DNA from: an uncultured bacterium
GTDB taxonomy: Bacteria > Krumholzibacteriota > Krumholzibacteriia > LZORAL124-64-63
Reading direction: 5' to 3'
Assembly (NCBI GenBank): GCA_963732385.1
Contig: CAVSZB010000006.1
Span: forward strand, 32,001 to 96,000
DNA: 64,000 nt
Shown: one piece after another, positions 1 through 64,000 of the stretch
How the letters are laid out: the number at the start of each line of letters is the position of its first letter
Position numbering within the stretch: the first letter of the stretch is position 1
The notes under the pieces: model-generated
Told to the model about the DNA's origin: nothing
Database searches by the model: none
The model's input: the letters and a program-made list of their open reading frames with translations, nothing else
Position numbers and translations under genes: made by a program

Positions 1-423
1 GGCTTCATCGACACCCTGCTGGTCTGCGGCGTGATGACGCTCGGGTTCGGGGTGCCGATGCGCGGGTCGTTTCCGCTGCTGGTGCTGCTGACCATGGTGT
101 TCCTGCTCACGACGCTCGGCCTCGGCCTGATGGTGTCGTCGTTTGCGCGCACGCAGCAGCAGGCGATGATGAGCTCGTCGTTCATGCTGATGGTGCCGAT
201 GATCTACCTGTCGGGGCTGATGTTCCCGATCGAGAACATGCCGCGGGCCATCCAGCTGGTCACCTACGCGGTGCCGCTGCGCTATTACGCCATCATCCTG
301 CGCGGCGTTCTCCTGCAGGGGGCCGGTCTGGCGGACCTGTGGCGGGAGTCGCTCATCCTGTTGCTGTTCGGCGTCGGCGTGCTCGGCATCGCCTCGGCGC
401 GCTTCCGCAAGCGGCTGGACTGA
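1..423 (+). CDS. ABC-2 type transporter permease, 5'-truncated by window edge
   Basis: Hydrophobic C-terminus with 'ARTQQQAM...LSGLMFPIENMP...PLRYY', typical of YbhR/YbhS-like permeases. Confidence 0.85.
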   Translation, partial: GFIDTLLVCGVMTLGFGVPMRGSFPLLVLLTMVFLLTTLGLGLMVSSFARTQQQAMMSSSFMLMVPMIYLSGLMFPIENMPRAIQLVTYAVPLRYYAIILRGVLLQGAGLADLWRESLILLLFGVGVLGIASARFRKRLD

Positions 424-537
424 GACGCGCCGGGGCGAACCGGCGGCCCGCAATAATATCGCTTCACCCGAGGGACCGCGACGGCGATAATCCGGGGGGC
501 GATCCTGCCCGAAATTCCCCTGGCGAAGCCGGAGACC

Positions 538-1002
538 ATGAAGGCCGAGTACATCAACCCGTTCCTCGAGAGCGTCGAGTTGCTGTTCACCAACATGCTC
601 GGTTGCGCGGCCACGCGGGGGCAGCTTGGCACTTCGCGCGGATCGACCACCCGCCATGAAGTGACGGCCATCATCGGCATGAGCGGTCCGGCGCGCGGCA
701 CGGTCTCGATCTCCTTCCCGGCCGCCACCGCCGCCGCCATGGTGGGGCGCCTGATGGGCGCCGATGCCGTGGAGAGCGACGAGATTCTCATCGACGGGGT
801 GTCGGAACTGGTCAACATCGTGGCGGGCGGCGCCAAATCGAAGCTCTCCGCCGACACCGGCACGGTCATCGACCTGAGCCTGCCCACGGTGATCCGCGGC
901 AAGGATTTCCAGTTCCAGGGCCCCTCGCAGGCGGTCTGGCTCGACATTCCGTTCGCCTCGGAACTGGGCGAATTCTGCGTACGGGTGACGTTCGCGCAGT
1001 AG
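538..1002 (+). CDS. cheX: Chemotaxis phosphatase CheX family protein
   Basis: N-terminal 'EYINPF', 'ELVNIVAG' (E-x-x-N motif), 'LPTVIRG'. Confidence 0.85.
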   Translation: MKAEYINPFLESVELLFTNMLGCAATRGQLGTSRGSTTRHEVTAIIGMSGPARGTVSISFPAATAAAMVGRLMGADAVESDEILIDGVSELVNIVAGGAKSKLSADTGTVIDLSLPTVIRGKDFQFQGPSQAVWLDIPFASELGEFCVRVTFAQ

Positions 1003-1023
1003 CAGGACGCGCGTCGAGGCTGT

Positions 1024-1977
1024 TCAGTCGCGCCAGGGCAGCCGCGACAGTTCCACGTTGCCTCCCGACAGGATGATGCCGATCCGCCGGCCGGCCAGGT
1101 CGGCGGTCCCCTCCCGCAGCGCGGCCAGCGCCACGGCGGACGACGGCTCCACGACCAGCTTCATCCGTTCCCAGATCAGGCGCATGGCCGCCGCGATCTC
1201 CTCCTCGCTCACCGTGACGATCCGCTCGACGCGTCGCCGGATGATGGCGAAGGTCAGGTCGCCGAGCGAAGTGAGCAGACCGTCGGCCATGGTGCGGGGA
1301 TCGACCGACGGCACGATACGTCCCTCCCGCAGCGAGCGGCAGGCGTCGTCGGCGCCGGCCGGTTCGGCGCCGAGGATCCGCGTGCGCGAGGCCGTTCCCT
1401 CCGCCGCCAGCGCCGTCCCGCTCAGCAGTCCGCCGCCGCCCACCGGCGCCACGAGCAGGTCGAGATCGGGCACCTCGGCGAGCAGTTCGAGCGCGGCGGT
1501 GCCCTGGCCGGCGATGACCCGCGGGTCGTTGTAGGGATGGACGAAGGCGGCGCCCGTTTCCGCCACCACTTCCGCCAGCGTCGCCTCGCGCGCCGCGAGG
1601 GTGGGCGCGCAGAAGCGGATGATTCCGCCGTAGCCGGCCACCGCCTCCCGCTTCACGTTCGGCGCGTTGTCCGGCATCACGATGTACGCCGGCGCGCCGC
1701 GCAGGCGCGCCGCCAGCGCCAGCGCCGCGGCGTGGTTGCCGGAGGAGTGGGTGGCCACGCCGGCGCGCCACGCGGCATCCGGCAGCGCCATCACGGCGTT
1801 GCAGGCGCCGCGGAACTTGAAGGCGCCCACCTTCTGAAAATTCTCGCACTTGAAGAACAGCCGGGCGCCGACGAGCCGGTCGAGCGTGGCGCAGGTGAAG
1901 ACCGGCGTGAGGTGCGCAAACGGGCGGATCCGCTCGGCGGCCTCCAGAACGTCGGCGTGGACGGGGGGTGGGCACAT
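1024..1977 (-). CDS. PLP-dependent serine/threonine dehydratase (serine racemase-like)
   Basis: 'KCENFQKVGAFKFRGA' PLP-lysine motif, 'SSGNHA', 'PVGGGGLLSG', 'EPSSA', 'SGGN'; start taken at ATG 1977. Confidence 0.9.
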   Translation of the reverse strand: MCPPPVHADVLEAAERIRPFAHLTPVFTCATLDRLVGARLFFKCENFQKVGAFKFRGACNAVMALPDAAWRAGVATHSSGNHAAALALAARLRGAPAYIVMPDNAPNVKREAVAGYGGIIRFCAPTLAAREATLAEVVAETGAAFVHPYNDPRVIAGQGTAALELLAEVPDLDLLVAPVGGGGLLSGTALAAEGTASRTRILGAEPAGADDACRSLREGRIVPSVDPRTMADGLLTSLGDLTFAIIRRRVERIVTVSEEEIAAAMRLIWERMKLVVEPSSAVALAALREGTADLAGRRIGIILSGGNVELSRLPWRD

Positions 1978-2076
1978 GGGATCGACTCCGGGAAAGAGGA
2001 GGGCAGCATGGCCTGCGGATGCTAGGATAGCCGGCGCGACGCCTCCCGTCATGTCCAACGGCGCGTCGCCGGGGGG

Positions 2077-4083
2077 ATGATGCCGGAACTGCCCATCCTG
2101 CGGGATCTTGTCGCGGTGCTGGCGGTCTCTTTGGCCGTCGTTTTCGCGCTGCGTCGGGTGCGCGTGCCGACGGTCGCCGCCCTGCTGCTGGCCGGCGTGC
2201 TGCTGGGGCCGGGGGGGCTCGGACTGGTGCGTGACCGCCACAGTCTCGAGACCGTGGCCGAGGTCGGCGTGGCGCTGCTGCTGTTCACGATCGGCCTGAA
2301 ACTGTCCCTGCGGGACCTGCTCGCCCTGCGCGGTCTGGTGTTCGGCGCCGGAGGGCTGCAGGTCGCCCTGAGCGTGGCCGCCGGCGCTGTTGCGGCGGTG
2401 ATGAGCGGCTATCCGTCCGGGCAGGCCATCTTCTTCGGCTGTCTGCTGGCCATGAGTTCCACCGCCATCGTGCTGCGCCTGCTCGACGAGCGGGGCGAGA
2501 CCGGCGCGCCGCACGGGCGCTTCGCCCTGAGCGTGCTGGTCTTCCAGGACCTTGCGGTGGTGCCGATGATGCTGGCCCTGCCTCTGCTGGCCGGGACGGC
2601 GGGCGCGAGCTGGGGTCGCGCCGCGACGACGGTGCTCGGCTCGCTGGCGATGGTGGCCGGCATCGTCGTCTGCGCGCGCTTCCTCTTCCCGCGTTTTCTC
2701 GGCCTGATCGTGCGGGCCCGCAGCCGGGAACTGTTCACGCTGGCCACGCTGCTGGTGGTGCTCGGCACCGCCTGGCTCGGCAGCCGGGTGGGCGTATCGC
2801 TGGCCCTGGGCGCGTTCCTGGCCGGCCTGGTCGTGGCCGATTCCGACTACGCGCAGCAGATGCTGGCGGAGATGGTGCCGCTGCGGGATGCGTTCGGCAG
2901 CCTGTTCTTCGTGTCGGTCGGCATGTTGCTGGATCCCTCGCTCTGGTGGCGCGAACCGTTGGCCACGGCAGGGTTGGGTGTGGCCGTCGTTTTGGGCAAG
3001 GCGGCGATCGTCGGGGCGGCGGCGCTGGCTTTCGGGCTCGGGCCGCGCGTGGCGGTGCTGGCCGGGCTCGGCCTGGCGCAGATCGGCGAGTTCTCGTTCA
3101 TCCTGGCGCGCGCCGGCGCGGGGCACGGGCTGATCGGGGGGGAGATCTACCAGCGCTTCCTCGCCGTCTCGGTGCTGTCGATGGTGACGACGCCGTTCGC
3201 GGCGCTGCTGGCCGCGCGGCTCGCGCCGGGTATCGACCGGGTCGGCTGGCTGCGCGCGCTGGTGGCGCGCGGCGACCGGACGTTCCGCCTCGGCGGAACC
3301 CGGTTCGGGGAGGCGGTCGCCGCGGTGACCGATCATGTCGTGGTGGTCGGCTACGGGGTGAACGGCCGCAACGTGGCGCGCGTGCTCCGCCGGCTCGAAG
3401 TGCCGTGCGTGGTGCTGGAACTGAACCCGGTCGGCGTGCGGACCGCACGCGCCGCCGGCGAGACGGCGCTCTACGGCGATGCCACGAGCGTCGACGTGCT
3501 CGCGCGGGCCGGCATCGAGCGGGCGCGCGTGCTCGTGGTGGCGATCGCCGACGCCCCCTCCTCCCGCCAGGTGGTGGCGGTGGCGCGCCGTGCGGCGCCG
3601 CGCCTGAAGATCCTGGTCCGGACGCGCTACCTCGGCGAGGTCGAGCCGCTCTACCGTCTCGGCGCGGACGAGGTCGTGCCGGAGGAGTTCGAGACGTCGC
3701 TCGAACTGGCCGGCGCCGCCATGTCCGCCTACGGCGCCCCCTCGCGGGTGATCGAGCGGGAGAAGGCGCGGATCCGCGAGGAGCGCTACGATCTGCTCTC
3801 CGCCGGCGGTCGCGTGATCCGCCCGCAGGCGTCGCTCTTTTCGCTGCTCGGCGCGGCCGACCTGTCGGAGGTGGCGGTGTCGGCCGGCGGTCCCGCCGAC
3901 GGCATCACGCTGCGGGCGCTCGACCTGCGCGGGCGGGCCGGCGCTTCCGTGGTGGCGATCGAACGGGAGGGGGCGGTCACCGGCAATCCGGCGCCCGACG
4001 ATCGTCTGGCGGCCGGAGACGTGGTCTACCTGTGGGGACAGCCGGAGCAGGTCGCGGCGGCGCGGGCGCTACTTGCGCCGTGA
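2077..4083 (+). CDS. CPA2-family cation:proton antiporter (KefB/KefC-like) with TrkA-N and TrkA-C domains
   Basis: Multiple TM helices with 'SSTAIV', 'FQD', 'LAQIGEFSF'; Rossmann 'VVVVGYGVNG', 'YGDAT'; C-terminal RCK-C. Confidence 0.9.
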   Translation: MMPELPILRDLVAVLAVSLAVVFALRRVRVPTVAALLLAGVLLGPGGLGLVRDRHSLETVAEVGVALLLFTIGLKLSLRDLLALRGLVFGAGGLQVALSVAAGAVAAVMSGYPSGQAIFFGCLLAMSSTAIVLRLLDERGETGAPHGRFALSVLVFQDLAVVPMMLALPLLAGTAGASWGRAATTVLGSLAMVAGIVVCARFLFPRFLGLIVRARSRELFTLATLLVVLGTAWLGSRVGVSLALGAFLAGLVVADSDYAQQMLAEMVPLRDAFGSLFFVSVGMLLDPSLWWREPLATAGLGVAVVLGKAAIVGAAALAFGLGPRVAVLAGLGLAQIGEFSFILARAGAGHGLIGGEIYQRFLAVSVLSMVTTPFAALLAARLAPGIDRVGWLRALVARGDRTFRLGGTRFGEAVAAVTDHVVVVGYGVNGRNVARVLRRLEVPCVVLELNPVGVRTARAAGETALYGDATSVDVLARAGIERARVLVVAIADAPSSRQVVAVARRAAPRLKILVRTRYLGEVEPLYRLGADEVVPEEFETSLELAGAAMSAYGAPSRVIEREKARIREERYDLLSAGGRVIRPQASLFSLLGAADLSEVAVSAGGPADGITLRALDLRGRAGASVVAIEREGAVTGNPAPDDRLAAGDVVYLWGQPEQVAAARALLAP

Positions 4084-5025
4084 GGTATAGAGCGAAGCGC
4101 CGATGCCGGCTGCGATCAGCGCCGCGATGACGATCAGCGACACGTGGTTCGGGATCGGCCAGCGGTGGGACACGAGCATCTTCACGCCGATGTAGGCCAG
4201 CATCGCGACCAGGGCGTGCCTCAGGTAGTGGAAGCGATCGTGCAGGCTCGCGAGCACGAAGTACAGCGTGCGCAGACCGAGGATCGCGAAGACGTTCGAG
4301 GTGAAAACGATGAAGGGGTCGCGCGTCACCGCGAAAATGGCCGGGATCGAGTCCACCGCGAACACCACGTCGGAGCTCTCCACGATCATCAACGCCACGA
4401 ACATCGGCGTCAGCGCACGGCGGCCCTGCCTAATGGTGAAGAAATTGTGGCCGTCGAGCTCGGATGTCACCGGATAGAAACGACGCGCCAGACGCACGAA
4501 CGGGTTGCGGTCGGGGTGGATCTCTTCATGATCCGTCAGCATCATCTTGACGGCGGTGGCGAGCAGGATGCCGCCGAAGACGTAGGTCACCCACTCGAAG
4601 CGCGCGATCAGCGCGGCGCCGAGCCCGATCATCACGCCGCGCAGCACGAGCGCGCCGAGGATGCCCCAGAACAGCACCCGGTGCTGGTACTTCAGCGGAA
4701 TGCCGAAATAGGCGAACACGAGCGCGATCACGAAGACGTTGTCGAGCGAGAGCGATTTCTCGATCAGGTAGCCGGTCAAAAACTGCAGCGCCGCCTCCCG
4801 TCCGGTGGCGAGCAGGTGTTCGCCGGCGCCGAAGCCGAGCCAGTGGTGCTCGTAGAGGAAGTAGACGAAGACGTTGAAGGCGAGGGCCGCGGCAATGTAG
4901 CCGGCCGACCAGAGGAGTGCTTCGCGGATTCCGATCACCCGGTCCCGGCGGTGGAAGATGCCGAGGTCCAGGGCCAGGATGCCGGCCACCAGCAGCAGGA
5001 AACCGATCCAGACGAGTGTCGCCAC
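4069..5025 (-). CDS. TerC/Alx family membrane protein
   Basis: 'GYLIEKSLSLDNVFV', 'QHRVLFWGILGA', 'DVVFAVDSIPAIFA', 'SNVFAILGLR'; GTG start with GGAAAGGA RBS. Confidence 0.92.
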   Translation of the reverse strand: MATLVWIGFLLLVAGILALDLGIFHRRDRVIGIREALLWSAGYIAAALAFNVFVYFLYEHHWLGFGAGEHLLATGREAALQFLTGYLIEKSLSLDNVFVIALVFAYFGIPLKYQHRVLFWGILGALVLRGVMIGLGAALIARFEWVTYVFGGILLATAVKMMLTDHEEIHPDRNPFVRLARRFYPVTSELDGHNFFTIRQGRRALTPMFVALMIVESSDVVFAVDSIPAIFAVTRDPFIVFTSNVFAILGLRTLYFVLASLHDRFHYLRHALVAMLAYIGVKMLVSHRWPIPNHVSLIVIAALIAAGIGASLYTSRRK

Positions 5026-5385
5026 GCGGTCCTTTCCATGGCCGGGTCGGCCGGCAACGACTAAGATAGGACATTTCAAGGTGGTTGCAACGAGCGCCTT
5101 GTCGGCGGGGGCGGGCCGGATCCTTCTTGCAGGGCCGCTGGTTTTGGCGGTACAATCCCTGTATGGGGTTTTGGAAACGGCGGTCCTGTCCTGAGGGGGC
5201 CGCCGCTTTTTCATGCCAGGCGTGCCGAGAGGGGGGATGGGCAGACGCGCCGCCGCGTGCTACGTTCCGCCCGCCGGACTCGGCGGTCGCTCACGCAATT
5301 CTCATCGGGTGCTCATATTGCCGCCACGCCTCCGGAATACCGTTGCCGGACCGCCTCCTTCGGGCGGGAAGGGAGCGTGAGGCGC

Positions 5386-6075
5386 ATGAATCGCGAAACC
5401 ATCCTGGTGATCGAGGATGAAGGCGACATCCTCGATCTGATCACGGTCAACCTGACTCGCGAAGGCTTTCGCGTGTTAGGTGCCGCGTCCGGCGAGGAGG
5501 GACTCGCGCTTGCGCGCGAGGAGGCGCCCGATCTGATCGTGCTCGACCTAATGCTGCCCGGCCTGGACGGCCTGCAGGTTTGCCGGGCGTTGCGCGCCGA
5601 TCCCAGCACGCGCGCGCTGCCGGTGCTGATCCTCACGGCGCGGGGCGAGGAGGCCGACATCGTGGCCGGCCTCGAGACCGGCGCCGACGACTACGTGACC
5701 AAGCCGTTCAGCCCGAAAGTGCTCGTCGCGCGCGTGCGCTCGGTGATGCGCCGGCGCGTCGCGGCCCCCGGGGTCGAGGGAGACGTTCTGCGGGTGCGCG
5801 ACCTGGTCATCCACCCCGGACGCCACGCCGTGCTGGCCGGCGAGCGGCCGATCGACCTCACTGCCACCGAGTTCCGCCTGTTGCACTTCCTGGCCCGCCG
5901 TCCCGGCTGGGTCTTCACGCGAAACCAGATCGTGCAGGCGGTGCGCGGCGACGGCTACCCGGTGACCGAACGCTCGGTCGATGTCCAGATCTACGGCCTG
6001 CGCCGCAAACTGGGCGAGGCGGACGATTACGTGGAGACCGTGCGCGGCGTCGGCTACCGCTTCAAGGACGATTGA
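5386..6075 (+). CDS. phoB: OmpR/PhoB-family response regulator
   Basis: Receiver ('LDLMLPG', 'GADDYVTKPF') plus winged helix ('RSVDVQI', 'ETVRGVGYRF'); heads the pst locus. Confidence 0.88.
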   Translation: MNRETILVIEDEGDILDLITVNLTREGFRVLGAASGEEGLALAREEAPDLIVLDLMLPGLDGLQVCRALRADPSTRALPVLILTARGEEADIVAGLETGADDYVTKPFSPKVLVARVRSVMRRRVAAPGVEGDVLRVRDLVIHPGRHAVLAGERPIDLTATEFRLLHFLARRPGWVFTRNQIVQAVRGDGYPVTERSVDVQIYGLRRKLGEADDYVETVRGVGYRFKDD

Positions 6076-7862
6076 TGCGCCGGCGAAACCTCTTCTGGCA
6101 CCTCTTTCCCGCCTGCCTGGCCCTCTCGCTCGCGGCGCTGCTCGCCTGCGGCGCCGTCGCCTCCTGGCACTACCGCCGCGCGGCGCTGGCCGCCGCCACC
6201 TCCGGACTCGAGACGGAGGCGCGACGGCTAGAGTCGCGGCTGGCGGGACGCCTCGCGCCCGAGCAGGCGGCGTTCGTGGACAGTCTCTGCAAGGCGCTCG
6301 GTCGCGGCGTGCCGCTGCGCCTGACCGTGATTCTGCCCGACGGCGTGGTGCTGGGCGATTCGGAGGAGGATCCCCGCGTCATGGCCGGACATGGCGATCG
6401 TCCGGAAATCAGGGCGGCGCTGGCCGGTCGCGTGGGCGTCGCCTCCCGGGCGAGCCCGTCCCAGAGTCGCAACCTGCTCTATGTGGCGGTGCCGTCGCGG
6501 GACCGGCCGGTGAGCGACGGCGTGGCGGGGGCAGTGCGCGCGGCGTTGCCGCTGACCGCCGTGGACGCGCCGGTGCGCGCGTTCGCGCGGCGGATCGCGC
6601 TGCTTTGGCTGCTCGTGGCGGCGCTGGCGGCGTTGACGGCGGCGTGGCTGGCGCGAGGGCTGGCGCGGCCGTTGGCGGTCCTGCGGCAGGGAGTGGAGCG
6701 TCTGGCGGAGGGGCAGCCGGGGGCCCGCACGGCGCGCGCCGGCCCCGACGAGATCGCGGATCTGGCCACGGCCCTGAACCGGATGGCCGCCGCTCTCGAT
6801 GCCCGGCTCGATACGGCCGGCCGGCAGCACAGCGAGCGCGAAGCCGTGCTGGCCAGCATGATGGAGGGGGTGCTGGCGGTCGATGAGCAGGAACGGGTGA
6901 TCGAGCTGAACCAGGCGGCCGCCCGCCTGCTGCGGGTCGAGATCCCACGGACGCTCGGCCGCCCCCTCGGCGAGGTGACCCGCAACGCGGACCTGCGGCG
7001 CTTCGTCAGTGGCGTGCTGACGGCGCGCTCGCCGCAGGAGGGCGAGTTCCGCCTCGACGATCCGGCGCGCGCCGGCAGCGAGCGCGTCATGCAGGCGCAT
7101 GGTACCGTGCTGCGCGACGAAACGGGACGCGGCATCGGCGCCCTGGTCGTTTTCAATGACGTTACGCGGTTGCGCCGGCTGGAGATCGTGCGACGGGAGT
7201 TCGTGGCCAATGTATCGCACGAATTGAAGACGCCCATCACCGCGATCAAGGGTTTCCTGGAAACCCTGCTCGAGGGGGGGGCGAAGGATCGCGGGGAGAC
7301 GTTGCGCTTCCTGGAGGTCGTGGCCCGGCAGGCCGATCGGCTCAACGCCATCATCGAGGATCTGCTGACGCTCTCACGGCTCGAACAGGAGGAGGCGGGA
7401 GCGCAGGTCGAACTTGCGGTTACGGCTGTGCAGGGCTCGCTGCAGACGGCCCTGCAGGCGTGCGAGCCGCTTGCCCGCGAGCGGGGGATTCCTCTCACGC
7501 TCGACTGCGCGCCCGACCTGGTCGTGCGTCTCAATGGCGCCCTGCTCGAACAGGCGGTCATCAATCTCGTCAACAACGCACTCAAGTACAGCGAGGCGGG
7601 TCACCCTGTTGCGGTGTCGGCGGCGCGCTCGGATGCCGGGCTGGAGATCCGCGTGGCGGACGGCGGCTGCGGCATCGCGCGCGAGCACCTGCCGCGGTTG
7701 TTCGAGCGTTTCTACCGCGTGGACCGCGGGCGCAGCCGGCGGCAGGGAGGCACCGGCCTCGGCCTCGCCATCGTGAAGCACATCGTGAAGGTCCATGGCG
7801 GGACCGTCGGGGTGGAGAGCGCCCCGGGCGAAGGCAGCACGTTTACCATCGTAATCCCGTAA
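6075..7862 (+). CDS. phoR: Phosphate regulon sensor histidine kinase (HAMP-PAS-HisKA-HATPase)
   Basis: 'REFVANVSHELKTP' H-box, 'NLVNNALKYS', 'FERFYRVD', 'GTGLGLAIVKH'; TGATG coupling to phoB. Confidence 0.9.
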   Translation: MRRRNLFWHLFPACLALSLAALLACGAVASWHYRRAALAAATSGLETEARRLESRLAGRLAPEQAAFVDSLCKALGRGVPLRLTVILPDGVVLGDSEEDPRVMAGHGDRPEIRAALAGRVGVASRASPSQSRNLLYVAVPSRDRPVSDGVAGAVRAALPLTAVDAPVRAFARRIALLWLLVAALAALTAAWLARGLARPLAVLRQGVERLAEGQPGARTARAGPDEIADLATALNRMAAALDARLDTAGRQHSEREAVLASMMEGVLAVDEQERVIELNQAAARLLRVEIPRTLGRPLGEVTRNADLRRFVSGVLTARSPQEGEFRLDDPARAGSERVMQAHGTVLRDETGRGIGALVVFNDVTRLRRLEIVRREFVANVSHELKTPITAIKGFLETLLEGGAKDRGETLRFLEVVARQADRLNAIIEDLLTLSRLEQEEAGAQVELAVTAVQGSLQTALQACEPLARERGIPLTLDCAPDLVVRLNGALLEQAVINLVNNALKYSEAGHPVAVSAARSDAGLEIRVADGGCGIAREHLPRLFERFYRVDRGRSRRQGGTGLGLAIVKHIVKVHGGTVGVESAPGEGSTFTIVIP

Positions 7863-7889
7863 AATGTTGTGCTGGAATTATTTAATCTC

Positions 7890-7927
7890 CTTAACGGAAT
7901 CCTAACACGCGCCTAATCTCTACTGAA
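7890..7927 (+). promoter_or_regulatory. Putative Pho box: direct repeats with 11-bp period
   Basis: CTTAAC/CCTAAC/CCTAAT with TAA at 7892, 7903 and 7914, in an AT-rich patch upstream of the porin-pstS operon. Confidence 0.6.
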
Positions 7928-8008
7928 ACTTCGCGTTCTACCGTGTCGACGCTGGCCCGTCGGGGGTAGAGCGCGCCAGGCGCAACAGAACAAGGCAGGA
8001 GGATCCCC

Positions 8009-9256
8009 ATGAATCTGACGAGTGTGCGACTGAAAATCATGATGATCGTGTTCGCCGTATCGCTGGCGCTGATCAACGGTGGCGCGCGCGCGGCAGAGGA
8101 GAATCCTCTGGACGGCCCGAAGGTGAGCGGCGAGGCGTACATCGACTGGAGCCGGTACGACGTCCAGGATGCCACCTCGAACGAATTCTCGCTCAAGCGC
8201 GGCTACGTCACGGTCACGAAGAAGGCGAATCCCTGGCTGAGCTTCCGGTACACCCTCGACGTCAAGCAGGCCTCCTCCAGCGCGACCGTCAGCCAGGAAA
8301 CTGAAGATGAGCCGATCACCGTCACGCCGGCCAACGCGCTCGACGGCAACTACGTCTTCCGCACCAAGTACCTGTTCGCGGAGATGATTCTCGGCGACGC
8401 CGGCTTCCTGTCGGACGTGCGGGCGCGCGTCGGTATGCAGCATGTCGGGCCGGACGACTTCGAGCAGAGCCTGAATCCATACCGTGCGCAGGACCGCAAC
8501 TGGCTCGAGCGCGGCGGGCTGTTCGGCACGGCCGATCTCGGCGTCGGCCTCAACGGCGCCTTCGGCGGCAAGCTCGCGGACGCGAAGGCGAAGACCGGCA
8601 GCAGCAAGTACGACGGCCGGCTCGGCTCCTTCCAGATCGCCCTGACCAACGGCAGCAACTACGACAAGGCGGAGAAGAACGAGAACAAGCTGTTCAGCGG
8701 CCGCGTCAGCGTGCGGCCGGCGGCCGCGGCGGCGCCCGGCCTGCAGTTCACGGCGGCCGGCGCCTTCGGCAAGGACAACACGCTCGACGGCCCGGATGCG
8801 GCCGGCGTCGACTTCAACTTCCTGATGGGGATGGTGAGCTGGCAGTCGCCGATGTTCACCGCCTACGGCCAGTACGTCACTTCGGAGAACAACCAGGCGG
8901 GCAGCTACGCGTTCGGCAGCGGCGTGGCGCGCCAGGGACTGCAGGGGCAGTCCTGGTCGGCCTTCGCCTCGGTCCGGTTGCCCGACGCCGGCAGTCGCTG
9001 GGCTCTGTTCGGACGCACCAGCCATGTGGACCCCGACGCCGATGACGATGTGACGACCGCCGACGAGAAGACCGGGCTGACCCTGCTCACGGGGGGCGTC
9101 TCCTGTGAGATCGCGAAGGGCAACATGTTCATCGCCGCCTTCGAGAACACCAGCTACGACCCCTACGCCAACGTGCTCGGCAAGGCGCCGACCGCGGCCC
9201 GGCGTGATCTGAAGGACGATCAGCGCCTCCAGCTTGTCTACAGGCTGGAATTCTAG
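8009..9256 (+). CDS. Putative phosphate-regulated outer-membrane porin
   Basis: Signal peptide, amphipathic beta strands, terminal 'LQLVYRLEF' beta-signal; lies between phoR and pstS. Confidence 0.7.
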   Translation: MNLTSVRLKIMMIVFAVSLALINGGARAAEENPLDGPKVSGEAYIDWSRYDVQDATSNEFSLKRGYVTVTKKANPWLSFRYTLDVKQASSSATVSQETEDEPITVTPANALDGNYVFRTKYLFAEMILGDAGFLSDVRARVGMQHVGPDDFEQSLNPYRAQDRNWLERGGLFGTADLGVGLNGAFGGKLADAKAKTGSSKYDGRLGSFQIALTNGSNYDKAEKNENKLFSGRVSVRPAAAAAPGLQFTAAGAFGKDNTLDGPDAAGVDFNFLMGMVSWQSPMFTAYGQYVTSENNQAGSYAFGSGVARQGLQGQSWSAFASVRLPDAGSRWALFGRTSHVDPDADDDVTTADEKTGLTLLTGGVSCEIAKGNMFIAAFENTSYDPYANVLGKAPTAARRDLKDDQRLQLVYRLEF

Positions 9257-9293
9257 GATCTGCCGCAGCCCTCTGCGGAGAGAGGTGGTTCCG

Positions 9294-10289
9294 ATGTCCC
9301 GCAAGCTCCCCGCCGTCCTGTGCCTGACGCTCGCTCTCACGGCCGCTGTGTTCGTGGCGCCGGCGGCGGCCCAGACGGCGGTCGACGCGAAGCTGCCCGC
9401 CTACAAGCCGGTGGAGGGGGTGTCCGGCGGCCTCAAGAGCATCGGGTCGGACACCATGAACAACCTGATGACCCTCTGGGCGGAAGGCTTCCGGACGTTC
9501 TATCCGAACGTCCAGATCGAGATCGAAGGGAAGGGTTCGTCGACGGCCCCGCCGGCCCTGATCTCCGGCACGGCCGCCTTCGGGCCGATGAGCCGGCCGA
9601 TGAAGGCGGCGGAGAGCGACGAATTCGAGCGGCAGTTCGGCTACAAGCCGACCGCCATGGGCACGAGCATCGACATGCTCGCGGTGTACGTGCACAAGGA
9701 CAATCCGCTGCCGGGGCTCACGCTGGCGCAGGTGGACGCCATCTTCTCCCAGACCCGGCGGGCGGGATATGCCACCGAAATCCGCACCTGGGGCGAAACC
9801 GGTCTGACCGGCGCCTGGGCCGCGCTGCCGATCAGCCTGTACGGCCGCAATTCGGCGTCGGGAACCTACGGCTTCTTCAAGGAGCATGTGCTCGCCAAAG
9901 GCGACTACAAGGCGTCGGTGAAGGAGCAGCCCGGCAGCTCGGCCGTGGTCAACGGTGTGGCCAACGACAGGGCCGGCATCGGCTACAGCGGCATCGGCTA
10001 CCGGACCGCGGACGTGCGGGCGGTCCCGCTGGCCCTCGACGCCGACTCGCCGCTGGTGCCTGCGGAACCGGAGCATGCCTACACCGGAGACTATCCCCTG
10101 TCGCGGTTCCTCTACGTCTACGTGAACGTGAAGCCGGGCGCGGCGCTCGATCCGTTGCGCCGCGAATTCGCCCGCTACGTTTTCAGCCGCCAGGGGCAGG
10201 AGGTCGTCGTGAAGGACGGCTACTATCCGGTCACGGCGGAGATGGCGCGGGGCGCGCTGCGCGCCGTCGGCATCGAGACCGGTTTCTAG
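9294..10289 (+). CDS. pstS: Phosphate ABC transporter substrate-binding protein
   Basis: Signal peptide, 'GSDTM', 'GKGSSTA', 'SRPMK', 'RNSASGTY', 'YPLSRFLY'. Confidence 0.93.
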   Translation: MSRKLPAVLCLTLALTAAVFVAPAAAQTAVDAKLPAYKPVEGVSGGLKSIGSDTMNNLMTLWAEGFRTFYPNVQIEIEGKGSSTAPPALISGTAAFGPMSRPMKAAESDEFERQFGYKPTAMGTSIDMLAVYVHKDNPLPGLTLAQVDAIFSQTRRAGYATEIRTWGETGLTGAWAALPISLYGRNSASGTYGFFKEHVLAKGDYKASVKEQPGSSAVVNGVANDRAGIGYSGIGYRTADVRAVPLALDADSPLVPAEPEHAYTGDYPLSRFLYVYVNVKPGAALDPLRREFARYVFSRQGQEVVVKDGYYPVTAEMARGALRAVGIETGF

Positions 10290-10361
10290 CGCCTCGCGGC
10301 GCGTTTTCCCCGGCTGGCGGCGGCGTGTCGCCGCCGCCAGCCTTTCCGCTCTGGAGGTGCT

Positions 10362-12827
10362 GTGCCCGCGACCGGCAGTTTTACGGGACGCTCCCGTCGC
10401 CGGACCACGAGCCGACGCGTGGTCGTGGCGGACCGCTTGGCGCGCGGCCTGATCACCGTGGGCGGCATCGCGACCATCGCGCAGGTGCTGACCGTGATGG
10501 TCTTCCTGCTCTGGGTCGCGCTGCCGCTGCTGCGCAGTGGGCGGCTCGACCGCGAGCGGACGCTGCCGGCCGCGTCGGCCGGACCGGCGCCGCTGCACTT
10601 CCTGCTGGACGAGGGGGTGCTGACCGGACGGGCCGTGACGCCGGACGGCCGTCTGTACACCTTCGGGCTCGACGACGGCGGCGCCCGCGGCGCGCGGGAC
10701 CTGTTTCCGGACCAGGAGCTGACGGCGTCCGCCTTTCCCGTCCAGGGCGGCGTGGCCGCCTTCGGCTTCGCCGACGGCAGTGTCCGGCTGGCCACGCTCG
10801 AGGCGGGCGGCGAGGCCGGCGTCGTGCCGCGGGAAGAGCTGCTGCCGCCGGGCGGCGCCGCCGTGCGACGGCTTGGCGTCGCGGCCACCCAGGGTGGCCC
10901 GGTACTAGCCGTGCTGACCGCCGACGGTCGTCTCGCGCGACTCGCCGTGCGCGAGCGGCGCAATCTTCTGACCGGGGCGGTCACGTACCAGCCGAGCGCC
11001 GCGGATCTGCCGTATGTGGCGGGACCGGCCGGCGAACCGGACCGGCTGTTCGTCACCGGCGATGGCCGCAGCGTACTGGCAGTCTGGCGCGACGGCACGC
11101 TGCAGCGTTTCGCCGCGGGGCCGGACGGGGTGCCGGTGCGCGCGGAAACGGACGATCTGACGCCCGACGGCGCCCCCCTGACCGCGCTCGCCTTCATGAA
11201 CGGCGGCGTCACGCTGGTGACCGGAGATGCTCGCGGCATCCTGCGGGCCTGGTTCCTGGTGAAGCCGGACAAGGCGGCTACGCCGGACGGCGCGGTGCTG
11301 GCGATGGCGCACGAACTTCACGGGCCGCGCGCCGCCGTCACCGCGCTCGGCGTCTCCTCGCGCGGGCGGTTGTTCGCCGCCGGTTTCGCCGATGGCGTCG
11401 TGCGGGTCTTCCACGTGACGAGCGGTCGCCGTGTCGCCACGGCGCGCCTCGCCTCCGGGGGCGCGGTCACGGCGGTTGCGCTGGCGCCCAAGGACGACGC
11501 GCTGCTGGCCGCCGACGCGACCGGCATCGCGCTGTGGCATCTGGAGGCCCGGCACCCCGAGGCGTCGCTCGCCGTGTTCTTCAAGCCGATCTGGTACGAA
11601 GGCTATGCGCGGCCGGCGCACGTCTGGCAGTCTTCGAGCGCCACCGACGAATCGGAACTGAAGTTCGGGCTGTGGCCGCTGGTCTTCGGCACGCTCAAGG
11701 CGACCCTCTTTTCGCTGCTCTTCGGAGTGCCGCTGGCGCTGCTGGCGGCGATCTTCACGAGCGAGTTCCTGTCGCCCGCCGTGAAGGCAGGCGTCAAACC
11801 GACAATCGAGCTGATGGCGAGTCTGCCGAGCGTGGTGCTCGGCTTCCTGGCGGCGATCGTGATCGCCCCCTTCACGGAACGCTTCGTGCCGTCGATCGTG
11901 TGCGGATTCGTGACGGTGCCGGCAGCCGGCCTGACGGGCGCCCTGCTCTGGCAGCTGTTGCCGCACGGGGCCGCCGTCCGCCTGGAGCGCTGGCGTTTCC
12001 TGCCGCTGGCGCTGGCCCTGCCGGCGGGCCTCGCGGCCGCAGTGCCGCTGGGCCCCGCCGTGGAGCGTCTGCTGTTCGCGGGGGACCTGAAGCGCTGGCT
12101 CGACGGGCAGGTCGGCGGTCCGGTCGGCGGCTGGATCCCGCTGCTGTTGCCGGCGGCGGCGGTGGCGGTCGCACTGGCGCTGACGCGGCTGGCCGGACCG
12201 TGGCGGCTTCGCTATCGGGACTGGAGCCGTTCCCGGTCCGGTCTCGCGGAACTGCTGCTCACCCTCCTGGCTGGTCTGGCGGCGCTGGCGCTGGCGGTCT
12301 GCGCGGCCTGCCTGCTGGGCGGGTTGGGGCTCGATCCGCGCGGACATGTCATCGGCACCTACGTGCAGCGCAACGCGCTGGTCGTCGGCTTCGTGATGGG
12401 GTTCGCCATCATTCCGATCATCTACACGATCGCCGAGGACGCGCTGTCGAGCGTGCCGGAGCATCTGCGCGCCGCCTCGCTCGGTGCCGGCGCAACGCCG
12501 TGGCAGACGGCGGTGCGCATCGTCGTGCCCACGGCGATGAGCGGCCTGTTCTCCGCCGTGATGATCGGCCTCGGGCGCGCCGTCGGCGAGACGATGATCG
12601 TGCTGATGGCCGCTGGCAACACGCCCATCCTGGAATGGAATATCTTCAACGGCTTCCGCACCCTTTCGGCCAACATCGCCGTGGAGATGCCCGAGGCCGT
12701 GCGCGACAGCACGCACTACCGGATCCTTTTCCTGTCGGCGCTGGTGCTGTTCGTCATGACCTTCGCTCTCAACACCGTGGCCGAGATCGTGCGCCAGCGC
12801 TTCCGCAGGCGGGCGTTCGAGCTGTGA
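10362..12827 (+). CDS. pstC: Phosphate ABC transporter permease PstC, long form with beta-propeller-like periplasmic insert
   Basis: C-terminal 'PLVFGTLK', 'LPSVVLG', 'GRAVGETMIVLM', 'RTLSANIA'; WD40-like repeats in N-terminal half. Confidence 0.9.
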   Translation: MPATGSFTGRSRRRTTSRRVVVADRLARGLITVGGIATIAQVLTVMVFLLWVALPLLRSGRLDRERTLPAASAGPAPLHFLLDEGVLTGRAVTPDGRLYTFGLDDGGARGARDLFPDQELTASAFPVQGGVAAFGFADGSVRLATLEAGGEAGVVPREELLPPGGAAVRRLGVAATQGGPVLAVLTADGRLARLAVRERRNLLTGAVTYQPSAADLPYVAGPAGEPDRLFVTGDGRSVLAVWRDGTLQRFAAGPDGVPVRAETDDLTPDGAPLTALAFMNGGVTLVTGDARGILRAWFLVKPDKAATPDGAVLAMAHELHGPRAAVTALGVSSRGRLFAAGFADGVVRVFHVTSGRRVATARLASGGAVTAVALAPKDDALLAADATGIALWHLEARHPEASLAVFFKPIWYEGYARPAHVWQSSSATDESELKFGLWPLVFGTLKATLFSLLFGVPLALLAAIFTSEFLSPAVKAGVKPTIELMASLPSVVLGFLAAIVIAPFTERFVPSIVCGFVTVPAAGLTGALLWQLLPHGAAVRLERWRFLPLALALPAGLAAAVPLGPAVERLLFAGDLKRWLDGQVGGPVGGWIPLLLPAAAVAVALALTRLAGPWRLRYRDWSRSRSGLAELLLTLLAGLAALALAVCAACLLGGLGLDPRGHVIGTYVQRNALVVGFVMGFAIIPIIYTIAEDALSSVPEHLRAASLGAGATPWQTAVRIVVPTAMSGLFSAVMIGLGRAVGETMIVLMAAGNTPILEWNIFNGFRTLSANIAVEMPEAVRDSTHYRILFLSALVLFVMTFALNTVAEIVRQRFRRRAFEL

Positions 12828-12837
12828 GGAGAGGGAC

Positions 12838-14586
12838 GTGAGCAGCAGGCAGCCCAGGAGCGCCATCGCGGCCGCGGGGCCGCCCGGCGACCGGTCCGCG
12901 CCGGGCGCATCGTCGCCGCGGCGCGCCCGCCGCGACCGGTCGGGCGATGCGCGCCGCGGCGGCACGCTGCTGGCGCGCGGCGAGCCGCAGGTGTGGCTCA
13001 CCGGCGGCGCCCTGGTGACCTGTCTTGCCATGATTCTCGCGCTGCTCGGGCTCGTTCTGGCGCAGGGTCTGGGCAGCTTCCGGGTCCGGCCGGTCGTGCG
13101 CCTGGAAACGACGGCGGGCGCGGTGCTGGGCGAGGTGACCCGGGTGGAGCGCCACCGGCCCGCTGGTGGCGAGCCGGAGACCACGGCGCGCCGCCGGCTC
13201 CTGCGCCTGGGCAATTTCGAACTGACCGGTGAGCACTTCCGCTGGGTGGAGGACGGGATCGTCATCGCGGAAACGCGGCCGCCGTGGGCGCTCGTGGTGG
13301 AACGCACCGCCTGGGGCCGCTTCTACGGCGAACTGCGCGGCCTGGATGTCGCAGGGGAGCCATCCGTGACCGATCCGGCCGCCGCCTGGCGCCGGCTGCC
13401 GGCGCTGCTGGCCGAGGTCGGCCGGCGGCGCGACGCGCGCCGGCGCCTGGAAACCCACGACATCGGGGCGGTGAACCGGCGCATCGAGCGGGCCCGGCTG
13501 CAGGCCCGGACGGCCGAACTGCGTCGGGGCGCGGAGTCGCCGGCCTGGCGCGAGGCGCAGGCCGCCCTGGCGCGGGCGGAGACGGCCGGAGCAGCGGACT
13601 TCGCGCGGATCCGTGCCCGGATCGAGGAGCTCGACGCCCGGAACGCCGCCTTCTCGCTGCTGGTCGCGACCGCAGACGGCGTCGAGCGGCGTCTGCCGCT
13701 GGCGGACATCGTGCGGGTCTGCCCGCCGAACCGGCTCGGCGCGCCGGGGCGGCTGCGGGTATATCTGTCGCGCTGGAGCGAGTTCCTGAGCGCCGGCCCG
13801 CGCGAGGCGAACAGCGAGGGAGGGGTGTTCCCCGCCATCTTCGGCACCGTGGTGATGACCCTCCTGATGTCGCTGGCCGTCCTGCCGCTGGGCGTCCTCG
13901 CCGCGCTCTACCTGCGCGAGTACGCGAAGGGGGGGGCGGTGGTGAGCGCGGTGCGCATCGCCGTCAACAACCTGGCCGGCGTGCCGAGCATCGTCTTCGG
14001 CGTGTTCGGCCTCGGCTTCTTCTGCTACATCCTGGGCGGGGGGATCGACCGCCTGCTCTTCCCGGCGCGGCTTCCCACGCCGACGTTCGGCACCGGTGGC
14101 GTCCTCTGGGCCTCGCTCACGCTGGCGCTGCTGACGCTGCCGGTGGTGATCGTGGCCACGGAGGAGGCGCTGGCGGCGGTGCCCGGTTCGATGCGCGAGG
14201 GGTCCTACGCCTGCGGCGCGAGCAAGTGGCAGACGATCCGGCGCATCGTGCTGCCGCGCGCGCTGCCGGGCATCATGACCGGCATGATCCTCGCCATGGC
14301 GCGCGGCGCGGGCGAGGTGGCGCCGCTGATGCTGGTGGGGGCGGTCAAGCTGGCGCCGGAACTGCCGCTCGACGGCGTCTGGCCGTTCGTCCATGCGCAG
14401 CGCAGCTTCATGCATCTCGGCTTCCATGTCTACGATCTCGGCTTCCAGAGCCAGAACAGCGAAGCGGCCCGGCCGATGGTGTTCACGACCACGCTGTTGC
14501 TGATCGCCCTCATCGGCACGCTCAACGTGGGGGCCGTCCTGTTGCGCCGCCGCCTGCGTCGGCGTTTCCTGGTCAGCCAGTTCTAG
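12838..14586 (+). CDS. pstA: Phosphate ABC transporter permease PstA, long form with coiled-coil insert
   Basis: 'EANSEGGVFPAIFGT', 'NLAGVPSIVFGVFGL', 'ARGAGEVAPL'. Confidence 0.9.
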   Translation: MSSRQPRSAIAAAGPPGDRSAPGASSPRRARRDRSGDARRGGTLLARGEPQVWLTGGALVTCLAMILALLGLVLAQGLGSFRVRPVVRLETTAGAVLGEVTRVERHRPAGGEPETTARRRLLRLGNFELTGEHFRWVEDGIVIAETRPPWALVVERTAWGRFYGELRGLDVAGEPSVTDPAAAWRRLPALLAEVGRRRDARRRLETHDIGAVNRRIERARLQARTAELRRGAESPAWREAQAALARAETAGAADFARIRARIEELDARNAAFSLLVATADGVERRLPLADIVRVCPPNRLGAPGRLRVYLSRWSEFLSAGPREANSEGGVFPAIFGTVVMTLLMSLAVLPLGVLAALYLREYAKGGAVVSAVRIAVNNLAGVPSIVFGVFGLGFFCYILGGGIDRLLFPARLPTPTFGTGGVLWASLTLALLTLPVVIVATEEALAAVPGSMREGSYACGASKWQTIRRIVLPRALPGIMTGMILAMARGAGEVAPLMLVGAVKLAPELPLDGVWPFVHAQRSFMHLGFHVYDLGFQSQNSEAARPMVFTTTLLLIALIGTLNVGAVLLRRRLRRRFLVSQF

Positions 14587-14601
14587 CTGGAGGCGGCCGG
14601 C

Positions 14602-15552
14602 ATGCCGGGATACTCTCGACCCGCAGCAGTTCCCGCCGGCGTCATCGGCGCCGGTGGACCGGAGGTTTCCGTGATGAGCGATGCCAGACCGCCGAGCCCC
14701 GCACCTGCTCCCGCAGCAGTCCCGGCGGGCGGCCGGCTGGAAGCCGCGGCGCGCGGGGAGAACGTGCCCGCGGTCGTTCACGAGAGCGTTGCCCGCGAGA
14801 CCGCGGTGCTCGAGGTGGATCGCTTTTGCCTCTGGTACGGCGCCAAGCAGGCGCTCTTCGACGTCTCCCTCGCCGTGCCGCGCGGCCAGGTGACCGCCCT
14901 GATCGGACCATCGGGCTGCGGCAAGTCGACGTTGCTGCGCTCGGTCAACCGACTCAACGACCTGCTGCCGGGAGTCCGCGTGGCGGGCGACATGCGACTG
15001 AGCGGAGACTCCATCTACGCCGCAGCAGTCGATGTGATCGAGCTGCGCAAGCGCATGGGGATGGTGTTTCAGAAGTCGAACCCCTTTCCGATGAGCGTCT
15101 ACGAGAATGTCGTCTATTCGCTGCGGATCGACGGTGAGCGCGACCGGCGCGTTCTCGACGAGGTGTGCGAGCGCAGTCTGCGGGGCGCCGCGCTGTGGGA
15201 CGAGGTGAAGGACCGGCTGAACGAGAGCGGGCTCGGCCTGTCGGGTGGCCAGCAGCAGCGACTGTGCATCGCCCGCGCGATCGCGGCCGAGCCGGAAGTG
15301 CTGCTGATGGACGAGCCGTGCTCCGCGCTCGATCCCCTGGCGACGGCCCGGATCGAGGAGCTGATGGCCGAGTTGAAGGGCGACTACACGATCCTTATCG
15401 TGACGCACAACATGCAGCAGGCGTCGCGCGCCAGCGATTACACGGCCTTCATGTACCTTGGCCGTCTGATCGAGCACGGTCGCACGGCCGACCTGTTCAC
15501 GAATCCGCGCCTGCGTGAGACCGAGGACTACATCAGCGGCCGCTTCGGCTAG
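14602..15552 (+). CDS. pstB: Phosphate ABC transporter ATP-binding protein (true start may be ~14674)
   Basis: Walker A 'GPSGCGKST', '[13 protein letters not shown]', '[10 protein letters not shown]', terminal 'YISGRFG'. Confidence 0.95.
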
Positions 15553-15595
15553 GCCGCGCCGCGGCAGCGCCCGGCGGAGGGGAGGACCGTCGCAC

Positions 15596-16273
15596 ATGCC
15601 CAGACATCTGCAGATCGAGACCGATCACATGAAGCAGCGCCTGCTCGACATCGGTGGGGTCGTAGAGGAGGCGTTCCGGCTGGCTGTGCGCGCGGTGACG
15701 GAGCGCGACGCGGCCCTGGCCAGGCGCGTCCTCGACGCGCATGACGTGGTGGATCGCCTTGAGGTCGAGCTGGAGGAAGAGTGTCTGAAGGTGCTCGCCC
15801 TCTACCAGCCGGTGGCGAGCGATCTGCGGTTCATCGTGGCGGTGCTCAAGATCAACAACGACCTCGAGCGGATCGGCGACCTGGCCGAGAACGTGGCGGC
15901 GCGCGCCCTCGCCATCGCCGATGCGACCGGGCTGGAGATTCCCTACGACTTCTCCGGCATGGCCGAGAGCGCGCGGCAGATGCTGCACGGCAGTCTCGAT
16001 GCGCTGTGCGATCTCGACGCCGCGGCCGCCCGTCGCGTCTGCGCCGACGACGACCGCGTGGACACGATCAACCGCGACATGTACCGCCGCATCAAGGACG
16101 CCATCCAGGCTCGTCCCGACCGCATCGACACCCTCCTGCACCTGTTGTCTGCCTCGCGCTATGTCGAGCGCATTGCTGACCACGCGACTAACATCGCCGA
16201 GGACGTCATCTACATGCTCGAGGGGGGCATCGTGCGGCACGGGCTGCAGGAGAAACGGGGCGGCGCGCCCTGA
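15596..16273 (+). CDS. phoU: Phosphate signalling complex protein PhoU
   Basis: 'QPVASDLR', 'DLERIGDLA', 'ERIADHATNIAE'. Confidence 0.95.
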   Translation: MPRHLQIETDHMKQRLLDIGGVVEEAFRLAVRAVTERDAALARRVLDAHDVVDRLEVELEEECLKVLALYQPVASDLRFIVAVLKINNDLERIGDLAENVAARALAIADATGLEIPYDFSGMAESARQMLHGSLDALCDLDAAAARRVCADDDRVDTINRDMYRRIKDAIQARPDRIDTLLHLLSASRYVERIADHATNIAEDVIYMLEGGIVRHGLQEKRGGAP

Positions 16274-16317
16274 ACGGTCCCTCCGGGGGGCCGGTCGGGC
16301 GCGCCGCTGCGTGCGGG

Positions 16318-17223
16318 CTAGCGTTCCAGCAGGAAGACGTCGCCGCTGAAGGTCGTCACGTCCACGCGGGTTTCGGCGTCGCCGAGCGTGAACTTCAGTT
16401 CGCGCCCCGGCGCGTAGCGGCTGGTGCGCTTGCCGCGGGGGCCGAAGGCGTTGTCGATCTCGCCGCTGAAGGTCGTGATCGAGAAGTCGCCAGCCGGCTT
16501 GCTGCCCAAGGCGAGCGAGATGTCGCCGCTGTGGGTTTCGGCCTTCAGGGTGGCTTTGGGCGACAGGGCGCCGGTGAAGTGCAACTCGCCCGACACGGAG
16601 TTGAAGCGCAGGCGATCGACCGCGCCCGAGGTTTTCAACGCGACGTCACCGCTGACGGTGGAGAGCTCGATTTCGCCGCGCGCTCCCTCGACCGTGATGT
16701 CTCCACTGACCGATTCGGCCGCGACATCGGCGCTCGACGCTTCGATCACGATCATCCCGCTGACGGTCTGGGCGGTGATTTCGCGGGCGGCGCCGCGCGC
16801 CGTGATGTCGCCGCTGATGGCGTGCAGATCGAGCAGGCCCGTGACATCGGTCACCTCGACCTCGGCGCTCACCGCTTCGACCTCGACCCGGCTCCCTCTC
16901 GGCACGCGGATTCTCAGTTCGGACCCCTCGACGTGGCGCGCGTGGCGCGGGAGGATCACCTCCACGACGGTGCGCCGGCCCTCGCTGGTGAAGTCGAGCC
17001 TCTCCGCGCCGTCGCCGAGCGTGCCGGTTACGGTGACCTTCGCTTCTGCCCACCCTTCCACGATGATGCTGCCAGCGAGGTTCTTGATCGTCACGGTGCC
17101 GTCAGGCGTGGCCGGCAGGCTGCGGTCGATGTCTTCCTGTGCCTGTCCGCAGGCGGTGATCGCGGTCAAGACGACCAGGGCGGCGGCGGTCAGGGTCAGG
17201 CGGTTGCGGGTTCCGCGGGGCAT
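16318..17223 (-). CDS. DUF4097-like beta-strand repeat envelope protein
   Basis: Signal peptide and repeated '(T/S)VSGD(I/V)' units. Confidence 0.8.
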   Translation of the reverse strand: MPRGTRNRLTLTAAALVVLTAITACGQAQEDIDRSLPATPDGTVTIKNLAGSIIVEGWAEAKVTVTGTLGDGAERLDFTSEGRRTVVEVILPRHARHVEGSELRIRVPRGSRVEVEAVSAEVEVTDVTGLLDLHAISGDITARGAAREITAQTVSGMIVIEASSADVAAESVSGDITVEGARGEIELSTVSGDVALKTSGAVDRLRFNSVSGELHFTGALSPKATLKAETHSGDISLALGSKPAGDFSITTFSGEIDNAFGPRGKRTSRYAPGRELKFTLGDAETRVDVTTFSGDVFLLER

Positions 17224-17274
17224 GGGTCGCTCCTTTCACTCGGACCGGAACGGGCATCGTCCGGTCCCGTTGAT

Positions 17275-18033
17275 TCAGGCCAGCGCGCGCGTCGTCTGCA
17301 GCGTCGCGCGGCGCAGAAGATCGATTCGTCCGGCGTACCCGCTGACGAGCAGGCGCGTCAGCAGCGGGTTGCCCGGTTCGTTTTCCAGGGCGGCGCGCGT
17401 TTCCGCAAGCGCCGCATCGATGGTCCGGAGGCCGCGCAGGATCCCCGCGCCGTCGGCCGCCGAATCGACGGAGTCCGACTCCACGCCACGCAGCGCCGCC
17501 AGATATTCGTCCTGGGCCTGGCTGCTGCCCGATTCCAGGTCGCGCAGGGTGGCGGCCAGGAGCAAATCGGTCGCCACGGGCGCGGTCGGTGCCGCGGCGT
17601 TCGCACGGGGCGCGGCGCGGCCGGCGTCGCGGTCCGGAGCCCGCATCACCAGCAGCAGTGCGAGGCAGGCCGCGGCGGCGAGCCAGCCGGACCAGGCCCA
17701 GCCGGGGCGGAAGTCGCGGCGGGCGGTGGCTTTGCGGGGCAGGTTCCCGCCGGTTGAGGCGGGCGAGGGAGCGGTGCGTCCGGGCTGTTCGCGCGTTGTC
17801 ACCCCGTCGTCGCGGAGCCGGACCGCGATGCCGTCCCACAGATCGCGCGCCGGTTCAAGGGCCGGCGGCAGCGCCGCCGCGCCGCGCAGCAGCGCGCGCA
17901 ACGCCTCCGCATCGCGACGGCAGTCGGCGCACTGCTCCAGATGTTGCGCCACCTCGGCGGCGTGCGCGGGGGCCAAAAGGCCGTCGATCCAGTCGTCCAG
18001 CCGGGCCCTCAGGTTCTCATTCTGGCAACTCAT
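17275..18033 (-). CDS. Zinc-finger (zf-HC2) membrane-anchored anti-sigma factor
   Basis: 'HLEQCADC' HxxxCxxC motif, one TM helix; overlaps the sigma gene by 4 nt. Confidence 0.85.
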   Translation of the reverse strand: MSCQNENLRARLDDWIDGLLAPAHAAEVAQHLEQCADCRRDAEALRALLRGAAALPPALEPARDLWDGIAVRLRDDGVTTREQPGRTAPSPASTGGNLPRKATARRDFRPGWAWSGWLAAAACLALLLVMRAPDRDAGRAAPRANAAAPTAPVATDLLLAATLRDLESGSSQAQDEYLAALRGVESDSVDSAADGAGILRGLRTIDAALAETRAALENEPGNPLLTRLLVSGYAGRIDLLRRATLQTTRALA

Positions 18034-18632
18034 GCCAACTCCTCCCGCAGCAGTCGCCGGGCGCGGTGCAGCTGCGCCTTGCTCGTTCCGACCGCCAACC
18101 CGGTCAGGGCGGCGATCTCCTCGTGCCGGTAGCCCTGTACGTCGAAGAGCACGAACACCAGCCGTGCGCCGGCCGGCAGCGCGGCGATGGCCCGCTCGAG
18201 ATCGAGCGTCGTGCCGGGAGGCGCCTCGCGACCGGGGGCATCCACCAGGCTGAGATCCTCCATCATCACCACGCGGCCGTTGCGCCGCGCCTCCGCGCGC
18301 ATCTCCTCCACCACGACGTTGACGGCCAGCCGGTGCAGCCAGGTGGAAAAGGCGCTGCGCCCCGCGAACGAGGCGAGCTTGCGCCAGGCCCGCACGAATA
18401 CGTCCTGGGTGAGGGCCTCCGCGCGCGGCACGTCACCGGCCAGGCGCAGACAGAGCGCGTACACCCGGCCGACGTGCAGACGGTAGAGTCGTTCGAAGGC
18501 CGCGGAGTCTCCCGCCTGCGCGGCGCGCACCAGCGCCGCGACCGCGAGCGGCTCCGGGCCGCAGGCTGACGTCGGAATCGGCTGAGCGACGTCCCGCGCG
18601 GGGGGCTCTGGCTGTTGCTGTGCGGCGTTCAC
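18030..18632 (-). CDS. ECF RNA polymerase sigma factor
   Basis: 'AEALTQDVFVRAW', 'FSTWLHRLAVN', region 4 'EEIA...GTSKAQLHRAR'. Confidence 0.92.
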   Translation of the reverse strand: MNAAQQQPEPPARDVAQPIPTSACGPEPLAVAALVRAAQAGDSAAFERLYRLHVGRVYALCLRLAGDVPRAEALTQDVFVRAWRKLASFAGRSAFSTWLHRLAVNVVVEEMRAEARRNGRVVMMEDLSLVDAPGREAPPGTTLDLERAIAALPAGARLVFVLFDVQGYRHEEIAALTGLAVGTSKAQLHRARRLLREELA

Positions 18633-18681
18633 GGGGATTTCGCACCTTCGCCGGGGTTCTGTGCCGTTCTCAAGTGAAGCT

Positions 18682-18710
18682 ATGACGGTCGCGGTGGGAC
18701 AAAGGTTTGA
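18682..18710 (-). promoter_or_regulatory. Putative ECF autoregulatory promoter
   Basis: Minus strand reads TCAAAC-N17-CGTCAT, similar to SigW/SigX-type AAC...CGT promoters, ~50 nt upstream of the sigma gene. Confidence 0.5.
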
Positions 18711-18794
18711 CCTGGATTGAGGTTCAGCAGCGCCGTATCCCTGACGCGACCTCGCGCGCGGCGGGATAAAGAGGCCTAATTCACTTCTTTGCAG

Positions 18795-19949
18795 CTACTT
18801 ATGGCTGGTGTCGTCGTCCGCGGGCTCCCGCTTCCGGGGCCCGCTCTCGCCGCCGCCCAGCCAGCCCCGCCGGCGGAACCAGATCAACAGCCCGATGGCC
18901 GTGATGACCATGGCGGTGAGCGCGAGCGGATAACCGAAGCGCCAGCGGAGCTCCGGCATGTTCCAGGGCGAGGAGTCGGGCGCGAAATTCATGCCCCAGA
19001 TCCCGGCCGCGAAGGTGAGGGGGATGAAGATCGTGGAGATGATCGTCAGCACCTTCATGATCTCGTTCATGCGATTGCTGACGCTCGACAGGTAGACTTC
19101 GAGCAGACTGGCGACGATCTCACGATACGTCTCGAGCAGGTCGATGATCTGCACGGCGTGGTCGTAGCAGTCGCGCAGGTAGAGGCGGGTCTCGTCGCCT
19201 ACGAGCGGGTCGGTGTCGCGGCTGAGCGCGCCGAGCATCTCGCGCATCGGCCAGATGCCGCGTCGTACGTTGAGCAGGCTGCGGCGGATGGCATGCAGCG
19301 AGACCACGGCCCCGCGCCCCGGCCGCTCCATGATTGCGAGCTCCATGTCCTCGAGCTGTTCGCCCAGCGCCTCGATGACCGGAAAGTTGCTGTCCACCCC
19401 GGCATCGATCAGCGCATAGGCCAGGTAGTCGGGCCCGGTCGCGCGCAGCCGCCCCTTCCCGCCGCGAATCCGCTCGCGCACCGGCGCGAAAGCGTCGCCC
19501 GGCCGCTCCTGGAACGTGAGCACGAAATTACGCCCCAGAAACAGGCTGACCTGCTCCGACTCGAGTCCTTCCGCTCCCGGATTCGGCAGTCGCAGCACGA
19601 TGTAGATATGGTCCGCGTAGTGTTCGACCTTGGGCCGCTGATGGATGTGCACCACATCCTCCAGCGCCAACCGGTGCAGCCCGAACAGCGTCCCCAGCCG
19701 CCCCACCAGCTCCGCATCCCCCAGCCCGTCCACATTCACCCAGACCACCGGCCACCGTGCCAGCGCTCTTTGCACCGTCTCCGCATCCGCTTCGGCAATC
19801 TCCAGATGCTCGTCGGGCCCGTACGCGAACATACTTACGCTCGGACGCAACGCATCGGCCGGCGGCGTGAGCTGCCCCGGCGAGGTGCCGGGCACGGCCC
19901 GCCGCGGCTGATTACGACGTCGGCGCGTGCGGCTCGTCCTGGCGCTCAT
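18795..19949 (-). CDS. corA: Magnesium/cobalt transporter CorA
   Basis: 'QRPKVE', 'MNEIMKVLT', 'GIWGMNF' (GMN), 'MPEL' loop, two C-terminal TM helices. Confidence 0.95.
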   Translation of the reverse strand: MSARTSRTRRRRNQPRRAVPGTSPGQLTPPADALRPSVSMFAYGPDEHLEIAEADAETVQRALARWPVVWVNVDGLGDAELVGRLGTLFGLHRLALEDVVHIHQRPKVEHYADHIYIVLRLPNPGAEGLESEQVSLFLGRNFVLTFQERPGDAFAPVRERIRGGKGRLRATGPDYLAYALIDAGVDSNFPVIEALGEQLEDMELAIMERPGRGAVVSLHAIRRSLLNVRRGIWPMREMLGALSRDTDPLVGDETRLYLRDCYDHAVQIIDLLETYREIVASLLEVYLSSVSNRMNEIMKVLTIISTIFIPLTFAAGIWGMNFAPDSSPWNMPELRWRFGYPLALTAMVITAIGLLIWFRRRGWLGGGESGPRKREPADDDTSHK

Positions 19950-20519
19950 GCTCAACCTCCGGAAGCAGCTCTGGTCCGCCCTCGAACTGCCCGTGAATAC
20001 ATATCGCGGCGCCGCGCCGGTCAAGCGTTGACGCCCGAGTCTACGGCACCGCAGACGGGCTGAACACACCCGCGAGCACTCCTGCCGCAGATTTTCGGGT
20101 CGGCGGGCAATCCGGTCAGAATGGCGTCAACTCAGGCGGGAGCCGGCGGTGGTCGTGAAGGAGAGAGGGGCGAAGGAGTGGGCCGGGGCAGGCCGGGCAG
20201 GTCTTGGTCAGGAATGTTGAAGGAATGGCCTGCCCCGGGCTGATGGCGACGGCCGTGGTGGAGGCCCCATCGCCACGAGGCAATTCAACAGACGGTCGGT
20301 TTCGCTGTTCCCGAAAAATGCGGCTGGCAGCCTAACTCTGGGGGCTGTACAAACAACGGGGGGAAGGTCAATTCCGGCGCCCAGGCGTGACTCGCTGTTA
20401 CAATCGAGCATCGAGTAGTCGTGGAATGAAGTCGCATGGCTCGACGCATGGGGCCGACTCCCGCCGCAGCATCCGACAGACGCTCATGCCGCCGCGCCCG
20501 CGCCGAAACGAGGTACCGA

Positions 20520-21233
20520 ATGAAGAAGCTGATCATAGCCGTCGTCGTCGCTGCAGCCCTGATCGCGGTCTTCGCGTTTTTTCTGCTCTCCAACCTCAAC
20601 TCCATCGTCGCCAAGGCCATCGAGAAGGGCGGTGGCGATGTGACCCGGACCAGCGTCGGCGTTTCCGGCGTGGACATTTCGCTGCGCGAGGGGCGGGGGT
20701 CGATCGGGGGTCTGCGGGTGGCCAGCCCCGACGGCTACCAGGAGCGCACGGCGTTCTCGCTCGACGATATTACCGTCGACATCGACGTGAAGAGCGTCCG
20801 CCAGGATCCCATCGTCCTCGACGAAATCCGCATCCGGGCCCCGATCGTCAACGCCGAGCTGACGAAGACCGGCGCCTCCAACATCGACGAGTTGCGCAAA
20901 CGGGCGCAGGCCTACACGTCACGGATGGCGTCGCAGGGAAGCAGCAAGCGGATCCGGATCGAGCGCTTCGTGTTCGAGAAAGGCCGCGTCGAGGTCGACG
21001 CCTCCGCGCTCGGGCTGGGCAAGCGCACGCTGGTGCTGCCCGAAATCCGCCTGACCGACGTGGGCGGGCGAAACGGCGCGCCGCCGGACGAGATCGCCAA
21101 GATCATCCTGACGACCGTGGCCGGCAGGGTGGCTTCCGAAATCGCCAGCTCCGAGCTCGACCGGCTGATGAAGGATAAGCTGGGGGGCTCGATCACCGAC
21201 AAAGCGAAGGGGTTGCTGGAAAAGATCCGGTAG
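20520..21233 (+). CDS. AsmA/DUF748-like N-terminally anchored envelope protein
   Basis: N-terminal TM followed by beta-rich 'GSIGGLRVASPDGY...AFSLDDITVDID...IVLDEIRI'. Confidence 0.6.
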   Translation: MKKLIIAVVVAAALIAVFAFFLLSNLNSIVAKAIEKGGGDVTRTSVGVSGVDISLREGRGSIGGLRVASPDGYQERTAFSLDDITVDIDVKSVRQDPIVLDEIRIRAPIVNAELTKTGASNIDELRKRAQAYTSRMASQGSSKRIRIERFVFEKGRVEVDASALGLGKRTLVLPEIRLTDVGGRNGAPPDEIAKIILTTVAGRVASEIASSELDRLMKDKLGGSITDKAKGLLEKIR

Positions 21234-21312
21234 TTGTTGAACGCGGCCCCGGATTATTCTCACCTTCGCCGCCGATGCGGGCGTTTGTGAGTAACCAGTC
21301 CCGCCTCCGGAA

Positions 21313-21756
21313 CTAGCGAGCGAACAGGAGATTGAGCGTCGCCTGGTCCGGCGTGCCGTCCTCGTTGAAGTCGTATTCGACGGAGGCGCCGCTGAGCCCC
21401 AGGCTGTCTTCGGAAAACGCGACGTCGAATTGCCACGAGAACAGCATTCCCTGTGGCGTCAGGCTCAGTACGTCGCTGCTCAGGGTCCACGTTCCATCCG
21501 TCGTGCGCTCTGCTTCGGCGAAAGGCGCGACGACGAGCCGAAATGTTTCATTGTCGTTGAGGGTGAGCGTGCCGGTTCCTCCGAGCGCGACAAGATCGAC
21601 GGCGGCGCCCGCGGGAATGCTCACGAACTCGACCTTGGTGGCGTTCCAGACGCCCGTGATCTGCTCCGGCTGCGGACCGGTGGATTTGTCCTCGCTGCAT
21701 CCGACCATCACGCAGAGCAGAATTGCCGCCGTCACGATTCGCCAGCTCGTTCGCAT
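21313..21756 (-). CDS. Lipocalin-like lipoprotein
   Basis: Lipobox 'MVGC', 'ITGVW' (GxW) and 'GTWTL' beta-barrel pattern. Confidence 0.6.
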   Translation of the reverse strand: MRTSWRIVTAAILLCVMVGCSEDKSTGPQPEQITGVWNATKVEFVSIPAGAAVDLVALGGTGTLTLNDNETFRLVVAPFAEAERTTDGTWTLSSDVLSLTPQGMLFSWQFDVAFSEDSLGLSGASVEYDFNEDGTPDQATLNLLFAR

Positions 21757-22026
21757 GTCGGCCTCCCCGCTCAGGAATTGCTTCCCGGCGATCTGGGCTA
21801 TACCCCGAGTCCGCTCCTCTGCCCCGAATAGACCAGCGCGGTGGTTCGCCTTTGAGCGGCGGTCGCCCTGAGCACGCGGCTCAGACCCTATGGAGTGACC
21901 GGCCCCCCTGTCGTACCGTCGTCACCGTCGTTCTGGTGGTTGGCGATGGCGACCGGGTGGCAAGCACCGCAGTCGCGGGTTAGCGCCTTTCGGCGCCAGA
22001 GCCGCATACGACGAAGGGAGCCGGCC

Positions 22027-23091
22027 ATGGCCAGTATAACCTACGTGGGGCTGGATGTGCACAAGCGGACGATCGCGGTGGCGCTGCGCCGCCCGGGGAC
22101 CGACGAAGTGGTCGAGTGGCAGGTCGCCCACGAGCCGACGGCCGTGCGGCGACTGATCCGCAAGCTCAAGGCGCACGCCCCGGTGGCCTGCGCCTACGAG
22201 GCGGCCGAGATCCCCTGCCTGGTCGCCGCCCCGTCCCTGATCCCGGTCCGCTGCGGCGACCGCATCAAGACCGATCACCGCGACGCCCGCAAGCTGGCCC
22301 AGTTGTTCCAGGCCGGGCTCCTGACGGCGGTGCACCCGCCGACAGAAGACGAGGAGGCGGTCCGCGACCTGTGCCGCTGCCGCGAGGACGCGCAACTGGA
22401 TCTGGTGCGGGCCCGGCACCGGTTGGGCAAGTTCCTGCTGCGCCGCAGCTTGAGCTTCCATGACGGCTACCTCTGGTCCCAGCGTCATCGCACTTGGATG
22501 CACGGCTTGACGTTCGCGCGGGCCGCCGACCAGGTCGTCTTCGAGGACTACCTGCTGGCGGTCGAGCAGCAGGAGGCCCGAGTCGCCGCGCTGGACGAGC
22601 AGTTGGCCGCCGTCGCGGATCAGGAGCCGTTCCGTGCGCCGGTGGTGGCCCACCTGCGCTGCTTCCGCGGCATCGACACGGTCACCGCCGTAAGCCTGGT
22701 CGCGGAGCTGCACGATGTGCGGCGCTTCGCGTCGGCTCCCGCCCTCATGGCCTATCTCGGGCTGGTCCCCAGCGAGCACAGCAGCGGCGAGCATCGTCGG
22801 TGCGGCGGCATCACCAAGACCGGCAATCGCCACGTGCGGCGCCTGCTGATCGAGACCGCCTGGCACTACCGGCACAAGCCTACGGTGGGGGTGAAACTGG
22901 TCAAGCGCCGGCACGGCCAGCCGCCCGTGGTCATCGCCCGCGCCGACCGGGCGCAGCAGCGCCTGTGCAGGCAATACCGGTGCATGGTCGCCAAAGGCAA
23001 GCATCACAACACGATCGTCGTGGCCATCGCCCGCATGCTGGTTGGATATCTGTGGGAGACGCTGCGCACTGCGCAGCCTGTCGAAGCCTGA
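22027..23091 (+). CDS. IS110 family DEDD transposase/recombinase, probably with a short in-frame deletion
   Basis: 'YVGLDVHK', 'YEA', 'KTDHRDA' (DEDD); 'GLVPSEHSSG' serine motif; 'ITKTGN...RRLLIE'. Confidence 0.92.
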   Translation: MASITYVGLDVHKRTIAVALRRPGTDEVVEWQVAHEPTAVRRLIRKLKAHAPVACAYEAAEIPCLVAAPSLIPVRCGDRIKTDHRDARKLAQLFQAGLLTAVHPPTEDEEAVRDLCRCREDAQLDLVRARHRLGKFLLRRSLSFHDGYLWSQRHRTWMHGLTFARAADQVVFEDYLLAVEQQEARVAALDEQLAAVADQEPFRAPVVAHLRCFRGIDTVTAVSLVAELHDVRRFASAPALMAYLGLVPSEHSSGEHRRCGGITKTGNRHVRRLLIETAWHYRHKPTVGVKLVKRRHGQPPVVIARADRAQQRLCRQYRCMVAKGKHHNTIVVAIARMLVGYLWETLRTAQPVEA

Positions 23092-23144
23092 ACAAACGGA
23101 ACGGTCCGACGGTCGGAGACGGCGGATGAACGCAGGCACGATCC

Positions 23145-23287
23145 GGAGAATCCGCGTTATCGGTGTGCGACTGGGCCATTGGGTCCAGACTCACGATCTC
23201 AGAGTGCGGTCCCTCCCGACGGAGCACGGTCATGCGGCTCGGCGCCGGCTTGCCGGCGCAACCCGCGTATATCAGAGTGACTCGTCG
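23145..23287 (+). ncRNA. Putative bridge/seek RNA of the IS110 element (two stem-loops with internal guide loops)
   Basis: Folds by eye into two stems with internal loops; loop 1 carries TATCG and CTCAG (target match), loop 2 carries GGTC and ATATCAG (donor-end match). Confidence 0.7.
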
Positions 23288-23396
23288 TCGAAGCGACCTG
23301 CCTCGTCCGCCGCCTCCGGATGTCGGAACCGGGAAAAGACAAGAGAACGGCCGCCTCCCCGCAGGAAAGCGGCCCTTGACACAGGGTCACTCCATA

Positions 23397-24071
23397 TCAG
23401 CGATAGAGGGACTTAACCGCGCTCCAGCTGACCGCTTCGACGGGCACCAGCGTGCCGTTGACAGTGAAAACCGGCGAGTTCGGGCCGGCGGGCAGCGGTC
23501 GCAGGCCGAGCACTCCGTAACAGGGGCTGTCGACGAACAGGCTGTCGAAGTAGTAATACAATGTCGGCAGCCCGTCGTCCGTCCCGCCGTTGGCTCCGAC
23601 ACCCATGCCGATCGCAGCGGGAGCATTGTCCAGCGCCATGAGGCCAACGCGCATCAGGCAGCGGTCGATCAGGCAGGTGGTGGATGACGGCCAGAGCATG
23701 TTGTTATAGGAGTAGCGCGCATCGATGTCAGGATTCGTGTTCGGGAAAAATACGCCGCACAGTCCGCCCAGTGATGTATCGAAGTTGATGATCCAGAGAT
23801 TAGCGGGAATCTCGATATGGCACAGCAGCTGCATCTGGTAGTACATAAGAAACATCGGATGTCCGACCGCCGCGGGCAGGTCCGAGACCGGGCGATCAAG
23901 GAGCAGATACAGCCAGAACGGCTCATAGGGCGCGATTGTGAGCCGACTTGCGTTTCCGTCCTCGTCTGCGTAGAGCCCGACGGAGATTTCGCTCACTTGC
24001 GCCAGGCCCAAAGCCGCGGCGCCCGCGACCGCAACGGCCAACATTGCCGCACAAAGCCACCTGAACTTCAT
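23397..24071 (-). CDS. Secreted hypothetical protein with C-terminal 'VPVEAVSWSAVKSLYR' tail
   Basis: Signal peptide, 'VGLYADEDG' start of mature region, GGAGG RBS; the stop codon is the IS core. Confidence 0.75.
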   Translation of the reverse strand: MKFRWLCAAMLAVAVAGAAALGLAQVSEISVGLYADEDGNASRLTIAPYEPFWLYLLLDRPVSDLPAAVGHPMFLMYYQMQLLCHIEIPANLWIINFDTSLGGLCGVFFPNTNPDIDARYSYNNMLWPSSTTCLIDRCLMRVGLMALDNAPAAIGMGVGANGGTDDGLPTLYYYFDSLFVDSPCYGVLGLRPLPAGPNSPVFTVNGTLVPVEAVSWSAVKSLYR

Positions 24072-24348
24072 GGCGCCTCCCGCCGCAATCGTCGCCCCAC
24101 TTGCAGACCGAAGCGTCACCCTGAGTGTAGGGGGTTGGTTCTGACGCGGCAAGTACTCGGCCGCGCCCCGGCGGGTTCATGCCGCAGTCGGCCGGTATCA
24201 TGATGCTGCACAGCGACTTCAGGACTCCCGAGGCCTTTTTCTTGTCCCTGATGCTCGGGCTCGGTAAGCTGCGGCGGCCCCGGACGACGCACGAATTCTC
24301 GTGAGGAGCCGGAAAGGAATCCGTTCCCCCTTGCAGGAGGATTCGCTC

Positions 24349-25494
24349 ATGCGCCCGATCTCTTCGCCTCGCCCTCGCCGGGCCGCGCAAACCCTGGTCC
24401 CTGCCCTGGTCCTGACGTTGGTTGTTTCGGTCACGCCCTTTCCTGTGTACGCGACGGAGCCGGTGGAGACGAAGATCTGGGGCCGCAGCTCGCTGTTGAT
24501 CGCCTACGACACGGCGGACCTGCGCGCCGGGCTCGATTTCGGCAGTTACGTGACCGCGGACGGTCAGGATCGCGTCAATTTCAATCCGCGCGACACCCGC
24601 CTGGGTCTGTCGGCCACCCAGACCAAAGGGGCCTGGACCTACAGGAGCGTCTTCGAGATGGACTTCTACGGCGACAACGCCGGCAACAATCTGCTGCCGC
24701 GCCTGCGTCTCGGATTCGTGGATGTCTCCCACAGCGGCGGTTTCGCCCTGCGCGCCGGACAGGACTGGATCCCGATCGCCCAGCAGAACCCCGGCACGCT
24801 CGACTTCGGGGTGCTGGCCTGGGGCGGCAATCTCTGGTGGCGCGTGCCGCAGGTGACCGTGCGCCAGAAGACCGGCGATCTGGAGTTCCTCGCCGGGATG
24901 ATGAAGCACCGCAACTCGAGCACCCAGGAGGCCGAGGAGCAGATGCCGTGGTTCCTGGGCCGGCTGGCGTGGACCGGCCTGAGCGACGGCAAGGGCCTGC
25001 TGGCGATCGGCGTCGGCGGCCGCAGCAACTCCCTGACGGATACGGTCGATGACGCACCGTTCAACACCGACTACAAAGCCTGGCTCGTGTGCGGTGAATG
25101 GAAGCTGCCCCTCGGCCCGCGCCTCACGCTCAACGGCGAGGCCTGGACCGGCAAGGGGCTCGGCCGGGAATTCGTCCGCTACGATCTGGACTACAACCGG
25201 CAGGTCCGCCGTTCGATCAATGCGCAAGGCGGCTTCGTCAGTGCGGCCGTGGATCTCGGCCGCGGTCTGCAGGCCAACCTCGGTGGCGGCATCGACGATC
25301 CCGAGGACGACGACCTGGCCGGCGCCACCACCGTCATCTTCACGCAGAACACCGTACTGTTCGGGAATCTTAAGTGGCAGGCCACGGAGCACTTCGGAGC
25401 CGGCTTCGAGGTCATGAACTTCACGACCGAGACCGGTCCTGATGACGAGCTCGACGGCCAGCGCTTCACCATGGGGACCTGGTTCGTGTTCTGA
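24349..25494 (+). CDS. Outer-membrane porin (DcaP-like)
   Basis: Signal peptide, 'RDTRLGL', 'FEMDFYG', 'PRLRLGF', 'AGQDW', 'RVPQV', terminal Phe. Confidence 0.75.
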   Translation: MRPISSPRPRRAAQTLVPALVLTLVVSVTPFPVYATEPVETKIWGRSSLLIAYDTADLRAGLDFGSYVTADGQDRVNFNPRDTRLGLSATQTKGAWTYRSVFEMDFYGDNAGNNLLPRLRLGFVDVSHSGGFALRAGQDWIPIAQQNPGTLDFGVLAWGGNLWWRVPQVTVRQKTGDLEFLAGMMKHRNSSTQEAEEQMPWFLGRLAWTGLSDGKGLLAIGVGGRSNSLTDTVDDAPFNTDYKAWLVCGEWKLPLGPRLTLNGEAWTGKGLGREFVRYDLDYNRQVRRSINAQGGFVSAAVDLGRGLQANLGGGIDDPEDDDLAGATTVIFTQNTVLFGNLKWQATEHFGAGFEVMNFTTETGPDDELDGQRFTMGTWFVF

Positions 25495-25561
25495 GCGCGG
25501 AAACGGACGGGGCGCGCGGACCAGACGCCGGCGCCCCGGATCTTCCGCCGTGGAGGCAGCG

Positions 25562-25906
25562 GTGATCGGTCCGTTCTCGGCGGAGCGCCGCCTGCGGCGG
25601 GAATTGACGACCGTGCAGGCGATGATCGGCCTGTATTGCCGCGCGCACCATGGCGGCGGGACCGGGCCGTGCGCGGAGTGCCACGAACTGCTGCGGTATG
25701 CCGGGCAGCGCATCGAGCGCTGCCCGTTCGGCGTCGGCAAGCCGACCTGCGTCGACTGCCCGGTGCACTGCTACGTGCCCGCGATGCGGGAGCGGATCCG
25801 CGTGGTCATGCGCTACGCCGGGCCGCGCATGGTGTGGCGCCATCCGATCCTCGCGCTGTTCCATATCCTCGACGGCCGCCGGTCGGCGCCGTCGCTCAAA
25901 CGCTGA
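25562..25906 (+). CDS. YgbA (nitrous oxide-stimulated promoter) family protein
   Basis: 'MIGLYCRAHH', 'CAECHELLRYA', 'KPTCVDCPVHCY', 'VMRYAGPRM..RHP'. Confidence 0.88.
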   Translation: MIGPFSAERRLRRELTTVQAMIGLYCRAHHGGGTGPCAECHELLRYAGQRIERCPFGVGKPTCVDCPVHCYVPAMRERIRVVMRYAGPRMVWRHPILALFHILDGRRSAPSLKR

Positions 25907-25951
25907 TCGTGAGCCGGTCCGCATCGCTCCCGGTGGTCAGGTGCGGCTCCG

Positions 25952-28516
25952 CTACCACGGTCCGAGCCACGGCTCAGGCAGGCCGTCGGGCGGGGTGAGC
26001 AGCAGCGGGCGGCCCGGCTGCGCCGCGATCCCCTGGAGGTACAGATCGGCGGGGCCCGGCAGGGTCGCCGCGGCGGCTGCGTCGGCGGCGACCGCGTCGG
26101 GCGTGTCGTCGCCGCCCAGAACCCGCGCCAGCCAGGCCGCTCCGGTCGCCAGACCGGGCAGCGACGGCCCCAGCTTCGGCAACTCCACGAGGCGTCGCGC
26201 CGGGAATTCGCTCAGGACCACCTCGTCGCCGGGGCGGATGCCGGCCAGGTCGCGCGCCAGGGCGATGGCGTCGGAGAGGCCGCCCTGCGCGTCGCAGAGA
26301 CCGCGCGCGATGGCGTCGTCGCCCATCCAGACCCGGCCGCCGCCCAGCTCGCGCACCCGCGCTTCGGGCAGGCCGCGCGCGGTGGCCACCTTGCCGACGA
26401 ACTGGTCGTACATGCCGAGGATGTACCCCTTCACGAGGGCCAGCTCGCAGTCGTCGAGCGGACGGGTGGGGATCGACAGGCCGAGCAGCGGCGGGCGCAG
26501 GCCCGAGAACAGGTCGGCGTGGGCGCCGCGCTGCACGCCGTCGGCGCGCATGCCGAGCCTGTCGCCGAGGCCGTCGTCCCAGAACCAGCCCGAGATGACG
26601 CCGATCGAGCCGGTCACGGTGAGCGGGGTCGTCAGCAGACGACTGCCGCCCAGGCTGATCCAGTAGCCGCCCGAGGCCGCCACGTCGCCCTGGCTGATGA
26701 CGACCGGCTTGCCCGCCGCGACCAGCCTGGCCACCGCTTCGGCGATCAGGTCGCTCGGCTGCGGATCGCCGCCGGGCGAATCGGGGCGCAGCACGACCGC
26801 CTTCACGTTGCGGTCGTGCACGAGGCGGCGCAGGTGGGCCGAGGTGGCGCGGCCGCGGATGCCGGAATCCATGGCGCATTCGCCCACGGCGAACACCACG
26901 GCGACCTCGGCCGGGCGGCCCCAGCGCTCGTCGGGCAACTGCTCGGGCGGCGGAGAGGACGGCGTCGTCCAGCGCCCGTGCCGTTTTTGCTGCACCCACT
27001 CCTCGACATCGGCCCAGCGGCCGAGCTCGTCGGCAAGGCCGGCATCGCGCGCGGCGACGGCGTCGAGCAGCACGCGCGTGTCGACGAGGCTGTCGAAGGC
27101 GGCCGGCGCAAGGCGGCGCGAGGCGCAGGCCCCGTCGCGCAAGGTCTCGTAGGCGACATCGATCAGGCGCTGGCGCTGCTCGCGCTCGCATTCGCTCATC
27201 TCGTCGCGGGCGAACACCTCGACGGCGCTCTTGCACGGCATGAAGCGCAGTTCCTGGAATCCGACGCCGAGTTTGGTGAGCGTGCCGCGTACGTAGGTGC
27301 GGCGGGAGGCGAAGCCGGGCAGGGTGACGCTGCCCTGTGGATCGAGAATGAGACGGTCGCCGGCGGTGGCCAGCCAGGTGTCGAGCATGCCGAGGTTGTC
27401 GGCGTGGATGACGATCTCCTTGCCGGCGGCGCGCAGTTCGCCCAGCTTGCGGCGCAGCTCCCAGGCGAGCGACGGGCGTGGGCGCAGGCCGGCCAGGTTG
27501 AGCGCGACCCCGTCGATGTCGGGCGCGTCGCGCAGGCGGTCGAGGTGGCGCGCGAGGTCGAGCCAGGCCACGCGCGAGTCGTCGAACCAGCGATACTTCT
27601 GGTAGGTGAGGACCCGGTGTTCGAGGTTCACCGCGGCCCAGCGCGGGCGGCGGTCGGGGCGCAGGGCGGCCGGCACCGCCAGGCTGCGTTGAGGGGCGGC
27701 CGCGCGCACGAGGAATGCGGTGCCGGTGGCGTGGCCCCCGCGATCGTACGCGGGCAGGGCGTGGTATGCGGTGCCGCCGAGCGTCACGCCGGCCGTGAGC
27801 GTGAAGCGGAAGTCGTCGGTGTCGTCGGTTTCGCGCAGGCGGGCGCCCAGATGCAGGCCGGCCAGGGGACGGAATTCCACTCCGGCGCCCCAGCGGCCGG
27901 CGTCCGGATCCTCCCCGTGGCGCAGCGTGAAGTCGCCGAACAGCGTGAGCGCGGGGGTGCCGAACGGACGCACGCCCAGATCGGCCGTCGCCTGACGCGC
28001 CGCCGACTCCAGCGAGGCGACTCCGGCCAGGCCCCAGGAGACGGCGCGGCCCGGCCGGCCGATCAGACCCAGGGCGAGCGCCTGGTCGTGCCGTTGTCCG
28101 TCGTTGCCGCCGCTCGACCAGCGGTAGGCGAGGCCGGCGTGCGCGCGCCGGTCGCCGCGGGCGAGGCCGAACTGCCAGTCGGTGAGACGGGTCGTGCCGC
28201 CCGGCACCGGCAGAACGCGGCTGTCGAGCGCGAAACCGACGTTGCGTCCGAACGACAGGCCCCAGTTGTCGAGCCCGTTGTGGCCCAGATGGCGATCGTT
28301 CCACCAGAGAGCGAACTCGGCGCGACCGGCCGCGGCCCAGGCGGCCGGGTTGGCGAAGGCCGCCGGTGCGCCGGCCGTCACGCTGGGGCTCTGCGGAAGC
28401 CACTCCATGCCGTCGGCGTAGTCCATGAGCCGGTCTGCGGACTGGGCCGCGGCCGGACCACCGGCCAGGACGAGCGAAAGCGCGGCGAGCAGGGCGGCAA
28501 GGGGCGCGTGGCGCAT
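25952..28516 (-). CDS. sppA: Signal peptide peptidase SppA (S49) with ~300-aa N-terminal beta-rich domain
   Basis: 'DSPGG', 'VAASGGYW' catalytic Ser, 'TGSIGV', 'GGRVWMG', 'KSA' Lys. Confidence 0.85.
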   Translation of the reverse strand: MRHAPLAALLAALSLVLAGGPAAAQSADRLMDYADGMEWLPQSPSVTAGAPAAFANPAAWAAAGRAEFALWWNDRHLGHNGLDNWGLSFGRNVGFALDSRVLPVPGGTTRLTDWQFGLARGDRRAHAGLAYRWSSGGNDGQRHDQALALGLIGRPGRAVSWGLAGVASLESAARQATADLGVRPFGTPALTLFGDFTLRHGEDPDAGRWGAGVEFRPLAGLHLGARLRETDDTDDFRFTLTAGVTLGGTAYHALPAYDRGGHATGTAFLVRAAAPQRSLAVPAALRPDRRPRWAAVNLEHRVLTYQKYRWFDDSRVAWLDLARHLDRLRDAPDIDGVALNLAGLRPRPSLAWELRRKLGELRAAGKEIVIHADNLGMLDTWLATAGDRLILDPQGSVTLPGFASRRTYVRGTLTKLGVGFQELRFMPCKSAVEVFARDEMSECEREQRQRLIDVAYETLRDGACASRRLAPAAFDSLVDTRVLLDAVAARDAGLADELGRWADVEEWVQQKRHGRWTTPSSPPPEQLPDERWGRPAEVAVVFAVGECAMDSGIRGRATSAHLRRLVHDRNVKAVVLRPDSPGGDPQPSDLIAEAVARLVAAGKPVVISQGDVAASGGYWISLGGSRLLTTPLTVTGSIGVISGWFWDDGLGDRLGMRADGVQRGAHADLFSGLRPPLLGLSIPTRPLDDCELALVKGYILGMYDQFVGKVATARGLPEARVRELGGGRVWMGDDAIARGLCDAQGGLSDAIALARDLAGIRPGDEVVLSEFPARRLVELPKLGPSLPGLATGAAWLARVLGGDDTPDAVAADAAAAATLPGPADLYLQGIAAQPGRPLLLTPPDGLPEPWLGPW

Positions 28517-28616
28517 GGATGACCTCCGGACACGGGGGATGCACGACGTCGCGATGTTACCGTATCATGGCGGGGTCGCCAACCGGCGCGTGGCGCTGTT
28601 CAGGCAGGAGGTCGGC

Positions 28617-29570
28617 ATGTCGGATTCCGCTCCCACGGCACTCGTCTGCGAGGAGGTGTACCTGTGCCACGATACCGGGGCCGGCCACCCCGAACGGCCC
28701 GCGCGCCTGCTGGCCATTCTGGAAGCGCTGGCGGCGGCCGGTCTCGACGAGTGCCTGGCCCATCTCGACGCTCGTCCCGCCACCGACGACGACCTGACCC
28801 TCGTGCACACGCCCGCCTACGTGGACCTGGTCACGCGGGAGTGCCAGACCTCCGAGCCGGTGCAACTCAGCACCGGCGACGCCACCATCGGTCCCGGCAG
28901 CGACCGCGTGGCGCGCCTGGCCGTCGGCGGGGTGCTGGCCGCCTGCGACGCGGTGCAGGCCGGCGGCGCCCGCAACGCTTTCTGCGCCGTGCGTCCCCCG
29001 GGTCACCACGCCTTGCCGGACGCCGGCATGGGTTTCTGCATCTTCAACCACGTGGCGATCGCGGCACGACACCTGCAGCGCCGTCGCGGCTTGGCGCGCG
29101 TACTGGTGGCCGACTTCGACTGCCACCACGGCAACGGCACCGAGGAGACATTTTACGCCGACCCCACGGTCTTCACCTTCAGTTGCCACGACCGCCACGC
29201 CTTTCCCCGGACCGGGCTGCCGGAGCGGCGCGGGATCGGCGCGGGTGAGGGGTTCAATCTGAACGTCGCCCTGCGCGCGGGGGCCACCGACGACGATCTG
29301 CTTGCGGCGCACGAGCAGATTCTGGTCCCCGCCGCGCGCGCGTTCGCCCCCGACTTCCTGCTCGTGGCCGCCGGCTTCGACGGCCACGTGAGCGATCCGC
29401 TCGGCAATCTGGCGCTGACCGAGCGCGGTTTTGCGGCAGTGGGGCGCCTGCTGCGTAAACTCGCCGAAGAACTGTGCGGCGGGCGGGCGGTGGCCGTGCT
29501 CGAAGGGGGCTACGATCGGCGCGCGCTCGGCGCGAGCGTGGTCGCCTTCCTGGAGGAGTGGAGCCGCTGA
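28617..29570 (+). CDS. Histone deacetylase-family Zn-dependent deacylase
   Basis: 'HPERPAR', 'RPPGHHA', 'GFCIFN', 'DFDCHHGNGT', 'AGFD', 'LEGGY'. Confidence 0.93.
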   Translation: MSDSAPTALVCEEVYLCHDTGAGHPERPARLLAILEALAAAGLDECLAHLDARPATDDDLTLVHTPAYVDLVTRECQTSEPVQLSTGDATIGPGSDRVARLAVGGVLAACDAVQAGGARNAFCAVRPPGHHALPDAGMGFCIFNHVAIAARHLQRRRGLARVLVADFDCHHGNGTEETFYADPTVFTFSCHDRHAFPRTGLPERRGIGAGEGFNLNVALRAGATDDDLLAAHEQILVPAARAFAPDFLLVAAGFDGHVSDPLGNLALTERGFAAVGRLLRKLAEELCGGRAVAVLEGGYDRRALGASVVAFLEEWSR

Positions 29571-29579
29571 TGACAGGCG

Positions 29580-29604
29580 AGGGGCGCTCGGGCGGGCGCC
29601 CCCT
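29580..29604. terminator. GC hairpin between convergent genes
   Basis: AGGGGCGCTC-GGGC-GGGCGCCCCTT. Confidence 0.55.
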
Positions 29605-29625
29605 TCCTGTCCGTGAACCGCGGCG

Positions 29626-30558
29626 TCAGCGGTACGTACGCTTGACCCCGCCCCACGAGGCGCCATCGATCGGTGTCGGATCGCTGTCGGTCACGACCCA
29701 GGCGCCGGGGTTCCAGGATGCGACGCCCGTCTGCGTGCCGAACGTCGTCATAATGCAGCGGTACGGCTCGATGTTGGCCTCGAGCAGCAGGCCGTCGGGA
29801 TCGGTGGACTGCGCGTAGTAGCCGATCCAGCGCGGCTGGCCAACGCCGACCGCGAACTGGGCCGCGCCGAGGATTTCGACCAGCGGCACGTCGCCCACGG
29901 AGAGGCGGCCCACCAGCGCCCGGACCTCGTCCGCCACGGCCCAGCGCCAGCCGGGGTGGGCGGTCAGCCAGATCGCGATCTCCGCGCGCGTCAGGCCGAC
30001 GAACTGCGCGGGGTCGGACCAGTAGAGCCCCGTGGCCTGGTCCAGGAAGTACTGCCCCGCGCTGCCCGCGTTCTGCAGGCGCGGCTGCGTCGTCGGATCG
30101 CCGGCGTTGACGAACCAGCCGCCCGGATTCCACGTCGCCACGCCGCTCTGAGAGCCGGGATCGACGAGCACGGCGTTGTCCTCGGACTGGATGAGCCACC
30201 CGTCGGGGACGAGGCCGGCGTAGTAGCCGATCCAGCGCGGCCAGTCGGAGCCGACGGTCCACTGCCGGGGACCCATGACGTCTTCGAGGCTCGAACCGGA
30301 CGGGGCCGTGCTGCCGGCGAGGGCGTCGATCTGCGCGCTCGAGGCCCAGGTCCAGCCCGTGGAGTTGTTGACGATGAAGACGTCGAGCTGATCGCGCTCC
30401 GCTTCGGTCAGAATGTCCGGATCGCACCACGTCAGGCCCGAGGCGGGATCGTAGAAGAATTCGCCGTGGGCGCCGCGATCGGCGAGCTCGGCGGCGCCGC
30501 CGACGGCGGCGCCCGCCAGCAGGATCGCAGCGGCGATCGTCAGGGCACGCAGCAACAT
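29626..30558 (-). CDS. Secreted protein with two tandem DUF1566/Lcl-like repeats and C-terminal 'TPIDGASWGGVKRTYR' tail
   Basis: Signal peptide; internal duplication ('D..(S/T)GL.W', 'GW.WA', 'PRWIGYYA', 'GVA.WNPG.W' each twice). Confidence 0.75.
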   Translation of the reverse strand: MLLRALTIAAAILLAGAAVGGAAELADRGAHGEFFYDPASGLTWCDPDILTEAERDQLDVFIVNNSTGWTWASSAQIDALAGSTAPSGSSLEDVMGPRQWTVGSDWPRWIGYYAGLVPDGWLIQSEDNAVLVDPGSQSGVATWNPGGWFVNAGDPTTQPRLQNAGSAGQYFLDQATGLYWSDPAQFVGLTRAEIAIWLTAHPGWRWAVADEVRALVGRLSVGDVPLVEILGAAQFAVGVGQPRWIGYYAQSTDPDGLLLEANIEPYRCIMTTFGTQTGVASWNPGAWVVTDSDPTPIDGASWGGVKRTYR

Positions 30559-30709
30559 GGCCGGAGCTCCTTCTCGGTATCGGGTGGGCAGGCAAAACGC
30601 TGAACGGGCAGGTTCATAGCACGGGCGCGGCGATGAATCAATGACCGAGCTTGGGCGTGGATGCCCGCTACGGCTCCCTCGCCCGGGACGTTAAGACTCC
30701 GATTTGATG

Positions 30710-30734
30710 AGGGGCGCCCCGACGGGCGCCCCTT
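30710..30734 (-). terminator. GC hairpin downstream of PDZ gene
   Basis: AGGGGCGCCC-CGAC-GGGCGCCCCTT perfect 10-bp stem. Confidence 0.55.
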
Positions 30735-30768
30735 CCGGATGAAGCGAAATGGGTGGGATGAACGGGGG

Positions 30769-31899
30769 TCAGCGCTTGCGGCTCATCTCCTCGCGCAGGC
30801 GCTCGACCTCCACGCGCAGCTCCTGCAACTCCTTGCGCAGCGCCTGGGTGCTGCCGCCCTGCTCCGCCTCGGGGGCGAAGCGGCGGATGATGATCTTGCG
30901 TTCGCCATCTCCGGCCTCTTCATCCTCGATGGCCGTTTCGTCCTCGCAGGGGCCGGAAAACTTGTGGATGTACACGTTGTCGGGGTCGCCATCCCGGAAC
31001 ATGCGCTTCAGGGTGCGGGGCTGCCGGTCGCGGGGCGGGTCGCCGAGCGTTACTTCGAACGTGCGCTCGGCATGATCGCGCAAAACGGTGACGCTGAGCT
31101 TGTCGCCCGGCTCGGCCTTGCGCAGGGCGCTCCGCACGTCATCGGGACCGCTGAGGGCGCGATCGTTCGCGCGCAGGATCACGTCGCCCGCCTCGATGCC
31201 GGCCCGCGCGGCCGGGGAGTCATCGATGACCTCGTTGACCAGGACCCCCTCGCCTTCGGGGGCGCCGAAGTAGCGGCCGAGCTGTTCCGTCAGAACACCC
31301 ATCTGTACGCCGAGGAAGGCAAACGGTTCGTCGCCCATGGTCCACATCATGGGAGACTGTTCGCCGTCGCCCTCGCCGCGGTGCATGAAGATCATCCGGT
31401 CGCCCAGACCCTTGTGCAGGGCTTCGAGACCGGGGGCGAAGCCGGCGGCCGGTGTTTTGCGGCTGCCGAGCTTCACCTTGATGGTCTTCTTCTCTCCCTC
31501 GCGAATGACGACGACCGGCACCCGGTTGCCCGGTTTCGCGCCGCGGACGGCGCTGGTCAGCTCGCCGGCGTCGCGCACGCGCAGGCCATCGAACCTGACG
31601 ATGACGTCGCCATCGAGCAGGCCGGCGGCGGCGGCCGGCGAGTCTTCGATGACCCGGTTCACCAGCGCCCCCTCGCCGTTGCGCAGGTCGAGGGCCTTCG
31701 CCATTTCCGCGTCGACATCCTGCAGTTCGACGCCGAGCCAGGCCTGGTGCGGGATTGCCGGTGGTTCGGGGCCCTCCGGCGGGGCCGGGGGGGCGGTGTG
31801 GCGGGGCGCGGCGGCGGCTCCGCTGGCCATGGCGAGCGTCAACAGGCCCGCGATCGCCAGAACGGCCGGCAGCGCGCCGGTCATGATCCTCCTGCGCAT
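30769..31899 (-). CDS. Exported two-PDZ-domain protein with C-terminal coiled coil (no protease domain)
   Basis: 'WLGVELQ...SPAAAAGL..GDVI' and 'FLGVQM...SPAARAGI.AGDVI'; heptad tail. Confidence 0.85.
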   Translation of the reverse strand: MRRRIMTGALPAVLAIAGLLTLAMASGAAAAPRHTAPPAPPEGPEPPAIPHQAWLGVELQDVDAEMAKALDLRNGEGALVNRVIEDSPAAAAGLLDGDVIVRFDGLRVRDAGELTSAVRGAKPGNRVPVVVIREGEKKTIKVKLGSRKTPAAGFAPGLEALHKGLGDRMIFMHRGEGDGEQSPMMWTMGDEPFAFLGVQMGVLTEQLGRYFGAPEGEGVLVNEVIDDSPAARAGIEAGDVILRANDRALSGPDDVRSALRKAEPGDKLSVTVLRDHAERTFEVTLGDPPRDRQPRTLKRMFRDGDPDNVYIHKFSGPCEDETAIEDEEAGDGERKIIIRRFAPEAEQGGSTQALRKELQELRVEVERLREEMSRKR

Positions 31900-31945
31900 G
31901 ATGGACTCCTCTCAAAGGGAAGGCGACCGTCGGGGGGTGGGAAGT

Positions 31946-31973
31946 CAAACCCCGGCCGACGGACCGGGGTTCC
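31946..31973 (-). promoter_or_regulatory. Putative ECF-type promoter
   Basis: Minus strand GGAAC-N18-GTTTG upstream of the PDZ gene. Confidence 0.4.
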
Positions 31974-32002
31974 CATAAACCGGTCGCGCTGCCGACGCCT
32001 TT

Positions 32003-32593
32003 TCAGTCCGGCAGCGGCTGGGTGATGGTGAAAGCGCCGCGCAACTCGCCGGGGGCGAATCCGACCGCCCTGTCCTCGGGGTAGAGCTGACGGATCTTCG
32101 CCATGAGCAGAGTGTCGATCGCCGCGCCGTGGCATTTCAGGCACGCCTCGCCCATCGGGATCGCCTTGAGATAGCGGTAGGCGCGCTTTCCGTCAGGTTG
32201 TGTGACGACCTCTCCCTTCTCCATGCGGATCAGATTTTCGCCGGCCTTCTGGCGTGTCGCGAACTCGGCCAGCCCCTGCGCCTCCCAGGCGTCGGGTGCG
32301 TTGGCGGCGTTGCGCACGCGCGGGCCGGTGCGCCCGACCTGCCAGCCGGTTTCCGCGCCGAGGCGCGCCGCGATCTCGGGAGCCTTGTCCCGGCAGGCGG
32401 CGATGGCGCCCACCGGGCCCCCCTCCTTGAGTCCCCTGACCAGCTCCGCCCTCAGCGCAGCCTGGAAATTGTCCGTGGTGGCTCGGGCCGCCGCGGCCCG
32501 CTCATCGGCGGCGCGGGCCACCGCCGCGTTGAGCGCGGCGATCGCCAGCAGGCAGACGATCGTCAGGCGCCGTCCCCGTGTTGCTGTCTTCAT
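32003..32593 (-). CDS. DUF3365 (Tll0287-like) c-type heme protein
   Basis: Signal peptide, 'RNAANAPDAWE', 'CLKCH', 'YPEDRAVGF..GELRGAF'. Confidence 0.85.
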   Translation of the reverse strand: MKTATRGRRLTIVCLLAIAALNAAVARAADERAAAARATTDNFQAALRAELVRGLKEGGPVGAIAACRDKAPEIAARLGAETGWQVGRTGPRVRNAANAPDAWEAQGLAEFATRQKAGENLIRMEKGEVVTQPDGKRAYRYLKAIPMGEACLKCHGAAIDTLLMAKIRQLYPEDRAVGFAPGELRGAFTITQPLPD

Positions 32594-32676
32594 TCCGCAC
32601 CTCCTGTCGAGCCGTCGCCCGTCCCCGCGAGCCACGGCGTGTGAAGGGCGGCCGCTTCCGGACGGTCGCGCCGCCC

Positions 32677-34050
32677 TCAGCCATGATCGTAAACGCTCAG
32701 CCCCTTGATGTTGACGAACTCGCGCAGCCCCTGGTGGGACAGCTCGCGGCCGAAACCACTCTGCTTGATGCCGCCGAACGGCAGGCGCGGGTCGGACTTG
32801 ACGATGCTGTTGACGAAGACCGCTCCGGCCTCCAGGCGGCGCGCCACCCGCTCGCCGCGGGCGAGGTCGCGGGTCCAGACGCTCGCGCCCAGACCGAAGG
32901 GGGTGTCGTTGGCCACGGCGATCGCCTCCGCTTCGTCCCGCACGACGAGCACCGGCGCGACCGGCCCGAAGACCTCCTCGCGCGCCGCCCGCATGGCCGG
33001 CGTCACCCCGGCCAGGACGGTGGGGGCGTAGAAGAAGCCGGGCCGGTCGAGGGGGCGGCCGCCCGTGACGAGCCGCGCCCCCGCCGCGAGACTCTCGGCC
33101 ACCTGCGCGGCGATCTCCTCGCGGGCGGCCGCGTTCACCAGCGGGCCGACCTGCGTCCGTTCGTCCAGCGGATCGCCCACGACGAGTTGCGCCGCCAATT
33201 CGCCGAAACGCGCCGTAAACGGCGCCGCCAGCGCCTCGACGACGATAAAACGCTTGGCCGCGATGCAACTCTGGCCGGCGTTCAGCATGCGGCCACGCAC
33301 CGCCTGGTGCGCGGTGAATTCGAGGTCGGCGTCGTCAAGGACGATGAAAGGGTCGGAGCCGCCCAGTTCCAGCACGACCTTTTTCAGCGCCCGGGCGGCT
33401 GTGGCGGCGATTCGCACGCCGGCCCCGGTGCTGCCGGTGAGGGAGACGCCGGCGATCAGGTCGCCGGCGACCAGATCGGCCACGGCAGCGTGGTCCGCGA
33501 ATACAGCGCGGAAGACATCACGGGGAAAGCCGGCCTCGCGGCAGGACGCTTCGATCGCGCGGGCGCAGCCCGGCACGTTGCTCGCGTGCTTGAGCAGACC
33601 CGCATTGCCGGCCAGCAGCGCCGGCACGGCGAAGCGGAAGGCCTGCCAGAAAGGGAAGTTCCACGGCATGACCGCCAGGATGACGCCGAGCGGTTCGCAG
33701 ACGACGCGGTGTCGCCGGCCGTCGGCGGCGACCTCCTCCTCGCGCAGCCAGGCTTCCGCGTTGGCGGCGCAGACCTCGCACAGCCAGGCGCACTTCTCCA
33801 CCTCGGCGCGCGCCTCGGTGATCGGCTTGCCCATCTCCAGCGTGATCAGCCGGGCGTGTGCCGGGAGGCTTGCGCGCAGGGCGCCGGCCAGGCGCAAAAG
33901 CAGGGCGGCTCGTTCAGGCAGGGGTACCTCGCGCCAGGCGCGCTGCGCTTCGCGCACGCACGAGGCGACGCCCGTGACCTCCGTCGGCGGCATGGTCTCG
34001 TAAGCGCCGGTCGTCTCGCCCGTGGCGGGATTGACGGTCTCGATACGCAC
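32677..34050 (-). CDS. NAD(P)-dependent succinate-semialdehyde dehydrogenase family aldehyde dehydrogenase
   Basis: 'MPWNFPFWQ', 'LKHASN', 'LELGGSD', 'NAGQSCIAAKR', 'EEVFGP', 'PFGGIKQSG'. Confidence 0.9.
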   Translation of the reverse strand: MRIETVNPATGETTGAYETMPPTEVTGVASCVREAQRAWREVPLPERAALLLRLAGALRASLPAHARLITLEMGKPITEARAEVEKCAWLCEVCAANAEAWLREEEVAADGRRHRVVCEPLGVILAVMPWNFPFWQAFRFAVPALLAGNAGLLKHASNVPGCARAIEASCREAGFPRDVFRAVFADHAAVADLVAGDLIAGVSLTGSTGAGVRIAATAARALKKVVLELGGSDPFIVLDDADLEFTAHQAVRGRMLNAGQSCIAAKRFIVVEALAAPFTARFGELAAQLVVGDPLDERTQVGPLVNAAAREEIAAQVAESLAAGARLVTGGRPLDRPGFFYAPTVLAGVTPAMRAAREEVFGPVAPVLVVRDEAEAIAVANDTPFGLGASVWTRDLARGERVARRLEAGAVFVNSIVKSDPRLPFGGIKQSGFGRELSHQGLREFVNIKGLSVYDHG

Positions 34051-34106
34051 GACGGCATGCTAGCATGAACGGCCCCCGACGGCCACGCCGACCGGGGCGG
34101 GACCAC

Positions 34107-34511
34107 TCAGGCTTCGCCTTTGCAGGCGCAGCGGCCGAAACCGCAGCCGGCGTAGTGGACGCGGACCGCCGGCAGACGCAGCAGACGCTCCATGCCGTCG
34201 TCATCCTCCATGGCGCGCCCGAGGAGATCGAGCCAGAAGCTGACGTTGCTCGTTGTGCAGGCGGCATCGGCCGGCACGAGCGCGGCCTCGATGGCGCCGA
34301 GATCGCACCCCACCTCGCAACTCGAGAAACATCCCGAGGAGATCTTGACCCGCCCTGCCTCGAGCTGCCCGGCCAGGCTGGCCGGCAGGATCGCGCCGCG
34401 GTTGCGCAACTCGTCCGCCCAGGCGGCCAGCACGGCCCAGCGCAGGCCGTACCGTTTCAGGACCTCGACTTCGACGCGGATCTGCGCGTCGCTTCTCTTC
34501 TCTTCCGACAT
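34107..34511 (-). CDS. Hypothetical Cys-rich protein
   Basis: GC3-rich frame; 'CFSSCEVGC' and C-terminal 'CGFGRCAC'. Confidence 0.6.
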   Translation of the reverse strand: MSEEKRSDAQIRVEVEVLKRYGLRWAVLAAWADELRNRGAILPASLAGQLEAGRVKISSGCFSSCEVGCDLGAIEAALVPADAACTTSNVSFWLDLLGRAMEDDDGMERLLRLPAVRVHYAGCGFGRCACKGEA

Positions 34512-34680
34512 TTCTGTCCCCTGTTCATGGCGACCTGGAGCAGCGTCGGCGAGGTCGTGTCGTATATAAGTGTACTCCGGCCCGCGTTCGAAAGACAACC
34601 GGGGGCGGTCCGGTTTCAGCAAGCACAACGGGCAGTGGATGTTGCATTCCGGCCGGATGGACGGAGGCCTTCCGGGCGGA

Positions 34681-35928
34681 TCACGGCAGGCGGCGCAGCA
34701 GCGGCCAGCGCCACCAGGCGAAGCCTGCGAACAGCAGCAGCAGCGAGGCGCCGCCCGCCACGGTGGCAGGCTCGCCCCAGCGGTGCGCGGCAAAGCCCGA
34801 GGCGAGGGCGCCGAGCGGCATGCTGCCGAAAAAAACCATGGTGTAGATGCTCATCACGCGGCCGCGCAGGGCGTCGGGCAGGCGGGTCTGCAGGAGGGCC
34901 AGCGTGGTGTTGACGATCACCATGAAACTCCAGCCGACGCCCACCAGGGCCGCTACCGCAGCCGGCAGCCAGCGCAGCACCGCGAACAGCAGCAGGGTGA
35001 GCGGCAGCAGCAGGGTGCCGAGCGTGAGCAGCCGGCCGCGGAAACGGCGCCGGCCAAGCGCCGCGATCATGAGGGCGCCGACCAGCGCGCCCGCGCCGCG
35101 CGCCGACAGCAGGGCGCCGTTGAGCCGGACCCCGCCGTGCAGGATGTTGACCGACCAGGCCGGCATCAGCGTCACCAGTCCGACCGCGATCACGCTCACC
35201 ACGCCGACCGTGGCCACGAGCGCGCGCGCCGTGGCGTCGGCGCCCATGTAGGCGAAACCCTCCCGCAGGTCGGCCAGCACCGACGCGCGCGGCGGGGCGG
35301 GCCGCGCTCCGCGCAGCCGCATCAGCAGCAGTCCGCCGATGACCGCCAGGTAGGAGACGCCGTTGATGGTGAAACACCACGCCGGTCCGAGCCAGGCGTA
35401 CACAGTTCCGCCGATGGCCGGCCCGACGACGGTGGCGGCGTTGAACATGGTGGAATTGAGCGCGATCGCGTTCGTGAGGTCCTCGCGCTCCACGAGATCG
35501 ACCACGAGCACCTGCCGGGCCGGAGCGTCGAAGGCGTTCACCACGCCGCCGCAAAGGGCCAGCGCCAGGATATGCCACGGCCGCACGGCCCCTGCGAACA
35601 CCAGCGTGGCCAGCACGAAGGCGAGCAGCATCATAGATGTCTGGGTGGCGATGATCAGGCGTCGCCGCGACACGCGGTCGGCGATCACCCCGCCATAGAG
35701 CGTGAACAGCCAGGACGGCAGTCCGGCGGCGAAGCCGACGTACCCGAGATAGGCCAGCGAATGCGTGAGCTGGTAGACGAGAAAGCCCTGCGCGGCGCTC
35801 TGCATCCACATCCCGGTGAGCGACACGAACTGGCCCCCGAACCACAGCCGGTAGTCGCGGTGGCGCAGCGCCGCGAACGTTTCGCGGAGCGTCGGGGGGG
35901 ACGGTGACGGTGACGTCGGGACGGACAT
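34681..35928 (-). CDS. MFS transporter (MFS_3/DUF894-like)
   Basis: 'GQFVSLTGMWMQ', 'GVIADRVSRR', 'FDAPARQ', 'RGRVMS'. Confidence 0.9.
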   Translation of the reverse strand: MSVPTSPSPSPPTLRETFAALRHRDYRLWFGGQFVSLTGMWMQSAAQGFLVYQLTHSLAYLGYVGFAAGLPSWLFTLYGGVIADRVSRRRLIIATQTSMMLLAFVLATLVFAGAVRPWHILALALCGGVVNAFDAPARQVLVVDLVEREDLTNAIALNSTMFNAATVVGPAIGGTVYAWLGPAWCFTINGVSYLAVIGGLLLMRLRGARPAPPRASVLADLREGFAYMGADATARALVATVGVVSVIAVGLVTLMPAWSVNILHGGVRLNGALLSARGAGALVGALMIAALGRRRFRGRLLTLGTLLLPLTLLLFAVLRWLPAAVAALVGVGWSFMVIVNTTLALLQTRLPDALRGRVMSIYTMVFFGSMPLGALASGFAAHRWGEPATVAGGASLLLLFAGFAWWRWPLLRRLP

Positions 35929-36049
35929 CCTCAATAGATAGGCTGGAGCGGGGCGGAGGGACAGCGATCTTCGCTGCCGGGGGGGCGTCGCGCCGGCCGG
36001 CGCTGTCCGCGTTGGTGATCCGCGCCGGGCGATGAGGTAAGCTCCCGGC

Positions 36050-37261
36050 ATGATGCCCCGCACCACAAGGACGACCGGCGCCGCGCCGCCTGCCCGCTCC
36101 CTGCCCGCCGGCACCTGCGTGTTGCGTCTCGATGCGCGCAGCGGGCCGGGCGGGTGGCTGGTCTGCCGCGCGCCGCGCGGCGCGGTGGTCGCGCGGACGT
36201 CCGCCGAGGTGCCCGACCTGCTGCGGGAGGTGGCGGCGCAGACGGCCCGTGGGCAGGTCGCGGCCGGATTCGTGGCGTACGAGGCGGCCCCGGCGTTCGA
36301 TGCCGCGCTGACGGTCCGGACGCCGCGCGCCGGCGGGTCGGCGCCCGTCGTCCCGCCGGCGCATCCGCCGGTGGCCTGGTTCGGTTTCTATGACACCGCG
36401 TTGTTGAGCGCCCGGCCGCCGGTCGCGCGCCGTGCGGCCGTCTGGAGCGCCGGGCCGTGGCTTCCTTCCCTGTCGGCCGGTGCGCACGCGGCGGCGGTGG
36501 CCCGCGTGAAGGAGCACATCGCCGCCGGCGATACCTACCAGGTCAACCTGACCTTCCGTCTGCGGTCGCGTCTGCGGGGGGATCCGTGGGCGTATTTCCT
36601 CGCCCTGCAGCGCCGGCAGCGGTCCGGCTGCAGCGCGTTCGTCGATACGGGGGAGGACGTGGTGGTGTCGGCGTCGCCCGAGCTATTCTTCCGGCTCGAC
36701 GGCGAACGCATCGTGACGCGACCGATGAAGGGCACCTCTGAGCGCGGACGCGACGCGGCGCACGATCGCCGGCTGGCCGCGCGCCTGCGCGCCTCCGCCA
36801 AGGAATGTGCGGAAAACGTCATGATCGTCGACATGATGCGCAACGATCTGGGGCGGATCGCGCGGTTGGGCAGCGTCGTGGTGGAACGGCTCCTGGCGGT
36901 GGAGCGCTACCCGACGGTGTTGCAGATGACCTCCACCGTGGCGGCGCGCACCGGCGCGTCGCTGCCCGACCTCTTCGCCGCGCTCTTTCCCTGCGCCTCG
37001 GTCACCGGGGCTCCGAAGGCGAGCACCATGGGCATCATCGCCGACCTCGAGTCGACGCCGCGCGGCGTCTACACCGGAGCCGTGGGTTGCGTGCTGCCGG
37101 GAAGGCGCGCGCAGTTCAACGTGGCCATCCGCACGGTTCACGTGACCGCGGCGACCGGCGCCGCGGAGTACGGCGTCGGAGGGGGCATTGTCTGGGATTC
37201 CACCGCGGAGGCCGAATACGCCGAATGCCTGGCGAAGGCCGCCCTTCTCGACCTGCCCTGA
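36050..37261 (+). CDS. pabB: Aminodeoxychorismate synthase component I
   Basis: 'GDTYQVNLT', 'SASPELF', 'PMKGT', 'ENVMIVDMMRNDLG', 'SVTGAPK', 'GVGGGIVWDS'. Confidence 0.88.
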   Translation: MMPRTTRTTGAAPPARSLPAGTCVLRLDARSGPGGWLVCRAPRGAVVARTSAEVPDLLREVAAQTARGQVAAGFVAYEAAPAFDAALTVRTPRAGGSAPVVPPAHPPVAWFGFYDTALLSARPPVARRAAVWSAGPWLPSLSAGAHAAAVARVKEHIAAGDTYQVNLTFRLRSRLRGDPWAYFLALQRRQRSGCSAFVDTGEDVVVSASPELFFRLDGERIVTRPMKGTSERGRDAAHDRRLAARLRASAKECAENVMIVDMMRNDLGRIARLGSVVVERLLAVERYPTVLQMTSTVAARTGASLPDLFAALFPCASVTGAPKASTMGIIADLESTPRGVYTGAVGCVLPGRRAQFNVAIRTVHVTAATGAAEYGVGGGIVWDSTAEAEYAECLAKAALLDLP

Positions 37262-37412
37262 TCCGCCGCCGATCCGCGGCTCCGATTTCTGACGGTCAAC
37301 AGAGCGTTTGCACTCCCCGGACTGGAGGCCGCGCTGGTATCGCCGGGCGGCGCGCACTACCTTGAGCCGCGCACCGGCGCGTTGCCGGCCGCGGAGGGAA
37401 GGGGTCAGACAG

Positions 37413-38288
37413 GTGGGGGAACTGTTCGCGCTGGGCGCCGCGGTTGTCTGGGCGCTGGCGATGATCATGCTCAAGAAAGCGGTCGATACGGTTTCACCGT
37501 TCGCGCTGAACCTGTACCGCGTGGTCGTGTCGTCGGTGATGTTCGTCGTGACGCTGGCGGTCATGGGCACGGCGCCGTGGGGCGTGGCGCCGCTGCGGGA
37601 CTGCCTGATCCTCGTTGCGAGCGGCATCATCGGCATCGCCCTGTCCGACACCCTGTTCCACGTCGGGCTGGACTACATGGGGGCCGGGCTGACGGCGATC
37701 GTGGACTGCCTCTATTCGCCGTTCGTCGTCCTGCTCGCCTTCTTCTGGCTCGATGAACGGCTCTCCGTCTGTCAACTCGGCGGTATGGTCCTGGTCATCG
37801 CGGGGATGCTGATCGCCTCGGGACACGCGCCGCCCCCCGGCGCCACCCGTCGGCGGCTGGTGATCGGTTTCGTGTGCGGGGCGCTGGCCATGCTGACGGT
37901 GGCGATCGGCATCGTCATCGCCAAGCCGATCCTCGAGCGGGTGCCGGTCATCTGGGCCACCGCCATGCGCCAGTTCGGGGCCCTGGCCGTGCTCGCGCCG
38001 ATCGCTGTCGTCTCCCGGAACCGCCGCATCCACCTCAACGCCCTGCGTCCGGGCCGCGCCTGGCGCCACCTGCTGCCGGCCGCGGTGCTCAGTTCCTACC
38101 TGGCGCTGATCCTCTGGATCGCCGGCATGAAGTTCACCCGCGCCGGCGCGGCGGCCATCCTCAACCAGACCAGCACCATCTTCGTGCTGATCCTCGCGGC
38201 CTTCCTGCTGCGCGAGCCGTTCACCCGGCGCAAGATCGCCGCCTGCCTGCTGGCGTTCGGCGGCATCATCATGGTCACGCTGGGCTGA
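37413..38288 (+). CDS. EamA/DMT family transporter
   Basis: About 10 TM helices with duplicated EamA repeat ('LDERLS', 'LREPFT..K'). Confidence 0.85.
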   Translation: MGELFALGAAVVWALAMIMLKKAVDTVSPFALNLYRVVVSSVMFVVTLAVMGTAPWGVAPLRDCLILVASGIIGIALSDTLFHVGLDYMGAGLTAIVDCLYSPFVVLLAFFWLDERLSVCQLGGMVLVIAGMLIASGHAPPPGATRRRLVIGFVCGALAMLTVAIGIVIAKPILERVPVIWATAMRQFGALAVLAPIAVVSRNRRIHLNALRPGRAWRHLLPAAVLSSYLALILWIAGMKFTRAGAAAILNQTSTIFVLILAAFLLREPFTRRKIAACLLAFGGIIMVTLG

Positions 38289-38296
38289 GCCTCAGG

Positions 38297-38316
38297 CGGC
38301 GCGTCAGGGCCGGGCC
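38297..38316. repeat. 20-bp direct repeat, copy 1 (left boundary of ATPase islet)
   Basis: CGGCGCGTCAGGGCCGGGCC identical to 40103-40122. Confidence 0.85.
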
Positions 38317-38457
38317 TGTCCCTCCCAATAATTCGATCCGGCAAAGGATCGGACCGATCCGCGGGTGAACCGCAACTGAGACAATGCGGACGGAGTTATT
38401 GGCAGGCGCATTGTCGGATAGGACGAATCCGCCAACAGTACCGGATATGGTCGGCGG

Positions 38458-39765
38458 CTACCCCTGTCGATTCAAGGAACCGGCAAAATAGAGGGGGATG
38501 AAGCGTAACCGCTGTTCAGGCAGCTCAGCGAAGGGGGCGCAGGAAAGGACGATGCCGTCCCGGCAGCCCGGATGGTCTTTGAGTAGCTGGTGGAGGCTTT
38601 TCAGGCTGCCCGCACTCCCGCTCTTCACTTCGACAGGCTGGATGCCGTTGTGCAGTTCCACGAGATAATCCACCTCGGCGGTGCTGTTCTTTGACTCGCG
38701 CTTCCACCAGTGGAGTTCATGTCCCGGCAGGGAGGCGGCGAGTTCCTGCCCGACAAACTGTTCGGCAAGGGCCCCCCGATAGATGGCCAGCAAATCCTGT
38801 TGCGCCCATTCATCGGTGGCGGTGCGGTTGCAGACAGATTGCATCAGCCCGATGTCGCCCAGGATTGTTTTGATGCGGGGAGTCGCCACGCAACTCAAAG
38901 GGAGCCCGTTCGCCGAGGCGGCATAAACAGGACGCAGCAAACGGGCCGTCGAAAGGACTTGAAAGGCTTTTTTATTGGTGGTGCCTGAGTAATCCTGAGC
39001 CAGGCGGGCATAGGCGATTTGATCGCCCACGGCTTTGGCCGCGTTCGCCCAGACTGTTTCGAGACAGTGTCGGTCAACCCTCGGTGTGTATTTGGAGAAA
39101 TCCTGCTGAAGGGCGGACAGCAGATTGTTCTGTTCGGCACGCACGTCCAGAATGCTTTGCGTGTCCAACCAAGTTTGAACGCATCGGGGCATTCCGCCGA
39201 TCATCCAGTAGCGGCGCAATTCGTGCAAAAGGGTTTCATGGACGGCCGGGGAAAGGCGACAGGGCGGCGCCAGGAGCAGGTCGGCCATCGTGGTATGTCC
39301 GGTCGCGTTCAGATACTCACCGAAGGTCATGGGAAAGAGATCCAGAAACTGGACGCGCCCGACAGGGAAAGAGATGCTTTCCAGGGCAAAATCCAGGAGG
39401 GAGCCGGCAGCGGCAACATGCAACCCCGGCATCTGCTCGTAGAAGTAGCGCAACGACGCCAACGCGCGGGGGCATTGCTGAACCTCGTCGAAAACCAGGA
39501 GGGTTTTGCCCGCGCGGATCGGTTGCCCCAAAAGGAGTTCCAGTTCCGTAAGGATCCGTTTAGGGTCAAGGTCGGCTTCGAAAACCGACTGCCATTTCCG
39601 GCTATGCTCGAAGTCGATGAGGCGCAGGCCGCCTGGGAATGACGTGTTGGCGAACTCCCGGAGGCACCAGGTTTTTCCTGTCTGACGCAATCCCCGCAGG
39701 ATTAGCGGCTTCCGCTGAGGCGAGTCCCTCCACTGCCCCAACTTATCAAGGAAAAACCGTTTCAT
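38458..39765 (-). CDS. AAA+ ATPase with DUF4143 and PD-(D/E)xK-like C-terminus
   Basis: 'GLRQTGKT', 'FDEVQ', 'AAGSLL', 'FPVGRV', 'GGMP', 'AEVDY...PVEVKSG'; lower GC than flanks. Confidence 0.88.
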   Translation of the reverse strand: MKRFFLDKLGQWRDSPQRKPLILRGLRQTGKTWCLREFANTSFPGGLRLIDFEHSRKWQSVFEADLDPKRILTELELLLGQPIRAGKTLLVFDEVQQCPRALASLRYFYEQMPGLHVAAAGSLLDFALESISFPVGRVQFLDLFPMTFGEYLNATGHTTMADLLLAPPCRLSPAVHETLLHELRRYWMIGGMPRCVQTWLDTQSILDVRAEQNNLLSALQQDFSKYTPRVDRHCLETVWANAAKAVGDQIAYARLAQDYSGTTNKKAFQVLSTARLLRPVYAASANGLPLSCVATPRIKTILGDIGLMQSVCNRTATDEWAQQDLLAIYRGALAEQFVGQELAASLPGHELHWWKRESKNSTAEVDYLVELHNGIQPVEVKSGSAGSLKSLHQLLKDHPGCRDGIVLSCAPFAELPEQRLRFIPLYFAGSLNRQG

Positions 39766-39813
39766 ATCCTATACCTCACGTTTTTAGTCTGCTTCGTGCT
39801 GCGGGACGGGTAA

Positions 39814-39859
39814 ATAATACCACAATATTTAGAATTACCAAGGGTGTTTGTGGTATTAT
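39814..39859. promoter_or_regulatory. Perfect 12-bp inverted repeat upstream of the ATPase gene
   Basis: ATAATACCACAA (39814-39825) ... TTGTGGTATTAT (39848-39859). Confidence 0.55.
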
Positions 39860-39980
39860 GATTGAGAAATACCAATGGTGTTTGCTGTGGCCAAGGACAT
39901 GATCCCGCGAAGGCGCTCATCTCCCTCCCAAAACTTCGTCCTCCTTGCCGGTGTGGCAGTTACGGCTGATTGGTCATAAT

Positions 39981-40109
39981 CGTCGGATCCACTTGGACGC
40001 ACTACGTCCGAGCCGCGCCTGGTGCCACATGCTGCCGGCCGCAGTTTTCAGTTCCTGCCTCGCGTTGATCTTCGGGATCGCCGGCATGAAGTTCAACCGC
40101 GCCGGCGCG
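39981..40109 (+). pseudogene. Degenerate duplicate of part of the DMT gene (copy of 38022-38150)
   Basis: Ungapped 129-nt alignment, ~19 mismatches by hand count. Confidence 0.85.
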
Positions 40110-40122
40110 TCAGGGCCGGGCC
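40103..40122. repeat. 20-bp direct repeat, copy 2 (contains rarD stop codon)
   Basis: Identical to 38297-38316. Confidence 0.85.
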
Positions 40123-41006
40123 GGCGCGCGCGCATCGCGGATCGCGTCCACGGTGTAGATCGCGAGCGCCGTCCAGATGCAGCCGAAGGCCACGCGGTGC
40201 GCCGGCGTGAAGCGCTCCCCGAACGCCGTCACGGCGAGCAGGAACTGGAGCGACGGCGCCAGGTACTGCAGGAAGCCGATCGTGGCGAGCCGCAGGCGGC
40301 GCGCCGCGTTGGCGAACCAGAGCAGCGGCAGCGCCGTGATCGGGCCGGCCGCCACGAGCAGCAGGTCGAGCCCCGCGCCCCGGTGCAGGAACGCCAGCTG
40401 TCCGGTCGCGTGCGCCCGCACGAGAAACAGCGCCGCCAGCGGCAGCAGCAGCAGGGTTTCGAAGGCGAGCCCGGTCAGCGCGTCGGCGCGCACCTTCTTG
40501 CGCAGCAGCCCGTACAGGCCGAAACTCACCGCCAGCACCAGCGCCACGACCGGCACCTCCCTGAAGCTTGCCCCGAGCCAGGCCACTCCCACGATCGCCA
40601 GCAGCACGCTCCAGCGCTGCGCCGTCCGCAGCCGCTCCCCGAGGAAGAGGAAGCCGAGCAGGACGTTCACCAGCGGGTTGATGTAGTAGCCGAGGCTCGC
40701 CTGCAGCACGTGCCCGGTCGTGACGGCCACGATGAAGACGTACCAGTTGGTGGCGATAAGGACCGTCGTGGCGGCCAGCGTGAGCAGGGTGCGCCGGTGG
40801 CGGACGGCGGCTGCGAGCTCGCGCAACCGCCCGCGCGCGGCCGCGAACAGGAGCAGAAACAGCGCCGACCAGATGATGCGGTGCGACAGCACCTCGAGCG
40901 GCGTCACCGTCTGCACGGCCCGGAAATAGAGGGCGATGAACCCCCACCAGCCGTAGGCGAGAAAGCCGTAGAGGACGCCGCGGCGTGTTCCGGCGGTGTC
41001 GGTCAC
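40110..41006 (-). CDS. rarD: EamA-family transporter RarD
   Basis: 'HRIIWS', 'NWYVFI', 'ASLGYYINPLVNV', 'YGLLRK', 'GFLQYLAPSLQF'. Confidence 0.92.
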   Translation of the reverse strand: MTDTAGTRRGVLYGFLAYGWWGFIALYFRAVQTVTPLEVLSHRIIWSALFLLLFAAARGRLRELAAAVRHRRTLLTLAATTVLIATNWYVFIVAVTTGHVLQASLGYYINPLVNVLLGFLFLGERLRTAQRWSVLLAIVGVAWLGASFREVPVVALVLAVSFGLYGLLRKKVRADALTGLAFETLLLLPLAALFLVRAHATGQLAFLHRGAGLDLLLVAAGPITALPLLWFANAARRLRLATIGFLQYLAPSLQFLLAVTAFGERFTPAHRVAFGCIWTALAIYTVDAIRDARAPARP

Positions 41007-41626
41007 CGGGCGGTCCCTTCCACGCTGGCGCTTTGGGGGCGCCGCCACGGGAAGAACGTCGGCACTTCGCGCCGGTACTGCGCGTAGGCATCGCCGAACT
41101 CCGCCATCAGCTTGCGCTCCTCGATCCGGACCCCGATGAGGAAGTAGAGCAGGAACACCGTGCGGTACGCCGCGCCGACATCGGTCACATCCCGCGCGAA
41201 CAGCACCACCAGCAGGCCGGCCCCGTACCACGGATGCCGCACCCGCGCCAGCACGCCGTTGCGCCGCAACTCGGCGGGCGCCGTGGCCCGGCCCGTCCGC
41301 CGCTCCGCGATCTGGCGCAGCCCGAGGAACGCCCGGCCGTCGTACGCCAGCGCTCCCGCCACCATGAGCGCCGCCGCCCCCGCCAGCGCCGTCCAGCGGA
41401 CGACGCCCAACACCCCGTCGAAGCGCATGATCGTGTGATGCGGCAGCCCGTGCACATACCGCATCAGCACCATCAGGCTCACCGCCGCCACGCAGACATA
41501 GACCAGACGCTCGAACGCCCCGAGCGCCGCACGCAGCCGCCGCTGCACGCCCGGGACGATCCACAGCGAGTGGACCGCGCACCAGGCGACCGTCGGCGGG
41601 ATCGCAGCGAGAGGATACGGGATCAT
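41003..41626 (-). CDS. Isoprenylcysteine carboxyl methyltransferase-like (NnrU/MddA/nurim-like) membrane protein
   Basis: 'VHSL', 'FLGLRQ', 'RVRHPWY', 'EERKL..FG..Y..YR..VP'. Confidence 0.75.
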   Translation of the reverse strand: MIPYPLAAIPPTVAWCAVHSLWIVPGVQRRLRAALGAFERLVYVCVAAVSLMVLMRYVHGLPHHTIMRFDGVLGVVRWTALAGAAALMVAGALAYDGRAFLGLRQIAERRTGRATAPAELRRNGVLARVRHPWYGAGLLVVLFARDVTDVGAAYRTVFLLYFLIGVRIEERKLMAEFGDAYAQYRREVPTFFPWRRPQSASVEGTAR

Positions 41627-42192
41627 AAGGCCTCCTCGCGGTTTGGCGGACGTGGCCTCCGCAGCGCGAAGCCGGCCAGGCCGATCAGCCCGATCAAAGC
41701 CAGCACCGGCAGCGCGAGCGCGGCGACCGCGATCATCAGGGCCCCCGCCGACTCGACGCCGGCGAAGACCGGATTGGCCAGACCGCCGGTGGCGAACGTG
41801 GAGCCGAGCCGCACCGCCGCCGTCAACCCATGGAACAGTCCGGCGACCCCGCCCCCGGCGACGACCGCCAGCGTCCAGCGCAAAAATGGCGGCAGCGCGT
41901 CGGTCGCCGCCGCCAGGGCGATGACCCCGGCCGTGGCGGCCAGCGGCGCCCCTGCGGCATCGAGCAGGTGATCGAGCCACGGCAAGTGGTAGGCGGCGAT
42001 CTCCACCGTCGTCGCCACACCGAGCGCGATCAGGGCGGGGGTCGCGCCGAGCCAGGCGAAGCCTTCGGCCGGGGTGAAGTGCCCCGTGTGCGCCGCCGCG
42101 CTCATCACCAGCAGCGGCAGGAACACGCGCAGACCGCAAGCCGCGGCCAGCGCGATGCCGGCCAGAACCCCCAGAACGGTCTCGGAAACCAT
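41623..42192 (-). CDS. DUF4126 family membrane protein
   Basis: 'LAAACGLRVFLPL', 'EIAAYHLPWLDHLLD', 'TGGLANP'. Confidence 0.85.
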   Translation of the reverse strand: MVSETVLGVLAGIALAAACGLRVFLPLLVMSAAAHTGHFTPAEGFAWLGATPALIALGVATTVEIAAYHLPWLDHLLDAAGAPLAATAGVIALAAATDALPPFLRWTLAVVAGGGVAGLFHGLTAAVRLGSTFATGGLANPVFAGVESAGALMIAVAALALPVLALIGLIGLAGFALRRPRPPNREEAL

Positions 42193-42305
42193 GACTCCAC
42201 TCCCGCCGCGCCGTTGTTGCCCCGGCGATTCCTGCTACCATGTGCAGGCGCCCCGCGCGCGCCGCCGTCTCAGCGCATCATACCTGTCACGATCGGAAGA
42301 GAGCG

Positions 42306-42746
42306 ATGTCCATCTTCGAAGATCTCGCCGGCAAGCTGCAGGAAAAGTACGGACCGGGCGCCGAGGGCAACAAGACCGCCGCCCAGGCCCTGAAGCTGAT
42401 CGAGGGCATGGACAACGGCCTCGACGGCCTCGTGGCGAAGTTCGAGCAGGCCGGTTTCAGGGAACAGGCCCAGTCATGGGTCGCCAGGGGCAGGAACCTG
42501 CCGGTCACCGCCGCCCAGGTGAAGGCCGCCCTCGGCCCCGAACTCGAGAAGTTCGCCCAGAAGGCCGACCTGACGGTCGACGCCGCGGCCGCGAAAATCG
42601 CCGAAGTCATGCCGCTGATCGTCGACAAGCTGACCCCCGACGGCATGGCCCCGAAGGCCGCCGAACTGAAGCAGCAGCTCGGCCGTCTCGCCGACAGGCT
42701 GACCGGCAAGGGGGGCCCGGGACCGACGCCGCCGGCGGCGGGCTGA
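42306..42746 (+). CDS. YidB (DUF937) family protein
   Basis: 'GLDGLVAKFEQAG', 'SWVARGRNLPV', 'P.IVDKLTPDG'. Confidence 0.88.
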   Translation: MSIFEDLAGKLQEKYGPGAEGNKTAAQALKLIEGMDNGLDGLVAKFEQAGFREQAQSWVARGRNLPVTAAQVKAALGPELEKFAQKADLTVDAAAAKIAEVMPLIVDKLTPDGMAPKAAELKQQLGRLADRLTGKGGPGPTPPAAG

Positions 42747-42923
42747 GGCGGCCGCCCGCGCCAAGCTGAGCCTTATGCATTGTGGCGCAATGGCTTGGAT
42801 AATTCCGCAGGCAACTGCGCTTTGGTCCTGACCATTCCGCAGCCTTGAAGCGAACCGCGGCGACGCCTATTCCACCTTTGCCGCGCCCCCCGGTATTGCA
42901 CGCGGAAGCTGATCAGGAACGCG

Positions 42924-42949
42924 AAAGGGCGGCCCCACGGCCGCCCTTT
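42924..42949. terminator. Intrinsic terminator downstream of the aconitase gene
   Basis: AAAGGGCGGCC-CCAC-GGCCGCCCTTT perfect 11-bp stem. Confidence 0.7.
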
Positions 42950-42974
42950 CCCCTTTTCACGGCGTCGCCGGAGC

Positions 42975-44930
42975 TCAGCCGTTGCCCAGCGCCCGCCTGA
43001 CCTGGTTCTCCACGCCGCCCGCCACGACGATCTCCTGCACGGTCGTGCCGAGCGCAGCGAAGCCGTACTCGGTGCCGCGCCAGGTAGCGACGGCGCGGGC
43101 GAAGTCGAGGGTGAGCGTGTCGCCGGTGACGATGGTCTTGTCGCCCGACTTCACGCGCTGGCCGAAGGCGGTCTTCATCGCCTTCACCAGGTCGGGGCTC
43201 TCGACGCAGGCGTAGCCGTTGTTGAAGGCGTTGCGCAGATACGTCTGCGAGAAGCTGCCGGCGACGACGAGGGCGATCTTCGCGGCCTGCAGCGCGGTCA
43301 CGGCCTGCTCGCGCGAGGAGCCGGTGCCGAAGTTGAAGCCGCCGACGATCAGGTCGCCCGGCTGCATGATCGCGGTGAAGGTGGGGTCGTAGTTGGCCAT
43401 GACGACCTGGGCCATCATCGCGGGGGTCATGTCGTCGCGGTAGGTGTAGTCCTTGCCGTAGATGCCGTCGGTGTTGAGGTTGTCCTGCGGCAGGAAGAGG
43501 GCGCGCCCCTCGAGCTTGGCCGGGAAGCCCGGCACGATGTCGATCTTCACGGCGGCCTTGCGGGCGCTGAACTCGCGGAAGCGCTTCTCGAGCTTCATCG
43601 TCTCGACCTGCATCTCCGCGGGGCCGGCGATGTGGCCCGCCACGGCCGAGGCGGCCACGACGGCCGGGCTGGCCAGGTAGCACTTCGCCTCGCGGCTGCC
43701 CATGCGCCCCTTGAAGTTGCGGTTGGTGGCGGAGATGCCGACCTCGCCCGCTTCGAGCAGGCCGGTGCCCAGGCCGATGCACGGCCCGCAGCTCGGCGGC
43801 AGCGGCTGCGCGCCGGCCGCCACGAGGGTCTGCCAGGAGCCGTCGGCCTCGGCCGCCTCCTGCACCGACTTCGAGGCGGCGGCCACGAAGAACGTCACCT
43901 GCGGGGCCACTTTCTTCCCCTTGATCACCTTCGCGGCGGCCTGCAGGTCGGTCAGCCGGCTGTTCACGCAGGAGAGCAGGTAGGCCTTCTGCACCGGGAT
44001 CTTCAGCGCGGCCAGTTCGGAGAGCGGGGCCGCCTTCTGCACGCTGTCGGGGCCGCTCACGTAGGGGCTGACGGATGCCAGGTCGAGCACGATCTCGGCG
44101 GCGTAGGCGGCGTCGGGGTCGGAGCGGGGGGGATCGGCCGCCCAGGCGGCGATCTGCGGTTCGCTCAGCCGGTCGGTCAGGCCGCGCGCGGTCAGACTCG
44201 CCAGCCGCTGGCGCAGGTAGGCGATGGTGACGGCGTCGACCGGGAACCAGCCGACCAGGGCGCCCCACTCGGTGGTCATGTTGGCGATGGCGAGACGCTC
44301 GTCCACCGACAGGCTCGTCACGCCGGGCCCGGCGAACTCGACCGCGGCGTTGAGCACCTCTTCCGCATTGTAGAGGCCGCAGAGCGTGACGATGACATCC
44401 TTGCCGGTGACGCCGGGGCGCAGCGTGCCCTCGAGCACGACCCTGATCATGCGCGGCACCTGCCACCAGAACGTGCCGGTGACCCAGGCGGCGGCGGCGT
44501 CGGTGCGCACGATCGGCGTGCCGACCGCGCCGAGCCCGCCGTACATGTTCGAGTGGCTGTCGCTCGCCACGACGAAGCCGCCCGGCTTCACGAAGCCCTC
44601 TTCGACCATGACCTGATGCCCGATGCCGTAGCCGGCCGGGTGGAAACGGATCCCCTGCTCCTTCGCGAACGCCTCGATGGCGGCGTACTTCGCCAGGTTC
44701 TTGGGGTCGGTGTTCTGGATCTCGTGGTCGAGGGCGAACACCGGCTGCCCCGGGTCGCGCACCTTCTTCGCGCCGAGCCCCTTGAACTTGCTCAGCACCG
44801 CCGAGGTGTTGTCGTGCGTCATCACATGGTCGGGGCGGATCGTGACGAAGTCGTTCGCGTGGACCTCCCACCCTTTGGGCAGTCCCACCGCGTGCGCCTG
44901 CGTGATCTTCTCGATGACCGTCTGGGCCAT
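42975..44930 (-). CDS. Single-chain aconitase-family hydratase, homoaconitase (LysF/Lys4)-like
   Basis: 'MTHDN', 'DSHSNMYG', Fe-S ligands 'SCVNSR' and 'CGPCIG', 'TNRNFKGRMG', fused swivel domain 'NTDGIY...NFGTGSSREQA'. Confidence 0.85.
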   Translation of the reverse strand: MAQTVIEKITQAHAVGLPKGWEVHANDFVTIRPDHVMTHDNTSAVLSKFKGLGAKKVRDPGQPVFALDHEIQNTDPKNLAKYAAIEAFAKEQGIRFHPAGYGIGHQVMVEEGFVKPGGFVVASDSHSNMYGGLGAVGTPIVRTDAAAAWVTGTFWWQVPRMIRVVLEGTLRPGVTGKDVIVTLCGLYNAEEVLNAAVEFAGPGVTSLSVDERLAIANMTTEWGALVGWFPVDAVTIAYLRQRLASLTARGLTDRLSEPQIAAWAADPPRSDPDAAYAAEIVLDLASVSPYVSGPDSVQKAAPLSELAALKIPVQKAYLLSCVNSRLTDLQAAAKVIKGKKVAPQVTFFVAAASKSVQEAAEADGSWQTLVAAGAQPLPPSCGPCIGLGTGLLEAGEVGISATNRNFKGRMGSREAKCYLASPAVVAASAVAGHIAGPAEMQVETMKLEKRFREFSARKAAVKIDIVPGFPAKLEGRALFLPQDNLNTDGIYGKDYTYRDDMTPAMMAQVVMANYDPTFTAIMQPGDLIVGGFNFGTGSSREQAVTALQAAKIALVVAGSFSQTYLRNAFNNGYACVESPDLVKAMKTAFGQRVKSGDKTIVTGDTLTLDFARAVATWRGTEYGFAALGTTVQEIVVAGGVENQVRRALGNG

Positions 44931-45085
44931 GATCGTCCTCCGGGTAAGGCCTGAAGGGCGGGGGGTGGCGCCGGCACGGCGCCGTCCCCGGTGACTCCAA
45001 CTTGCGCGTTGGCGGCCGATTTTCAAGTCCGGAGAGGGGGCGGGGTCGGGCCGGGTGGACAGCCGGCGGCGCCGGCCGCCGCCGC

Positions 45086-46474
45086 CTAGGCCCGCCCGAC
45101 GGGGCGGTCAGCCGTCAGCCTGGCCATCAGATCGCTCACCAGCGGCGCCCGCTCCGCCACGGCCAGCGCCTCCTTCATCTCGCGCAGCCGCGCCGGCGTG
45201 CAGACCGGCTCGGCCAGCGCGTCGAACTTGACCTCGAGTTCGGCGTCGGTCATCGGATTGCGCGGATCCCCCTTGGGATAGTCGAGGGCGCGCGTCAGCT
45301 CGCGCCCATCGTTGGTGACGATCGTCACCACGACCTTCTGCAGCGCCGGGAATGCCGCCTCGATCTCGGGATCGGCCGTGACCTTCACCTTGGGCAACTG
45401 CGCCCGGATGACCGGGTCCATGATGCGCCCCGCCTCGAACTGCTCCGGCGTCACTTTCCGATCGACGATCGCCGCCGCGATGCAGTAGGGGAGGCTGTGG
45501 TCGGCCGTCTCCTTGGAGCGCGGATCGTACTTGCTCGGGTCGGCCAGGATGTCGGCCGCGCGGGCGAGCGAGCGGATCCGCACCTCGACCACCTGCTCCG
45601 GACGCAGATCGTGGTCGCGCACCAGATCGAGCGTGGCCGAAATCGGCGCATGCGTGAGCGCCTCGGTCGGAAACGACTTCATCCCGCACTTCAGGATGCG
45701 CCAACTCTCGCCGAGCCCGTCGGTGAGGATGTCCCAGCGCCAGTCGGTCCTGATGACGTGGCCCAGCCCCTCCTTCCCGTCGAGCACATGCTCGGGGCCG
45801 GTGTACCCCTGCTCCGCCAGCAGCGCAGCCAGCACCCCGCTCTGCGTGGCGAGCGGATCGACCGTGTTCTTCATCATGGTCAGCTTCCCCGCCGTGACCG
45901 ACCCCGGCGTGCAGTGCCGCGACGCCGAGATCCCGATCGCATGCTGGATCCGCTCCCCATCGAGCCCCAGCAGCCGCCCCGCCACGATGGGGGAGGCGAT
46001 CGCCGTCAGCGTGGCATGGTGCCACCCCACCTCCCGCACCCCGGGGAAGGAGACCTCGCACAACCGCTGCTCGATCTCATAGGCGATGGCGATCCCGACC
46101 ATCAGCTCGCGCCCCCCGAGCCTCTGCCGCTCCGCGATCGCCAGCGCCGCCGGAATGATGTCACTGGGATGCGACGGATCCTGCTTCCAGTAGATGTCGT
46201 TGTAGTCCATGACCCGGATCAGCAGGGCATTGGCCAGCGAGGCCGAGACCGGGTCCATGCGCGTGCCGGCCCCGATCACCGTGGCGAGGCCGGGGCCGGC
46301 GATCTCGCCGAGAACCTTCAGCGCGATCCGGCAGTCATGCTGCCGCAGCCCTCCGAGGGCGCACCCCACGCTGTCGAACAGGAAACGACGGCACTCCCGC
46401 ACCACGGCGTCGGGCAGATCCTCGTAGCGCACGGCGGCGGCCCAGTCGGCCAGCGGACGGGTCACGTTCGGCAT
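45086..46474 (-). CDS. prpD: MmgE/PrpD family protein (2-methylcitrate dehydratase-like)
   Basis: 'RVMDYND', 'HPSD', 'GWHH', 'ETADHSLPY', 'PKGDPRNP'. Confidence 0.85.
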   Translation of the reverse strand: MPNVTRPLADWAAAVRYEDLPDAVVRECRRFLFDSVGCALGGLRQHDCRIALKVLGEIAGPGLATVIGAGTRMDPVSASLANALLIRVMDYNDIYWKQDPSHPSDIIPAALAIAERQRLGGRELMVGIAIAYEIEQRLCEVSFPGVREVGWHHATLTAIASPIVAGRLLGLDGERIQHAIGISASRHCTPGSVTAGKLTMMKNTVDPLATQSGVLAALLAEQGYTGPEHVLDGKEGLGHVIRTDWRWDILTDGLGESWRILKCGMKSFPTEALTHAPISATLDLVRDHDLRPEQVVEVRIRSLARAADILADPSKYDPRSKETADHSLPYCIAAAIVDRKVTPEQFEAGRIMDPVIRAQLPKVKVTADPEIEAAFPALQKVVVTIVTNDGRELTRALDYPKGDPRNPMTDAELEVKFDALAEPVCTPARLREMKEALAVAERAPLVSDLMARLTADRPVGRA

Positions 46475-46811
46475 GACGGGTCAGCTCCTGATATTGGGGT
46501 CAGTGACGGTGAAGGCGCGGTAGGGGAACAGGCTAGGCATGGGGGGGCGGGGGCGCCACACGGAGTGGGCGATGCGTCGGCATGGACCCTGTCGGGACCG
46601 CCTTTCATATCAACACGGTCTTGACGATATGCCTAATCTGACATATGCTCTCCCTCCTGCCCCCCACGGTGGAGGCCGCCGATCCAACGGTGACCGTCGA
46701 CCTGCTTCTCAAAGCCCTGCTTGCTCTGGGGATGACGAAGAAGCAACTCGCGAAGATTGTCGCCTGAAGATTCCGGTCTGGGGGCCGGGTCAATTGTTGT
46801 GGCGCACCATG

Positions 46812-47747
46812 CTATGATGGCCTGCGGCGCTGGATCACCCGACGCAATTCGTTCATGACTTCCGGACCGTCGAGAAACTGCCCGCCATCCGCCTGGTCGA
46901 TCCCTTTCTGTATGGCGCTGCGCAGGGATTGGTCAACCGTGCCTTTCCACGGCTCACCGGCCAGGAGCGCCACGAGCTTCTGCAGGACGGCATCGAGCGC
47001 GGCCTCGAAATCCCAGACGAAGCCGGGCCGAAGGAGCGGCCCCATGTCGTTGCGGAAGTCGGGATCGTTACGCTTGCCGGCGAGGTTCTCCTCGAACTGC
47101 GCGCGGGTGACGGTGCGGCCTTCTTCCGTCAGATAGCGCTGGAGGCACGAGAGGAGGACCTTCGGGTCGAGACGACCCAGCTCGAGCGCGTGCCAGAGGT
47201 CGAAGAGGTCCCGTCCCTTCCTGCGCTGGTAGAGCGCGCGGAGCTTGGTGCAGAGCAGCTCGTCGAGCGAGTAGGTCGCGACGTCCGCGGCGCCCGTGTA
47301 CCAAGGGTTGTCGACCCGGAAGGGAACGCGCACCACGCCCAGTTCGGTGAAGTGCTCACGCGTGTTGATCTCGACCTTGAGCCGCAGCCTCAACGGCGGC
47401 ACGTCCTCGGAATCGAAGCGGTACACCAAGCTGACCCGACCTTCCCTGAGGAGGCGGCGCGGAGCTCCCAGCCACGGATCGAGCACCGTCCGCGCCCGGT
47501 CGAGCGTGTGGCCGATGGGCTCGGGGCGGGCCTGCACCAGATCGATGTCCTCGGAGTACCTGGCCGGCGGGTCGAGGTAGAGCTTGTAGAGCGCGGTGCC
47601 GCCGCGGAAGACGAGGCTGTTCGCGATCTCCGGAACCCGGAACAGTTCCACGATCGCCCGGCAGATGATGAGGTCCTGCTCGACCTGTGCGTCGAGGAGC
47701 CACGGCGCCCGCGACCGCCATGCGGTGATGTGTGCTATCGGAATCAT
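46812..47747 (-). CDS. AbiEii-type nucleotidyltransferase toxin with C-terminal extension
   Basis: 'QVEQDL', 'FRGGTAL', 'RYSEDIDL', 'KLRALYQR.KGRDLFDL'. Confidence 0.9.
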   Translation of the reverse strand: MIPIAHITAWRSRAPWLLDAQVEQDLIICRAIVELFRVPEIANSLVFRGGTALYKLYLDPPARYSEDIDLVQARPEPIGHTLDRARTVLDPWLGAPRRLLREGRVSLVYRFDSEDVPPLRLRLKVEINTREHFTELGVVRVPFRVDNPWYTGAADVATYSLDELLCTKLRALYQRRKGRDLFDLWHALELGRLDPKVLLSCLQRYLTEEGRTVTRAQFEENLAGKRNDPDFRNDMGPLLRPGFVWDFEAALDAVLQKLVALLAGEPWKGTVDQSLRSAIQKGIDQADGGQFLDGPEVMNELRRVIQRRRPS

Positions 47748-48526
47748 GCGTCGGGCTCCACCTCGGCGTTGATGATGAGCTTCCACTTCGCGCTGCGTTT
47801 CGCCGACGCGATGGGCGCCGCGCGCCGCAGCGGCGTGTAGCTCTTCGCCTGGTCCCGGACGAAGGGCCCGATCGTCCTGGCGAGCTCCTCATGGCCGACC
47901 AGTTCGAGGAGGTAGCCGAGCCGCTGGGACCAGCTCATGGGCGACAGCCGCGCGACATCGAGCAGCTTGCCCGCGTCGAGTCCCTCGGCGAGCTCGGCCA
48001 CGACCGTTGCGACGTTGCTCAGGCCGCCGGCGTGGCTCGGGTAGCCGACGAGCTCGAGCGCCGTCACCTCCGGGGTCGCGTAGCGCAGGACACCAAGCGG
48101 CGTATTGACCGTGGCGACGGGCATCTTCTCCAGATCGCCCCGGGCGATGAACTCGACCCGCACCGCACCACACGACAGCGCCGCGCGGTTCTTCCGTACC
48201 ATCACCTGGCAGGCCTGCGGCCGCTGGTGCGCCGCTCCGTGCCTCTCGGCCGCCGACAGCAGCCCGAGGTAGTAGGGCTCTTCCCAGGATTGCATGAGCT
48301 GATGGACGAACTGCTCCGCGGGCAGGCAGCCGAGCCGCCGGTACTCGGGCGGCACGATCACGTGGAAGCTCCGCGCGGGCTCGGCGATGAGCCCCCGCTC
48401 CTTCAACCGGCGAAGCTGGGCTCGCACGGCGGCCCGGCTGCCGCCGATCGCCCCCAAGGCCTCGTTGGAGCTGAAGTGGTAGCGCCCGTTCGAGGCCAGC
48501 TCTTCGATGTACTCACGGGCTCGCAT
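47744..48526 (-). CDS. AbiEi-type antitoxin / transcriptional regulator
   Basis: N-terminal wHTH, 'IVPPEY', 'YYLGLLSAAE.HGAAHQ.PQ', 'TPEVTALELV'; ATGA overlap with toxin. Confidence 0.9.
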   Translation of the reverse strand: MRAREYIEELASNGRYHFSSNEALGAIGGSRAAVRAQLRRLKERGLIAEPARSFHVIVPPEYRRLGCLPAEQFVHQLMQSWEEPYYLGLLSAAERHGAAHQRPQACQVMVRKNRAALSCGAVRVEFIARGDLEKMPVATVNTPLGVLRYATPEVTALELVGYPSHAGGLSNVATVVAELAEGLDAGKLLDVARLSPMSWSQRLGYLLELVGHEELARTIGPFVRDQAKSYTPLRRAAPIASAKRSAKWKLIINAEVEPDA

Positions 48527-48577
48527 GCGTTACGATCCTCAGTCATTATCACGTAAATGGTCATTGTCGCAAAGAAA

Positions 48578-48597
48578 CGTATCGCCCAAACGATACG
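48578..48597. promoter_or_regulatory. Inverted repeat in abiE promoter (candidate AbiEi operator)
   Basis: CGTATCG-CCCAAA-CGATACG in an AT-rich region ~50 nt upstream of abiEi. Confidence 0.45.
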
Positions 48598-48723
48598 ATT
48601 CATTAGCAATATAACGCAATGCTTTGCTTTTGGCAATAAATGTCTTGCGCCTGGCCGCCCCAGCACACGCCCCCCGATCTCCACGCCCCTTGAAGCCCCT
48701 ATTCGTGTAGTCAGGCAGCGCCA

Positions 48724-48798
48724 TCAGACACCCTTGTTCCTGTCGTCCCAGACCTTCGGCTCCCAGAGCTCGAGCTTGTTTCCGTCCGGGTCCATGAT
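48724..48798 (-). pseudogene. C-terminal remnant of a VOC/glyoxalase gene
   Basis: Reads 'IMDPDGNKLELWEPKVWDDRNKGV*' (DPDGN.xEL motif). Confidence 0.7.
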
Positions 48799-48799
48799 T

Positions 48800-49498
48800 G
48801 GGGCCACCCGGCGCGTTCTTCCAGGTGGTCAGACCCATGTGGGGCCGGCCCGCGTCGGCACGCGCTCTGATGACCTCGGCGGCGGTACGGCCATGGATGG
48901 CGAAGTGCAGCTTGTTCTGCACGGTGGCGAAGAAGGTCTGGCTGATGAGCAGCGTCGGGTCGTAGTCGATGCTGGTGGCATAGATGTCGGTGATCTTCTG
49001 GTAGAACATCCGCTCGGAAGCACGAATGGCGCGGATGCGCTCCAGCAGCTCGTCAAAGTAGTCCGCCCCAATCGTGCGCCCTTCCTTGAGCCGCTCGTCA
49101 TCCATCGTGAAACCCTTGACCAGCAACTCGGAGAGCCGCCCCGTAGCCCACTGGCGAAAGGCCGTGCCGCGCGCCGAACGAACCCGGTACCCGACGGCGA
49201 GAATGGCATCGAGGCTGTAGTGATCAATAGCGCGGGAGACGTCGCGGGCGCCCTCAGTTCGAACTATCCGGAAACTCCGGATAGTTGCCCCGGGATCGAG
49301 TTCCCCCTCGCCGTAAATGTTGACCAGATACTCGCTTACGGTCTTGACCGACACCTGGAAGAGCTCGGCGATCAAGCGCTGGGGCAACCAGACCGTGCGA
49401 CCTTCTAGGCGGACCTGGAGGCGCGTGGCGCCGTCCTGATAAATCAGGATCTGGCCGTCCGGCAGGATGGGGTGGGGAAGATTGGCGTCAGCCAGCAT
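48800..49498 (-). pseudogene. RhuM-family protein, 3'-truncated
   Basis: 'YSLDAILAVGYRVRS.RGT.FRQWA', 'KGFTMDDERLK', 'IRASER.FYQKITDIY', 'VQNKLH'; similarity ends after 'GLTTWKNAPGG'. Confidence 0.8.
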
Positions 49499-49501
49499 AG
49501 T

Positions 49502-49620
49502 CTACCCCTTCAACCTTTCGCGCACCACCGCCATCAACCGCTCACCATCGTCAAGGCGCTCCTCCAACTCCGCCGGCAGTATTGCTCACCTCTCGGTGAA
49601 TAAGCGGTTCAGTATCGTGT
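49502..49620 (-). pseudogene. Degenerate C-terminal remnant of a type I R-M methyltransferase (HsdM)
   Basis: 'FTER*AILPAELEERLDDGERLMAVVRERLKG*' resembles the HsdM terminal helix; directly upstream of rhuM. Confidence 0.5.
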
Positions 49621-49716
49621 CCAAGTGCTTTTCTGGGCGGGGAAGCCGATGCTGGGCGGCCAATGTCATCATTGCCATGTTGCTGGGCGGTATGGCGGGT
49701 ACTTGGGCGGTGACGT

Positions 49717-50331
49717 TCAACCGGAGTCGCCGCCCGGCGCCCGCACCAGTCGCGCCAGCCACAACACCAGCAGCGTCGCCACCGCCAGCAGGAAGGCGCC
49801 ATTGGCCTGGTGCGCCGTGGTGACGATGACGTCCGCGAGCGTGGGGGCTGCGTGGTTGGGGCGGTCGCCGGTGACGACCAGGGCGGCGACGCCCAGTGCC
49901 AGTTGCAAGCCGACCAAGATGAGCAGCAGTTTGCCGAGGCGGGGGACGGTCGGGAGGGTGTCGTGGATGGTCCAGGCGCGCACGTCGGTGATCAGGGCGG
50001 CCACGATGACGATGGCGGCGAACGACACGTGCACCAGCAGGCCGCCGGCGAGGTGGCGGAGGACGGCGCCCAGGACGAGTTGGACGATCAGCAGGGACAG
50101 GAGGAGGCGGGAGAGGCCGTGGTCGAGGGCGGTGCGCGGCAGGGTGCGGGGCGGGGAGGCGGCGCGCCAGGCGGGGGTGGTCACGCCGGCGAGGGCGACC
50201 ATTGCGCAGAAGAACAGTTGGCCGGTCACGTCGTGGACGATGGCCAGGAGCAGGCTGGGGGCGGTCTGTCGGGGGTCGTTGCCCATGGTGAAGTGGCCGG
50301 TGACGCGGAGGCCGCCGAGGAGGTCCTGCAC
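49717..50331 (-). pseudogene. Heme A synthase (COX15/CtaA) C-terminal fragment
   Basis: 'Q.LLGGLRVT', 'VH.VTGQLFF', 'QLVLGAVLRH', 'QLALG', 'TAHQANGA'; N-terminal part missing. Confidence 0.7.
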
Positions 50332-50577
50332 CTCCGCTTCACGGTACGTCCCGAGTCGCTGACGGTGCTGGTGGCCGCCGCGGACGCTCCGCGTCAGCCG
50401 CTGCCGATGTGTCAGGTGTTCTGGTTCGCGTGGCACGCGAAGCGGTCGGACATGTTGCCAGCATGCGCTGCCCGCACCGCCCGGAAAGGACAGCGCCCGG
50501 CCCCTGGCTGGGGACGGGCGCTGTCGCGAATGCAGGGACGGCGGCTTTGCCGGGTGGCGGGGCCGTCGCATCCTTTG

Positions 50578-51699
50578 CTAGTAGCCCACCATCGAGAAGT
50601 TCGAGCCGCACCAGGCCAGAACTTCGTTGATGGGGTTGGCGATGGCGGTGAAGCTGCTACCGGCGAACAGCAGACCGATCGCGTGCGGATTCGTGGCGAC
50701 GTCCTCCACCAGGAGCGAACCGGAGTCGCCGGAATACAGGAACTTGCTCGCCTGGTTGGCGATGATGATCTGACCGGTGAAGGTCTTCGTGAAGGCCGCT
50801 TCCCCGGCGCACTCGGTCTCGTAGGCGATGCTGACCGTGCCGTTGAGTCCGGTCACGTTGCTGCGGGTCAGGCCGGTCGTGCGGCCGCTCTTCTTGACGA
50901 GCTGGCCGATGAAGGCCGGGACGGTCGCCTTCGACAGCGTGCCGATCTCGAGGATCGCGCCGTCGGTGCTGACCATGCCGCTGATCGTCTTGGCGTAGGC
51001 GGCATCCACGTTGGCGGCCGGGATGCTGGCCATGGAGGACAGGGTCGCCACGTCCTGGGCGTTGGCGGCCTGGCAGCCGACATCGATCAGGCCGGGCTGG
51101 ATGATCGGATCGCCGATGGCCGCGATGCGGTTGTTGCCGCCGAGCTCGATGTCCATCGCGAACACGTGGGCGTTGCTCAGGATGTACTGGTTCGTGCCGT
51201 CGGTGAGCAGCGAACCGAGCGTGCCGCCGCAGCAGTAGCCGTTGGCCAGGTCATAGCGCCAGCCGCCGGAGGTGCCGAGCTGGATCGGCGGGGTCTGCTT
51301 GACAGTGTGCGAGGCGACAGCGGGCCTCATCGGCCTGATGACGCCGGTGACATACTCTAGCACCGGGAGACCATCGAGTTCCGTCGGCAGGCGGCCCTCG
51401 CCCAGCGGGCGGACCGTCAGCACGAGGATCGCCGGCTGGCCGTTTTCGGTCGCGCCGACGGCGGTGCCCACGACATCGGGCATGGCCATGAGGGCCGGGG
51501 TGTTGCGCTCCTGGACCACGATTGCCGCGGCCAGAGTCGGGTTGTTGGGGGCGAGAGCCTTTGCCTCGGACACGGAGGTCTGGGGCGCGATGACTGTTTC
51601 CTGATCCCTGCCGCAACCTGTGAACAACAGGCTGGTGATTGCCAGGACGGCGAGAAGCCCTGACAAAATCACCGTGCGACGAAGCCGTAGCTGCGTCAT
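50578..51699 (-). CDS. Lipoprotein with trypsin-like (Nal1-type) serine protease domain
   Basis: Lipobox 'FTGC'; 'GTLG', triad 'SNAHV' / 'VDAA' / 'GDSGS', 'KSGRTTGLT', 'GLLFAG'. Confidence 0.85.
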   Translation of the reverse strand: MTQLRLRRTVILSGLLAVLAITSLLFTGCGRDQETVIAPQTSVSEAKALAPNNPTLAAAIVVQERNTPALMAMPDVVGTAVGATENGQPAILVLTVRPLGEGRLPTELDGLPVLEYVTGVIRPMRPAVASHTVKQTPPIQLGTSGGWRYDLANGYCCGGTLGSLLTDGTNQYILSNAHVFAMDIELGGNNRIAAIGDPIIQPGLIDVGCQAANAQDVATLSSMASIPAANVDAAYAKTISGMVSTDGAILEIGTLSKATVPAFIGQLVKKSGRTTGLTRSNVTGLNGTVSIAYETECAGEAAFTKTFTGQIIIANQASKFLYSGDSGSLLVEDVATNPHAIGLLFAGSSFTAIANPINEVLAWCGSNFSMVGY

Positions 51700-51849
51700 G
51701 TGGGGTCCTCCTGCGCACAATACGGGATGCTAAAAAATGGCGAGGTTGATCGCCTTTGATCTTATCCCACCATCGAGAGAGCCGTCAAGTAATTGTGACA
51801 ATAGGAGTTCGAAATTGAACACCATTCGCGGCGCGGGCCCCGGCATTGT

Positions 51850-52362
51850 TCACGCACACGCTGTTTTCTTCAATTTCAGACGAATCGCGGACCGGCGGTC
51901 CGAGTCGTTTCCCACGGCGCGAACGGTGAGATTGCGTCCCTTGCGCTGGTAGACGATCCGCTGCGGAAAATCGTGCGCGGGGTTCTCGAATACGGCGCTG
52001 GTCCTGCCGGAACTCTTGAGGCGGTACGAGACCGCCGGCTGGCCGAGCGGGTGGACGGTCAGGACGAGTCCCTCCGCCGCCTCGCGGATCTCCAGGAACT
52101 CGGCGGACACGGTGCGATCACTCTTGACGATCCGGCGGGCGCCGACGAGCGAGCCGCCGGCCGGCCTGCTCCACTGTTCGTCGACAACCCCTTCCTCTCC
52201 TTTGCCTCCCCAGCAGCCCGACAGCCAGGCCAGGCTGTCGATCGAACTGTCGGGCCCCCGGACGCAGCCCGGAAGGGAGCCGGCGAGCAAGGCGACGGTC
52301 AGCAGCGCGGCAGCGGCCACGAGGGGGCGGGGCGCGGGGAAAACGGCGGGAAAGCAGCGCAT
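51850..52362 (-). CDS. DUF6265-like exported protein
   Basis: 'LAWLSGCW', 'EQWSRP.GG', 'VFENPAHDFPQRIVY'. Confidence 0.75.
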   Translation of the reverse strand: MRCFPAVFPAPRPLVAAAALLTVALLAGSLPGCVRGPDSSIDSLAWLSGCWGGKGEEGVVDEQWSRPAGGSLVGARRIVKSDRTVSAEFLEIREAAEGLVLTVHPLGQPAVSYRLKSSGRTSAVFENPAHDFPQRIVYQRKGRNLTVRAVGNDSDRRSAIRLKLKKTACA

Positions 52363-52508
52363 GGCAGTCACTCCGGATCGACGCATTCTCAAGGTCGGCA
52401 CGGGTCGGCGCCGCCCGTGCGGATGATACGACAAGCTGTCGCGGCGCGCCGCAGGAATCGCGGCCGCGGTCCGGTACGGCGGCGTGGCGCCCGGGGCATT
52501 GTCCGGAA

Positions 52509-52853
52509 TCAGGTCGGGCCGGTACGACTGCGTGTCGAGCCGGCCGATGCCGACGCTTCGCCCCTGGCTGGCAGCTCGCGCGCCACGAGCGCCATCGCCC
52601 GGTCGATGGGGATGGCTGCGATTCCCCGCGCCCGGTCCACCCAGCGGTAGCCGTGCAACTGGGCCTCCTGGGCCGCCTGCACGGCGACCAGCTCTGCGGA
52701 GCGTTGCGACACGACCTCGCGCCGGTACTCGTCCCGCTCCGCCCGGGCGAAATACGCCTGGAAAAAGACGATCGCCGCGAAGAGCAGGATCGCCGCCACG
52801 ATGCCGACCATGACGACGGCCGGCGGGTTCAGTTCGACCTTCTCGGCCTGCAT
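52509..52853 (-). CDS. Small single-TM protein, probable ACIII accessory subunit (ActG-like)
   Basis: One TM and 'L.GY.WVD...G...IPIDRAM'; follows actF. Confidence 0.55.
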   Translation of the reverse strand: MQAEKVELNPPAVVMVGIVAAILLFAAIVFFQAYFARAERDEYRREVVSQRSAELVAVQAAQEAQLHGYRWVDRARGIAAIPIDRAMALVARELPARGEASASAGSTRSRTGPT

Positions 52854-52868
52854 GCGGGGCCTCCCGGC

Positions 52869-54089
52869 CTAGGCGTTCTCGAAGCGCAGCGAATCGTTCA
52901 GGCGCGGATCGTTGACCGGGACCAGCGGCCGCCGGCCCGCCAGGCGGACGAGTCCGGCCGCCCAGAGGCCGCCCACGCCGAGCCAGCACAACAGGTCGAG
53001 CGGATGCAGCGACGGAGCGCCGGGGCCCAGTTCCGGCATGATCAGCCAGTACAGGTCCACCCCGTGCATGACCAGCAGCCAGACCGCCCAGAACGTCAGC
53101 ATGCCGCGGTGGCGCTTGGCGTAGCGCGACACGAGTCCGGCGAACGGTGCGATGAAGTGGCAGAACAGCAGCGACAGCCCCACCACATCCCAGCCGTTCG
53201 ACTGCCGCCGCAGGTACCAGGTCGTCTCCTCGGGCAGGTTCGCGTACCAGATCAGCAGGTACTGCGAGAAGGCGATGTAAGCCCAGAAGAAGGTGAAGGC
53301 GAACATCAGCTTGCCCAGGTCGTGGTAGTGCTCGGTCGAGATGATCCCGGTCAGGCGCCCGGAGCGCTGCAGTCCGAGCGACAGCAGCGTCAGCAGCGCG
53401 AAAAAGCCGACCACGCTGCCGGAGAAGAAGTAGACGCCGAAGATGGTGCTGTACCAGGTGGGGTCGAGCGACATGACCAGGTCGAAGGCGGCCAGCGTCA
53501 GCGTGAGGCCGTACACCACCAGGCCCGGGGCGCTGATCTTTTCCATCCGGACCGTGATGGCGGGGTCGGCGCTGGTGTCCTGGGCCAAAGAGCGCCGCCA
53601 GAACCACCGCGCCAGCAGGCTCCAGAGCGTGAAGTAGAACGCCACGCGGAGCGCGAAGAACGCCGGGTTGAGCCAGACCCGCTTCTGCGCGATCAGGTGC
53701 GCGGCGTGGCTCTCCGGAGCGAGCGGACGGGCCCAGCCGTAGAGGTTGGGGATCGCCACCAGCACGGGGATCGCCAGCAGCCCGAGCAGCGGCAGGTTCA
53801 TGGCCGTGATCTCGGCCAGCCGTCGCACGACCACGCTCCAGCTCGAACGGGTGACGTGCTGCAGCGCGACGAAGAACAGCGCGCCCAAAGAGAGAGTCAG
53901 GAAGTACACGAAGGCGAGGAGGTAGGAGAAGCTCAGACGCCGCAGGCCGTCGCCCAGTCCGCAGCCGATCGCCGCCGCCGCGCCCAGCGCCACCAGGCCG
54001 ATCAGTCCGGCCAGGCGGAAAATCCGCGGTCCGGCGCGGCCCAGGGTCAGGTCCGCTCCCTCGAGGCTCGTCGCTTGCGTATGGGACAA
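52869..54089 (-). CDS. actF: Alternative complex III membrane subunit ActF
   Basis: About 10 TM; 'MSLDPTWYSTIFG', 'HYHDLGKLMFAF..FWAY..FSQYLLIWYANLPEET'. Confidence 0.9.
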   Translation of the reverse strand: MSHTQATSLEGADLTLGRAGPRIFRLAGLIGLVALGAAAAIGCGLGDGLRRLSFSYLLAFVYFLTLSLGALFFVALQHVTRSSWSVVVRRLAEITAMNLPLLGLLAIPVLVAIPNLYGWARPLAPESHAAHLIAQKRVWLNPAFFALRVAFYFTLWSLLARWFWRRSLAQDTSADPAITVRMEKISAPGLVVYGLTLTLAAFDLVMSLDPTWYSTIFGVYFFSGSVVGFFALLTLLSLGLQRSGRLTGIISTEHYHDLGKLMFAFTFFWAYIAFSQYLLIWYANLPEETTWYLRRQSNGWDVVGLSLLFCHFIAPFAGLVSRYAKRHRGMLTFWAVWLLVMHGVDLYWLIMPELGPGAPSLHPLDLLCWLGVGGLWAAGLVRLAGRRPLVPVNDPRLNDSLRFENA

Positions 54090-54119
54090 AGGTCCGCTCC
54101 CGTTCGTTGCGGCGCGCGC

Positions 54120-54761
54120 TCAGCGCAGCGCCGGCTGCTCCGCGGGCGGCACGTCCGCCACGCCGGCGTTCTGGCTCCGCTGCAGGGCCCTGACGTACGC
54201 CACGATGGCCCAGCGGTCCTCGGGCGGGATCTGCGCGCCGTAGGACGGCATGCTGCGGACCCCGTTGGTTATCGTGCTGAAGAGCTGTCCGGCCGGCAAC
54301 TGCCGCACCACGTCGGTGTGGAACGAAGCGGGGGGCGTCCAGGTCCCCTCCTGCAGGCGGTCGGCGCGTCTGGCCACCAGGCCGTCGCCGTAGCCCGACA
54401 GCCCGTGGCACGGAGCGCAGAAGACGCGGAAACGCTCCTGACCGCGCGTCAGCAGGGCCGGCGTGACCAACTGTGGGGAACGGGTCGCCCAGGCGCCGTT
54501 CTCGCGCCCGGCGTACAGCAGGCTGTCGGCGCGCGATTCGCCGCGGGCCACCGTGTCCGCCGGCGGCAGACGCATGGCGCGGCCGTCGGCGAAGAGCGGG
54601 TTGGCCTTCTGCGCCTTGAATTTCGGCTGGTTGTCCAGGTCCGGGATGATCTGGACACGCGGCCTGGACGACGGGGAGGCGCGGTCCCTGGCGATCATCG
54701 CCAGGGGCACCAGCCCCAGCACGAACAGCACGATCAGCACGTTGACGATCACGCGCGGCAT
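54120..54761 (-). CDS. actE: Alternative complex III monoheme cytochrome c ActE
   Basis: 'RGQERF..FCAPCH', 'ITNG...MPSY', 'DRWAIVAYVRALQ'. Confidence 0.88.
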   Translation of the reverse strand: MPRVIVNVLIVLFVLGLVPLAMIARDRASPSSRPRVQIIPDLDNQPKFKAQKANPLFADGRAMRLPPADTVARGESRADSLLYAGRENGAWATRSPQLVTPALLTRGQERFRVFCAPCHGLSGYGDGLVARRADRLQEGTWTPPASFHTDVVRQLPAGQLFSTITNGVRSMPSYGAQIPPEDRWAIVAYVRALQRSQNAGVADVPPAEQPALR

Positions 54762-54765
54762 CGGT

Positions 54766-55338
54766 TCACTCCTCCACGGCCTCGACGGGACTGCCGCCGA
54801 GGGAGGCCAGGAAATCATGCGTCGCCCCGGACTCGAAGCGGGGGTCGCGCGCCTCGATGACGATGTAGAAGCGGTCATCCGTGGCCCGTCGGAACGAAGG
54901 GTGTTTCAGCAGGGGGTGCGACCAGACCGGCAGGCCGTTGAGCATCAGCATGCCCACCACCGTGGTGATGGCCGCCAGCAGGACCGTCAACTCGAACGTG
55001 ACCGGGATGTTCGCGGGCAGGCTGAAGTACGGCTTGCCGCTGATCAGGTAGGGGTAGTCGTGCACGTTCATCCACCACTGCATCAGCAGGGCCAGGCCCA
55101 GCCCGGTCAGTCCGCCGACCAGCACGAACCACGGCAGCCGCGTGCCGTGGATGCCCATCGCCTCGTCCATGGCGTGCACGGGGAAGGGGGAGTGGGCGTC
55201 CCAGCGACGGTAGCCCGCGTCCCGCACCTTGCGCACGGCCGTGACGAAGTTGTCCACATCATCGAACCTGATCAGCAGGCCATACAGCGCGGGCGTCCCC
55301 CCGCTGTCAGCCCCGGCGGCTTCCGGCGTAGCCGTCAT
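54766..55338 (-). CDS. actD: Alternative complex III subunit ActD (DUF3341)
   Basis: 'DAHSPFPVH', 'YPYLISGKP', 'IPVTFELTVL'. Confidence 0.9.
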   Translation of the reverse strand: MTATPEAAGADSGGTPALYGLLIRFDDVDNFVTAVRKVRDAGYRRWDAHSPFPVHAMDEAMGIHGTRLPWFVLVGGLTGLGLALLMQWWMNVHDYPYLISGKPYFSLPANIPVTFELTVLLAAITTVVGMLMLNGLPVWSHPLLKHPSFRRATDDRFYIVIEARDPRFESGATHDFLASLGGSPVEAVEE

Positions 55339-55380
55339 CGCACGATCCCTTCTGCGCTCTGCCAGTGCGCGCGGCGGGGC

Positions 55381-56821
55381 CTAGGACCGACGCAGCCGCG
55401 CGCGCTCGTCATGGATGTCGCCGTGGTAGTCGCCCACCGGCCGGTGCACGCCCGGCTCGTGGGTCGCCGCCGGCAGGACCGTCTTGACCTCGGCCATGGC
55501 GACCATCGGCAGATAGCGCACGAACAGCAGGAACAACGTGAAGAACAGGCCGACGCTGCCGGCGAGGGTGAGCAGATCCACCCAGGTCGGGATGAACATG
55601 CCCCAGCTCGAGGGCAGGAAGTCGCGATGGAGCGAGGTGACGATGATCACGAACCGTTCGAACCACATGCCGACGTTGACGCACATGACGACCGCCATCG
55701 TCACGACCAGGTTCGTGCGCAGCTTCTTCGCCCAGAACAGCTGCGGCGCCAGCACGTTGCAGGTGATCATCGTCCAGTAGGCCCAGGCGTACGGCCCGAG
55801 CGCGCGGTTCAGGAAGACGAACCGCTCGTACCCGTTGCCGCTGTACCAGGCGATGAAGAACTCGGTCGCGTAGGCGTAGCCGACCATCGTCCCGGTCGCC
55901 AGGATGATTTTGTTCATGCTCTCGATGTGATAGAGCGTGACGATGTCCTTCAGCCCGAAGAACTGCCGGCACGGCACCATCAGCGTTACGACCATGGCGA
56001 ACCCGCCGAAGATGGCGCCCGCCACGAAGTAGGGCGGGAAGATCGTCGTGTGCCAGCCGGGGATGGACGACGTGGCGAAGTCGAAGCTGACGACAGAGTG
56101 CACGCTCAGCACCAGCGGCGTGGCCAGGCCGGCCAGCAGCAGGTACGCCTTCTCGTAGCGGTGCCAGTGGCGGTGCGAGCCGCGCCAGCCCAGGGCCAGG
56201 AAGCCGTAGATGAGGCGGCGCCACTTCGTGCGGGCGCGATCGCGCAGCGTGGCCAGGTCGGGCACCATGCCGGTGTACCAGAACATCAGCGACACGACCG
56301 CATACGTACCGACCGCGAAGACATCCCACAGCAGCGGGCTGCGGAAATTCGGCCAGACCGCGTTGAAGTTGGGCAGCGGCAGCAGCCACCAGACCAGCCA
56401 GATGCGCCCCACGTGGATGGTCGGGAAGATCAGGGCGCAGATGACGGCGAAGATCGTCATCGCCTCGGCGAAGCGGTTGATGCTCGTGCGCCACCTCTGG
56501 CGCAGCAGGAAAAGGATGGCCGAGATCAACGTGCCGGCGTGGCCGATGCCGACCCAGAAGACGAAGTTCGTGATGTCGAAGGCCCAGCCGACCGGGATGT
56601 TCAGCCCCCACACGCCGATTCCCTTGAGGACCAGCAGCGCGATCATGGCGAACAGGACGCCGGTCAGCGCCAGCGAGATCGCGAAGGCGATATACCAGCC
56701 GCGTGGCGGGCGCGGACGCTCCACGATCGAGCACACCTTGTCGGTGATCGTCGTGAAGGTGTTGTCGCCCAGGATCAGCGGCGTGGGCCGCGTCGGGTCC
56801 TCGAACGTGTTGTCGATCTCG

Positions 56822-56841
<20 letters not shown>
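55381..56841 (-). CDS. actC: Alternative complex III NrfD-like quinol-binding subunit ActC
   Basis: '[25 protein letters not shown]', 'NFRSPLLWD', '[11 protein letters not shown]', 'MWFERF'. Confidence 0.93.
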
Positions 56842-60552
<3,711 letters not shown>

Positions 60553-60588
60553 AGAAATCCTCCGCTCAGAATTTTGCCTGGCCGCTCC

Positions 60589-60912
60589 TCAAACGCGGAA
60601 GGACGTTCCGCAGCCGCAGGATCGCTTCGCGTTCGGGTTGAGGAACTTGAAACCGCCTCCCAGCATCGCCCGCGAGAAATCGACCGTCAGCCCGTTGAGA
60701 TAGGGCGCCGATTCCTCGTCACAGGCGACCCGCAGGTCCCCCAACTCGAAAACACGGTCATTCTCGCCCGCCTCAGGCGCAAAGTCCATGCTGTATTGCA
60801 GGCCGGAACAGCCGCCGGCCTCCACGCCGAAGCGCACCAGCGCGTCCGGCTGGCTCTGCTCGGCCAGGAGCCGCTTGACCTCGGCCACGGCCGCGGGGGT
60901 CAGTTCTATCAT
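60589..60912 (-). CDS. iscA: A-type Fe-S cluster carrier (IscA/HesB)
   Basis: 'GGCSGLQY', 'NPNA..SCGCGTSF'. Confidence 0.92.
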   Translation of the reverse strand: MIELTPAAVAEVKRLLAEQSQPDALVRFGVEAGGCSGLQYSMDFAPEAGENDRVFELGDLRVACDEESAPYLNGLTVDFSRAMLGGGFKFLNPNAKRSCGCGTSFRV

Positions 60913-60972
60913 CGCGGAGCCACCTCTCCTCTATAAACATGAAGGCGGGGCGCCGGAAGCGGGCCGCCCCGT

Positions 60973-60997
60973 TAACTGGACGATTTTAATCCAGTTA
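60973..60997. promoter_or_regulatory. Palindromic operator, IscR/Rrf2-like
   Basis: TAACTGGAC-GATTTTA-ATCCAGTTA: 8-bp perfect inverted repeat with GAC-N7-RTC spacing, ~60 nt upstream of iscA. Confidence 0.6.
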
Positions 60998-61112
60998 TTC
61001 GCACTTGATAAGTGGTCCGGCCGCGAACGTCAACCCGGTCGTGGCGAGGGGGTGGCGCGGGCCCTAGCTTATGCGGCGCAAGCCGCCCATCCCCCCAGCC
61101 CCCGGGAGTCGC

Positions 61113-63215
61113 ATGTCCGACCGCGCCACCCCCCTCACCCCTGCGCGGATCCGCCGCGATGGCAATGCCCTGCAGCGCGAAACCTCGCTCTACCTGCGTC
61201 AGCACGCCCACAATCCGCTCGACTGGCGGCCGTGGGGTGACGAGGCGCTCGAGCGCGCGCGGGTGGGCCGGCTGCCGATCTTCCTGTCGATCGGCTACGC
61301 GTCGTGCCACTGGTGCCATGTCATGGAGCGCGAGGTGTTCGAGAACGACGAAGTGGCGGCGTACCTGAACGCGCATTTCGTCTGCATCAAGGTCGACCGC
61401 GAGGAACGTCCCGACCTCGACGCCGTCTACATGGACGCCGTCCAGGGGATGACCGGCGCGGGCGGCTGGCCGCTGTCGGTCTTCCTGACCGCCGACGCGC
61501 AGCCGATCTACGGCGGCACGTACTTCCCGGCGCCGCAGTTCCTCGAACTGGCGCGCCGGGTGCGCGAAGTGTACGTGACGCGGACCGGCGAGGTGGAGGA
61601 GCAGGCTGCCGCCGTCGCGGCGCGCCTGCTGGCGGGCCCGACCTTCGCCGACGAAGCGGCCGGCGGCGTCATCGACGCCGAGCTGATCGACGCCGTCGCC
61701 GCGCGCGCGGTCGCGCTGTTCGACCCGGAGTGGGGCGGTTTCACCGGCCCGGCGAAGTTTCCTGTCCCGCCGCGCTGGCAGTTCCTGCTGCACCACCACC
61801 GCCGCACCGGCGACGTGCGGTCGGCCCGCCTGCTTGGCCTGACCCTCACCACGATGGCCTCGGGCGGCATCTACGACCACGTCGGCGGCGGCTTCCACCG
61901 CTACGCCACCGATGCGGCGTGGCTCGTGCCGCACTTCGAGAAGATGCTCTACGACAACGCCCTCCTGGCGAGCCTCTACCTCGAGGCCGGCCTGGTCCTG
62001 CAGCAGCCGCTGCTGCTGGCGGTCGCCCGCGACACGCTCGCCTTCCTGGTGCGGGAGATGAGCGGCCCCGAAGGGGGCTTCTACGCCAGCTTCGATGCCG
62101 ACAGTGGCGGCCTGGAGGGGAGCTACTACGTCTGGACGCCCGACGACCTCTCCCTCGTGGCCGGACCGGAGGACGGGCCGGCGCTGGCCGGCCTGCTCGG
62201 CGTGACCGCAGCCGGCAACTTCGCCGACGGCGCGAGCGTGCTGACCCGCCGCGCCGACCTCGCCGAACTGGCCGCGCGCCACGGTCGCGACGAGGCGGAG
62301 ATCGCCGCCCTCTTCAACGAATATCGCGATGAACTGCGCGACTATCGCGACCGTCGCGAAGGTCCCACCCTCGACACCAAGGTGATCACCGCCTGGAACG
62401 GCCTGGCCATCTCCGCCCTGGCCCAGGCGTACGGCGCCACCGGCGAGCCGGCCTGGCGCATCGCCGCCGAGCGCGCCGCCGACTGGCTCGAACAGGCCCA
62501 CCGCCGCCCCGACGGCCGCCTCCTGCGTGCCGGCACCGACGGCCCCGCCACCGGCGACGGCATTCTCGAAGACTACGCCTTCCTCGCCGTCGGCCTGCTC
62601 GACCTCTACCAGGCCACCGGCGATGAGTCGCGCCTGCGTCGCGCCCTCGAGCTGATCGACATCACCCGGCGCGACTTCGCCGACCCCGCCGGAGGCTGCT
62701 GGCTGACCGCCGCCGCCGCCGAAGTCCCCCTCGGCCGCAAGACCGAGCTGTTCGACAGCGTGACCCCCTCCGGCAATTCCGCCTTCCTCCAGGCCCTGCT
62801 GCGCGCCGCCGCCCTGACCGGCCGCGATGAGTACCGGGAAGAGGCCGCCCGCACGATTGCGCGCTACGCCGTCATCATGGAAAAAGCGGGGCTGGAGATG
62901 GCCTGGTGGTTCGATGCGGCTTTGCGGCTGAACGGACCGTTCTATGACGTGGTGGTGGCCGGCGATCCCGCCGACGCGGCGACGCGCGCGCTGACCGCCA
63001 CGGTCACCCGCCTGCTGCCGCCGCATGTGACGCTGGCGCGGGTGTCGGCGGCGGGAGCGTCTGCGGATCTCGCTGCCCTGCTGCCCGCCGCGACGGGCAA
63101 GGTCGCGCGGGATGGCGGGCCGTGCGCCTACGTGTGCGAGCACGGCGCCTGCCTCGAACCGGCCACGGACCCGGACGCGTTGCGCGAGCAGTTGCTGGCG
63201 GGGTGGGCGAGGTAG
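61113..63215 (+). CDS. YyaL/SSP411-like thioredoxin-domain protein (DUF255)
   Basis: 'SLYLRQHA.NP.DW', 'CHWCHVME', 'KVDREERPD', 'PHFEKMLYDNA', 'DTKVITAWNGL'. Confidence 0.92.
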   Translation: MSDRATPLTPARIRRDGNALQRETSLYLRQHAHNPLDWRPWGDEALERARVGRLPIFLSIGYASCHWCHVMEREVFENDEVAAYLNAHFVCIKVDREERPDLDAVYMDAVQGMTGAGGWPLSVFLTADAQPIYGGTYFPAPQFLELARRVREVYVTRTGEVEEQAAAVAARLLAGPTFADEAAGGVIDAELIDAVAARAVALFDPEWGGFTGPAKFPVPPRWQFLLHHHRRTGDVRSARLLGLTLTTMASGGIYDHVGGGFHRYATDAAWLVPHFEKMLYDNALLASLYLEAGLVLQQPLLLAVARDTLAFLVREMSGPEGGFYASFDADSGGLEGSYYVWTPDDLSLVAGPEDGPALAGLLGVTAAGNFADGASVLTRRADLAELAARHGRDEAEIAALFNEYRDELRDYRDRREGPTLDTKVITAWNGLAISALAQAYGATGEPAWRIAAERAADWLEQAHRRPDGRLLRAGTDGPATGDGILEDYAFLAVGLLDLYQATGDESRLRRALELIDITRRDFADPAGGCWLTAAAAEVPLGRKTELFDSVTPSGNSAFLQALLRAAALTGRDEYREEAARTIARYAVIMEKAGLEMAWWFDAALRLNGPFYDVVVAGDPADAATRALTATVTRLLPPHVTLARVSAAGASADLAALLPAATGKVARDGGPCAYVCEHGACLEPATDPDALREQLLAGWAR

Positions 63216-63592
63216 GGGGGGCGTTCGCTGTCGCAACGCGGTGTGAAATCCTCCCGGTCGACCGGGGCCGGTTGTTACGCCCAGGCACCGCCCTTCTCGA
63301 CGCGCAGGTCCCAGGCGGGGTACAATGCAAGGAGGCGGCGGGATGCGTCAGGCGACCGCCAGGGGCGAGGCGCCTGTTCGTCCTCCCCGCCATGCGTTCA
63401 GCCGACGAGTCGGGGTGCACGCCATGTACGGGCTGGGGATGGGAAGCGGGGGTTTGCATGGGGACGCACAGTTCGCGCGGTGGCGGCCCGGTTGCCCGTG
63501 GCGTCGATTCGCCTGCGTCTCGGCGGGCACGCGAGCCATGGAGCGCGGGCCCATGAACGCTGCGGACAGGCGGCCGGCGCCGGAGGAACCGG

Positions 63593-64000
63593 ATGTCGGG
63601 CGCTGACCTCGCGGATCGCGGCCCCGGTCCGGCCCCTCCATCCCGCCGCACCAGTCTCGGCCGGTTGCTGCGCTATCTGAAGCCGCACTGGCGTCGGCAG
63701 GTCGTCACGCTGGGCTTCCTGGTCTCCGGAACTGGCGTCTCGCTGCTGGTCCCGCTGCTGATCAGGCGGATCGTGGACGTGGCGCTGCCCGCGCGGGACG
63801 GGGCGCAGCTCCTGCAACTCGTGGGCATGATGGCGGGCATCCATCTGCTGTCCGCCCTGCTGCTGCTCGCCACCGATTACTACTTCCTGCGCGTGAGCAA
63901 CGCCATCGTGCTCGATCTGCGACGCGACATGCACGACCACCTGCTGCGTCTGTCGCTCGATTATTTCGAGGGGAACAAGGCCGGCCAGACGATGGCGCGG
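63593..64000 (+). CDS. ABC exporter (fused TMD-NBD type), 3'-truncated by window edge
   Basis: Open to the edge: 'RLLRYLKPHW...PLLIRRIVD...DLRRDMHDHLLRLSLDYF...G..MAR'; GGAGG RBS. Confidence 0.85.
   Translation, partial: MSGADLADRGPGPAPPSRRTSLGRLLRYLKPHWRRQVVTLGFLVSGTGVSLLVPLLIRRIVDVALPARDGAQLLQLVGMMAGIHLLSALLLLATDYYFLRVSNAIVLDLRRDMHDHLLRLSLDYFEGNKAGQTMAR

Follow-up and report, generated by a model that had tools for sequence, protein, structure and literature searches.

The window analysed here, a stretch of 64,000 nucleotides from an uncultured bacterium, contains an insertion sequence (IS) lying against the end of a gene for a secreted-looking protein. The gene belongs to a family recognised by the C-terminal motif ...WGxxKxx[YF]R, and its members are called tail genes below; a second member lies further along the window. 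The coordinates of all features are collected in Table 1. The open reading frame of the first tail gene spans 23397..24152, with an ATG at 24071, and ends in TAT CGC TGA on the minus strand (23405..23397); the G and the A of this present stop codon (23397-23398) fall within the element as placed. The N-terminus of the encoded protein is signal-peptide-like. The protein matches no Pfam or NCBIfam family, its 11 homologues are all unnamed or 'hypothetical', and nothing was found in the literature searched on Eisenbacteria, C-terminal sequences and signal peptides.

Table 1. Features of the insertion sequence, of its putative guide RNA and of the neighbouring tail genes (positions in the window)
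Feature	Position	Strand	Remarks
Left junction GGCTCAG	21878..21884	+	gene's original TGA (minus strand) plus one downstream base; guide 2 matches here
IS1111-group insertion sequence (IS110 family)	21883..23398	+	1516 bp
Left subterminal inverted repeat	21889..21900	+	TATGGAGTGACC; conserved in all relatives
DEDD (RuvC-like) IS110-family transposase gene	22027..23091	+	354 aa
Target-binding module, putative seek/bridge RNA	23145..23209	+	consensus structure, pair counts, guide/flank covariation
Target module, outer stem	23152-23156 with 23205-23209	+	
Guide 1 (5' loop strand)	23157-23165	+	reverse complement of core plus right flank
Target module, inner stem	23166-23170 with 23191-23195	+	
Guide 2 (3' loop strand)	23196-23204	+	identical to left flank plus core
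Donor-binding module, putative	23217..23287	+	outer stem 23217-23222 with 23282-23287
Donor 5' loop strand	23223-23232	+	GGTC matches reverse complement of left end
Donor 3' loop strand	23269-23276	+	ATATCAGA; equals right end, core and left end's first base
GC-rich hairpin, then T-rich run, terminator-like	23349..23374	-	faces tail gene
Right subterminal inverted repeat	23385..23396	+	GGTCACTCCATA; preceded by invariant TTGACA (23376-23381)
Tail gene, 224-aa secreted-looking protein	23397..24071	-	ends ...SWSAVKSLYR; ORF list
Unoccupied near-match at second tail gene's stop	29625..29634	+	g-TCAG-CGGTA
Second tail gene	29626-30558	-	ends ...SWGGVKRTYR

Extent and family of the element

The element was placed with terminal extensions of 7 bp on the left and 3 bp on the right and no target duplication, following the extension rule given for the IS1111 group in the available text of PMC11187229; placements slid by the common AG are equally possible. 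The two subterminal repeats are perfect 12-bp reverse complements of each other, within the 11-13 bp of IS1111-type repeats. When the repeat is counted as an 11-bp core, the element reads AGACCCT plus repeat at the left and repeat plus ATC at the right, which gives the expected extensions. Homology of the relatives to the window element begins at 21883 and stops at about 23402, the alignments running up to 23398-23402, and a metagenome contig of 1555 nt covers 21881-23399. The non-coding region downstream of the transposase gene (307 nt, 23092-23398) is longer than the upstream one (144 nt, 21883-22026), a feature of the IS1111 group. A search of Rfam with positions 21500-23800 returned no family, the best score being 24.1 bits, for an unrelated leader, against a gathering score of 47.4. 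In the joined ends, inspected by eye, a TTGACA was seen without a convincing -10 at 16-18 nt, and a promoter scan reported a single, unrelated site. The element is of a known IS1111 kind, with an unusual target.

The transposase matches PF02371 (1.4e-21), PF01548 (1.7e-12) and the NCBIfam model NF033542, 'IS110 family RNA-guided transposase' (218.9 bits, cutoff 140). Coverage of PF01548 is limited to profile positions 92-150 because of a deletion: in the protein alignment about 13 codons are missing in frame directly after the catalytic Glu, around 22197-22204, where relatives read GPCGYALQRQLQGL, and metagenome contigs from three runs have 31 additional letters between 22197 and 22204. The C-terminal motif GL-P----S(T)G, common to the aligned relatives, is present (translation YLGLVPSEHSSGE). 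Since these 13 codons are lost, the window transposase is probably inactive and this copy immobile; it is the only full copy in its genome. Frameshifts in the transposase gene were seen at four other loci (L005, L006, L009 and L017), in long-read assemblies. Relatives regarded as intact include the elements L004 (G171) and L053 (G109), and a full-length form occurs in run X2.

Empty sites

In a genome of the same genus (G002) the orthologous locus was found without the element, with 92-93% identity on both sides. Its empty site (L045, 1485-1510) reads ...acgcggc-TCAG-CGATAGAGG, joining 21882 to 23399, and is the exact sequence that the original prediction had reconstructed by removing the IS. 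A second empty site was found in G115, in the ortholog of the L005 locus: it reads TTC CGG TAG, and the occupied locus reads TTC CGG TGA, then the IS, then CTAG. Removal of the element under the 7-bp/3-bp rule recovers both empty sites with no base gained or lost. Empty-site polymorphism was also sought in four metagenome runs, and no contig bridging over the element was found; the sole joint listed in the metagenome contigs is an internal skip of 826 nt, in one contig of run X4.

Predicted structure of the guide RNA

A consensus structure of the 3' non-coding region, established on 12 relatives, contains two stem/internal-loop modules with 7 helices. In this structure 92.7% of the cells are paired, versus 81.2% in shuffles, none of 500 shuffles reaching the observed value, and controls with a slid register are paired at 25-42%. 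Double, compensatory changes occur in 16 of the 31 pairs. G-U pairs are frequent and favour the + strand. When the window RNA is folded alone, the z-score is -1.62, and 11 out of 200 shuffles fold equally well.

In the target module the core is covered by both guides. The match to the top strand is the more 5' of the two and that to the bottom strand the more 3', with an overlap between them in the target, the arrangement reported for IS1111 seekRNAs in the available text of PMC11187229. In the donor module the 3' loop strand matches the element's own ends in 12 out of 12 elements, and in one of them (L010) a T-to-G change in the loop is mirrored in the IS end. The 5' strand is the weaker part of this otherwise IS621-type, two-module bridge RNA architecture: its match is 4 nt long, with one covarying position (L012), and is poor in L020, L026 and L036. 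The RNA would be transcribed, and the transposase would bind it. An RNA run was looked for among 21 sequencing runs, and none was found.

Covariation of guides and flanks

Guides and flanks of each element were compared in a fixed register over 15 guide classes. Own targets matched at 181 of 225 positions, whereas permutations, made irrespective of element kinship, gave a mean of 130 (sd 7.4) and in none of 100,000 cases reached the observed value. At flank-only positions 109 of 150 matched, against 64.3 after permutation. Five elements (L011, L012, L019, L026 and L055) match their target perfectly, at 8/8 positions. L105 and L106 match at all 7 known target positions, the base at the left junction not being read, and their guides differ precisely where their flanks differ. 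Guide 1 follows the aromatic codon of the target, being TACCG in L004 and L055, TTCCG in L011 and TATCG in the window and in L057.

The pairing is short, and imperfect in some elements. Six of them (L005, L006, L009, L017, L036 and L102) have a Tyr-type guide, or one near to it, at a TTC (Phe) target and match at 5-6 of 8 positions; in L015 the match needs a shift of one base, and in L025 the right flank is mismatched (4/8). The original prediction had placed the stem and loop strands at CCGCG (23152-23156), TATCG (23158-23162), CTCAG (23198-23202) and TGCGG (23205-23209), and all its sequence statements are correct. It had taken the two loop strands for target guides, on a match of 5+5 nt that it regarded as suggestive only; the strands covary with their own flanks over the 15 guide classes, and this, together with the compensatory stem changes in the 12 relatives, raises the match beyond chance.

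Insertion sites and the tail-gene family

Insertion sites were compared across many genomes. Among 15 elements with a Tyr/Phe-Arg-stop guide, 14 adjoin the stop of a tail gene (the window element, L004, L005, L006, L007, L009, L011, L017, L036, L053, L055, L056, L057 and L102), while the 10 elements with other guides all lie elsewhere. The exception, L008, sits at the non-tail site GATC-TCAG-CGATC, which its guides fit at 7/8 and 6/7 positions, as an RNA rule predicts. These counts bear out the proposal that the loop is programmed for the Tyr-Arg-stop of the tail family. Two observations had been named in advance as contrary to it, copies at unrelated sites and loops constant across differing targets; the other copies lie at the same type of site, and their loops change as the targets change.

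Right-end remnants carrying the subterminal repeat also adjoin tail-gene stops, in 14 out of 14 cases, two of which (L002 and L101) are probably a single ancestral event. A site-specific origin of these remnants was considered and rejected: their inner boundaries vary, and ordinary decay with retention of the hairpin therefore fits better. Loose ends of metagenome contigs behind 23399-23414 run into four more tail-gene ends. Neither the tail genes beside the element nor its left flanks are related from one copy to another. The right-end pattern was absent from 7 of 18 regions examined, and none of those seven was counted. In L092, L095, L097 and L098 a tail gene is followed by a similar GC hairpin without the subterminal repeat, L104 has two tail-gene ends with neither repeat nor hairpin, and the tail motif is absent from L099 and L103.

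Exchange of the stop codon

TCAG stands at both 21881-21884 and 23397-23400, and this repetition arises because the target stop is TGA and the right end of the IS finishes in TC. Most relatives are inserted at a TAG stop, and there the right end brings GA, forming a new TGA; the replacement of TAG by TGA is confirmed against one empty orthologous site, that of the L005 locus in G115. Rather than TCAG, the dinucleotide AG probably forms the exchanged core; on the gene strand this is CT, the last base of the Arg codon followed by the first base of the stop. In the original prediction a TCAG core regenerated the stop; the core is probably shorter, and the TGA owes its GA to the IS.

The hairpin in the right end has 11 pairs, 8 of them GC, and was the one hit of a terminator scan in which 0.6 were expected. 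It is conserved in close relatives and in right-end remnants, which is consistent with an intrinsic terminator brought by the IS.

Specificity and alternative explanations

The best-supported explanation is RNA-guided insertion at the Tyr/Phe-Arg-stop of a secreted-protein family, to which we assign a probability of about 0.88. The match of 8-10 nt is insufficient by itself to account for the near-exclusive occupancy of tail genes. In the window's own genome the exact 10-mer TATCGCTGAG occurs at two other places, both non-tail, and only one of 15 TAYCGSTGAG sites is a tail end; in G110 tail ends make up at least 13 of 87 TWYCGSTAG sites. Matching 9-10-mers lie mostly outside tail genes, and if the guide acted alone, insertions outside them should therefore be far more frequent than the 1 in 15 observed. 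The near-match at the second tail gene, singled out by the original prediction as an unoccupied target, is real, differing from guide 2 at one position and forming one G:U with guide 1, but not special, given the two exact non-tail 10-mers and, at C4:16066 (TACCGCTGAG) in the same genome, an unoccupied tail site that fits better.

It is accordingly possible, if somewhat doubtful, that the guide is loose (about CG-N-T-A/G) and that the tail bias arises mainly after insertion, intragenic copies being lost by selection while copies at stop codons, which keep the protein and add a terminator, persist; 'programmed for the tail family' would then be an overstatement. The low share of tail ends among matching sites (about 15% of the 9-mers in G110, 1/15 of the relaxed 10-mers in the own genome) speaks for this, as do the Phe targets used by Tyr-type or near guides despite two non-matching positions, and L008, which shows that non-tail sites are usable. 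Yet guide 1 tracks the variable aromatic codon, which demonstrates selection on the guide to fit tail codons, and neutral sites, such as intergenic 9-mers, should also be occupied, whereas 28 of 29 ends lie at tail genes. A loose guide is complementary to, and not exclusive of, guided insertion at the tail family. The excess of tail occupancy over what 8-10 nt predict could also reflect additional recognition of tail-coding DNA, through transposase contacts or a further RNA segment at the Lys/Trp codons, with a target longer than 10 nt. CTT (Lys) and CCA (Trp) do recur at fixed distances in the right flanks, but this conservation is imposed by the protein motif itself and therefore has no independent weight; since, moreover, no further complementary segment is seen in the aligned RNA, and L008, L105 and L106 inserted without the tail motif, we regard such recognition as improbable.

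We also consider it unlikely, though less so, that the element is locked to the tail family as a recurrent donor of 3' gene ends, perhaps with an extra step of tail-DNA recognition, and that decayed copies are repeatedly kept as the tail genes' own stop codon and terminator. The target would be set by a stop codon together with a protein motif of sorting type, so that the host would be unable to mutate it away; the counts that can be cited are 4 of 17 tail genes in the own genome and remnants in 11 genomes. Hardly credible, finally, is the notion that the conserved 50-95 nt behind tail genes are a native 3' UTR, the element ending further inside and having spread by tail-gene duplication. The own genome does carry the segment behind two other tail genes without an IS, and similar GC hairpins without the repeat stand behind further tail genes. 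However, the repeat is an exact inverted copy of the left end, and tail genes and left flanks are unrelated between copies. A native UTR of 55-95 nt was rejected, as the alignment of relatives with the window reaches the stop codon (23398-23402) and the two empty orthologous sites, in G002 and G115, lack the entire segment, hairpin and repeat included.

Proposed mechanism and its implications

According to the guided-insertion model, the IS1111-group element would encode a two-module seek/bridge RNA downstream of its transposase gene, one internal loop pairing with the element's own joined ends and the other with a target of 8-10 nt. On the gene strand the target would read T-A/T-Y CG-S T-AG or T-GA, i.e. 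a Tyr/Phe codon, an Arg codon and a stop. Recombination of the circular element with it would use a CT dinucleotide (AG as read along the IS), made up of the last base of the Arg codon and the initial T of the stop, and the element would therefore enter between the Arg codon and the remainder of the stop codon; we infer the exact cleavage positions. The right end would always come to lie against the gene, where its GA would complete a new TGA and the hairpin and T-run behind could terminate the transcript. The protein would be unaltered, the old stop remaining at the far junction. Near-exclusive occupancy of tail ends would result from guide specificity together with the loss of harmful insertions elsewhere.

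RNA-guided recombinases of IS110/IS1111 elements are under development as genome-writing tools. The window lineage leaves the known mechanism unchanged; its guide appears adjusted to a short sequence that protein function and a stop codon keep from changing, in a geometry that would keep the host protein intact, replace its stop codon and add a terminator-like hairpin. It offers a natural guide-target series, at least 15 guide classes in which mismatches are graded and a GT core also stands in for CT, and a system in which the choice of harmless multi-copy sites by mobile elements can be studied. The element is also a marker for an uncharacterised family of secreted proteins with a C-terminal ...WGxxKxx[YF]R tail in an uncultured phylum.

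Comparison with known systems

The closest systems are the IS1111-group elements with seekRNA, ISEc11, ISKpn4, ISPst6 and ISPa11 (Siddiquee et al. 2024, PMC11187229). As far as the available text of that work goes, the window element shares with them the DEDD transposase, subterminal repeats of 11-13 bp, asymmetric extensions, absence of target duplication, a long non-coding region downstream of the transposase gene and the order of the matches. The natural targets of IS110/IS1111 recombinases known so far are repeated non-coding elements, for the seekRNA group REP sequences, integron attC sites and transposon inverted repeats in the same available text (PMC11187229). The window lineage, unlike known IS1111 members, targets the last two sense codons and the stop of a paralogous coding family, and bears a terminator-like hairpin facing the gene.

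The IS621 bridge RNA is reportedly the subject of Hiraizumi et al. 2024. As in the IS621 bridge RNA described by Durrant et al. 2024 (PMC11208160), there are a target loop and a donor loop, in each of which one strand matches the left bottom strand and the other the right top strand, with a CT core within both pairings. IS621 tolerates first core bases other than in CT, e.g. GT (PMC11208160), which fits the L005-type targets (CGG T). Unlike in IS621 (PMC11208160), the window RNA lies in the right end and not in the left, the two target strands come in the opposite order, the subterminal repeats are long, and guides and target match over a shorter length, about 8-10 nt in total.

ISPpu9 of Pseudomonas putida, as presented in the available text of PMC12288879, is likewise an IS110-family element in which an RNA gene follows the transposase gene, with AG at the junctions and separate partial modules and remnants left in the genome. 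It differs in targeting REP sequences, and its isolated pieces are the RNA gene, according to the same text (PMC12288879), whereas those of the window lineage comprise the outermost 50-150 nt and lack the RNA. No description of stop-codon or gene-family-tail targeting by IS110 elements was found in the literature searched, which covered the IS110 family and IS900.

IS110 elements of the IS900/IS901 type insert between the ribosome-binding site and the start codon. The hed ORF is without a ribosome-binding site and start codon of its own, according to the available text of PMC8141618. Elements of the IS900/IS901 type resemble the window lineage in being IS110-family members inserted in a single orientation at a host translation signal, but the signal is the start, not the stop, and no gene-family motif is known to be involved. 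Tn7 inserts at attTn7 behind glmS, and other integrative elements reconstitute a tRNA or protein gene at its 3' end. The safe-harbour logic is the same, a conserved coding end being recognised and the gene product left unaltered; in those elements recognition is by protein or by integrase att site, at a single-copy site, whereas in the window lineage it would be by an RNA guide, at a multi-copy target.

Results

The insertion sequence and its empty site

The insertion sequence listed in the table carries a transposase gene which passes the NCBIfam model NF033542, 'IS110 family RNA-guided transposase', with 218.9 bits against a cutoff of 140; the non-coding region spans 307 nt downstream of the gene, versus 144 nt upstream. 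Subterminal inverted repeats and a long non-coding region downstream of the gene are IS1111 group hallmarks according to Siddiquee et al. 2024, who also describe 7-bp and 3-bp terminal extensions and no duplication (PMC11187229). Taken as AGACCCT + repeat ... repeat + ATC, its sequence shows these 7-bp/3-bp extensions, with zero duplication. Judged by its sequence, it belongs to the IS1111 group, all testable defining features being present together with a bridge/seek RNA plan.

Features of the element, its surroundings and the own-genome remnants (window positions unless a contig is named; G, C and L numbers denote genomes, contigs and fetched loci, G000 being the own genome)
Feature	Position	Strand	Basis or remark
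Insertion sequence	21883-23398	+	transposase domains, inverted repeat, alignment to relatives, empty site
Transposase ORF	22027-23091	+	both Pfam domains of IS110-family DEDD transposases
Inverted repeat, perfect 12-bp	21889-21900 and 23385-23396		few bases inside termini
First-module loop strands	23157-23165 and 23196-23204	+	consensus of 12 elements
Terminator-like hairpin	23374..23349	-	23 nt behind new stop
Lipoprotein-like protein gene (MRTSWRIVTAAILLCVMVGCS...)	21313-21756	-	next gene downstream of tail gene
Right-end remnant	G000 C4:12097-12191 (L002 1501-1594)		
Right-end remnant	G000 C5:377573-377633 (L003)		
Right-end remnant, more decayed	G000 C7 about 1435650-1435754		

Relatives in other genomes align to the window from 21883 through about 23402, so that the boundaries assumed in the original prediction are borne out; every motif cited there was found at its position. 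The empty site, previously reconstructed by removing the element, is directly observed in a genome of the same genus (G002, L045), which joins both flanks (92-93% identical) and reads ...acgcggc-TCAG-CGATAGAGG. The same genome, with its orthologous tail-gene site empty, carries a solo left end of 97 nt (C11; L062 1499-1595), 99% identical to the window copy, behind TTAG. On the minus strand, the element adjoins gene 23397-24071, whose C-terminus is ...SWSAVKSLYR-TGA.

An in-frame deletion has removed about 13 codons of the transposase gene behind the catalytic Glu; relatives read GPCGYALQRQLQGL at this place in the protein alignment. Contigs of three metagenome runs, 90-95% identical to the element, have 31 extra letters between 22197 and 22204, and the joint at 22197-22204 overlaps by 8 bases, which suggests a loss between short direct repeats. 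Being the one full copy in the genome and having a shortened transposase, the window copy is probably immobile. TTGACA at 23376-23381, which lies 15 nt inward from the right terminus, is shared without change by the aligned relatives from three clades and different phyla. A promoter created on circularization could use it as its -35, but no -10 partner for it looked convincing.

Secondary structure of the putative guide RNA

A conserved 160-nt stretch of the 3' region was aligned for 12 elements from three clades. The consensus consists of two modules, each formed by stem, internal loop and stem, with compensatory double changes in 16 of 31 pairs. Paired cells amount to 92.7%, versus 81.2% in shuffles (none of 500 reached the observed value) and 25-42% with slid partners; G-U pairs are frequent, fitting the + strand. 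The stems originally pointed out are those of the first module. In module two, ATATCAGA is the 3' loop strand and is identical to the right end followed by the core and the left end's first base in 12/12 elements, and at L010 a T-to-G change is shared by this loop and the IS end; the 5' strand matches the left end weakly.

Correspondence between guides and targets

The two target-loop strands were compared with their own targets in a fixed register, guide 1 being the reverse complement of five right-flank bases, the core and one base beyond, and guide 2 being identical to five left-flank bases plus the core. The window element matches at 7/8 (guide 1) and 5/7 (guide 2) positions. Guide 1 matches at 8/8 in L011 (TTCCGCTA; Phe-Arg-TAG target), L055 (TACCGCTA), L012 (GCTAGCTA), L019 and L026, the last also matching at 7/7 with guide 2. 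The left-junction tetranucleotide (TCAG, CTAG, TTAG or GTAG) agrees with guide 2 in every case. Over 15 guide classes, and ignoring relatedness, own-target matches were 181/225; permutations averaged 130 (sd 7.4), and none of 100,000 reached the observed total; flank-only positions, relatedness again ignored, gave 109/150 against 64.3. The loop/flank covariation looked for across homologues is therefore found. L105 (G156:C219) and L106 (G122:C166) come from a sister lineage sharing the element's terminal repeat. Their guides read GCGGGCTA and CCGGGCTA and their right flanks CCCGC and CCCGG, with agreement at each of the 7 positions known; both are inserted at sites other than tail genes. Mismatches occur in L005, L006, L009, L017, L036 and L102, whose guides have TAT or TAA where the target is TTC (5-6/8), and once each in L007 and L056; L015 fits only after a one-base shift, and the right flank of L025 does not fit.

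Genomic location of related elements

The elements compared come from three sources, namely scanned species-representative genomes, 208 genomes within the phylum and fetched regions, and a single pattern was used to read their ends. Counting only those with a Tyr/Phe-Arg-stop-type guide 1 and a visible right flank, 14 of 15 (window, L004, L005, L006, L009, L017, L036, L007, L011, L053, L055, L056, L057, L102; 10 genomes) lie directly against the stop of a gene whose product ends in [WFY]-[GS]-x-x-K-x-x-[YF]-R, as anticipated for other copies. The exception, L008, sits at GATC-TCAG-CGATC, without the tail motif, yet fits its own guides at 7/8 and 6/7; none of 10 elements with other guides is located at a tail gene. 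The original observation is confirmed, and its interpretation, a guide specifying a Tyr-Arg-stop target, is supported with corrections by these sites and by the guide/flank covariation.

Two internally deleted, non-autonomous elements retaining both ends adjoin tail-gene stops: L063 (G127:C41), of about 470 nt, in which guide 1 was not found, and L036/L059 (G153), of 816 nt, L036 being one of the 14 above and retaining the entire RNA region. Metagenome run X2 yields the element as a separate 1555-nt contig at depth 50, versus 7 for the tail-gene contig, and loose contig ends behind 23399-23414 in X2 and X8 run into four more tail-gene ends. Tail genes also occur in tandem triplets of paralogues 77-91% identical (G110:C1:946773-949800, G109:C5:199286-202131, G112:C153:6496-9500); the G110 triplet carries the element only at its outermost gene. 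Beside L057, a further element is nested whose end reads GCAG.

Seventeen genes of the own genome end with the tail motif, most having signal-peptide-like N-termini, so that the label 'secreted-protein tail' appears fair. No family was found for the tail proteins in Pfam or NCBIfam, and their homologues are unnamed or 'hypothetical'.

Specificity of the target

Exact matches to TATCGCTGAG occur at two further places in the own genome, neither of which is a tail gene, and of its 15 TAYCGSTGAG sites one is a tail end. TWYCGSTAG is found 87 times in G110 and 86 times in G109, versus 625 and 587 for the reversed control; this roughly sevenfold rarity is consistent with avoidance of CTAG, by which a target containing CTAG would gain in specificity. 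The pattern for the tail motif occurs 29 times in G110 and 43 times in G109, while controls gave 2 and 0. Of the 87 G110 sites, at least 13 are ends of the 29 tail genes that this pattern finds there, and all four G110 copies examined lie at tail ends. A short match alone cannot account for the occupancy of tail ends; it has to be supplemented by the elimination of harmful insertions or by an additional recognition step.

Stop codon replacement

At the L005 locus, the empty ortholog in G115 reads TTC CGG TAG, while the occupied site reads TTC CGG TGA, element, CTAG; since the junctions differ in this way, the exchange would be placed at A (T on the gene strand) or at the AG/CT dinucleotide. 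The old stop is left at the far junction, the right end supplying GA to give a new TGA. The TCAG core originally proposed is narrowed accordingly, while regeneration of the stop codon stands; four bases are repeated in the window because its old stop was already TGA. Most relatives have CTAG at the left junction and TCAG or TCAC at the right one. With CGG as the Arg codon, the first core base is not the same at the two junctions, which agrees with a tolerated GT core, as described for the bridge RNA system (PMC11208160).

The hairpin behind the new stop, a putative terminator, is retained in close relatives and in all remnants. In the empty state, about 125 nt separate the stop of the tail gene from the start of the downstream lipoprotein-like gene, and the inserted element with its hairpin would cut any read-through into the latter.

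Right-end remnants

Besides the full copy, two places in the own genome show similarity to the element's final 64-95 nt only, both directly behind stops of other tail genes (KSLYR, KNLFR). That this segment is the native 3' region of tail genes is ruled out by the empty sites and the alignment of relatives, by which the partial matches are read as right-end remnants of earlier insertions. Fourteen remnants keeping the repeat (L002, L003, L068, L072, L075, L089, two in L090, L091, L093, L094, L096, L100, L101) all adjoin tail-gene stops, L002 and L101 probably representing one event. They are 50-150 nt long, contain the new TGA stop, the 12-bp repeat, TTGACA and the GC hairpin, and vary in their inner boundaries. 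Remnants form the 3' end of 4 of the 17 own-genome tail genes and are present in 11 genomes; the hairpin may persist since it now terminates the gene. The right-end pattern had no match in 7 of 18 additionally fetched regions. Four of these (L092, L095, L097, L098), left uncounted, show a tail gene and, 20-35 nt behind its TAG or TGA stop, a hairpin near-identical to that of the IS without the repeat; such hairpins may represent a common type of native terminator, or else remnants that have decayed fully.

Discussion

The RNA of the element resembles bridge RNAs in its target-loop/donor-loop plan (PMC11208160) and IS1111 seekRNAs in strand order (PMC11187229). No description of stop-codon or gene-family-tail targets was found in the literature searched on IS110-family targeting. 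Precedents are IS900-type elements, aimed at start signals, and Tn7, which inserts behind glmS. The novelty lies in the class of target, in which a paralogous gene family offers its coding ends and stop codons, together with an insertion which, as read from the junctions, rebuilds the stop and delivers a putative terminator.
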